A stretch of DNA of 55,878 nt, counting the filler, from Asterionella formosa (taxonomy: Eukaryota), in the NCBI GenBank assembly GCA_002256025.1. It is 4 parts of 4 records of this genome, joined end to end, with 100 filler letters (N's around TTAATTAATTAA, not from the genome) between each part and the next. Parts side by side here need not be neighbours in the genome. Positions count along the whole stretch, not along the records: positions 28,003 to 41,894 come from NKIB01006337.1; 3 more parts are not named here. One strand, written 5' to 3'. Shown one piece after another: positions 1-55,878 of this stretch (its first letter is position 1; every line of letters starts with the position of its first letter). The position numbers and the translations under genes were made by a program. Below the pieces are notes generated by a model. The model was not told the origin of the DNA. It saw only the letters and a program-made list of their open reading frames with translations, and did no database searches.

Positions 1-117
1 CTGTGTTGACTCCGACCGTCATTTTGTGATGCTCTCAACCAACAACAATACACTGACTTGCTGTTCTTTCACACACACTCACCAAGCAAACAAGGAAGAG
101 GCACTGCTTGGTAAAAA

Positions 118-849
118 ATGACAGACGCAAAGGAAGGAACGACAACAAAGAAATGGTTTCCTCTTGAGAGCAATCCAACTCTAATGAATTCCTATGTTCA
201 AAAGTTGGGCTTTGACACTAGTCATTACGAGTTTGTCGATGTTTATTCCACTGAAGAATGGGCGCTGTCAATGATTCCTCAGCCAGTCGCCGCGGTTATT
301 ATGTTGTATCCTCTCACAGACGTCCAGGAGCAGCACCGAAGAGACGAAGCCGCGGGCGTTCCTGAAAATGGCGACTCCAAAGTGTGGTTTATCAAACAAC
401 GTATCGGTAACGCCTGTGGAACAATCGGTCTGCTACACTCCCTCTTGAATACTCCCGAAGGAATAAAGGCGGCGTCGATTGTGCCTGACTCTTGGTTGAG
501 TAAATTCTACCAGGATTGTCCACTTGACCGAGCTCCAGTCAGCAAAGCGGAGCGACTTGAGGAAGATTCCACCATTGAAACCCTTCATGATAGTGCAACT
601 ACAGACTCTAGCAACCAAACCTTGCGGGGAGAACGTGATGATGATGTTATTACTCATTTCATTGCCCTGGTGCATGTAGATGGGGAGCTCTATGAGTTGG
701 ATGGAAGGAAGAAGGGGCCTGTGTATCATGGAGGCACGTCAGAGTTCAGCCTGCTCCAAGACTCATGCAGGATAGTCGAAACGTTCATGAATCGAGACCC
801 TGATGAGATGAGGTTCACTATTTTGGCCCTTGCACCAAAAATGGAGTAG
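118..849 (+). CDS. Ubiquitin carboxyl-terminal hydrolase (peptidase C12, UCH-L1/L3-like)
   Basis: WFPLESNP N-terminal motif, FIKQRIGNACGTIGLLH catalytic Cys box, HFIALVHVDGELYELDGRK His/Asp box; intronless 243 aa ORF. Confidence 0.95.
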   Translation: MTDAKEGTTTKKWFPLESNPTLMNSYVQKLGFDTSHYEFVDVYSTEEWALSMIPQPVAAVIMLYPLTDVQEQHRRDEAAGVPENGDSKVWFIKQRIGNACGTIGLLHSLLNTPEGIKAASIVPDSWLSKFYQDCPLDRAPVSKAERLEEDSTIETLHDSATTDSSNQTLRGERDDDVITHFIALVHVDGELYELDGRKKGPVYHGGTSEFSLLQDSCRIVETFMNRDPDEMRFTILALAPKME

Positions 850-2972
850 GTGAGTCAATGGTCCACCACTCACGAGTCTGGTATTTTAGCGTAATTGATG
901 TTTGCTCAGAAGTCGACAAATGTGATTAGGGATGCACTCTCGAAATGGTCTGGATTATGATGAAAGTAAAATTATTTAGAAATACAATTGAAGGACGTGC
1001 TTGGGTCGGAACCCAAGTACTATGATTGATGGGATCCCTGTATATTTTGCCAATCAGAACAATGATCAGTTACCCAGTGGTTGGTGATAGTATACTGCAA
1101 TATTGGATACTGATACTGTTCCAGACACAGGATCAGTATACCAGGATACTGTCATTTCATTTTCCAAATACCATACTGTTCTAAAATTTCACCAGTATAC
1201 TGGTCTAGCATGCCAGCATACTGTTATGTAGGAATCTGACAGAAAATCTGGCCGTGTCTTGCAAAGAATAGGAGCACAAAATCCCTGTTTGTGTGCATGT
1301 AGGCAAGCAACACCAAAGAGGGGAAAAAAGCACCGCATTTTCACTTTTGTAATAGCTGCCATTAGTAGGCCAAAAATTGTGAGGTAGTGAGAATAAGAAT
1401 ACTGCTTTGGCAGCAGTATCAGGATACTGGTATACTGTTGTTTCAATATTGAAATACCTAACTGTTTGGCAATTGAATATGGTATAACATTATACTGTCT
1501 TTCTCAGAATAAAACCCGCAGTATTACTGTTGCAGTATAATATCACTGACCACTGCAGTTACTTATAAAGATATGGCTCATTTTGATCAGTACACAGATT
1601 ATAATATAATTCCATATATAGGACCTGATGACTTCTATTACCTGGTGCAGGGAAAGAATTCTGAAGGTTAATGTTGATCTAGCTACACTGGGATGTGGGT
1701 GATAAGTCCAGTGCACTGGGGATGGCAATGCTTTTTATTTGATCATAGGACAATAATCCTATGTATGCATCAATTGTTTTTTGTTTTCGTTCTGGTGTGG
1801 CTAGATGTACAAAATTTTAGAATTGTTTGACCTCACCAAAATGCTTCAGCCCTACTCCGCCGCAATGGAGTTCAGCCAGCCAGCATGCTATAGACAGCCA
1901 GTCTGAGATATTTTTACCTCAACACCAAGCGACTCATTATTTCGTTGTATTCCCTGCTTGCCTCAATCAATAATGCCGTTAGTATTAAAAATCAAACTAT
2001 GTACAGGCAGAGTACAGGGTGCAAGGTACTCCATAGTCTTCCAGGTACTACTCCTTGCTTGTAGCTACTAGCTACCAGGAAAGTATTCTTGTTCCTCCAG
2101 AAAAATCTAGAAGTGCACATTTTATGCAAACCTTTTCAATTTTGACCCACTTCCAATGATTTTTCTCATTCCTGCCAGACGAGATGGGGTCATAAATATC
2201 TAACTTGACATAGATAATACAATCGTAAAAAAATGTAATAACACTAATACTATTGACAACGAAAATTGAACAAGTCGCCGATGGCGCAATTCTTCATGTA
2301 GTTTATATAAAGCACAATTCAAAATGAAGTTACAATGAGATTTAACACTTTCACAGTATGCTACACTCTACACTATGGCAATCTGTTGGTCAAATCAAAT
2401 TTTCTATGTAACAATATCAATTAATAGTAGTCGTCCTATGATATTTTCAAAATGACTCTTTCGTTTATGATTACTGATCCAGTTGGTGACTAAATACAAC
2501 TAGAAATCTGCTGACAACAACTAGAACTTGCTGATAATGACTAGAAGTTACTGATTGGTGAATTCCATTAGTAAACCATCTCCCTGTTGCTGAATACCAT
2601 TACCAGTTGTAGTAGTAGGTGAACACAATTTTGATGATCAGAACACAACTTGGATTTAATGATTGATAATTTAACATTATTGAAATTACCAAAGGGAGTT
2701 TGGAATGGAAAGCCAGACTATCTCATCCAGTAGGCATGGGATGAGTCATCGGGACTGGGTCGAAATGGAATAAGTGCGCATAAAACGAGCACCACAGGCA
2801 GGCCTTCCAGGCGCCCAGGGTAATACATAAATAGAGCCACGCACAGCCAGCAAGCGAGACACAGCCAACACAATATCATGCATGATGCAACCTTTGATGG
2901 CAGCTGCTGTAAAGAAGCATAACGAATCCTTTGATACCGTCACAATAAATCGGCAAGAATCCGAACTCCACC

Positions 2973-3407
2973 ATGGCACTCCGATTGCTCTCGTCGTCGT
3001 CTAGGCTCGTTGCCCAACGTTCACCAAAGCGTTCCTTCTCCGTGTCTCCTCTTGAAGGAGACACTGGTAGTCTAGGAACTCACATTCATCATAGTATGAC
3101 GATCTTCCTCCTTGGTGCTGCTCCGCTCATAATGGCTTTGCCAGATTCCTACACAGATGGCATATCTGGGAGAATCTTTGGTGGTGTTGTGGCTGTTACT
3201 ATATCGGCTCATTCATGGATTGGATTGAATTACGTGGCGTCAGATTATGTCCCCAAGCTCTCCAAAGCTCTTCTCGGACCTGCTAGAGTTCTCAATTTCG
3301 GAATCGGAACCCTCACTCTGCTGGGGCTTGGCAAGATTGCACTGAATGACAAGGGTGGTATCAAGGGTTGCATTAAGGGACTCTGGACTGGAAAGAAGGC
3401 GGCATAG
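2973..3407 (+). CDS. SDH4: Succinate dehydrogenase cytochrome b small (membrane anchor) subunit, CybS/SdhD
   Basis: Mitochondrial presequence-like N-terminus (MALRLLSSSSRLVAQRSPKRSFS), HSWIGLNYVASDYVP motif typical of CybS, three hydrophobic helices, C-terminal GI...IKGLW. Confidence 0.88.
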   Translation: MALRLLSSSSRLVAQRSPKRSFSVSPLEGDTGSLGTHIHHSMTIFLLGAAPLIMALPDSYTDGISGRIFGGVVAVTISAHSWIGLNYVASDYVPKLSKALLGPARVLNFGIGTLTLLGLGKIALNDKGGIKGCIKGLWTGKKAA

Positions 3408-3605
3408 TTATACAACTATGTTTGCATTCAGTTCTTTGAAGATCCAACCATATGAAATAATAGATGGTAAATTTACGTTTTTGCCTTTAGTGTTTTGCAC
3501 CGACTTTGTTTGCAGTAGACGTCAGATTGTTAACAAGCAACATCCAGAATTTCAAGTTATCCTATGTATATATATATGGCGTTTCATTCACACAGCTATC
3601 ATTTT

Positions 3606-4657
3606 CTATGCAACTGTTGTAGCATCGTCCGCTTGTTCCTCAGATAGGTTCTGTTCTTGAACCGGTATGGGGGCCGCAGAATTTTCTTTGCTGTTCTCCC
3701 CATTCATAAGGGACCGAATGGCTTTCACTAGCTGCCCAATCAGTGGCATCACGTGACGATTGACCAATGACAAAACTACGGTCAAGTCTTGCTTGATTTT
3801 TGCCAAGACTTGGTGCACAATTTCTTTCACTGGTGGGGGTAAAGGTCCCAAAAACAATTCGTCGAGAACTTCCAATAGTGTTTGTGGGGATTTACGTTGT
3901 TCAGTCAACTCATGATGCTCTTGTGATGGCGTAGATACGTTTCTTTCCTCAGGAATATCATTACCTCTGAGATTGCTTCTTTTCTCCTCACTACTTGTAC
4001 TCAGTTCCGTTTCCACTTTTGCAGATGCCTTCTTTCCCTCGACCTCCTTTTGATCTGAAATAAATGCAGCCGATAAAGGCTGGTCGCGTGCGGTAGCATT
4101 TTGTTTCTGTTTGGTGTTCTCCAAATCATGTTCAAGACGTTCTTTCTCCTGCATCATTCGAGTGCGTTCCGCCTCCAGTTCTTCAAGAATCTCAGGGTGC
4201 TCGGCCAACACGTCTTCACTGTATGGGAGGGGGGAGACAGAACCAAAAATGTGAGCGTGTCATTGAATAATGAAAACCAGCCACTTATAATGTTGCCAAG
4301 TCTTTCAATTCCAAGTGTTTGACATTTTAAATATTCCAACAAGGCTTTAAAAATAACATCCACCTCTACCAAAAGCACTTACAGTTCCTTTTCAATACTC
4401 AGACATTGACGAGCAGCTTCTACGTAGTCGCCATGAGAAAAGACAATAACTTCTCCCGTCGCATCGTCCACAATATCTTTTTGAAGAGCAAATCCCAGAT
4501 CAGTACAGATTTTTTCCAATTCCGATTCCGTCATGTTATGGAGGTCCATTCCAAACTCATTATCTAGCCCTTTGGATGTTGTTTGTGCTTTGCCGACGAG
4601 TGCTAATACTGCCAATAGCAGAATGACGAATTGTCGAACCACGAGGCAGGCAACCAT
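3606..4657 (-). CDS. Uncharacterised signal-peptide protein with SAP/ARMET-C-like helix pair and coiled coil; two exons (4657-4383, 4218-3606)
   Basis: GTAAG donor at 4382 and CAG acceptor at 4221-4219; the phase-2 join reads ...QCLSIEKEL-EDVLAEHPE in frame; hydrophobic N-terminal signal peptide. Confidence 0.75.
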
Positions 4658-5243
4658 TTTGTTTAGAATGCTGTATCGATCTGTATCTACCTTATGTTAC
4701 GAGTAATTGTGTCAGAAAGTATCGAATTACTGGTTGCCACTGTTGGTAACAGTACTGTGCTCGACGAGATGGTAAGGATACAATGATGATGTGACGATTT
4801 CAGTGAAGTCTATGAAAATAACTGAATGATAAACAAATCATCAATGTGTACCTGAGAGAATTGTTTTTAACAAAATATTCATACCCAGTAATGATACATG
4901 GGAAGTATACAACATGGGATCGCAATGAAAAAGTGATGCGACATGAGGATTTAATTGTTTGATTTTGAAAGTGCCAAGTGGAGGACACACATTCACATGT
5001 ACTGTAGCTATCGTACCGGTAGGGAGAACAGCAAAAATAATAGTGACGAATATATAACATATTATTATACGTAATATGTACCGGTATGTGAACACTAAAA
5101 TTGTACATTTGAAATGTAGTGACCAGTTCTGTGCATGTATGTATGTGTACAATATAGAGAGTGATGAGCTGTAGCAAATAACTTTTGTAATTATCTTATT
5201 GGCCTTTCCAGAATTGTGGACATAGAAAGCAATCAAAGCAGGT

Positions 5244-6101
5244 TTATAGCTCCGAAACAGTTGTGTTGGAGTGATTCTGGTTGGTAATTGGTAGAAACAT
5301 ATTTCCAACAATAGCATTTCCATACCTTATAGTCATTTGCTGTACTAATTGCAGTGTCTCCTTTAGTCGAATTAACATCACTCCTTTCTGGGACAACTCT
5401 TGAAGAGGTTCTGGTAGAATTCGGACAAATGAATCCCATGTCGCCGCTACTTGTTTCATCAGTTTCTTTCTCCTTGCTGCAAGAATACCCCCGTCACGAT
5501 TTTCTATAACCGCGGCCAATTCTTGTTGAAGCCTTTGGTTCTCTCGCATAGTATCTTCCAGCTTTATTCGAAGTTCATCCTCCATGGCTCGAGAGTTAGC
5601 GAGTTCACTATCACTGTGAGTAGAGAAAATAGTAAACATAACAAGAGACGAATAACTTGGTGTCAGAAGGGCAAGCACATGTAACTTTTTGGATGCGATT
5701 CACTTCACTCTATTGATTTTTTCATGTCTTTTTGTGTTGTTTGTTACTCACGTGAACCATTGAATGCTGAGGCACTGTTTGGCAGCGTCTACATAGTCAT
5801 CGTGACTAGAAATCAAGAGCTTTCCAGTATCTTCATCAATCTCGTCCTTTACCATTTCATACCCTCGATCCTCGCAAACTTGTTCCAATTCGCGTTCCGA
5901 CATGGACTCTAGATCCAAACCCAGTTCATCACGAATATATGAATCAATGTCAATGGAACGAACCATATGATGATGTTTTTGTGTCATCATCATCAAAACG
6001 GTGTATCGCATCAAACTGACATGAAAAAAAGATGATTGTCGTGATGCCTTTTTGCTATTGATTGGTAAACTGCATTGCATTCTGTAGTTAAAAGCTCGCA
6101 T
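5244..6101 (-). CDS. Tandem paralog of 3606-4657; two exons (~6101-5752, 5613-5244); start codon uncertain
   Basis: ELGLDLESMSERELEQVCEDRGY...SHDDYVDAAKQCLSI aligns with EFGMDLHNMTESELEKICTDLGF...SHGDYVEAARQCLSI; GTGAGT donor at 5751 and CAG acceptor at 5616-5614; same phase-2 intron position. Confidence 0.7.
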
Positions 6102-6831
6102 GTTGGTAATAGCTTTCTTGAATCAAACGTGTATGAGATATCACAATCAAATTCCAAAAGTTACAAGTACTACGCACACTGACGTTTTTCGGATCGTCGC
6201 GATGCATGACATGGTGATGTGGACACAAAAATGCCATACAAGAGCGAATGAGAGACAATTATCAGTATATCATGCTGTGCTTTGCACCGTGGTATATATA
6301 TACCGTGTTGTCGTGGAGCAGATCATTCCTCCACGTGTAATCCTTTCATTTGGCATCACAAGCATCCTACCAGTATATACCACTATATCATATATCGGTA
6401 GTAAGTACCGGTATAATAGGCGACGGAAGTCGGACAAGAGTAGAAATCGTGCGTCATGCGCGAAGGGTATCCATTCATCGGTCATCCTCACACATCATAC
6501 AGTACAGCAGCATGCCCTGATACCTGGTATACTGTTACTGGTACCATACCAGTACTTTTATCACAGGAGTACCGGTATGCCATCATGATGTTTGGTCTAC
6601 AACAGGTATTATTACTCCAACCAGTATTACCGGTACCAGGTACCTGGTACCATATCCCATCAACAAAACATTTGTTTTTCAGTCCATGATCTTGAAAAAG
6701 ACATAAGGTAGACGTATATACAATCGCTCCTTTTCTCTTGCTTGTCAGTAGCGGCAGGGTGTTACAGACATTACAGCAGGTAAAGAAGCTTGCGTTCATT
6801 GTTAAAACAAAAGATATAGTAGCAATTGCAT

Positions 6832-9800
6832 ATGATGAGTGTCGCAACCGTGTTGGGATTTGGAGGAAGGGTTCCCAACGAGGTAAGTTAGTGGTTAAGT
6901 TCGATTGCAGTAACATAGGGTAGCACACAATACTTTCGTGTCGACCTACTAATACAAACATGGAGAATTCTAAATCTAATTCTAAAACTAGTTCTAAATC
7001 TAACCAATACAATTGCTCTTACTCCATCAAAGCTCCTGGAGTTATTGACCAAGGCCGTGCGTGAGATTGGAGTGCAGACAATCACCCCCAAACGATCCCA
7101 AAATGTTCAATGGGCCTTGCAGAAACCCCCCTTCAGAATCTTCCTTCAGAGTAGTAACGATAGCGCATCAACTGCAACTACTACTATCAATGGCAAAAAC
7201 CTCTTGGTCTACTGTAAGCCGTCGTCCGTCACGGAATTCATTGCAGCCAACGCCGAAGCCTCCATTGTGCGATCGACGTTGTTGAATGATGCACACACTA
7301 CCGTTGTGGTGGTCTACGACCCAACTACCGACTCCTTTTGTGGAGGTACTCAAGATAACATTATCGCCGCAATGACTGGAGACGTTTATTTGCAGTCGAA
7401 TCTATGTGCCGCTTCGTTAGCTGCTCTGGGACAGCTAGATCAATGGGTCGCAACTCAACTATGTGGACAACGTCGTGACGTTGTTATTGTCGTTGGATCT
7501 GGCGGTCGCGAACATGCTCTTGCTGTTGCCTTGGCCAAGTCGCCATTAGTGGCAAACGTTATTTGCTGTCCTGGGAATGGTGGGACAGCTATGGAAGGAG
7601 GTAAAATTTCGAATGCGCCGGGAGGTCAAGATAATGCTACTGTTGTGGCCTTGACAATGACACTTGCTGCACACATGGTTGTGGTTGGACCTGAGGGACC
7701 GTTGGTGGATGGACTTGTTGATGAATTGGCTATCAAGTGTCCACATGTCAAAGTTTTTGGACCGACCAAGGCGGCAGCAGAACTTGAAGCGAGCAAGGTA
7801 TGATATTGAGAGGATTAGAACGATTCGTTGTGGTGATGCAACAACATTGGTGCAAATGTATGGAGGACTTGCCAATTGACCCAAATACGTTTTCTTTTTC
7901 TCATTTTTGCAGGCCTTCACTAAGGACTTTCTCAATACACATGGCATTCCAACTGCAAAATATAAAAATTTTACAAACATTGCGGAAGCCATTGCCTATG
8001 TTGAGTCCCTTGATGAGAGCGACCGCCAAGTTGTGAAAGCGTCCGGACTTGCCGCAGGAAAGGGAGTGCTGCTCCCTACAACGAAGGATGAAACAATTGC
8101 TGCTGTCAAGGAAATTATGTCCGAAAAGGCGTTTGGTACAGCAGGGGATGTTTGTGTCATTGAATCTTTTTTGACTGGACCAGAAGCGTCTTGCCTTGCA
8201 TTTTGTGATGGAAAGACAGCTGTATTGATGCCAGCAGCCCAAGATCACAAACGCGCTCTGGACAATGACCAGGGACTCAATACGGGAGGCATGGGTGCAT
8301 ATGCGCCTGCCCCTTGTGTCACACCAGCGTTGCAAAAAGAAATCGAGGCCATGTGCATCTTGACAGTGGAGAAGATGGCAGAACGAGGAACTCCATATGT
8401 TGGTTGCTTGTATGCTGGCATGATGCTTACACCGAATGGCCCCATGATGCTGGAATACAACTGCAGATTCGGGGATCCTGAGACACAAGTTGTCTTGCCC
8501 CTTCTGGAAACGGATTTGTACGAAGTATTGACTGCATGCTGCGATGGTACTCTTCAAGATGTTGATGTGCGCTTCAAAGAAAATACTTCGGCAGCTACTG
8601 TTGTGTGTTCAGCACAAGGGTATCCGGAGGCATACCCCAAGGGTATGGCAATTGAGGGTGTCAACGTTGCAAACGCAATCAATAATGTCAAGGTTTATCA
8701 TGCAGGGACTACGCATGATGATCAAGGTGTCCTACGTTGTTCTGGAGGACGTGTGCTCGCTGTTACTGGTATTGGCCAGGACTTGAAAACTGCGTTGCAT
8801 CGGTCCTACCAGGGAGTAGGCAAGTTGGATTTTTTGGGACCCTCTGGAGAATCGCTAATGCACTCAAGAAGTGATATAGGAAAGAAGGCGACCGAAAAAA
8901 AGCTGCGCATTGGAGTCCTTGGGAGTACTAGAGGAAGTGCTCTCATCCCTGTAATTGAAGCTTGTCACTCCGGCGGGTTGCATGCCGAAATCGTCTCTGT
9001 TATCAGTAACAAGTCTGCTGCTCCAATTCTTGAAAAGGGACGTGCCTTGGGTGTGACTGTTACAACACAGTTTGTTTCGTCCAAGGGACTCTCCCGAGAA
9101 GAGTACGATGCAGAATGCACTTCTATCCTTCTGAGCGCGGGTGTTGACTTGGTACTTCTGATTGGCTATATGCGAATCCTTTCGAAGGGTTTTACTGACT
9201 TTTGGAGTGGCCGCTGTTTAAATGTCCATCCATCCCTCTTGCCGAAGCATGCTGGCGGTATGGACCTTGCGGTTCATCAGGCCGTTATTGATGCTGGTGA
9301 AGGCGAGTCAGGATGTACAATTCACGAAGTCACTGATGTTGTTGATGGGGGTCCCATTATCGTTCAAAAGGTTGTAAAAGTGGAGAAGGACGATACAGCC
9401 GAAACCCTGAAAGCTAAAATTCAGCTGCTAGAGGGAATTGCATTCATCGAAGCCATTGATAAGGCCACCAAAGAAGAAGTTATCAGCTACGCCGATGCCG
9501 GTGTTGACATTGATGCTGGCAATCATCTTGTTGATATGATTAAGCCAGCTTGCAAATCTACTCGACGACCAGGATGTGATGCTGATCTTGGGGGCTTTGG
9601 TGGACTTTTCGATCTTGCTGCTGCCGGATATAATGGTGCTGACACTGTATTGATTGGTGCTACCGATGGAGTCGGAACAAAGCTGAGAATAGCACAAACG
9701 ACAGGGAAGAATGAATTTGTGGGTATTGATTTGGTTGCCATGTGCGTCAATGACCTTATTGTTGCCGGTGGGGAGCCTCTTTTCTTCTTAGACTACTATG

Positions 9801-10519
9801 CTACGGGTCACCTTAATGTCGACGAAGCGGCGGCAGTCGTTCGAGGAATCGCGGAAGGCTGCAAGCTAGCAGGCTGTGGTCTGATTGGTGGAGAAACTGC
9901 GGAGATGCCGTCTATGTACGCACCAGGTGATTATGACCTTGCCGGCTTCAGTGTGGGTGCTGTCCACCGCGACCGTATCCTTCCGCAGGGAGTATGCATT
10001 GGGGACTCCCTTCTGGGTCTTCCAAGTAGTGGCATTCATAGCAATGGTTTCAGTTTGGTTAGAAAATTGATAGAAAAAGAAGGCTTGACTTATGAAAGCC
10101 CCTGCCCATGGGACAGCTCAGTCGAAACAATCGCTGACAACCTTTTGACACCTACGAAAATCTATGTTAAAATGTGTTTGCCTCTACTTAAGAAGAATCT
10201 CGTCAAGGGAATGGCCCACATCACTGGAGGAGGTCTCCTGGAGAATTTGCCGAGAAGTCTTCCCAGCAACGTGGGAGCAATTATCACTGGCCACCCCCCT
10301 TTGCCTGCCGTGTTCAAGTGGATGAAAAGCGCCAGTGGCTTAGACGATACTGAAATGTTGCGAACTTTTAATTGTGGCATTGGTATGGTCCTGATTGTTT
10401 CTAGCGAAGATGTGCAAGCTGTTAAAGATGTCCTGAAGGCATCTGGTGCAGATGTTGTCTATGACTTGGGTGTTCTGGTCGAAGGTACTGGGGTAGTTAT
10501 GAAGGGTTCAATTGCATAG
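6832..10519 (+). CDS. Multifunctional purine biosynthesis protein: N-terminal extension + PurD (GARS) + PurN (GART) + PurM (AIRS); exons 6832-6882, 7033-7797, 7913-10519 (~1140 aa)
   Basis: PurD motifs VVGSGGREHAL, LEASK|AFTK, VKASGLAAGKGV, QDHKR, NTGGMGAY, EYNCRFGDPETQ; PurN motifs NVHPSLLP, DGGPII; PurM motifs YADAGVD, TDGVGTK, GGETAEMP, SGIHSNGFSL, AHITGGG, FNCGIGM. Intron 7798-7912 (GTATGA...CAG) restores the PurD frame. The first exon/intron (GTAAGT...CTAAC...AAG) is a less certain inference. Confidence 0.93.
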
Positions 10520-11030
10520 ATATAATGAGTAAGCAAATGTGTGAATATTATGCATTCACATCAATTTTCGGCAGATTTTGAACACATTGTTGATAGTTTA
10601 TGACGTGCCAGCACTCCTGACCATAATATACAAACTGGTAGAGTCCCAATACATTTCTATATATTTAAAAAAAAATACTTTCACCCATCACTGTGGGTCC
10701 GAAATCATTATGTGAACATTGCAAATGGTCATCAACTTGAAAGAATGCCAGTTCAGCAGATCACATCACTAAATAGTAGTAATTCGATTCCAATTCTTTG
10801 TCTTTAACATGCATTATGGAAGCCCTTTTATTCAAAAGAAAGAATGCTATCCAATTATGTATCTAAAGTTAAAGGAAAGTAACAAAAAGGTTTTCATATG
10901 GAGCCTCAAAGAGATACTGAAATCAGCCTAATGAGCCAGAAAGAGCCCAATTTATACTGTATTGTATTCAAATTACATCAGGAAACCCCCTGCTTTGCTT
11001 ACATCATAGCATTTTAGCTATCACTTTTAA

Positions 11031-11875
11031 GGTTCCTGCATTTGAACCCCTAGCTCGAGGTATGGTTAAAATATATATTTGAGTCAGACTAATCAGACAA
11101 GTTATTCTCACAATTTAAAATAGATATGTTATTAGGCTCAACAGAGCTTTCACCAAGAGACACCCTTTCCATATACTTACATACAGTCTTCTGTGAAAGT
11201 AGGTCCACTCTATATATCATCAGGATATAGGATATAGCAAGAAAGAGCAGAAAGTAACTTCGGCTTTTTTATTTTGCTATAAAGACTAGAAAATTTGGTG
11301 GAAATCTGTTTATAGTATGGCATAGTAAAAAACCGAAGTTCCTTTCTGCACTTTCTTGCCGGAAGAAATATACTGATGCTGTTTGAAGGTTACCTATGTA
11401 TTGAAATCGCCGTCAGACCAAGCCGACATTGAGCTATTGTCCTCATCCAAAAATTCGACAAAATCGGCCTTTTCTACACTATGAGCCAAAACATCATTAT
11501 CAGAATAGTAAGTACTGCTGGTAGTCATGTGTCAGAACTTTTAGTCCTAATATATCCTGTCCAACAAATTTCATTGTACATAAGTGCCCACTTCCAGATA
11601 CCGGTATAAAATATATGATTGGTCAACATGAGTTACTTTTTAACATTCATTTGATTGCACTGATCTGCATCATGTCATGGCGTTCAGCGAGGATTGTAAC
11701 AAAATTCGGACAGGAATCTATGTACGCACCTAAGCGCAAATTTCCAGTGGTGATTTTAAATATTTCAAATGGAATGCTCACGTCATTCAAAATTTACTAA
11801 CTCATAAAAATTCTTAGTTCCAGGTAATTTCAGCAACCCTAATAAGCAATATTTTAATTTTTGTATGCAGGAATC
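11031..11875. mobile_element. Non-autonomous DNA transposon (MITE-like), copy 1; left TIR intact, right TIR degraded
   Basis: TTAA|GGTTCCTGCATTTGAACCCCTAG left end; right end ATGCAGGAATC|TTGA; collinear similarity to 14005-14982 and 33749-34718. Confidence 0.8.
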
Positions 11876-11969
11876 TTGAAAGATGATAGGCCATTTAGTT
11901 GATGTTTGCACTCCTTCTTGAGCTTCTTGTAAATACATCATCTTTTATAGCAATGTGAAACTATACAAA

Positions 11970-13904
11970 ATGAATTGGAGATATTGTGTCGACACAGCAG
12001 GAGAGGCCACCAGCAGACAGTCGCGTGCGAGTATGTCAGCAAGGAATGCTTCGGAATCAAGGAATTGTTGTTCACAACGATCGAAGCGAATCCTGAACTT
12101 AGTTTTTGTGCTTGCACTTACGTTGCCATCAGTGGAAGCCAGTTTGCATCCTTTCACTTCGGACAATGGCTATGAAGTCGGTGGGACTGAACCCACCTGT
12201 TGGGATTCCACAGTTGATTGGACGGTCGTGAATTCAACAGTAGTTGCGCTTGACATTGGTTCCAACAGTTCCGCCACTGTAGAACAAAATGCACGATTCC
12301 ATGCATATGATGCTTGGTTGTACCAAGCCAACAGCAGTAACGTCAATATCCGCGCCTCATGCTACGAAGGAGTCAAGTTGAATATCACGCAAATAGACAA
12401 GGAGAGCCAGCAAGCATCCTATTACACGGGTGCGAACTATTCGCTGCAAGTGGATTTAGCGTTGGACACAACGTTGATCAGTGGGAATGGATCTTCCAGT
12501 CCCTCAACTCTTACAGCTGCAGGCAATTCAAGTAGTGCTGTTTTTCTACGCCTTATTCTTTGTGAGAACTCCTACTCGGGATTTTGTTACCCGTTTATCG
12601 GGACAGACAATGGGACAGACTTTGCCGATACCCCCATCATTGACCCCGCGAGTGGACAAATAGACGAATTTGCCTATTTCAACACTTTCATGCTATCTCC
12701 AAGCCTCCAAGGATCGCGTCGCATGACCAGATACATTCGATGTCCACTACAACAAAAGACGCAAAACAGCTACTATGCTGCAGCGGACATTGGGTTCACA
12801 GTGCCGTTGGACATTTCATCAACATTTGTTTTCCTAGTACATGCTGTTCTCTTTATTGAAACAAATCGAACTGGACAGAGCGATTTGATGCGCATCGACA
12901 TTGCAGATGCACCTTATGAACGAGTTGTACAGTTTCGGGTGGCGCCGGACATTTTGACCATTACAGACTCGTTCAAGTGGTTCGTGGTGGGGTTTAGTAT
13001 TGTTACTGCTTTAATACTTACAGCTCTCTTGGCATATGTCATACATCACCGAAACCATTCCGTTATGAAGATCGCGCAAGGGAATTTTCTTGCCTTGTTG
13101 TTGATGTGTGCAATTATTAGCTCAGCTTCCTTGTTCTCATTCATGCCAATACGAGCGATGTTTTGCAATCTTTCAGGAATTCTTGTCATTTATCCAGTCA
13201 CTGTCATGTCTTGCGTCATGATTGGTAGACTGTGGAGAATATACTCAACATTGACTGTTGCCATGGATATGGGAAGGAGCAAAAAGGCAACAAGGTTTTC
13301 TGGGAAACAAATCATGGCTTTTTTCGGAATGTTGGCCAACTTCCACGTAATTTTCAAAGGCAAAGTTCCTTCTCCCAAAAAATCAACATTGCGGGAGAAG
13401 ATTACGGAGTGGGACCTGTCTCGCTTGATATTTGTCTTGAGTCTTCCGCAGCTGATGCTTCAAATGCTTGCACCAATCATTAGCCCTGGAGAAATTGGAG
13501 TTGTCCTGTCAGACGATGAAAGGGTCGGAAAAGTTGTATGTGTCCATCGTTCTCGATGGATCGAGTTCTCGAGCGTAATATTCCTGGGTTTTATGTTTCT
13601 TGTCTCAACGTATGTTGCTTGGTTGACAAGAGACCTACCTAGCTTATTCAATGAAAAGGACAAGATTTTTAGTGCGGCAAGCGTCAATGCGTTCATCGCG
13701 TTTATTGTCCTGTCTTTGATATTCATTACTGACGATGACACCACAAGCCCAAATGTTACAGCATTCCTTTCCATAATTTTGTTTATGGGGATTACATTCA
13801 CAACAATCTGGCAAATTGTGATGCCGAAGATTATTCGCGTGTGGCGAGGCGAAACGGTTGTGGTCAGTGACTTGATGTCTGGCCGTCGTTACAGCCTCAA
13901 TGGC
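11970..13904 (+). CDS. Class C (7tm_3) GPCR-like receptor, 3' end truncated by contig end; start uncertain (11970 or 12033)
   Basis: Signal-like hydrophobic stretch, long N-glycosylation-rich ectodomain, seven hydrophobic helices with HRNHSVMKIAQ, GRLWRI and RDLPSLFNEKDKI motifs typical of family 3 GPCRs. Confidence 0.85.
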
Positions 13905-14004
13905 NNNNNNNNNNNNNNNNNNNNNNNNNNNNNNNNNNNNNNNNNNNNTTAATTAATTAANNNNNNNNNNNNNNNNNNNNNNNNNNNNNNNNNNNNNNNN
14001 NNNN
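13905..14004. other. Artificial contig spacer (N-run, TTAATTAATTAA, N-run)
   Basis: Six-frame stop linker flanked by Ns; same structure at three places. Confidence 0.97.
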
Positions 14005-14982
14005 GATCTGGCGAGAAACTGCAGAAAGGAACTTCGGTTTTTTAACTATGCTGAAAATAGTGGATTTTACCGGGCTAACTCGTTTATTTGGCCTAGTAAA
14101 AAAACCGAAGTTCCTTTCTGCAGTTTCTCGCCGAAAGTTAACTTCTGGGGCTATGTGAAGATTACCTATGTACTTAACTCTTCTTCAAACCCTGCCAACG
14201 TTGAGCTATCGTCGTCCAAAAATTCGACAATATCGGCCTTTTCAACGGTCACCCAAACGTCGGAATCAGAATCACTAATCGCCGAAACGTCATCATCGGA
14301 ATGGTAGTCTTGTGCTAAAATTTGTAGTCGTAAAATCTCGTGTACAAAAAGTTCCAATGTAATTGCCCGCTGTAAAAATCATATTCTGATTGGTTATCCT
14401 TACATCCGTTCGATTGGCACGGTTTGCGAGGTCGTGCAATCCCACGCCGGCCACACTGGATACACATGAAGCATTTTCTTGGGTGTTGGCCGATCCTACT
14501 CGTATGCCGGTATCCGTACGGAGTGGGAATATCGAGTACCGGGTAGGTTTACCCGTAAACCGGAATCCGTACGGAGTAGGAATACCGAGTACCGGGTAGA
14601 CCTACCGGTTCCAGGTAACTGATCATCATTCGTCATAGTAAATGGTAGTGCACGCTAACCAGTACCTTAGTACCGATAGTTTGCACATTCAAATATATTT
14701 TGCAGCCGCCGGGTCGTGCATGTGAAACATATTTATGATACGAGTAGGTATACTATCGGTAGAGTAGCAATATAAAACATCCAGCGATGAAGAATCTATC
14801 TTTACATATTTTATGCATTTGAAATGGAATCTATATACGTACGCGCAAATTTCCACTCATTTGAATTTTTCAAACGGAATCATTGATATTCAAATTAGCA
14901 CATAAAAGTTCTTAGTTCCAGGGAATTTCGGCAACCCTAAGCAATATTTTTATTTTTGCCTAGGGGTTCAAATGCAGGAACC
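14005..14982. mobile_element. MITE-like element copy 2, left end lost at contig boundary
   Basis: Right end CCTAGGGGTTCAAATGCAGGAACC|TTAA is the reverse complement of the copy 1 left end; shares the internal hairpin and body. Confidence 0.82.
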
Positions 14983-16390
14983 TTAACTGAATCTTTACAG
15001 AGATACATTTCATAAATATATTGCAGCAGTAGTAAGAACAGCAAATCAATTAGCTTTTTTTTCATGCCTCCCCAAACATGCACATCAGATAGCGAAATTA
15101 TAGTGATGTGGTATACTACCCATCAGTAATCCCTCCTGCTGCACTTCATTTTTATAACTTGCTTGTCTCTGATCATCATTACTCCTACAATTAGATCTGA
15201 TACTTGTTCATGAACTCACTCTGTGACTGTTGTTCACTGATTGCAGACAATCAATTTGATGAGGACTGGGTTGGCCATTGGGGAACATGATGGTAGTAAG
15301 GAGCAAAACAGGACTGAAATCATGATGGCTTGGCAACTTTTGTTTTCTCATCAACTCACTCTACAAATGCTGCCCTCTTTCAACATTCAATAAATCTGAG
15401 CAATGTGAATAAGCAGCTGGTGTAGTTGCTATGAATTGATCTAGGAGTTACAGGGATTCCTGCATGTATGAGTAGCCAAGCAAGCTTGTGATTACTTACA
15501 GCATCCAGCTGAACATGCATTGCTTGCCTTGTTGGTTTGAGAATCGCGTTCTATAGAAAGTACCAATATAAACTATATAGCAAAGCGATTTATTTATCAA
15601 TTTTGAACAAATTGAAAAGTTAATTGGTTAACACATAATTATTTGCTTGACTAGCATATATATTTGTTTAACCTTGAGGTATTAATGTGATCAAGGTAAA
15701 GATAAAATGGGAGTGAACAACAAACAGAATTAATGCTAGTTGGAGTGAAGAATATTAGTGAACGGAAATGTTGTAAATTGTAAAGAAAAGTATTGTATTT
15801 TAGAGATTATTACTGAGCAAATTTTTCTTCGCGTCGCCAGAAAATATTGTCAGTTGAACCACAAAATTATGTGGGTTTCTAAAATAATTATGGAAATTGT
15901 CGAAACTATTTTACTTCACTCCGTTCATATATATTGTATGATGCATCATATTTTTTATGTGATGTCACATCCCTAAACTATGTACGTAGCTAAATTTGTC
16001 ACATTGGGCCCCCCAAATAATTAATTTGGGTGATCATATTTGACTATCGTTTTTTGTGGCGGCTGTACCAGTAATCGGCATCGGAGATGCAACTGATGCT
16101 CTAGCTGTTTCATTTCATATTGCCTTCACCCAACAAACCTAGATTGGCTGGAATCAGGTTTTTCGCGGACATCTATCCTGGTAGTGGGGCCTCTCCTGGA
16201 AGGTCCGGTAATCAGCGTACATAGTGTGTAGGTTGCTCGTTTTCTGTTCATTGATTCACATCCGAGAAAAGGCAGGGGTACACCCCCAAAAATTGTCGAA
16301 CCCCTAAATTTTGCGCCACTCCGTTATTCTTTAAATAGTTGTTTAGATAGACGTTAAGCCATTAGTCATTTTATTGTCAAAAGGAACTTT

Positions 16391-16980
16391 AAGTCAGCAG
16401 TCAGTAAGTTGAAGTCAGCTGTCAGCGATTTCATGTCATCAGTCAGCAAAAGAAAACAGCAGTCAGCGATTTTTTCACATTTTCAGCAAATCAAGTCAGC
16501 AGTCCGCGAAACGAAGTCCGCAGTCAGTAGTCAGCAAGTTGAAGTCCGCATTTTTAGTACGATAGTACATAGTGGTAGCAATATGAAGTAGTAGATAGCA
16601 ATGATTTTTTCAAGCATCAATGTCTATTTCACAGTTTTCAATTATGTATGGAGTACCAGGTACCTCTTTGTTACTCCCGATAGTACTAGGAGCGTAGAAG
16701 GCATCGCTTTTATTATCCCAACAAAGAAAAGAAGCTTCCACCATCATTAAATATGAAAAGTAAAGACGACTCATACACCGGTACCGGTAGATGGTGGTCT
16801 CTTCCTAAGAACAAAGTAGGTTGCTTGACGTCAGCAAGTTGAAGTTAGCAGTCAGCGGTTTCATGTCAGTAGTCAGCAAATGAAGTCAGCAGTCAGCGAA
16901 TATTTCAAATTTTCAGCAAATCAAGTCAGCAGTTAGCAACAAGAAGTCCGCAGTCAGCAAGTTGAAGTTGGTAGTCAGCG
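16391..16980. repeat. Two ~150-bp direct repeats (16391-16550, 16830-16980) built from ~20-nt AAGTCAGCAGTCAGC units
   Basis: Directly visible unit-by-unit alignment, e.g. TTTCAGCAAATCAAGTCAGCAGT in both blocks. Confidence 0.85.
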
Positions 16981-17359
16981 ATTCTGCTGTGAAAGGTGGC
17001 AGCGCTTTCCGTTTGAAGCTTTATAATGGTTACAGGTAATCTAAATAAATTGAAATATTTTGAGATTTTTCATCATTTTGGAATTGGTGAGCCAGCCACC
17101 CAGTCAGTCTTCCAATGAAGTATGTTGAAACTGCTACATGGATTTTTTAGTGTATGGTGCATGCAATTTGCTGATTACCAGACCTTCCTGGCATCTCTAC
17201 AATTCCCAATGGTCTCTGTCAAGCCCTTCATCACCTGAGTGTTGGTGTCGACCTATCATCAGGTCCTTCTGCACCTACTCAGCAAATCAATGGAAAGACA
17301 GAAATGTACTGACATTACAAAGAGTCAACCTATACCCCTACTACCATTCTTTGATCAAT

Positions 17360-17520
17360 GACTGTATCTAAGTGTATGGAGAGGGTGTATATTGGTGAAA
17401 GCTCCATTTAGTAACATATATTTTCATTTCAGCACTTGTAAGAAGTGTGTGTGTCTGATTACTATGACTTAATATTATTTTTTAACCCTACCTCCAATCT
17501 AGGGTGGAAATGCAGGAACC
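17360..17520. mobile_element. MITE-like element copy 4: isolated left-end fragment in inverted orientation
   Basis: Reverse complement of the copy 1/3 left ends (…ACCCTACCTCCAATCTAGGGTGGAAATGCAGGAACC|TTAA; TGGTGAAAGCTC). Confidence 0.72.
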
Positions 17521-18239
17521 TTAATCATGCATTACCTGTCAACGTTGCACTCCTACGATTGTACAAAATTGAACGCAATGATGATTTATACACGTTTTTG
17601 GGCAGAAAAGTCTCACCAAAAAGCCGGTGCTGATCACAGGGCCGCAGAAAATTTACGTGTCACAAGCTACGTACAGGTACGTAGAAGAGAACAAACGTCA
17701 GCGTGGAAAACTGGGGAGAACTTCTCCCCAAATATAAAGTAGAGTCTCGTGCATTCTCACCATTTTTCTGTGCTTCTTATTTGCAGCCACATGTGTTTGT
17801 TACGACCTCATAACCTTTTGAAAATGTTCAAACCGTCATCACATAAATGAATATCAAATATATTGTGTCACTGGTATGTACCACGTACTTAATTCTATGC
17901 ATACTGCACATACCGAAATGGAGAGCGTACGCATTGGGTCATATTTTTCTTTGCAATTGATCGGAGCAGCAGTTCGTATTTTTTTCATAGCGTTCAATTC
18001 GTTGCATTTTCAATGCTCAGCGGTTGTCAACCATACAATACTTTACGAACTGCTAGTATTTGCCTCTCGTAATCCTCCGAAATCGATCCTCTCAGTTGTA
18101 AAGTCCCCAGTAATAGCTTTTCTCATTGCTTCAAATTTCGTCTAGTCCTACACATATATTAGCTTCTTCTCCGATATCAGATTTGTGACGGCTTCTCATT
18201 CACATCGCGTCAACAATTGACACACAGTACCAACCGAAA

Positions 18240-19349
18240 ATGACTAACCAAAAATCCTGCAAATTGCAGCGCCGCGATACTGTGATCAAAGCCGAGAATC
18301 TTGGTCTTCCACTATCGGTGGTGGAAGCATCTCTGGTGACCTATCGTTCTGTCGGTATCGGCATATTTGGTACCGTTATGCGGTTCAGTGGGATGCCTTT
18401 AGAGAAGATAGCATTGTTCATGAACTCCTCTCAAGTGTCAGGAAAGGGACAATTAGCACAAGCTTTTAAGCTCACCTTCGCCGGAGGAGCACTTGCACCC
18501 TATCGTGTTGTCGGTCCATCAAGTTTCGTAGCCTGGTTCCTTCAATATAGTGTCATGGGAATGGCATTTCAGACTGTTGATCATGCCCTAAGCAATCTTC
18601 TCGGAATCAAGCCTGTTTACTATGGAGTTGAATTGATGGAACCGCCTGTAAACGAGACTATTTCCACGGAAGACAAGGCCAAATCAGCCTTCAAAACCTT
18701 GGTGTCTCCTTTTCTGGCTGCTTCTCTGGAATCGAAAGTTTCTAATCGAGCCGAGGTACAACGCTACTTCGGACCCAAGCTTTTTGCTGAAGTTGAGACC
18801 AAATTGGGCTTGTCGGGATTGCGACGAGCAGCTGGGCCTGCTTTCTTGCCAAATGCAATGAGAAATGTTATCATGTGCCAAACTACCTTTTTGTTGACAC
18901 CCATCACCTACAAAATGTACTTCCCACAAGAGCGCAAATCAAAGACTACATTCTTTTGGTATGGGCTTGGAATGAACATTTGCGTTGGGAATGTGGCAGC
19001 CATCACACAACAAGCACTATGGGGCCGAACGCTTGATTACGCTGCCAAGCATGGCACGATTAGTTATACAGTTATTATTAATGAGGGGCTCTCCAAGGAA
19101 GGAATGTCCGCATTCTTCACAACTCCCAAGTGGTTCTCTCGAGTCCTCATGAATGCTCCAGCCCAAGGTGTGATGCCTTGGTTCTACAATGAAATCTTGC
19201 CAATGGGCGAATACGCTGTACTCAATGCTGTTAAGAGTGTGTACAAGCCTTTTCTTCAAGAAGTCGCTGTTCCTCCATCTATGAAAAAAACATCAGCTTC
19301 CACCCCAGCAGCTCAGGTTCTATCAGCCGATACTACTACGAAGGCGTAA
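18240..19349 (+). CDS. Divergent mitochondrial-carrier (SLC25)-like membrane protein
   Basis: 369 aa intronless ORF with six moderately hydrophobic segments, one PLEKI (Px[DE]-like) motif, and even-helix-like PNAMRNVI and SRVLMNAP segments; family assignment is tentative. Confidence 0.5.
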   Translation: MTNQKSCKLQRRDTVIKAENLGLPLSVVEASLVTYRSVGIGIFGTVMRFSGMPLEKIALFMNSSQVSGKGQLAQAFKLTFAGGALAPYRVVGPSSFVAWFLQYSVMGMAFQTVDHALSNLLGIKPVYYGVELMEPPVNETISTEDKAKSAFKTLVSPFLAASLESKVSNRAEVQRYFGPKLFAEVETKLGLSGLRRAAGPAFLPNAMRNVIMCQTTFLLTPITYKMYFPQERKSKTTFFWYGLGMNICVGNVAAITQQALWGRTLDYAAKHGTISYTVIINEGLSKEGMSAFFTTPKWFSRVLMNAPAQGVMPWFYNEILPMGEYAVLNAVKSVYKPFLQEVAVPPSMKKTSASTPAAQVLSADTTTKA

Positions 19350-19582
19350 GAGTGTGCCATCAACTACCAAGTTATAACCTCCTTTTCTCTATGATGCATA
19401 AATGAATGTTGTATAATAGATTCATCTTTCCAAAGTTTGTTATTTAAATGGGGTGAAGATTGATATGTTTGCTTAAATGGTTTCCTTTTTCATAATTCAC
19501 ATTCTACAGTGTTAGCGACCTAACGGTAAAATATTTAGTATTTCTGAGGAGCTTGCAAGATGGATGAGCTATCGTATGTGGT

Positions 19583-19954
19583 TGTTAAATTGTCTAGTTG
19601 AAATATCACAGATCTTACTTTTAAGATCACTAAAGCTGAAAATGTATTTTCACTTTACACTTTGTAATATTGTGAGCTTTCTATTAATAGTCTATCTAGT
19701 CTTGTTCTTGCCTGATTACACATGTAATCCCAAACAAGACCCCTCAGACTTTCCTTGATCCTGTCAAAATGATCTTGCTTACTTTGACAATAAGTAAGCA
19801 TATTCATTTGACAATAAGTGAGCATCTGATTCACTTGTCAATGAGTAAACATCTCCAGTCATTTGTCAATAAATGTCACATGTTTTGGGTCTTGGTTTCT
19901 AATCACTACTAAGAATATTGATTCTCGACTCGTTGGATTCCATATATTTTATCA
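19583..19954 (-). repeat. 3' LTR of the copia element
   Basis: Direct repeat of 24512-24883, TG...CA ends, adjacent polypurine tract at 19955-19965 (minus strand). Confidence 0.95.
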
Positions 19955-22900
19955 CCCTCCCTGCTGATCTCGAAACCAACAATTCATAGTCCCATTCATA
20001 ATGTGGGTTGCATGAGTGTCATGAATTTTCTGAGTGACATTCTTTGAAAGTAGGTTTGCAGGATTCTTCAAAGTGTTCACATAGTCAACTCTAATATCCC
20101 CAGCCTTCACCTTTTCTCGAATGAAATGATATCTCACATCAATGTGCTTAGTTCACGAACCAACCTGCTGATTTTTTTATAAGAAAAATTGCACCTGTAT
20201 TGTCTTCTGCAATGATAATGGGCATCTCCATGTATCCAACTTCATTGAGTAGATTCATTATAAATGTAGTTTCCTTTGATCCATCTGATAGAGCCACATA
20301 CTCTGCTTCAGTGCTGTAAACAGTAACAATCTTCTGTCCTTTCGAAATCCAATTCACTAGTGATGCACCACCAATTGTACCCAAATATGCACTTGTCGAT
20401 TTCCTGGTATCTGGATTGTCCCCAAATGAGCTGTCTTCCACGTCTTGAACTCGTAAATCATGTGGTGGTCTCATTTTAAATTTTCTGCTCCTTTCATCAA
20501 TTGCAATGAAATCTAACAAACGTTCAACAGCACACCAATGGGCATCACCTGGATTCTCTAAACGTTGAGAAAGTTCACGACATGCATTTGCGCATATTGC
20601 TTGGTCCAACTTTCTTCACAAAATACAACAATTTTCCAACCATTGAACGATATTCTTTTTGAAGAGTCACTTTGTCTGGATTCTTTCTGGAAATGCTGGG
20701 GTTGATGCATCTCTTGGATACTTTCCAAAAATATCATGACAATCTTGGGGAATAATATTGCACAAAACCCTCCATGCTCGACTCCAAGTAGCGTCCCACT
20801 TCATCTTGGCCCCAATTGTACCACACTCCCAAATGCGTCTTCAAAGGGCCAAGCTCCTTAATTGTGAAGTGTTTATATTTGGCTTTCCAGCAATTGCACA
20901 ATCATCGACATGTGTGGCAATTACTAGGATTAGTGCATAGTTTTCGTCGATGAAGAATACACATGGATCGACCTTGCTTTGCCGCAATCCAACTTTTGTT
21001 AAGTTTTGAACCATCTTCTTGAAGAATTGTAGTGCTGCTTGAACTGTGCCATACATGGCATTCTCCAACTTAATGCATTTGTTTTTCATTGTTTCTTGTG
21101 TTTCGAAACCAAAGTCTAAAACACCATCTGGCCATTCAATATAGATTTGCTTTTCCATGTCTCCGTCAAGAAAAGCAGCTTCAACATCAATGAATTCACA
21201 AACCCATTGTTTTTCTTCAGACTTATCCCATTTGTAAAACGGGAGAGCGAATATCATACGCATTCTTGAAGCATCTGTTGCAACTGGAGCAAATGAATCG
21301 GTGAAATCTAGTCCTGGGATCTGAATCCAGCCTTTCACTAGTCCTACAATACGTCCTTTGAATCGAATACTTTTATCCTGCTCGGATTTCTTCTTGAATA
21401 CCCAGCGTGTGCCTAACAGTTTTCTGCCCTTGAGATTGTCACGAGGAACCATTTTCCAAACATTTCGCTTGTAGAAGTTGTTGATTTTATTTTTAATAGC
21501 AACGGTCCACTGCTTGCTCTCATCTCCTTTCACAGCCTCCTTGTAATGGTTTGGCTCACCAGGATCTGAAACAAGAGTAGTAGAATACGCATAGAACCTC
21601 TCTACTCCTTCTTCACTTTGAAATGGTTTATCATCATCATCTTGATAGGCCGCTTCAGCATAATCTATTTCTTCAATTGATCCTTTGTCCTTGTCATCTA
21701 GTTGTATGTTGCGCCAAGCACTACGTTTGCCAGTAGCTTATTTCCAACCATCAAGGCCTTTCAATTCTCGTTCCAATTTTGCTTTCTTCGAAGCAGCATC
21801 TTTGTTGATCTTATCATCTAACTTCCCAACTGCTTCGGATAGCTGAAATCCTGTTTGTTTCACAACTGGAACAAGTGTTTCAAAATCAATATCCTGCTGG
21901 ATGGGTGGCACAACAGGAAGAACATCTTCGTCCTGCTTTTCATCATCAATTGGAATAACAACCACTTCTGTGTCCCCTTCCACATTGAAATCCCTCAAAC
22001 CTGCGATTGAACATGTTTGGCAATGCCAATCAGCCCAGCGAATGTTTCGACTATTTAAAATCTTTTGTGTCTGAGGGTTAAACATTCGGTAAGTGTCTCC
22101 AGCATGATCATGAGAATAACCAACCATCACACATTTAATGGCCTTTTCTTCGAGTTTTTTTTCTTAGCACCAATTTTCACCCAGCATCCGATCCTGCCAA
22201 AATGCATTAGATGATCGTAAATCATTGGAACCTTTTTGTAAAACTTCTCATCTGCACTCTTTACATCATTAGATGTGGCCACAATGTTCGTGATTCGTGT
22301 GTTGGTGTTGATGGCCTCTGCCCAAAGTAAACCTTGAAATTCATCATTAAATTTTGCAGCAAACATTGCTGCATATGCTTGTTGATGAATGGTTCCAAAT
22401 TGCCTTTCGCTCAACAATTCCATTCTGTTGTGGCCTGTAGGGTGCCGTAAAATCAATTTGAATATTGAATTTGTCACATAGTTCTGTCAAACCTGAGACG
22501 TTTTCACCCGCATTGTCACAACGGATAAACTTGGTAACATACTCAGCCGTTTTGAGTTTAGTCGAAAAATCTTCAATTTTTGAAGCAAGTTCTGACTTCT
22601 TCTTAACAAAAAAAAATCCAAGATTTTCCGGTGTAGTCTTCAACAACAAGGATCCAATAGTTGTTTCCTAAAGTCGACTTCTTATATGGACCGCCTGATA
22701 TCTGTGCACAAACGTTCGCCCGGTTGAGTAGCCTTGCTCATAGTCATTTTAGGAACATTTTTTTGCTTTAGCCTTAGCTAGCGCACATCCTTCACATGTA
22801 TACATCACACCTGTTAATTTGTTACCAAGCGATTTCATAGTAGCCCGCAATGCTGCTTCCCCAATATGTCCATGTTTAGCGTGAGCTTCATTAATGTTCA

Positions 22901-24511
22901 TACCAGTCAATTTCGTTGTGATGACCTCTGCAGATAAGATATCAATCCCACCTGGGTAAATTCCACGAGTTCCTTGGAAATTGTACAAAACACCTGAATG
23001 ATCATGCTTGAAATCTAGCGTCTCGGTTTTTCCTGCTTTTGTCAAAGTCATTTTGTTGTGCTTCATACCGAGTTTCGTATTTACCATCACGTACAAAAGT
23101 ACCAATGCTGGTAATATTTTTATGAAAGGTAGGTGTATAAAGGACATTCTTAAGCAAGAGTGTCTCATTGGTCACTTTGTTTCGCATGCAGACATCTCCG
23201 CGTTCCTTGCAAATGACTTCTTTACCATCGCCTACAACAACGCGTACATTTACTGCTTTCACATTTGTCATATACTTATTGCACATAGAAATATGAATGG
23301 TTGCGCCTGTATCAGCTAACCAACGTTCATTTTCCTCGCTTGATGCGCAAATTCTACTCTCACTGTTTTTGATACTTGCATGGTATGCTTGATTGATCTC
23401 TTCATCCACAATTTCAACCGTCACTCCAATAAATGCATATTCTGTTTCTTCGCATTTAGTGTAGTCCTTTGTGTCTTCAACATGATATCCATAGTCAAAA
23501 AACGTTTTGTTGTTTCAGTCAAGGCAATTATTTCAAAATCATCATCAGTATCAGACTTTTCTTCATGAATTTCGATCGTTTCAACAATACCAACAAACAT
23601 TCCAGTTTCTTTCTTTTCCTTTGCTTGTTTTCTTTTCTTCAGAACAATCCTTAGCAATGTGACCTGCATACTTGTTGCAATTGAAATATTTGACACCTTT
23701 GCCTTTCGTTTCTTTGTTTGCGCCTGCTGAATAGTTCTTGGATTGGCAGTCAGCTGCCTTGTGCCCTTGTTTTCCACAATTCTTGCATAGTCCATTGAAT
23801 TTACCATTTACAGACAAAGCAATCTTGTTGGTATTTAAATCCTTGAACTTCCTTTTGTAGAATGCACGAAGTTTAGATTTAAAATCTGATAAAGTAATAG
23901 TACCCATTCCTTCAATAACAGTCATGACTTCGCTGTACTCTCTAGGTAACTTGTTCATCATGTGCGCAATGGCTTCAACCTCTTTCTTTTCAAATGATGT
24001 ATCAATTTGACGCATTCTGTTCTTGACTTTATCGAGGGCAATGAACCATTCATCTGGGTTTGCTTTAGTACTCTCCAAAGTACAATCGTTGAATTCACCT
24101 GTTAGCTGATGAATCAAATTAGTAACTTGATGAGGAGCATATCGATCCTCCAAATACTGCTAGGCAAGAAAAGCATCTCCATCCATCAAATCATCTGTCT
24201 TGGCAGAATTCACAATCCCAAATGCAATCCCACTGACACTAAGAATCAATAGCTGATATGCCTTGTCATTCAACTTGTACTTCTTCTTCTCGTCATCATC
24301 AGTAGACTCCAAATAGGCATCATCATTGATTGGCTTCGTGTCTTTGGCATAAACATGCCTAAAACCTTAAGATTTCGCAAGCTGAGGAGTCTTGATAGTC
24401 CACTCAAGCCAAGCAGTTTTTCTTCCATCAAACTTGATCAAGCGAACAGTCTCACCTGATTTCTCATCGGCTGTAACCATGTCTCTAGACCTGTAGGTTT
24501 GTTTTAAAACA

Positions 24512-24883
24512 TGTTAAATTGTCTAGTTGAAATATCACAGATCTTACTTTTAAGATCACCAAAACTGAAAGCGTATTTTCCCTTTACATTTTGTAATATT
24601 GTGAAATTTCTGTTAATAGTCCATCCAGTCTTGTTCTTGCCTGATTACTCATGTAATCCTGAGCAAGACTTCTCATATTTTCCTTGATCCCATCAAAATG
24701 ATCTTGCTTACTTTGACAATAAGTAAGCATATTCATTTGACAATAAGTGAGCATCTGATTCACTTGTCAATAAGTAAACATCTCCAGTCATTTGTCAATA
24801 AATGTCACATGTTTTGGGTCTTGGTTTCTAATCACTACTAAGAATATTGATTCTCGACTCGTTGGATTCCATATATTTTATCA
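24512..24883 (-). repeat. 5' LTR of the copia element
   Basis: Direct repeat of 19583-19954; gag ATG follows at 24480. Confidence 0.95.
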
Positions 24884-25372
24884 TGTAGTATGGGTCACTT
24901 TCCAGAATTTGCTTCCTGGTCAGCACTGAATATGGAGCGTCATCATCAGGCATCATGAGGATGATCTCACACCAGCAAGTTGCGGTCATTTTGCTTACAT
25001 AAGCAATTTAATCTCGGATAAAGGAAGCTAAATCCTTAGTTCAACACAATTACCGCAATAGTAGTATGTTTAGACAGTTTGATGTACTGGTGCTGTTACT
25101 ACGTACATACCGAAAAACTCCTTTAAAATGTACAGTATGTAGAATCATTGCAAACAACAATTCTCCGCCGCAGTAACCACATGAATTATACTGTACACTA
25201 CATACGACAAGACGCCCACGGTATTGTTACCGGTAATAAAATAGATGAAGTCAAGAATAGTATCCATACCGGAATAAAGTATTACCATTACAGAAAGAAT
25301 CTTCATCCTTCGAATATATTTGACACCAACAAAAGCAAAGGTTCGCTTGCATTCTTCTGTACGCTTGAAGAA

Positions 25373-26413
25373 ATGAGAAACTTCTTGTTGTTGTTCGCCC
25401 TAACGGTGCCTCCCGCCGTCCAATCCTTTTCACCTCTTCATAGTCCTGCTATCATCAGTCACAATGTCAAGTGGTCGAGTCGGTTCAACCCAAAATTGGT
25501 GAGAGTTGATTCCAAATCAACGCCAGTGCTTTTTGCCGAGAAGGCATTCATTGATGCAACCCTTCAAAAAGGTGACGAATTGATTCTCACTAGACTTGTT
25601 CGAATTGCTTCCCATGCTCCGACTCTAGCAACTTTGTTATACTTTGGTTTGGTCTCCATGACATCGATGATGGGTGGTCCAGGCCCCATTATGCCGACTT
25701 TAAGCTCAGTGTTGACTAAAGCACTGGGATCCACCACGTCTGCGGAGTTTTCTGGCTTCTTTCCTACCTTGATTACTCCTCCTAGCTACATTTTCGCCAT
25801 TTGGCCGCTGATTTCCCTTGTTCAGCTCCTTACAATAGCGATTTCAGCATTGCGCCCGTCCCCCTCCCCTCTCCTTGCCGGCGCTGATCTTTCCTCGCTT
25901 TCTATCGCCAACCTGGCGGCTACTAGCTGGCTTTTTGTGTCCAGCAAGGCCGCAAAAACCATGCTCCCTCTTTCAGCATTTCTAATTCTTCCCGTGGTTC
26001 CAATATTCGCCGGATTTCCTCTTCGAACGCGCTCCAGTGGCGCCATGAAGGCATCCCTCGACAACGTTGCATTCCAGCTATTTTCTAGTTTCACCACGAT
26101 TGCTGCTTTCTTGGCACTCACTGTCGAGCTTCAGCACGGTGGACGTTTGGCTTTTTTCAAGGGCAAGGCAGAGCTTTCAGCAATGATCTTCTTGTCGTTG
26201 TACTATTACTTGGTTGGCCTTGGTGGACAAGGCATAGTTAAAAAGTCTGTGAATGTTGTCGCGATTGTTGGTATACTGCTCAAGAGGTTGAATGCTGGCT
26301 TGATGACAGGTTCTGCTGGAGTTGGTCAGCTGTTTCTTTCTGTGAGCTTTATTGGGACTTGCGCTGTTGCTTTTAAAGCTCTCAAGAAATTATTCGAAAA
26401 AACACCGGAATAG
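25373..26413 (+). CDS. Plastid-targeted multi-pass membrane protein with TspO/tryptophan-rich-sensory-like motif
   Basis: MRNFLLLFALTVPPAVQS^FSP signal peptide with ASAFAP-like Phe, Ser/Arg-rich transit peptide, TLITPPSYIFAIWPLI motif, multiple TM helices; ATG 25373 preferred to the upstream TTG. Confidence 0.7.
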   Translation: MRNFLLLFALTVPPAVQSFSPLHSPAIISHNVKWSSRFNPKLVRVDSKSTPVLFAEKAFIDATLQKGDELILTRLVRIASHAPTLATLLYFGLVSMTSMMGGPGPIMPTLSSVLTKALGSTTSAEFSGFFPTLITPPSYIFAIWPLISLVQLLTIAISALRPSPSPLLAGADLSSLSIANLAATSWLFVSSKAAKTMLPLSAFLILPVVPIFAGFPLRTRSSGAMKASLDNVAFQLFSSFTTIAAFLALTVELQHGGRLAFFKGKAELSAMIFLSLYYYLVGLGGQGIVKKSVNVVAIVGILLKRLNAGLMTGSAGVGQLFLSVSFIGTCAVAFKALKKLFEKTPE

Positions 26414-26659
26414 TTCTAGAAGGCAGAAATGTAGCTGGCACGCGCTCATATAGGAGGGTGGCACCCAAAATGATTTTAAAGAGTTGAACTAGTTTTCACA
26501 TCATCGTCATTATGACTGTGTTTACCGGTATTCCACTCCATAGATTACTCTAGCTTTCCCGACAAAAGAATCTACACTTTCCTCTGTTTGCTTGTCGCTC
26601 ATTATATTTAGTTTCCTTTCTATCCACCGTTTGCTGTACAGCCATATGTACAGGGTGAA

Positions 26660-27902
26660 GTATCTAACTAGAAGTAGTAGTATTTGTTGAATATATGAGC
26701 TTATTAATTAATCCTTATGTATAACTCATTTCCTGAACTGACATCAAAGTATAGAATGGGTGTTAGTCGAGTTCTCTCATTATTGAATTCCGATATATTT
26801 GACATAACCCCAACTCTATATATATCTGTATCGATGTGCAGGATTGCTCACTCTCCCACACTTGAGGGAAAACCTTTTACCTATGAAAAGGTTTGATACG
26901 ACGAATATTAATTCGTTCGGTAATATGTATAGTGCGTTGAAAAGTAACTGTACCATTGGCATGTACTTGAATAATAGTATAAGGACCTCGTCCACGATCA
27001 TCCAAAGTAGTAGGATTATCCAATAATATTAAAATCTCGTCACCCACTTTGTAATCATAAGATCGACGACGGAAATTTGCACGATGTAAACGTTCGTCAA
27101 TTATCACCTGTCGACGTTGATGTATTAATTGTAAATCTGTAATCAAAGGAATATTTAATATCATATCACGTTGGAAAACCCATGCTCCTGGTGAAATACG
27201 TAATATACTATGAATAGTAGCTCGAGCTGCATATGACGCAGCTGCAAAACATGTATCCACAATATTTTGGGCTTGAAATTCATTGATTGGAGGATGAGCC
27301 TTTAACATAACTCGTAGACTATTGCTGATAGATTGATGGAAACGTTCACAGATAGCATTTGCTTGTGGATTCTTTACTGTGGTAGTCACATCTTTGATTC
27401 CATTCAATACTAACATGTGTAAGAAAGGAGCACCAGTAAATTCACCTCCATTGTCATGTATACAACGTTCTGGACGGGGATATCTGGCTAACCAATCATT
27501 TTCAAATTTCATTGCAATATATTCTGATGTTTTATTGATGATACGTGAAATTTCTGCTAAATTGGTGACTGTGTCAATACAAGTTAGAGCACGAAATTCA
27601 ATCGTTTGAGCAGCCACTGTTATCTTCCATGGACCAATTAGATCTACTGCGACTTCTGACCATGGTAATAATAATGCATTCCTGGGTGGAAGTTCACCAA
27701 AACCAGTACCAGGTAATTTTGTACGTTGACATGCTTCACATACTCTTACAATATGTTCCACTCTTGTTTTTAATATAGGGTGATAAAAATGTGTAGCAAT
27801 TGTAGCATTTAATCTTGTCATACCCACATGAGCTAACATCTGATGATACCAATTAATAATAGGATCCAATAATGATGTAGGAATAGCAATACGCCAAGTA
27901 TC
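26660..27902 (-). mobile_element. 3' end of a Ty3/gypsy LTR retrotransposon: intact integrase frame (27869-26877), PPT and 3' LTR (from 26850; far boundary uncertain)
   Basis: HQMLAH...CEAC zinc motif, VDLIGP, DNGGEF, PQANAICER, GPY motif; integrase is the last domain; GGGAGAG precedes TGAGCA; LTR region matches 40690-40906. Confidence 0.92.
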
Positions 27903-28002
27903 NNNNNNNNNNNNNNNNNNNNNNNNNNNNNNNNNNNNNNNNNNNNTTAATTAATTAANNNNNNNNNNNNNNNNNNNNNNNNNNNNNNNNNNNNNNNNNN
28001 NN
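27903..28002. other. Artificial contig spacer
   Basis: N44-TTAATTAATTAA-N44. Confidence 0.97.
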
Positions 28003-28261
28003 ACCAATGCTGTATCACTGATCAAGCCGTTGATCACTGTGTATCACGTCCGTTGCCACTGATAAAATAACTGTAAATACGCAAGCACAACACTATTAAA
28101 TATTGCGCCAACTATTTTTTGTTATATATATACTACGGTACTCTGTATACATTACCTTTCAGCTTCGTGAGTCATACAAGAATCAGTAGTCCGCTCATCT
28201 CTATACCAATCTTCCGACATCGACTATATCTCGATTAATTGGCGCAATAAGCAGCAAAGTA

Positions 28262-28651
28262 GTGGGTACGGCTGAAACTTCTGATGCTGCCTCTATTCGC
28301 ATTGATTCGGAAGAGACGCAATGCGTTGTAGCTGATGAGGACGTCGAAGATATTGTTGAGTTGTCTACTGCTGATCCAACCGACATTGACGAGATGGTTC
28401 CTCCACCTGAAATGAAAATACCTCCAACTGCTGACACACTCGACATTGACGAGATGGATCCATCCGAAAATGTCGTACCTGCAACTACTACTGGTACACT
28501 TCTTGACATTAACGAGATTCTTGGTCCCCCTGAAAAGAGGAAACCCTTTCCCGGTTGGCTAAAAATGATAAGAACGACCCTTAGGGTGAAAGCCATTGCC
28601 CAAGCCGCCAAAACAAACCAAAATATCTTGTTTGTCCAGATGTGGTCATGA
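28262..28651 (+). pseudogene. Acidic repeat-containing coding fragment (three ~60-nt repeats encoding DI[D/N]E[M/I])
   Basis: GACATT[G/A]ACGAGAT at ~28382, ~28442, ~28505; no clear ATG; frame closes shortly after. Confidence 0.3.
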
Positions 28652-30716
28652 ACAATATGACAAAATGGATTACCTGGTATGTCGCAGCATAATGACCCAT
28701 GTGCTCGAATGAATATGAATTGTAATTGTTCATCGTGAGAAGGTGAGATATTTACAGGGTACATACAATCTACACACGAATCAACCACAGGACGGAATCC
28801 AGAATTCGTTCGTATGCCATACTTGATGTCGAAATAGGGAGACAAATACGAGTACCCAATGTATCTATGAAAATCGTGCATGGATTTGTACGGTTTACCC
28901 GGTATACAAAGTACACTCAATGCAGTATGTGACTAGCATTTTGAGTTAACTAGCAGTACCAAGAATGTCATGCAATTTCGAGGTGGTGTTGGATATGATC
29001 TCACATCATGACAATGAATAGCAATTCAGATCGAAAATTTTTGGCCTGCTAAGATTGAACTGGCACCAAAAATACCAAAAAGTTCAAATTTACTGTTTTG
29101 ATTTGCTAGGCAATTAGGTCATCATGAAGAATAACTTGTATGAACAAGGACCAGCATTGTTTTTTTAGTTGTATGAGAAAATCTAAAGTCACAACGAAAA
29201 AGGAGAATTCATACAGTCTGGAAGAAAGTAAGCAAAACTAATTTGAGGTTGCCCTCTGATGGCTGGGGTCTAATGAGCAAGCTGTCCAAATTTTCATTCC
29301 ACCTTCTTGTCTGTATACTTTCTTTGTGTATGATTGTGTTGCTCCTTACACCATTTTCTTTTGACATCGTCATGACACTGCATAGTTCATCCCTCATTAT
29401 TCTGTGTCCAATGGGTGATACAATGACTGTAGGTTTTCCGCTTCAACTTTTGTTGAAACATTCAACATGAACCATTCAAATCATTTCGTCTGCTTTCACT
29501 TATCATGCTATTTTCTGTTTCTAACATTTTCCCGACGGCCTTAAAAGACACCAAATATTAAAGCAGTAGTCGTGACTACGAAATAAATGGTTGATTGGTG
29601 CTTCGGAGGACTCGGTGAATTCGGCGAGAGGGAGATTCTGGTTTTTCTTGGTCCAGGCACCATAATAGATTTCAATGAAAGACAATCAGCTTTGGAAGTC
29701 CATTCGAGCGATACTGGGCCACTGGATTTCAGGAAAGCAGGGCGTAGAAGAATGCTGACCCTGGAGATGGATCTGACAGAAATCTTGGATCTTGAATATT
29801 CAGTGGAAGGCATCCTTTCTCGGATTTTTAAATACTTTCAATGCTCTTAGCCATTGAAACTCAGGTGAACCTAATCCAAGGAAACAACTCAAGGAAGTAT
29901 CTTCTAGCTACTACCATTCAAATAATGAGAATAAGAAAGATGGCAATGAAGGCAACAGTCAAGGAAATGGCTCAAACGCAATCACAGAGATCATCGAAGC
30001 GGAATCAATAACAACAAAAGCAATCGCAATAACAACGATGATCGCTTCTTGGCTGATACTAGAAGTCCCAATTGGAATAAGGAAAAATAACAAGGAAAAC
30101 AAGATAACCTCTAGTTGAAGAGGTGGAATGGTATTAATATGTGATAAATTTCATGTGAATTAAATGTTATCTAATGAAATTTGTGCAGTGAACAACAAAG
30201 AAATGGAACTAGAAAATTACAACAATAGTGAATATGTGTCCTGCACCCAATCATGAGGAATAAGTTTATTTACTATTGGCGTAAGGTTGTATGGTATTTC
30301 AGTTGCTGTGCAGATTAGACATGATTACAGTGCTCGTGCATAAATCGACAAGGTGAATGGTCAAGATCTTTCCGTGATCCAAATTATCAACAAAATGCTT
30401 ATAAATCGACGCACTGGTGGAAATCTACAACTACGTATTTAGTCTATTACTACGTCGACTAGTATGCATCTTATTAAATTCTCATTGTTTCTGTTAAATG
30501 AGGTTATACATTTAATTTTATTTGATTGCTTTACTGTTGTGCTAATCAGACAAGTAGCTAACATCATTATATGAAGAAGCAAGGAGTAAAGGAACTAAAC
30601 TCGCTGTTGTTACGTGTGTACTGGTGTAATGATGCAAACAATCATTTGACTAGCTAGTTATTTACATGGTGCTAGATCATTACTAGCGCACAAGATAAAG
30701 ATGCGCCAGTAGAATA

Positions 30717-30934
30717 AATTGTTAAGTAAATTTTATAGTACGCTAGTATTGTTAAAGAACTCGACAATTGTGGAGGTTGTGAAGTCGCACTTGGCCCCCC
30801 AGAGGGCCTTAGACCTGCTTGTCGTCTGCCTCACCACCCGGAATCCAAGGGACTACATAAACAAAGCAGGTGGAGAATGCGGGAATCGAGCCCGCCACCT
30901 CGGAAGGTGAGCCAACCAACTAAGCTATTCCCCT
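30717..30934 (-). mobile_element. tRNA-derived SINE, 218 bp, flanked by an 18-bp target-site duplication
   Basis: AGATGCGCCAGTAGAATA at 30699-30716 and 30935-30952; minus-strand head GGGGAATAGCTTAGTTGG (A box) ... GCGGGCTCGATTCCCGC (T arm/B box) ATTCTCCACC; AT-rich 3' end. Confidence 0.85.
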
Positions 30935-31157
30935 AGATGCGCCAGTAGAATATATACCACATCATCTTGCTTAATGATGATCTGGTGATACTATCACTTA
31001 TGACAATTATGTTTTAATGTTAATTTTACATTTATTCTTTACTGAAAGAAACCTCAATCGTATCTTGTCCATTTGCTTTTTCCATTTTTCACTCATTTGA
31101 ATCTCCAAGATTCAGACATCATCGCCATTGGAAACTGAAGGAACTGTTGTGAAGAGC

Positions 31158-31645
31158 ATGTCAGAGCTGAAGTTAAAGCGTAAAAGTATTTCTATCGATA
31201 CAAATTAGCAGCATTAAATTTTATCAGTGAAGGGAATAGCTTTAGAGAAGTTGCTTTTAAACTTGCCATGAGCATTGGAACTGTTTAAAATGCAAAGAAA
31301 AAGAAGGAGGACTTATTGATGGAAGGATAATCGATGCAATCAATAAAAATGGCTTATCTTAATAGCGGGACAGAAATAAACTCAGTGTTTTGGAGACGGG
31401 TTGGTACTCTTCGCGCAAATGGATATCCAATTAGTAGACCCATCCTACAAAGCAAAACTTTATCGATTGCCAATGCATGAGATGCAAATCATCTTCAAAA
31501 ATAGATGAAAAGAATCAATGTACAATCCTATGCTATTTGTTGAGAGTCTGAGAATGTAGACACTGATATGGCTGAAGAATGGAAAGCTTTATTGGCTAGT
31601 TTTAAACATGAATAAGACTTGATACTTTTATCGAGATCTCCCCAA
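31158..31645 (+). pseudogene. pogo/Tigger-like (CENP-B HTH) transposase relic
   Basis: Translates MSELKLKRKSISIDTKLAALNFISEGNSFREVAFKLAMSIGTV*, then ANGYPISRPILQSK, then *ESENVDTDMAEEWK and FYRDLP, with stops and frameshifts. Confidence 0.7.
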
Positions 31646-32818
31646 TTCAACGCTCAAGGTTGATTTGGCCACACTGTGGGTTGGCAAAATGCCGCTCGTG
31701 TGTTTAGTACACTCGGATCAAAGGTGACCATTTATTCTCGTCTATATTTTTGCCAATCTTGATGATTCCTCAACGAGAGAATCTGCCTTTTTTAAAAGAA
31801 GCATTTGGATCCTTTTTTCGAGACCTAATCTGGAAGAATCTATGGATATAACGTTTCTTTGGACCAGTTTTCTGATTTCTTAGTCATGAGACAGCAATTT
31901 TTCCAATCGCTCTGTGATGAGAGTATAGGAATATATTTCATGCTCTCCATTGAATTTGTAGTCTTCAGCTTTGCGCAAATCTTTAAGTATTCCTTGAATC
32001 ATCGATAATCAATCTATATTTGAGAAAATATTCTCAAAAATGTGAGTAGCTACAGGTACTATTCAAGGATCAGAACAAGAGAAATTGGAAGTGAAGAATT
32101 ATTTTTCATATCAATAAAAAATCTCGGTGTGCAATAGAAATCAATCAGGTTCTACAAAAGTGGGCCGATTTAAAGAATTGATCATTTTCGAATATATATG
32201 TCTTCCTCATTCAATTAAAAAAAATACATGTCTTACCCCTTCGACTCGAATTTGAACACCTGCCTGGCGTCACCCTCCCCTCAATTTCCACAATGCTGTT
32301 TCCGCAGCTTTTTCTGAAAGCTTCAATATTTTCACCCGAAAAATCGTTTTTTATTCTTCACCATCATTCTGGGCACATCCTCCATGATCAAAGCCGATGA
32401 ACATGAATTGTTGTGTTTGGAAGGAAGCTTGAAAATACATTGTGCCCCCCTCCTCCTGGAGCCTGCTCAAGCATTTATTGTCTCTTCGTATCTAGAGTAT
32501 TGCTACTATCACAAGTTTGTTTTGTATTTCTGTCAGGGCTGCAGCATGTCAAGCAGCGTAGGGGATAATGCTGACGATCGAGCGAACTTCTGTTTTAGAA
32601 AATTATTGTGAATAAAATGGGTGGCAACAGTCTCTATGACTGGATTGTTGATGCTCTATTCATTATTTGCACTTTACAATGTAAATATATTCTGAAAAAT
32701 GATAGGAATGAATCGCAATGCGATGATATGTTCTGGAAGTGAGGAGTGAAATCCTGTGGGAATCAATAAATATATGTCATAGGCAAAGGACAAAGCGAAT
32801 TGCACAAGAAGGAACAAC

Positions 32819-33250
32819 TCAAGCCTCAACATATACTTTGGAAATCGAAAGCTTATCAGCTGGCATGGATTCAGTGGGAACGTCGGTTGATTCCGTCTTG
32901 GCGGCGGGCTCGTCTTGCGTCATGTGCGCGTCAATGGCGGGCTCCGTCGGAGCATCAGCAAGAACGACCTCGTCACTGCCATTCCCAATTTGAACACGCT
33001 TGACATCAGGAGCATCGTCAGGAGCTGGCTCGGGAGAATCTCGCTTCTTAGTATGAGACTCAGGAGCTTCTTCTGGATGACCTTCTCCCGCATCGGTATC
33101 ATTGGTGGTGAAAGTGGCGCCATTGTCGTTCTCAACAGCAATCACGCCACAGCAGCAGTCTACGCTTGTTTCCTTGAGGGCAGGAATGAGTTCAAAGCCT
33201 TCGCTAGCGGTGGTGGTAGCGTCCTCAGTGATGATGTAAGTAGTAGTCAT
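32819..33250 (-). CDS. Hypothetical acidic, disordered protein (143 aa)
   Basis: ATG-initiated ORF with raised GC and a D/E/T/A/P-rich product; no recognisable domain. Confidence 0.45.
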   Translation of the reverse strand: MTTTYIITEDATTTASEGFELIPALKETSVDCCCGVIAVENDNGATFTTNDTDAGEGHPEEAPESHTKKRDSPEPAPDDAPDVKRVQIGNGSDEVVLADAPTEPAIDAHMTQDEPAAKTESTDVPTESMPADKLSISKVYVEA

Positions 33251-33748
33251 GGCTAGTTGTGGAAGAGTTGGTCTGAAGAAAGGAGAGATTGAGTTACGGT
33301 TGCAAGGAATATATAGATTTTGTGTGCTGTATTTAGGAGCGACTTGAAAAAGTGAGATCGTTTCGCTCGCCTCATGATAAGGTTTCGATTTCCATGATAA
33401 TCCGGGCAGCCAGTAGACTACCTGGTAAGCAGTATGCTAACAAACGAGGTCAGCCGAAATGTTTAACCCGGCGGTATATACTGATTGTATACTGTATTCT
33501 GGATGTGAATAAAATTATTTTAGTATAATAATAGGCAGAGACATTCACCAGTATGCAGCAATTGTTCGCTTGGCTAGAACAGCAAATATGGTGTCCAAAG
33601 CCATGGGTGTCGCCTCAGATGACAGGCCGTTCATGTAAGATTACCAGATACCAGGTACCGGTATATACAGTACTGGGTGCAATTTCTGTGGCGACGAGGT
33701 AGATCCCGTAGGCCTATGTAGTACTACCATATAAAAACCCTGACCCTA

Positions 33749-34718
33749 TGAACCCCTAGCTCGAGGTAGGGTCAAAAAAAGTAATATTGATTCAAAGTAA
33801 TCAAACATGTACTTTTCACGTCTAAAATAAATATGTATAGCGCTCAACGGAGCTTTCACCATTGACACCCTTTCCATATATGCTTACATAAAGTCTTCGG
33901 AAAAAGACATGAAGTCTTCGGAAAAAGTAGGGGTGTAGGTCCACTCTTCATATCGGCAGGATATAAGATCTGGCAAGACACTGCAGAAAGGAACTTTGGC
34001 TTTTTTACATGCTAGAAAGAATACATGCTAAAAATAAGTTTCTTTCTGCAGTTTCTTGCTTGAAGATATACTGATGCTATTTGAAGGTTACCTATGTATT
34101 TAAATCGCCGCCCTTTAGATCCAGCCAACGTTGAGCTATCATTGTCCAAAATTCGACAAAATCGGCCGGCCTTTTCCAGGGTCTCCAAAATATCGGAATC
34201 AGAATGGAATAGTAGTGATGGGCCAGAATTTTTGGTCCTGAAATCTCCTGTCCAAAAAGTTCCATTGTAAGTGCCCGCTTCCACGTATATAATATGATTG
34301 GTCAACGTGAATTACTTACCTCCATTTGATTGGCCTGATCTGCAAGGCGTTGCAAACCTACGCCAGCCAAACTGGATGCACATGTATCATTTTTTGGGGT
34401 GCTTGCCCCCGGTACAGTCCTGTATCCACTGCTGGATGCTGGTCATCATTGATTGTATGCATACATGACACATATATGTTGATTGTAGTATAGGGTATAT
34501 ATACATCAAGGGATGTAGAATGTTTATATCTATATATATATTGAAAATTTGAAAAGGAATCTATGTATACACCCACAAATTTCAACTGATTAAATATTTC
34601 AAATGGAATCATTTCATTCAAAATAAGCTAAAATCAAAATTCTAAGTTCCAGGGAATATCGGCACCCCTGCCCCTAAGCAATATTTTCAGTTTTGCCTGG
34701 GGTTCAAATGCAAGAACC
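33749..34718. mobile_element. MITE-like element copy 3; right TIR nearly intact, outer left TIR missing
   Basis: TGAACCCCTAGCTCGAGGTA... to ...GGGGTTCAAATGCAAGAACC|TTAA; collinear with copies 1 and 2. Confidence 0.8.
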
Positions 34719-37218
34719 TTAAAACCTTTGTTAAAAACACATTGACCATGTTGGTATTATTCTGTTAGTTTACTCTTGTTTAACAAAACAACCTCCCACG
34801 CTACTTGATTTATTAACATCTCCACCATGAGCAGCGCTGCCGGTAAGCGCATCAAGTGGCACAGGACGAGCGCACAACTTGGTTTATACATGATCTGCTA
34901 TTTAGTGGTGAGCACGGCAAATTCCATGCCTACGTGGTGACCAATATTTTCACATGCAAAAGCTCTTGAGCTTGATGATGGACTAGTATATGAAGCTGAA
35001 ACTGCACAGGAATGCCTCAAATACGGTCCTGTAGCACGTACAATGAAGCTACTACAATGATTTCACAACCATCACTGTGCAATGGACTTCAATTTCAAGT
35101 TCATCATGAGTCAAGTCAACCACGACAACAACGAGATCAGGTGGTAAAATAATTTGAATGTATACATAAAATTTATTCTTCTAAATGTTATTTATGTACA
35201 AACTTTTACTTAAGCTAAAATTATGTTGTACTAGTAGCTACTGTGGGGGCTTTTGTAGTTTCAAGATGCACCCAGCAGCCATGTCATATTATTTGAAAAA
35301 GTGGTATCATGCAATGGCTACTCGATTTTTTAAACTGAAAATTTTCATAATTTTCCGCATAAAATAATGAAATTCAAAGGATTACAAAAATTCAATGGTT
35401 ACAGGCTGGCTACAAACATGTGCTTGTGTTGGTCCCTCCAAACTACTAATTTGATCATTATCCAGTACTCAAACCATGTAGGAAATCTACGCGTACATTT
35501 AAAAGTATAGAATCTATAGTTGCTAATACTGGTACATTAACTTATTTATCTAACCATATAGGCTGATCTGTTTTATAATATATGCCATCAATTGTAACCA
35601 TATAGACTGCTCGCTCTGTTCTATAATATATGTCATAAAAATTATTGCCCTGCAGGCAGGCGTATTTTCGGTTTTATTTTGTCAGTAACAATGGAAATGA
35701 TGCTCACCTGAATTCTCCAGTATCACTGATGCTGTTTTTGGAGATGGTCAAAACAGTAATATTTTTTATCAATAATATTGCATTGACACCATTTGATTAC
35801 CATTGCCGGCTAAAAAAGTTCAACCTATTACTACCATTCTTGCTGGTAGTACCCCTGGTACAGTGTTTTGATACCACCCAACTGTAATTTTCCACAACCC
35901 AGAAATGAAACCGCAATTTAAGAATGGCCCTACTCGTCAGCTGCCTTGCTATTTCGGTATCATCCAAGCGTTTATTGCATCCAATACACACCAAACTCAG
36001 TGTCCAGTAAAGTGGTTTAGACTCAATGGTGCTGCACGACAACAAATGGAGAATTTCATATGTACAAAATCGAACTTTGCTCTGCCCTAGTATGTCACAT
36101 ATTTGAAACGTGTAGTAGTACAAATGAATACTCAACTGAAAAAATTATTTTAGCTTCTTCAACTTTTCCTGAAGTTTACTACCTTTCGATTCAATTAGTG
36201 CCCATCTTTTTGAGATCCCTCTGATGGGCGGCAGACGACCTGATGCAATGCCTCTGACCAAATGATGATTTCATCTGAAGATAGACATTAACAGCTGCCA
36301 CCATGGTAGCCCAATATTATTACTAAAGATGCCAGTCAAATAGAGGCTAATGTTACTATGGTTAATTGGAATGCATCTATAAGTATAGAGCATCTACCTA
36401 TTATGCTCCATTCCAGTGAGTTTGTAATGCTCAAATATGGAACTTTTGGAAGATTGTTGGATGTTAAATCATTGAATGAAGGTACTGACTCCTTGCTTTG
36501 AATCCAATTCCACCCTCCAGCACCTCCTGAAAACCGCCTTTCCATCCTCATGCTGCATGAGGGTTCATGCTGCATGAGGATGTAACTGGTTCTGTTGTTC
36601 TCTGGGTTGCATCAGGTACCATTACAAACATCTTCTTCTTGTCCATGCTCATTCAGTTCCCTTGTTCACTCTCATAATTTTTGTCGAAAAGCACAAGAAC
36701 ATAGACAATTCATCAACATATTTCCTAGCCCTTGCTTGTGTCATTAGATATTCTTTCTCAAGCAAATTTTTGTCATCTGACAAAGGGCTATTGAGCAGGT
36801 TTGGTTACATAGACACATGCTATTTGTTTTTTGCCACTAGACTAGCATCGCCAAAATGTAGCATGCCATCCTGCTGGAGGAGCACATGAAATATTTCCTC
36901 ATTCAGATGGTTTTCATTACGTAGTAAGCATGGTATGCGTTGCTCCACTAAATCTATTTAGAGCTCATTGTTTATATGTACAGTAGGCATGCATGTATGA
37001 TGGCTGATTTAGATAGGATGGTGAGCGGTACCTAGTATCGTTCCTAGAAGCTGTAGCTATGCCGCTCTTTTGTTGATTGCTGGTCCTCTATATCATAACC
37101 AAATTTCATCTGCTAATGCTGAAGATGATTCTGTCTCAGCATCAGTGCATCGTACTTCAAGAAAATTGCAAACAAGAACAACGACAACAACAACAACAAC
37201 AAGAACCAGATCAATACC

Positions 37219-39762
37219 ATGGTACAATCTCATCTAATATTGCAGAGACTTTGGAAGCGTCGTTGTCGGTTCACGAAAGCAATGATGGCTGATTCGTCGT
37301 ATTTGAGTCTGTTTAGTAAAAGTGAAAAGAGATTACAAAAATGGCATTTGATTGCCCCCGTTTTCGCCACACAACGGTGCCTTTCCTCCGATGCTTCCCA
37401 AGTGGCAGACGGGCGTGTCGCCGAACGTTTCAAAACAAAATTACTTCTGCGAAGTCCTTCCATTTCGGAACTGAAGCGGCAGCAGCAGGAGGCTATAGAG
37501 TCCATGATATTTTGGGCGAGTCAACAAACAGAGGAAGGCACTGAATTGTCATGGAACTTGCTGGATCTATTGGTTGAAAACAAGGTGGAAATAGCAACAA
37601 ATATGCTAAACCATCTTGTCCACGGATGGACTCAACAACCGGCGAAACTGCGTCCAATGGGAATCTTGCTGAGACTAGAGGAATATACATCATCAGTCCA
37701 AGCAGATGTACATACCTATGAAATGATACTGGAGACCTCAATACAAATGGGTGACAAAGACGTGCCCAAAGTGGCAACATTAGTAATAGGAGCGTTGGAA
37801 GGAGTGCAGAATGATGTAGATAAAGTCAGTCGGATAAAAGAAAGAATTCAGGATATAGAGAAATGCGGCTGGAGCACAGCCGTGGTTGACAGCGACGATG
37901 GTAGCGACATACCTCGGCATCCGCTTTTGTCTCCACTTGAGGCAGAGAAGCAGCTTTTAGCGTCAAGCCAAGGGAAAGTACCTTTTAATAGAGAATTCAA
38001 CGAAGTCCTTCAAGCATGGGTCAACAGTGATAAGGACCCAAACGCGATAGCTACACGGTGCGTAGAAATACTGCGGCACATGGTCGAGCTCCACAACCAA
38101 GGAAATGACAGGGCCATACCGACGCAAGTGACATATTCATTGGTTATTTCTGCATTGGCACGATCTGGAAGAGCTCGAGAAGCAGAAGCCATTCTAATGG
38201 AGCTCTTGGATGCCTTCGATTGTTATGGCGTGGAAATGCAACAACCCAACAGCATACACTTTACAGCTGTCATTGATGCTTGGGCAAAAAGTAAAAGTCA
38301 AGATGCACCCCATCGCGCATGGCATTTGCTAGCGAAGATGCAAAGAATGGCTCGAGACACCAGAAACACAGGGCTGATTCCATCTACAATCACATACAAT
38401 GCAGTATTAAATTCCATTGCGCAAACTAGTTCACAGGATCTAAAAGCTGGTTTAGCGGCTCATGAATTGCTCAAGGAGATGTGGACGTGGTACGAGGAGG
38501 GGAATATTCATGCCAAACCTGATCTTGTGACATACAACACCACCCTGAATGCTTTAGCAGAGTCGGCAAATGAAGATTCAGCCAAAGCAGCTGATCGGTT
38601 ACTTCTCTCTATGCATACTCGTTTTATGGAAGGCGACCAAGATATGAAACCAGATCTTGTCAGCTACAATACAGTTCTAAAGGCATGGAGGAATAGTGGT
38701 GCTTCTGATGGCCCAGAACGCGCCTCTGCATTGCTTGATGAAATGGAGCGATTAGCCTCGTTTGAGGGGTTCAACACAATCCCAGATCGAACATCATTTC
38801 TAACAGTGATCAATACGTGGTCGCGAAGTGGTCGATCAGAAGCGTTGCAGCATGTCAAGTCCCTTTTGGAGAAATGCAGCATTGTCGGAGTATCCTTGGA
38901 TATCAGCCTATTCAATACGTTTTTGGATGGGTTGGCGAAATGTGGCTACTCGCACGAGGCCCATGAAGTGCTTATTGAGCTATGTGATGATTATTTAACA
39001 GGAAGAAGTGAAATCAAGCCAGATCTAATCACTTTCAATACTGTGATTGCTTCGTGGAAATCAAATGCCAAGAAAGCAGAATTGGTTTTTTGCCAATTGA
39101 AGGAATTGGCTTCCAAACTTGACTTGTCACCCAATGTAATATCATTTACCGCACTGATTACAGCCTTCGCCCAATGTGGACACACCGAAATGGCTGAAAA
39201 GTACTTCCAGGAACTGCAAACTTTGTATGCAACCTCCAGCGACCAAAAACTGCAGCCTGACCGGAAGTTATATGCAATTATGCTCAAAGCATGGAAGTTC
39301 AGTAATGATGCGAGCTCTCTAGACAAGGGCTTTAGGCTGTTAGAGGACCTGAAAGCATTAGAAAGTGCCGGTTTCCGAAATTGCTCGCCGGACCTCTACA
39401 TCTACAACACTCTTTTGGAAATTGTTGCATCATCTCAAACCCTCGACAAGGCAGAGCGAGCTCAACAGATACTTTATGAGATGAATGCACGAAATATCAA
39501 AGTTAATAAGTTTACCTTGGACTGTGTGTTGTTGGCTTGCTCTAGGGTTGCATGCAATGAGAACACAACTACAACACAACGAGAACAAGCATTTTCTATT
39601 GCTTTCCGGGTATTCCATCGGCTTCTCAAAGAATGCCAGCCTGACCCACGAGTGTTTCACTTATTCTTTAGTGTTGCATCTGGATTACCTGCTCATGCGA
39701 AGGAAATGGAGGAGGCCGAATTGCTGTACCAAAATCTTGGGTTTGGAAATAGGAAACGTTAA
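37219..39762 (+). CDS. Pentatricopeptide-repeat (PPR) protein, probably organellar
   Basis: Repeated PDLVTYNTTLNA / PDLVSYNTVLKAW / PNVISFTALITAF / PDLYIYNTLL motifs; basic N-terminus. Confidence 0.92.
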   Translation: MVQSHLILQRLWKRRCRFTKAMMADSSYLSLFSKSEKRLQKWHLIAPVFATQRCLSSDASQVADGRVAERFKTKLLLRSPSISELKRQQQEAIESMIFWASQQTEEGTELSWNLLDLLVENKVEIATNMLNHLVHGWTQQPAKLRPMGILLRLEEYTSSVQADVHTYEMILETSIQMGDKDVPKVATLVIGALEGVQNDVDKVSRIKERIQDIEKCGWSTAVVDSDDGSDIPRHPLLSPLEAEKQLLASSQGKVPFNREFNEVLQAWVNSDKDPNAIATRCVEILRHMVELHNQGNDRAIPTQVTYSLVISALARSGRAREAEAILMELLDAFDCYGVEMQQPNSIHFTAVIDAWAKSKSQDAPHRAWHLLAKMQRMARDTRNTGLIPSTITYNAVLNSIAQTSSQDLKAGLAAHELLKEMWTWYEEGNIHAKPDLVTYNTTLNALAESANEDSAKAADRLLLSMHTRFMEGDQDMKPDLVSYNTVLKAWRNSGASDGPERASALLDEMERLASFEGFNTIPDRTSFLTVINTWSRSGRSEALQHVKSLLEKCSIVGVSLDISLFNTFLDGLAKCGYSHEAHEVLIELCDDYLTGRSEIKPDLITFNTVIASWKSNAKKAELVFCQLKELASKLDLSPNVISFTALITAFAQCGHTEMAEKYFQELQTLYATSSDQKLQPDRKLYAIMLKAWKFSNDASSLDKGFRLLEDLKALESAGFRNCSPDLYIYNTLLEIVASSQTLDKAERAQQILYEMNARNIKVNKFTLDCVLLACSRVACNENTTTTQREQAFSIAFRVFHRLLKECQPDPRVFHLFFSVASGLPAHAKEMEEAELLYQNLGFGNRKR

Positions 39763-40153
39763 AATAAGGTTCCACAGGTGCTACATCATGATACTCACTC
39801 ACTGGTACCAGCAAGATACCTTGTTCCAATTTCAGTTGTGAAATTTCATTGAGGCATGATTCATCATGCGAGATGTCAGGTTTTACCTTTTTTTCTATCT
39901 AGTTTGAGGAGATGTATCAGGAAAGTACTGGTAATTTCTATTGAAATGGTGTACTGGTAGCATAGATTGTTCTAGGCGTAGGTCCTTGTCGTACGTAGTA
40001 CTAGGCTTTCGTATGTGATGTTTATTAAGTCCATCAAAAAGTGTATGATGGATAATAGTACGCTAAATATAAACAAGCACTGAACACACCATCACGACAA
40101 AAGCATATGCCGCCGGACACAGAAAAATACAGTTACCAATTGTTTACTTCTAC

Positions 40154-40906
40154 TAGCTCGAGCTGCATATTATGCAGCTTCAAAACATCTATCAACAATA
40201 TTTTGAGCTTGAAATTCATTAATAGGAGGATGAGCCTTTAATGAAACCCATAGACTGTTACAGATAGATTGATGTGAATGTTCACAGATAGCATTAGCTT
40301 ATGGATTCTTCACTGTAGTAGTAACATCTTTAATTCCATTCAACAGAATAGGACTGAGCATCTGGGTGGTGTATTGCAATGCTCATCCATTCAGACAAGG
40401 CAATATCTGTGAGACGATTTTTGTAGCATTAGGAGAACAAGCAAGGAACCTGTTGGACTGAAGGTACATGTGATAGCCATATCACAGGATTTACTGAAAT
40501 TAATCAACAAGCTTCCACTGAGTGTCCATTGATCAGATCTTTGTTGAAAGACTCCAAACATCGACCTGGCTTGTAAGGATATGCAAAGAGGTCTGAATCT
40601 TGATGTTTCGTATGTTATTGTCCTTCATCAATGGTACCAGCCACTGGGACTTGAGAGTACATCAACATTGTTTATTCTAATTGGACTCTTTTTGAATTCA
40701 AAGTGGAGTATCTAACTAGAAGTAGCAGTTTTTGTTGAATATATGAGTTTATTATTTAATCGTGATATGCAACTTGTTTTCTTAGTTGAAACCAAGTATA
40801 CATTAGGTACTAGTTGAATTCTCTCATTGTTGAGTTCTGATGTATAATTTATAACTCTAACCCTATCTACATCTGTATTGATATGTGGGAATGTGGGATT
40901 GCTCAC
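40154..40906 (-). mobile_element. Deleted, degenerate relative of the gypsy element at 26660-27902 (integrase fragment 40154-40343; LTR fragment ~40690-40906)
   Basis: TAGCTCGAGCTGCATA...GGAGGATGAGCCTTTAA matches 27218-27410; CTAACTAGAAGTAG...GGATTGCTCA matches 26664-26850. Confidence 0.8.
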
Positions 40907-41894
40907 CTGATACCGGTTTGCATGTATGTACCATAGCTACTTACCATTTTGTATTTTTGGTCCTTTGTTTGTTACAAGGATAATAGAGTACCAATAGCGT
41001 CCATGTTTGTTGGTCCTGTATGGTGGGCAAGGGCATCCGCACTTTGGTATAGAAACCTCATGCACACGATATTCCTAGCAGCACTAGTAGCTACTAGCCA
41101 CCTAGACTATGATTCATTCACTCCTATACCCTTTTTTCATATGGTAAAAACGGCTATTTATTGGAATCCTTCGGGGAACTGTTAAATCTAAATTTGCCAG
41201 TTGGTCAAATGTTGAGGGTGGGATTGGGTGGGGTTCTTAAAGGTTCAGAGGCAAGGGATCAACAAGACATGCCTCCAACAAACAAGGGATGGCCTGCCCT
41301 GCCTGGCTGGTGCTTTACTGAAGGGGGAGACTGCAATGGTCTCCATTCCAGTCTTACCAGTTGAATGGCACTGGTGCGATTCAACAAATTTATGAGGGTT
41401 CCAATTCAATGCAACAACCAGCAATTGCTTCTGCGAATTTTTGGAGGTGACTTGCACACCTGTGGGATTTCCCCAAGTGCGTGTGTGTACGTACCTGCTG
41501 GTACCGTCCTTACCTTGCCATTCTACGGTTTGTAAGGACAGGATACCGGTATGTACATGGAAACGCAGGTTCATTCTTGAATAAATCTACCAGTAAATGA
41601 TCTCCTACGGTGGTAAACCGGTATATATTAATGTATATATATATATTATACCGTGTATAATCGCATCCGATGATTTCGACTACATAATGAAATATTGGTA
41701 CATGTATTGATATATGCACTGAGGCCGTTGCTAACGGTGGACCAAAACCAAAACCAAACAGTGTTTAGGTTTCGGTAACCCTAAAAAACGATGCTAACGG
41801 GAGTGAAAAACCCAACGCAAACGCATTACGTTTAGGGGATTCCGTGCCCATATCCCAATAAGTTACCCAAACGCATTACGTTTAGGTCTTTTTT

Positions 41895-41994
41895 NNNNNN
41901 NNNNNNNNNNNNNNNNNNNNNNNNNNNNNNNNNNNNNNTTAATTAATTAANNNNNNNNNNNNNNNNNNNNNNNNNNNNNNNNNNNNNNNNNNNN
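41895..41994. other. Artificial contig spacer
   Basis: N44-TTAATTAATTAA-N44. Confidence 0.97.
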
Positions 41995-44510
41995 TCTGTT
42001 GATCATTGTATGAGCACTTTAACCACAACTACCGGTAATCTGCTCTGTAACTTACCCAATAATAAAATCATTTATTCCTCCCCCTCTCAAGCCTTGTACA
42101 TAGCCTGACTGACTTTCTCTCAGCAATTCCAACTTCACAAAGTCCTTGCGACTTTGTTGGAGCCTTGCTGGGGGGATTACATGCAGTTGCTTGTAGGCCA
42201 GAACCATAATGAGGTCCACCTCTAATTGCAAATCGTTGCCTGCTTGTTAATTGTTGAATTTTCCCCTCAACATTCACACTACTTCCTGTTGTAGATGGTG
42301 CTGTCATGTCCATTGGAACCACCACAACTGGAGGAACGCCATCACCACTAAACCTTCATGGACAAGCAAATAGTTTTTTGCATGGTACATGGTTATGAAC
42401 ACTTTTCTCCAACCACACCCATTCCAAATATCAGGATAGAAATGGATATGAACTACAAACTGCGAAAGCAAGGCAGTTTTCAACCTTGGCAAAGATGTTG
42501 CAAGTGTATCAGGGGTGAATCTTTGGATCTGGGAGCATAGCCTTTCCTGTTGAGTAAATTATACCCAGCACACCAACATACCATACTAGAAGATTCCAAT
42601 CGCCAATCTTGAAGTGAATTAAAAAAGCATTGCTAAGTGCAGCAAAGACCAATAAAACTGCTCCAAGTGAACCACCCACGAGCACCAAATTCTTCCAAAA
42701 GTCGTCACAATTTCAGACTGAGTAAAACAATTCAAATAGTTTTGCTCAAGAAAGTGTGGCAGTCTGTTGAATTCACGCAACAACCACTTTGAGTTCAGGC
42801 TCTATCCTTTCGTTCCCACATTCTGTTTGGTTAACTTCCACTCCCAGCAACAGATCCGTCCTCAACTTGTCTTGAATCCCAGAATCAGCCATGTTTTGCG
42901 GCGGCTGGTCCGCGGTGTGAACGGTTTGGTACATAGCCTGAAATGCAACGGAAGCGACCGACCTTCGGTTGATGACGGCATTTTGCAGTGCTTGGAGGGC
43001 GATGCTTCCACGTGACGGATGTACCATGTGCTGTTGAATCCGCAGGATTGTTGCTGTGTTGTGTTCGATGGGATCAGGTGTGAGTGAGCAGGGCATACTG
43101 TGTTGCTTGCCATCTTTTGCCTTACCATTCGAAAGTCCATCATCCTCGTGTGTCAATCTCGCGTCCATGCATCCTTGTATAGAATAGCGGCGAGTATCAT
43201 TAACTGTGATTATTACAGTTGAGACGGGTTAAAGGAACTTTAAGAATGAAGTAATTATGGACTACCGAAATTATCGGTAGATAGAACATACCCGTTATAC
43301 AGGTATTGATCTCCTTTTCCTTGCTGGTAGAATTTTCTTGAAAATATCAATGTTAACCCTAACCTAGTTATTATGATGAGGTCGAATATACTACCCAAAC
43401 GAGGGAAAAAATTCTACCTGACGTGTTACATACCTCATACTGACCACGTAAATATTTGCCAATACCTTGGAGGTATTTTCTGTCCTCAGTAGAAGACTAC
43501 CGAGGCCTACGAGAAAATACTACCTTGGTAGAATTTCGGGACTATTATACCGGTATTAGTCTACTGGTATACCGATTACTACCCCGTATCACATGGTTGA
43601 GTGGCCGGACTTTGCATCCAGTAAATCGAGCTAACGGATTCTGGATTCCGCCTTGTGGTGCTCTTTGTTGGTTAGCTATTCTGGGCAAATGTCAGTCAAG
43701 CCATTTTTCGGGATATAATCTACGTAACTGTAGCTGGCAGTGCAACTCGTCAGATCCATCATTACCGGATGCCCGGCCCGACCTCCTGGAATAGTGTGGC
43801 TGGCTTTGTATGCGAGAATGGCTGGCTTGGGTCCTTGAGTTCTCGTTCAAACTGTTAATTTATCTATTGCCTGCTGCGTCAACTTTTCTTGAAGTGTCAA
43901 TCGATGGAACCAGGCATGGTATGGCTGGCTTGGGTTCGTGAGGACATTTGTCGTGCCTCAATATGTATTTATTGCCTGATGCCTCTCATTGTTGGCCGTC
44001 TAAAATCCGTTCGATACGGCACTTGCTTATCACCACCTCTTTATTCCTTGTTTTAATGTGCAGCATGGGTCAGTATACTGTATGCCGGTAATCAGGTAAA
44101 TAAATGGAGTAGGAACCGACGCAATCGTATTTACCCTGTGGTGTGTTTTCTTCTTACACAAAATATCTACCGGGTATTCCGCATTCGAATTGGACGAACC
44201 AGAATTACTCATTCTGAAACAAGCGTGCGTTTTAGTTGGTATTTGTTCTCTCGATACAGTCAAGTACCGGCATATTGCTAGCATGAAAGTCATTCAGAAC
44301 AGACTATGGCATCTTGTAACATGGATCGAACTAATCTCAACGAATAGTCCTTCGTGGCTGTGTTACCTGGAAAAACCTGTAGAACTCCACTGTGAGTAGA
44401 TGTACAAGTAGATACCAACATGAAACAAAAAGCTTGTTTTTCAATAAAACCCCATTACCTCGCTCCCCTTGCGTTCTTGATCATCTCCATTTAATAAAGT
44501 TAGCACTCAA

Positions 44511-45221
44511 ATGTCCGCTCGAGGCAACGTTTCGATTGCTATGAACAACCTTGGCGTTCAGTTGCTGGAAACAGGAAAGTATTCGCAAGCCCTGGCTGCG
44601 CTGAAGTCTGCTTTGTACAAAATGACCGGATACACAGCAGCTGATCCGAACAACCAAATCGTTGCTGAGCTTTTCTCAAAGAGGCGCACAGTGGGAGAGG
44701 ACAGTCGACGAGGGATCCGGTGCGCTCTTGAGGACAGCTCCTTTGTGTATTGTCATGTGTTTCGTATAATTCCGTTTTCTCCAGAACCACGCGCTTTTAA
44801 CTTTACTTCGCAAGAGACATACGCTCGTGATGCTGCTATCATTATGTACAATCTTGCCATGGTGAAGCATCTCAACTATATGGCTTCATCCGATCATCCT
44901 GAACAGTCGGATTCCCTTTCCAAGGCCATGTACCTCTACCGCACGGTCCAGGCCATTGTCGCACTCGAAGAAAACAAGACCCTTCGGGACGATCCCTACT
45001 TTCGCCTTGTCATGATGGCTACGTGTAACAACCTAGGACAGATTTGCTTCTCACTGGGTGATTTCAACACCTCAAGTAGATGCATGGCTGATCTGGCAGG
45101 CCTTCTCTCGGCTACTCCGGACCTATGCAATGACATCCAATTGGTCAGCAATGAAGACATGGTTGGGTTTTTTATGAATCTTTCCCTTATGGTCACCCCC
45201 ACAATAGCTGCTGCGGCTTGA
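44511..45221 (+). CDS. TPR-like helical protein of a family I recall as expanded in diatoms
   Basis: AMNNLGVQLLETGKY..A, IIMYNLAMVKH, ATCNNLGQI, C-terminal AAAA signature. Confidence 0.8.
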   Translation: MSARGNVSIAMNNLGVQLLETGKYSQALAALKSALYKMTGYTAADPNNQIVAELFSKRRTVGEDSRRGIRCALEDSSFVYCHVFRIIPFSPEPRAFNFTSQETYARDAAIIMYNLAMVKHLNYMASSDHPEQSDSLSKAMYLYRTVQAIVALEENKTLRDDPYFRLVMMATCNNLGQICFSLGDFNTSSRCMADLAGLLSATPDLCNDIQLVSNEDMVGFFMNLSLMVTPTIAAAA

Positions 45222-46659
45222 GAGAACTACACAAGTGCATCACTATCCCGGAAGCGCCACCTGCACCGCAAGCACACCGTTCTGAGAAAAGGCATCGAAG
45301 TATGTACCTTTTTCGCCCCATTTCTGACCTTGCTCGTACAATGACGATTCCAAACATTCTATCCAAATGCGTCACTTTCTACATTTTAATCTGTTTCAAC
45401 AACGCTACGAAGGTTTCGTTTTAGATCTGCATTTTAATACATATTTACCATGTCACACTTCAGAAGTCTCGCCATTCCTTGTTTACTGATCACCGTGTAT
45501 ATGTGTGTGAGCAGAAATTAATAATAGACTTGAGTTTGAACTAATTTCTTTTGTCGTCTATGTCTCTCATTCTCTGAGCTATTTGTTCACCTCACTCGTC
45601 GAACGAGTCGATCCAAAATGCGTTGTTATGTAGAAAAGGGGAGTAATGGTCTAATGCTAAATGCTACTCCTATAAGTAAACTTGTGAATGCTTGAACACG
45701 AAGCTACACATCTACCTTAACTCACTTCAGTTTTTCCTTACATTTCATTTTCAACGATTGCTTTGCATTATTGTTTGCTTTCCCTTCTTTCCTCTCGATT
45801 ATGTACGGAAGTAACACCGTGAGACAAATCAGTCTGCCTACTTGTCGTATGAAACACACATGCCGTTGTGCATGTAGTTACCAGTATGATGAATTATATT
45901 TTCGCCTTTGATAATTGTCAAGTGTCGATCCCGCCAGTTCATAATCGGCACTCCGGGGTCATATTTAACCCAAGCATCTTTGTATTCCTGCAGTCCTCTG
46001 ATGGTTTTTTATTATGTACCACTGCGGTCATTTTAATGCTGTCACGTGGCCCTTGCCGCCTACTGGTAGCCTACCCATCTGACCCAAACTAATACATGTC
46101 TACAGTAAAACCGGGAGACATACGCCCTATAGGATACAACGTCCTGCACCTGGTACACTTTTCTAAATGAAGCGAAACGACATCATGATTGGATTCCCTC
46201 CAAGGAGTGTGAAGTGACTCTCTACGTGATCATACTCTGAGAACAACCTCCACTAATACACCTATACACAGGCTTGGATACACTGCCGCCTTGCTTTTGC
46301 TGGAATATGCTTATTCAGACCTCATCTGTGTAACATTTTGTAGAGGCCATGAATAAGAAGAGTGCCAATCAGTCTGCAATCAGTTTGAGCAGTTGGTAGG
46401 TTTCCTCTTTTTCCTTTTATGCTTTAATCTTGAATCACTGTGGACAATCATCAGTATCATTTGATTACTCATTTGATAAAAGTGTTAGTATGGATCATAC
46501 CAAGGCAGCCATCATAGCAAATGTAATGTGGTGCCTGGTACCAGAGCATCAATTGTTGAGACTAGTTCTATATGCATTATTTTATGTAAGATATGTGTTC
46601 TAAATGAGTGATGGAATACCTCAAAATGCATCCTAAAGGAAAGAGATTGGTCATCGTAC

Positions 46660-47010
46660 ATGTTAGGAATGGAAGATAATTGGAACGAATTTTACCCAGA
46701 TGCTGAAGAGGAACTGCCCTTTACCATGCCTACACCAAAGGGAAACCATGTAAGAATTATGGTATTTGTGGTTGCTGATCATGCTCACTACCAATTGACC
46801 AGAAGATCAGTCACCGGAATTATCCAGTTTATCAATAACACACCCGTGAAGTGGATGTCCACATGGCAAAAGACAGTCGAGAAATCAACATATGGATCTG
46901 AGTTGTTGGCTTCGCGATTTGCCACGGAAATGTTCATAGAAGTGAGGTATAACTTGCGTATGCTTGGTGTCCCCATTGATGGACCTGCACTGATGCTAGG
47001 AGATACATGA
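46660..47010 (+). pseudogene. Isolated Ty1/copia RNase H fragment
   Basis: ADHAH...RRSVTG, QKTVEKSTYGSEL, LRMLGVPIDGPALMLGD. Confidence 0.85.
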
Positions 47011-47513
47011 GTGTGTTGTTGAAACTATTGTGCATTCTGAAATTTATATGGTCCCCAACATGTGAAACATCATCATATATATAATATCCTCACTTCTTGG
47101 TCCACCTGTAAGTCCCTTGTGGTATGACAGTCCCTTTTATGCATCCTGGTCCATATGCCGGTATGTACTCCAAGTACCAGGGGTAGCTTGTCTAGTTTTC
47201 TGGCATGGCATATACTTCTGGTAAGTTGCAGTAAACAAAAAAGGTTGATCATCCAGACCTCAGATGTGAGTGATGCGAATGTGACTTACTGTCAGAGCTT
47301 CTCATGCATGTAGATCTGGGCATTACAATATGTCATTTATTGTACTATATTAAATTTTTCTCCTTCATCATGAAGGGCAAGTAGGCCTACTTTCATGTCC
47401 AAAGTGGAGCCTTGTGCTCGAAGCAATGTTGAAACTCAAAGCACAAGCAAGTCAAGAAGACTCAATAAAGACAAAACAATGCTCACATGAAAAGTATACT
47501 GCTATACCATTTC

Positions 47514-49103
47514 TTAAGCTTGTGGTGCTTTCGTGTTGGCAGCCTTTTGAAGCAATCTAGTCTTCTTTTGCCCCATTTGCCGTTGCTTCCACGCCTGCTT
47601 CTTGGCAGCTTTCTTGACCATCACAACCTTGTCATTACCTGACTTTTTTGGGGCTAGTTTTGCTTCGGGTTCCTCCTTTAGAACAATGGTGGTCGTTTTT
47701 CTTCGCTTAGATATAACTGGATCATTTTCCCATGTTGACACGGGTGGTTGAACTTTCGGTATAGCCTTTGTCATATCAGTCTCTATTCGAGCAAAGTGAC
47801 CACTATAAAATTCCAATCCCCCCATGGCAGTCACCATTGATGCCGGCTCTAAAGGAGTAGGATTAGGTTTCGTTCCACTTCGCTCAAAATAAGCAACAAA
47901 GAATCCGTTTGTGTCATCATCCAGATCTGCTCGAATCAAACAGGCAACTTGCTCGGGAGTTAATCCATCCACAGGATGCCCCCGTCGTTCCCATTTCTGT
48001 AGAGCCAGGGGTGCCACAAGGTTCCAGTCATCCCTATATTGCTCCAAAGCTTGACGAACTACATGTTCATTTTCTGATTCATGTATGCTGCACGTCGAGT
48101 AAACTAAATTCGTTACATTCGGAAATGACATGGCATGTTTCAACGCTGTAACTTGAAAATTGGATAGAGTTTGTATGCGTTGATCGTCTTGCGTTTGATG
48201 ATGACGAGTATACATGCCAGAACCAGAACACGATGGATCTAATAAAATTCCTTTCACCGTTGGATAGTCCTTGGGATTTGTTGTTAAGAAATCAATTAAC
48301 TTGGCTTCCATCATTGGCTGTTTGGTATTATTTGGCAGCAGTGGTGTAATTCGTTGGACCATCATTTCTAAACGTTGCTTGTTGCGATCCATTGCAATGA
48401 CCATGTGTTGTTTCTTCCTCGTAGTAGTCGTGTTCAACAACATGCACAAATGGGATGTTTTGTTTCCTGGTGCAGCACAAGCATCGATACAATCACCATT
48501 TACGTGTGCCAAACATAATGCCGAAAAGCACGACGACTTGTCTTGAAGGACCACCTGACCCAATGCAACCAATTCTTGTAAAATAGTCTTTGGTGGTAAC
48601 ACGAGCAAATTAGGAACCGTTGGATCTAAATAGATTTGTGCAGTTGTTGGACAATTCTTCTTGATCCATTCAACGACATGTTGTACGGTCGTTTGTAAGG
48701 TATTGACTCGAACGTAACGTGGGAATACAATTGCCATGGCTGTATCATTACCATCCGACCCTATGCCAACAAGTTGTTTTGCCATGGCAGCTTGCAATAA
48801 ATCATTTTGTTCATATAATTGTCGGCGCAACGCCCCACCTCCACGAATCTTCTTATTTGGACCTAATAGTAATTCATACAACAAAATGTATAACAATCCT
48901 TGATTGTGACATTGAATCGAAACTTCTTTCAAGACAGCATCCAAATGATGTTTGTGTTCCAGAACATGACACACTTGAGCATACGTAGATTTTTGAATAA
49001 TCAAGTTTCCTTTTTTATCGTAGGCCAATGCTTTCAACGATTTTTTACTTTCCCAAATGGTTCCCAATAACCGCGCCGCCTGAGCGTATGGCGAGGATGA
49101 CAT
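47514..49103 (-). CDS. NSUN5: 25S/28S rRNA cytosine-C5 methyltransferase (NSUN5/Rcm1)
   Basis: PRYVRVNT, LQDKSSC, IDACAAPGNKTSH, ILLDPSCSGSG, LVYSTCS..ENE, TNGFFVA; Lys-rich tail. Confidence 0.92.
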   Translation of the reverse strand: MSSSPYAQAARLLGTIWESKKSLKALAYDKKGNLIIQKSTYAQVCHVLEHKHHLDAVLKEVSIQCHNQGLLYILLYELLLGPNKKIRGGGALRRQLYEQNDLLQAAMAKQLVGIGSDGNDTAMAIVFPRYVRVNTLQTTVQHVVEWIKKNCPTTAQIYLDPTVPNLLVLPPKTILQELVALGQVVLQDKSSCFSALCLAHVNGDCIDACAAPGNKTSHLCMLLNTTTTRKKQHMVIAMDRNKQRLEMMVQRITPLLPNNTKQPMMEAKLIDFLTTNPKDYPTVKGILLDPSCSGSGMYTRHHQTQDDQRIQTLSNFQVTALKHAMSFPNVTNLVYSTCSIHESENEHVVRQALEQYRDDWNLVAPLALQKWERRGHPVDGLTPEQVACLIRADLDDDTNGFFVAYFERSGTKPNPTPLEPASMVTAMGGLEFYSGHFARIETDMTKAIPKVQPPVSTWENDPVISKRRKTTTIVLKEEPEAKLAPKKSGNDKVVMVKKAAKKQAWKQRQMGQKKTRLLQKAANTKAPQA

Positions 49104-49966
49104 GATGTTGGTTGGGTGTGAACGAAAGAATGAACCGCTCGCTTATTGCTTACAAGTAAGAAGTATGCGGTATGTGACCATTAAATCTGAAGGAAGCAAG
49201 CGGGAAGCCAAGTAATTGCAGACATGAGGAGTTTTATATATAATTATGAAAAGGAGGAGGAATATTATTGTATGAAGCGTTCTGCCTTGTGGAGGAACGC
49301 AGTTTTCAATTATGAAAAATAGAACCATGCCACAATTCAGAATGGGTGATGATGAAACATACCAAATGGGTGACAACCAGGATCATAATTACGGTATCAG
49401 TGAGGATCTATGGACAGACGGTAATCATGTCTCTGCCTCTCATTTGCTCGGTATCATTCATTAAAAATACTCACACTGGTATGTAGTACCTCGTACACTT
49501 ACTCTATTAGGAATTATTCTCTACTTATGAGCATATAAATATCTATGTATAAATATGTTTTGTCGCCACTCGCTCATCTCACGCTCTCTGTACCGAATGA
49601 ATACTGAGTTCTGGGCACCAGGGTACCATTACGTATGAACATAACTGTAGCACTACATAAATTATTTATGATCGACTACCTTTTGACATGTATTGGACTA
49701 CGGGTACCAGGTACCCGGTACCGTCGTTTGTTCATGTCGGCATCCAGCCATGGCTGTGTTTGTTGTTTATTCATTCATCATGCATATATTTACCGGTAGT
49801 CTACCGGTATGTCCCTTGAATGATGTGTACCAGTACCTGATATCATGGACAGATGTACAGCACCGGTACCAGGTCGGGGAGTTTCTATATATTTACCGGT
49901 AGTGTATGAGCCAAAAGGCAAGAAGTCAATAAATGAAATTTGTTTGCAACCAATAATAAATCCAGC

Positions 49967-51253
49967 ATGTCCTCCTTGACACTCCTTCGATCCACCTTGC
50001 GGACGAGCCGTTCCTTCTCTTATTTCTCCACACTTCCCACTCGACACTCTCGTCATTTACCTCCACGCATTTGTTTAGATGCTGTCGAGTTGGCCGAAGA
50101 AACACAAAAGCTGTTGACTGCCAAACCTGGGACTCTCTTTTCATTTCAAGGACATGAAGAGCTGCACCTTCACGAATCAGAAAATGCTTGGCGATTGTGT
50201 GATGAGATATCTCAACGATTTGATTATTTATTGAAGGGATATTCGAGTCAAGTGGATGGAACCATTATGAATCGCATGTACAATACTGCTGCTGCTGCCA
50301 CCACCAACTCGGATCCTGCACAAGCCATTGCCAACATGGCCGAGCTTCTGAACAGAATTGACGAAGAAGGACAAACCTACATGCAACTGCGTCAACAAAT
50401 GTTTATACAAGTGATGCAAGAAGAAATGAGGAAACAAGAAAACGGAGACGATGACGAGAATAGTGATTTTATGGAACAAATCAATCGGGAGGTTCGCAGC
50501 CAAATGGGTGTACCATCTGAAAGGAATGGTGACCATGGCGATAATAGTCATGCATCACATACGGACAATGACGATGAAGATGGATCCGACTACGACTTTG
50601 GTGACAAAAATCTCTCCTCCTTTGCCTATCCTGGTCCTACCATTAGCATGTTTGACACGTTTCTTGACACACTTGCTGTTCATCCCACTGCAGCAACTCC
50701 AGATCGAGTTTTGAATGTCTTTAAGTCTCTCATTCAACGTTTCGATGAAGATGGCGGGACAACTAACAACACCAACATCCATACGACTCCAACGGCCTTG
50801 TCCTTTAATGGTGTCTTGCGCGCTTGTGCCAATACCCCAAACACTTCTGATGCAACACGAGATGCTGCTTTGTTTGCATCATTTTCTGTGTACGATGCCT
50901 TTGGAGAGTATTTGCAACCACGGAATGCAGCAACCTTTGCCTACATGATTCAAGTTGTCACCAATTTTATCCCACCCTCCTTGACACGCGGCAACATAGG
51001 ATTGGCATTGTACAAGGCTGCATGTGAAGAACGAGTGTTGGATGATATTGTGGTGGATGCCATGCGGAATCTGCATGCGGTAAGTAATGGTCAAGTCCAC
51101 GATGAGTGGTTTGAGAAGAATTTGAAAAACAAAGTAGTGATGGGACCAGTAGTAAAGCAAGCGACGGAACCTTTCACAAAGGAGCTGTTGCCTAAGGAAG
51201 ATCGAAAGTACTCCAAGAAGTTGAGGTATCGCTCGGAGGAGAGTATTTATTAA
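49967..51253 (+). CDS. Mitochondria-targeted protein with degenerate PPR-like helices
   Basis: Presequence MSSLTLLRSTLRTSRSFS; PTALSFNGVLRACA and RNAATFAYMIQV motifs; acidic central loop. Confidence 0.7.
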   Translation: MSSLTLLRSTLRTSRSFSYFSTLPTRHSRHLPPRICLDAVELAEETQKLLTAKPGTLFSFQGHEELHLHESENAWRLCDEISQRFDYLLKGYSSQVDGTIMNRMYNTAAAATTNSDPAQAIANMAELLNRIDEEGQTYMQLRQQMFIQVMQEEMRKQENGDDDENSDFMEQINREVRSQMGVPSERNGDHGDNSHASHTDNDDEDGSDYDFGDKNLSSFAYPGPTISMFDTFLDTLAVHPTAATPDRVLNVFKSLIQRFDEDGGTTNNTNIHTTPTALSFNGVLRACANTPNTSDATRDAALFASFSVYDAFGEYLQPRNAATFAYMIQVVTNFIPPSLTRGNIGLALYKAACEERVLDDIVVDAMRNLHAVSNGQVHDEWFEKNLKNKVVMGPVVKQATEPFTKELLPKEDRKYSKKLRYRSEESIY

Positions 51254-51475
51254 TGGCCCTTTGCGTTCATCTCTCGCTTTTATTAAAATATAGATGTGGG
51301 TGGTGCATCATGTTTGGGATGGAAGCGTAATGTATCTGAATCCCTACTACTAATAACAAGCAAATTCTATCAACTTGTCATTTTGCTAATGAGAGAAGGA
51401 AGCAAACGGCAACCTCGGGCCCATCGATACTATCTTTTTTTGAATGAGTTCACTAGAATCATTGGTTATTGTACA

Positions 51476-52828
51476 TTATGGCATTTTGCTCTCCCCAATT
51501 CGTTCGTCATAAGCCAATTTTGGTTCCGCCAATATGCCGAGGTCAAAATCATTCATTATTCCCTTCAGCCTTTCTTTTTCCTCTGTCCTACAAAAGGCAG
51601 CATCGATACTATCCCGAATGGTTTGTACAAGATCCCTACGAGACAATCCTATTTTCGCTAGGGCAATTCGATATTGCCATGATAGTGACGTATCAAAGAC
51701 AGCAGGATCGTCAGAACTAAAACCAACGAGCAAATTGTTTTCCAACATGGTCGTCGATGGATGTTTCTTCCAAACTTTTTTGTGCGGAATCACCTTCCAT
51801 CCCCCAGTTTCGACGGAGGACGAGGGGCAGACTTCAATATGAATCTTTTGCTCCCTCATTGTTCTCATGAGCTCTGCATCTTCAACCACATGATAGCCAT
51901 GTCCAATTCGTACGGCCCCATACTCTTGAATGGCAGTCCATATATTTTTTGTGACTCCTACTTCACCTGCATGCATGGTAATATGCAGACCCACCTCATT
52001 GGCTTTCTTCATAGCCATGGCATGACTCAACTCTCTCTGATCAAAGTGCTCCTCCCCTGCCGCAATGTCAATCCCAACCACGGCACAGGGATAATCCAAC
52101 TTTTTTTCTTGACAAAGGCTCACCACATCCATGGCCCAATCAGGCCTCCAACAAATGCAGCATAATATTTGATTGATAGTAATACCGAATTCCAAACATC
52201 CACGTCGCAATCCCGCCGTGATAGCATCAATAACTGGACGAGGATCTACCACCTGATTGCTTGTTTTTAGCAAGGACGCCCCTGTGGCCAGTAAATGTGG
52301 ACTGTACCGAACTTCTGTGTAAACAACATTCTGTGCAGCTTGTCGTTTGGTAAAGTCATATGCCATGGCCTCTAATAAGGAAAGATTGCCTCTGACCAAG
52401 GGGGTAAAGAATTGAAAGGCTTCAATCATGGCTTGTAAACTCGCTTTCCCACGGCATGTGCAAAGGGAATGAAAGCCAAGTGGCGTGGAACAGGCTTGTA
52501 CTTTTGAACGAATGACAAAAGAATCGTTCCATGGTAAAGCAGTCGTTACTGGGAGACAGGTGTAGTAGTCAGCGCTCTGCTGCTGAAGATGGTCAAACAA
52601 TAAGACCGGGTCCATAGCTCCGTCCAAATGAACATGAAGCTCTACTTTCGGCAAGGAGCGGACGAAGGATTCATCTGAGTTAGTGTAGTTGTATTTTTGT
52701 TTCAAATGCTCTAAAATGTCAGGATTGATGGACGTGTGTTCTTCAATGGACGAGGACTGCTTGATGGAACGACGCCGTTCTCCCAGTTTTGTGTCAGCTT
52801 CGTTGATGACATTTGTGGTATTCGTCAT
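51476..52828 (-). CDS. ADA: Adenosine deaminase
   Basis: LPKVELHVHLDG, YTEVRYSPH, VVGIDIAAGE, TMHAGE, RIGHGY, EVCPSS, SSDDP; first ATG at 52828. Confidence 0.93.
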   Translation of the reverse strand: MTNTTNVINEADTKLGERRRSIKQSSSIEEHTSINPDILEHLKQKYNYTNSDESFVRSLPKVELHVHLDGAMDPVLLFDHLQQQSADYYTCLPVTTALPWNDSFVIRSKVQACSTPLGFHSLCTCRGKASLQAMIEAFQFFTPLVRGNLSLLEAMAYDFTKRQAAQNVVYTEVRYSPHLLATGASLLKTSNQVVDPRPVIDAITAGLRRGCLEFGITINQILCCICWRPDWAMDVVSLCQEKKLDYPCAVVGIDIAAGEEHFDQRELSHAMAMKKANEVGLHITMHAGEVGVTKNIWTAIQEYGAVRIGHGYHVVEDAELMRTMREQKIHIEVCPSSSVETGGWKVIPHKKVWKKHPSTTMLENNLLVGFSSDDPAVFDTSLSWQYRIALAKIGLSRRDLVQTIRDSIDAAFCRTEEKERLKGIMNDFDLGILAEPKLAYDERIGESKMP

Positions 52829-53757
52829 TGAGCAGGATCGAGAGATACTGAACAAATTAATTGAAAGCAAATGCTTCGACGAAAGGATATGTAGTACCGG
52901 TAAGTAAATTAATAGTCTCGTTGTCAAAAATAATAAAATTATGTTGGTTGATTGTTGCTACATAAATATATAATATACCGGTGTAGACCGGTATGTATTA
53001 TGTCGAAGATTTGAAATCTTCAGCCCTCTCTACCAGTACATACAACAGGTATTCCTGTATATAGGTATATTTTATGTAGCAACCGGTATGCAGGTATAGT
53101 TGCATGGCTGTGTGCGTTGTTGCCGAGGTCTTTCCACTCCGTTGAAGGGAAGTCGTTTATTTCTTCCCTCCGACAGCGGATACTTTCCAACCAATCAAAT
53201 GGCGCGTTTGTGCTCTTCTAAGGCATGTATATACAGTATATCATATCATTCAGCTATCATTACAGGAGGTACCAAGGGTACCTGGTACCATCCATACCCC
53301 GATAAAGGGAGTTCATTCAGATAAAAAAATGCATACGAAATAAAACGTCAAGGTACGTTCATTGTTGTCAAATGAAGCATCCGGCCAATGGGTTTCACTG
53401 CATCTCGCTGCATGTATGCGTTGCTATCTTTCAATGGCATGTCGAGGAAATTTTCAGCGATGTGATCATTCCAGAACTCATCTATGGAAAGGCTGTGTGC
53501 AACGGCTATTCCTCCTGATGTAGCGTAGATACTTGGAATGAAGTGGACCGGTGCATATTCCCATAATTGCAACTACTTCTGTCCCACTTGGAATATCCGA
53601 CTTCTTTGACTAATATTTCGCCATCGTCGTGGTTTGTGACATTTTGCTAATTTTCAATACATAGGATCAAGCACTAAATTTTGTTGCACCTTCGTTCTAC
53701 CGGTACACTACTGGACATTTATTGTTGGCTGCTGCTATCCCATAGCATTCCCCCATC

Positions 53758-55296
53758 ATGGTGATCGCCAACAAACGGCGACCCCTACCTCGCGGAGGAG
53801 GAACCCAGAAGGTCAAGAAGAAGATGGCCAAATCCTTTGATGTCACCCTGCTCGCTCGAGGCATGTCGTCTCGGTGCATCGGAGCCCGCATTGCGTCGCA
53901 AATCACAACCCTGTCCAACGAAGAAATAGAAAAGGACTTGCGCCACATGGAAGCCTACCAAAATGCATGTACGGTATACAGTCAGCAGTACTTTATTCAT
54001 CAAAATCGAGCCTTGGTCCATTCTGGGCACTACGGACTAATCGTCCCGCCGACCCAAGCGACTGGCGAATCCTACGTTAACGGAGACTCCGTGTACAACC
54101 CCTACCGTCCCGTCATGCCTGTACGAATTGACCCAGAAGAGGAAAAGCGCGTATCATTGCTCAGAAAGAGAATCGCCAGCTCGGAAGCCCAGAGAGAAGT
54201 TTTGGAAACAGAATACATGTCACTCAGGGCACATTATGTCTTTGCCTCCCAGCGTGTCAAAAAATCTAGACAGATGGTGACTACACAACTCAAAATTTTG
54301 AAACAGCTGGTACAAGCTCGGGCACAAGTGATTGCCTTGCGACGTGTCCGTGTGGCGGTCGCCAGAGACGTGTGGTGCGCCTTGGAACGTCGGACCATGT
54401 TGTTGGACAATCGTGACCAAGCTTCGATTGCTCCCCCAGTGATGACTTCAGTCCCAAGAGGTCCAGATGTGTTGGATGTTTGGAATGAATTGGAAATTAT
54501 GATATTCAAGGCGGAAAAGTCCTGTCGGTCGTTGGAATTGGATGTTCCACCAAAGCGGGCGGCACAAAGCAAAAGTCCCACACTGAACAAGCGTAAGCGT
54601 GGCGAAACGGAGGACGAGAATGCTGCAATTCATCTTGTGGTATGGGATGGTCGTGTCATGTCTAGAACCCCAAATGGTGTTCCGATCCTGATTTCGCAAA
54701 TGTCTAAAGTTCCCGACAAGGCTGCCGGAATAGGATGTGGTCAAGTCTTTGGTAGTAAACCGCATTCCATGATCTTTTTCGAGGAAAACTTGCCAGCGAC
54801 ATATGAAGATATGGAGGAAGACCACGAAGATGTCACCCTCCTTCACGAGGAAGCCGAGAAATTGCGGAAGGAATTATTGCATGAGCGCGTGGCCAATAAG
54901 GACTTACAGAAACAGATCATTCAAAAGCGCAAGCGCAATACTGAAATGTGTGCTATGATGACCTTGCTTCGTAGTGAGACAGAAGCGGTCCTGGGACGAC
55001 ATAATATTTTGTTAGACACTCAAGAGGCTCGGCAGGCGGCATCAGATTTGCACCAAAAGGCATTCGAAGAACATGAACAGCGCTGTGAGAACGGTGTTGA
55101 CGCAGACGAAGGTGATTTGGTAGACGAAACATTGGCAGAAAGCTTCCCACAGGAGAGTGGTCTGCACGAGGAACATGACAACGATGGAGATGATGAAGGT
55201 AGTGGTGGTGAGGAAGAGGAGGAAGAAGGTGAATTGCTGGAACCTTCGCGAAACGAGTTCATTTTGGGGGAAGGCACAGACGGGAATCAATCATAA
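53758..55296 (+). CDS. Hypothetical coiled-coil protein with basic N-terminus and acidic C-terminus (possibly nuclear)
   Basis: 512 aa intronless ORF, NLS-like KRRP/KKK/KRKR, heptad-rich segments; no recognised domain. Confidence 0.75.
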   Translation: MVIANKRRPLPRGGGTQKVKKKMAKSFDVTLLARGMSSRCIGARIASQITTLSNEEIEKDLRHMEAYQNACTVYSQQYFIHQNRALVHSGHYGLIVPPTQATGESYVNGDSVYNPYRPVMPVRIDPEEEKRVSLLRKRIASSEAQREVLETEYMSLRAHYVFASQRVKKSRQMVTTQLKILKQLVQARAQVIALRRVRVAVARDVWCALERRTMLLDNRDQASIAPPVMTSVPRGPDVLDVWNELEIMIFKAEKSCRSLELDVPPKRAAQSKSPTLNKRKRGETEDENAAIHLVVWDGRVMSRTPNGVPILISQMSKVPDKAAGIGCGQVFGSKPHSMIFFEENLPATYEDMEEDHEDVTLLHEEAEKLRKELLHERVANKDLQKQIIQKRKRNTEMCAMMTLLRSETEAVLGRHNILLDTQEARQAASDLHQKAFEEHEQRCENGVDADEGDLVDETLAESFPQESGLHEEHDNDGDDEGSGGEEEEEEGELLEPSRNEFILGEGTDGNQS

Positions 55297-55878
55297 AAGG
55301 TGATAAGTGTTCATATCAAAGAAGTCCTAGGCTTCCTGTAAACTAGAGCATCATCATCTTCTTCTTCTTGTGCTGTCCATTTTTCTATTCAGTTAACGAA
55401 AAACATCCATAGCAAATCAAGCCAAATATGTACCTTTCGCACATGCAAACTTTGTTTGCATAAGATTTCTTTTCTTCTCAGCATTTCCGGCTTCCAAGAA
55501 ACAAAGTGTAGTGATCTGGGACTCCTTCTGTGATATGGCTGGTTTGCTGGCGCTTTGATGTGAACCAATGTAACTTCAATACTTCTCTAGTGAAAGTGGC
55601 CGAATAATAGTTGATACCAGAAAGATGACCAGAAGGAGGAGGCCACCACATGGAAGCAAGCATGGGAGTGATTCCATATGAAGATACTCCAGTTCCACAA
55701 TCTTTGCACTTGTTTCCATATGCTCCTGTTTTGCAATTTTGTAAACTACCAATAGTAGTAGTAGCTAGTTATACAACGTAAATATAATTCTGGTAGCTAT
55801 TACAACAATATCATTATTTCAATAGAATTTTAAGTGTACCTTGTTCATTCATAAAAATTATAGATGATTATTGCTGTG

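Follow-up and report, generated by a model that had tools for sequence, protein, structure and literature searches.

The window, i.e. the whole stretch of 55,878 nucleotides (filler included) from Asterionella formosa that was analysed, carries a 218-bp insert that is, with near certainty, a short interspersed element (SINE). The element is short, non-coding and interspersed, and it has many copies with fixed ends. The window copy is very probably a full-length, moderately old member of a subfamily that derives from tRNA-Ala(AGC) and has a LINE-derived tail. Judged from sequence comparison, the SINE is in all likelihood paired with a young LINE lineage that has endonuclease (APE), reverse transcriptase (RT), RNase H-type and zinc-knuckle regions. 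This defines a diatom SINE family with a parent tRNA, a target preference and a candidate partner LINE. The pairing makes the RNA-recognition rule of a little-studied group of RNase H LINEs testable, and the dispersed SINE insertions could serve as population markers.

The insertion, its copies and its age

An earlier note on this DNA reported a perfect 18-bp direct repeat that brackets a 218-bp insert, and both figures are exact. The repeat, AGATGCGCCAGTAGAATA, is perfect in both copies (30699-30716 and 30935-30952), and the insert between them corresponds to G000:C6337:2715-2932 of the 68-Mb assembly. The window consists of several contigs with N spacers between them. On the segment that carries the insert, a PPR protein has a diatom protein as its only named non-plant match, and the sequencing runs that contain the stretch are mostly from freshwater; both fit a diatom host, though weakly. 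One RNA run contains a fraction of 0.07 of the words of the stretch. On the minus strand, TATA (30956-30953) lies immediately 5' of the first copy of the duplication. One variable base (30934) precedes the head, which starts at 30933. In the order of the element, the features are:

30935..30952, minus strand: target-site duplication on the element's 5' side (sequence and flank comparison)
30871..30933, minus strand: head derived from tRNA-Ala(AGC), 63 nt (tRNA comparison and folds)
30916..30927, minus strand: TAGCTTAGTTGG, the Pol III A box according to the box consensus (sequence; aligns with the D arm of the host tRNA-Ala)
30896..30909, minus strand: short hairpin in place of the anticodon arm and variable loop (tRNA alignment, sister-head patterns)
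30879..30895, minus strand: T arm with the B box at 30892-30882 (sequence)
30813..30870, minus strand: middle body, a long predicted hairpin (fold z -2.2) common to sister subfamily B
30717..30810, minus strand: LINE-like 3' tail, with a GC hairpin (30808-30793) followed by the LINE-aligned part (30790-30720)
30699..30716, minus strand: target-site duplication on the element's 3' side (sequence and flank comparison)

A search of the genome with the insert gave 451 candidates, and the 40 that were scored match most of its length, all at 87-100% identity. The last 94 nt, which are specific to the subfamily, gave 184 candidates (40 scored); both counts are lower bounds and not copy numbers. Both ends are common to all 30 fetched copies, the flanks are mostly unrelated, and a fixed 155-nt body follows the head across copies. 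A duplication scoring at least 10 was found in 20 of the 27 copies with enough flank (two pairs among these 27 represent the same site), compared to none of 698 mismatched flank pairs. The duplications are mostly 11-21 bp long. TATA or ATAT is present at the start of the duplication, 13-24 nt before the head (-24..-13), in 20 of 23 independent copies, while 29 control windows average 1.9, with 5 at most. The 23 copies are those that remain after leaving out two repeated sites, four short or contig-end flanks and one truncated copy. Some copies are 5'-truncated and have intact tails (L127, L129, L131), as target-primed reverse transcription would leave them. The earlier note had expected a multi-copy element with an individual duplication for each copy and had recognized the Pol III-type SINE architecture (tRNA head, body, long duplication); the copies and their duplications bear out this call.

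At two loci (L134, L135), about 1 kb of sequence holds two or three pieces of the SINE that face in opposite directions. A contig end (L282/L010, the end of G000:C14149) has 15 nt of the duplication of the window copy and also its head variants, but its 3' part and flank differ, pointing to an assembly chimera or gene conversion. Near the insertion, window positions 31158-32100 (plus strand) hold decayed, frameshifted remains that recur in contigs of other runs. Presumably these resemble the N-terminus of a pogo/Tigger transposase, a label for which no search passed. Decayed retroelement frames are found at 20148-24159 and 26877-27950; from their motifs, we take them to be Copia-type frames (RT, protease, gag-like) and Gypsy-type integrase frames.

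The proposal of the earlier note that the insertion is recent holds only in part: the insertion is shared yet not ancient, but the window copy lacks an identical counterpart and has a mutated B box. It differs from the majority sequence by five substitutions and a 3-nt insertion. Its divergence is 2.3%, with a median of 5% for the copies, both values being biased low because the set was picked for likeness to the window copy. The nearest other copy is 95% identical, and none of the other scored copies is identical. The filled site was encountered in runs X2 and X3, which stem from two other studies. Contigs of X2 span both junctions; in X3, one contig spans the head junction and one reaches 29 letters into the tail. 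The note had also proposed to look for an empty-site allele in reads. No joint skipping the insert is listed in X2 and X3, the two of four runs that reach the junctions (X5 and X12 stop short of them and are hence uninformative on this point). Because the filled site is present in samples of at least two other studies, the insertion is neither ancient nor new. The changed B box makes the window copy probably a dead passenger.

The tRNA-Ala head

The tRNA-Ala-like origin proposed by the earlier note agrees with the comparison to host tRNAs. Among 55 unique tRNA sequences from the assembly (a nuclear and organellar set that is incomplete, with 63 of 3876 candidates scored), the majority head (L002) matches the nuclear tRNA-Ala(AGC) best, with a score of 69.5 as opposed to 45 for the best non-Ala tRNA. 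Three tRNA-rich contigs of low GC content (23-29%; G000:C15105, C13186 and C13960) are organelle genomes, one of which is possibly from a second organism in the assembly.

The head has 63 nt, and is thus 10 nt shorter than the host tRNA-Ala(AGC) (73 nt). All parts that had been described are seen: the acceptor stem GGGGAAT/ATTCTCC, the A box, the CACCT-TCCG-AGGTG hairpin and the T arm. The acceptor stem is followed by the discriminator A (A73), and the G3-U70 pair is retained. Remodelling of the anticodon arm into the hairpin is confirmed, but the replacement of the arm that had been stated is not borne out. In the alignment to tRNA-Ala, the former variable loop of the tRNA supplies the 3' side of the hairpin; thus, the anticodon arm was shortened. 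The nucleotide loss falls within this arm, with an ambiguous exact deletion point. Similarly, the T loop CTCGATT is correct for the window copy but is not the family form: most copies have TTCGATT, and the C at 30890, within the B box, is a change from T that is private to the window copy. The majority head is predicted to fold as a cloverleaf without linkers (z -2.6). With its private changes at 30913 and 30890, the head of the window copy is instead predicted as a long hairpin.

Sister heads retrieved by pattern search have an unchanged CACC/GGTG stem, and their loops differ between subfamilies. The four outer hairpin pairs hold in 88-100% of 42 heads, which suggests selection on the stem, an argument limited by the descent of these 42 heads from few founder events. 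The exact head pattern has no match in the JGI metagenomes; a looser pattern found a single contig, which carries a subfamily-B copy.

It is tempting to speculate that the family maintains its head as a minimal mimic of alanine tRNA that lacks an anticodon, with transcripts that would be cut, CCA-tailed and alanylated, and that it is also the first SINE shown to use an RNase H LINE of the Ambal type that targets TA. We consider this combined reading unlikely. It is raised because G3-U70 and A73 are retained, both bases of one T-stem pair depart from the tRNA, and the CACC/GGTG stem is kept amid swaps of loops and tails. The heads of tmRNA and mascRNA are a parallel for such cut, CCA-tailed and alanylated transcripts.

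The tail, the candidate partner LINE and rival readings

The body had been described as about 150 nt of unrelated sequence with an AT-rich end devoid of poly(A). Length and end composition are correct (the tail end is A/T-rich, without poly(A)), but "unrelated" is not, as the body consists of a shared hairpin and a LINE-like tail. From the pattern search for sister heads, 20 loci were picked, most of which represent subfamily B (about 245 nt). This has the head and the middle hairpin in common with the type seen in the window but differs in its rear half. Three of the 20 loci (L153-L155; G000:C351, C2882 and C1063) form a third tRNA-headed family, whose anticodon-like arm is longer, whose body differs and which carries a second motif resembling a B box. 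Two window-type copies (L151, L152) retain little of the middle hairpin; the breaks lie at its base. A LINE origin of this hairpin was not found in the fetched LINE loci, apart from embedded SINE copies. For subfamily B, the likeness to a partner LINE is at the motif level, with none of 15 ends scoring above its own shuffle maximum. A 50-nt match to this subfamily (L218:2637-2686) was not counted as a LINE terminus, as it lies about 550 nt before the end of that LINE.

A genome search with the PF00075 profile found one decayed element that passes (L136), and its protein, used as query, gave 100 relatives among 129 candidates. Among these relatives, the members of one young LINE family (L207-L211) are 91-99% alike over long stretches. 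Their last ~70 nt align with window positions 30790-30720 at 66-71% identity and are co-terminal with the SINE. The score of 59 exceeds the maximum of 40 in 2000 dinucleotide shuffles (0/2000) and that of 41 in 1860 bins of the window (0/1860). The dependence on a LINE that the earlier note had assumed is supported by this homologous tail, which emerged from the kind of comparison with resident LINE 3' ends that the note had proposed. The scores of 13 older RNase H LINE ends (16-35) do not exceed those of their shuffles, so that the match is specific to the young lineage; the older ends were rejected as tail donor.

SINE and LINE tails have the same predicted minimum free energy fold, a GC hairpin followed by a stem that closes an inner hairpin. 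The GC hairpin pairs in both despite a different sequence, the register of the alignment being uncertain there. The closing stem is nearly invariant and shows no compensatory change in the alignment, and with z -1.4, the stability of the tail fold by itself is unremarkable. Most of the 28 loci with a LINE tail run into ATAT or similar.

Pieces of the young LINE's ORF were found in L270 (with stops and frameshifts), L269 and L208; no intact full-length partner LINE was found among the loci examined. A profile of the LINE homologues matches the R2 RT (E 1e-9) and exonuclease III (E 0.002). The RNase H-type region has invariant D237, D313, H362 and D383 and a near-invariant E279, and the zinc-knuckle has a CxxC..H..C motif. 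The RNase H stretch of L208 alone matched nothing in Pfam or PDB, and the putative RNase H assignment is based on the conserved D-E-D-H-D pattern together with the PF00075 match of L136. The partner LINE, a long diatom element with APE, RT, RNase H-type and zinc-knuckle regions, resembles Ambal elements in its domain content, and we use "Ambal-like" as a lead only.

The RT of the RNase H LINEs scores below the cut-off of Pfam PF00078. A PF00078 search returned mostly a young APE-RT family, Gypsy-type elements and telomerase. The APE-RT family (L060-L073, L093, L100, L110) is a GC-rich LINE that occurs as rearranged, tandem-like pieces, with a hairpin resembling a B box a little upstream of an A run. 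A 1058-aa reverse transcriptase frame (L109, G000:C10287) is, judged by its motifs, presumably telomerase-like. In a genome search with PF14529, none of 42 candidates passed.

The tail closest to that of the SINE (score 84-88) belongs to a non-coding element of ~1.2 kb and not to a coding LINE. This pyrimidine-rich element (L277:151-1400, minus strand; also L253, L244, L247-L249, L252 and L254) has its own duplication in (TA)n, and is devoid of a tRNA head and of similarity to LINE ORFs. Like the SINE, it may be a non-autonomous passenger of this LINE lineage. Because the closest tail is found on this element, the source of the tail seems to be a LINE branch outside the recovered set, which suggests that both passengers took their tails from this unrecovered branch. 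As the tail is only about 70% identical to the coding LINE, the actual donor family may have died out or be absent from the assembly.

The same modest identity leaves some room for a real SINE that is moved by another LINE with relaxed recognition, its tail being a relic of an earlier partner. The obvious candidate is the GC-rich APE-RT family (L060-L073), which is younger than any other non-LTR element found (all 40 scored pieces are 99-100% alike). However, its tail has no similarity to that of the SINE (there is no match at E<1 except for a 13-nt match inside the ORF, E 0.5), and it was rejected as tail donor. Moreover, it ends in an A run, which the SINE lacks, and the TA targets of the SINE agree with the junctions of the RNase H LINE. 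We thus regard such a switch of partner as quite improbable.

Readings that dispense with a SINE fare worse. A non-autonomous DNA transposon (MITE) could be suspected from the decayed transposase-like remains about 200 bp from the insert, and an assembly artefact from the contig end L282, which looks chimeric for the window copy. Against these, the alignment of SINE copies has no terminal inverted repeats, the duplications vary in length, the 5'-truncated copies keep their tails, and both junctions of the insertion are present in run X2, so that we give hardly any credence to either. It is also very unlikely that a functional tRNA-like or tmRNA-like RNA gene, or a processed tRNA pseudogene, is at hand rather than a mobile family. 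G3-U70, A73 and the compact cloverleaf predicted for the majority form would fit such a gene, as would faint tmRNA-model matches over the T arm. These matches reach, however, only 8-13 bits against cut-offs of 47-84, the window copy's head is no longer predicted as a cloverleaf, and dozens of dispersed, independently decaying copies have their own duplications and the fixed body. ARAGORN reports no tRNA in the window, and Rfam nothing at gathering score; within 29500-32200 there are only matches of 8-20 bits. The check for a functional tRNA or known ncRNA over the insert, which had been proposed along with the SINE call, was accordingly negative, and assignment to a tRNA, tmRNA or other Rfam RNA was rejected.

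For a SINE paired with the RNase H LINE, amplification may be envisaged by analogy to established SINE biology. Pol III would transcribe master copies from the A and B boxes, and the LINE protein would bind the stem-loops in the tail of the SINE RNA. It would nick the DNA at TA dinucleotides, reverse transcription would be primed on the A/U-rich end of the RNA, and a target-site duplication would be left behind after insertion.

Comparison with known systems

In diatoms, SINEs have so far been listed as annotation classes. The first report is a "Putative SINE" class in Phaeodactylum tricornutum (13 copies, 1,454 bp; PMC5859163), and classes are also given for Cyclotella cryptica, Skeletonema tropicum and Pleurosigma pacificum (PMC7466962, PMC11032307, PMC12803021). 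One of the counts in these four papers amounts to 0.065% of the genome. In the available text of these papers, the SINEs are annotation counts without head, partner or target; the family described here is set apart from them by these descriptions and not by sequences. The earlier note considered the family to be probably undescribed. This is supported insofar as the open literature, in the parts available, contains no diatom SINE family, but has to be qualified since the annotations of several diatom genomes already include SINEs. Searched by title and abstract, a mostly open-access literature yielded no description of a SINE family or SINE-LINE pair from a diatom, and the repeat libraries in the supplements of diatom genome papers may include this family. 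The Ambal clade is listed in PMC5753468, and "LINE/Ambal" is abundant in a diatom according to the available text of PMC12803021.

With RTE-mobilised SINEs such as Au (Nishiyama and Ohshima 2018, PMC6007223), as far as the available text describes them, the family has in common the lack of poly(A), a T-rich end and duplications that often begin with T. Unlike these, its signature is TATA at the site, and its partner has a putative RNase H-type domain. The T stretch of the RTE type ~10 nt upstream of the duplication is absent (T fraction 0.30 versus 0.33 in the background).

The closest parallel is provided by the stringent SINE-LINE pairs, SINE2/tRNA elements with LINE-derived 3' tails (Ohshima 2013, PMC3747384; the SINE2/tRNA class is named in PMC5753468). 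Going by the available text of these sources, the shared traits are a tRNA head with A and B boxes, an unrelated middle, a LINE-homologous tail with stem-loops and a duplication of variable length. Distinct are the candidate partner, an APE-RT-RNase H LINE, the head cut to a 63-nt predicted cloverleaf, and the absence of both poly(A) and a repeated tail unit. The host, a diatom, also differs (the word "diatom" does not occur in the 2013 review). A tRNA-derived SINE with a LINE tail is thus a familiar textbook mechanism that is little described in diatoms.
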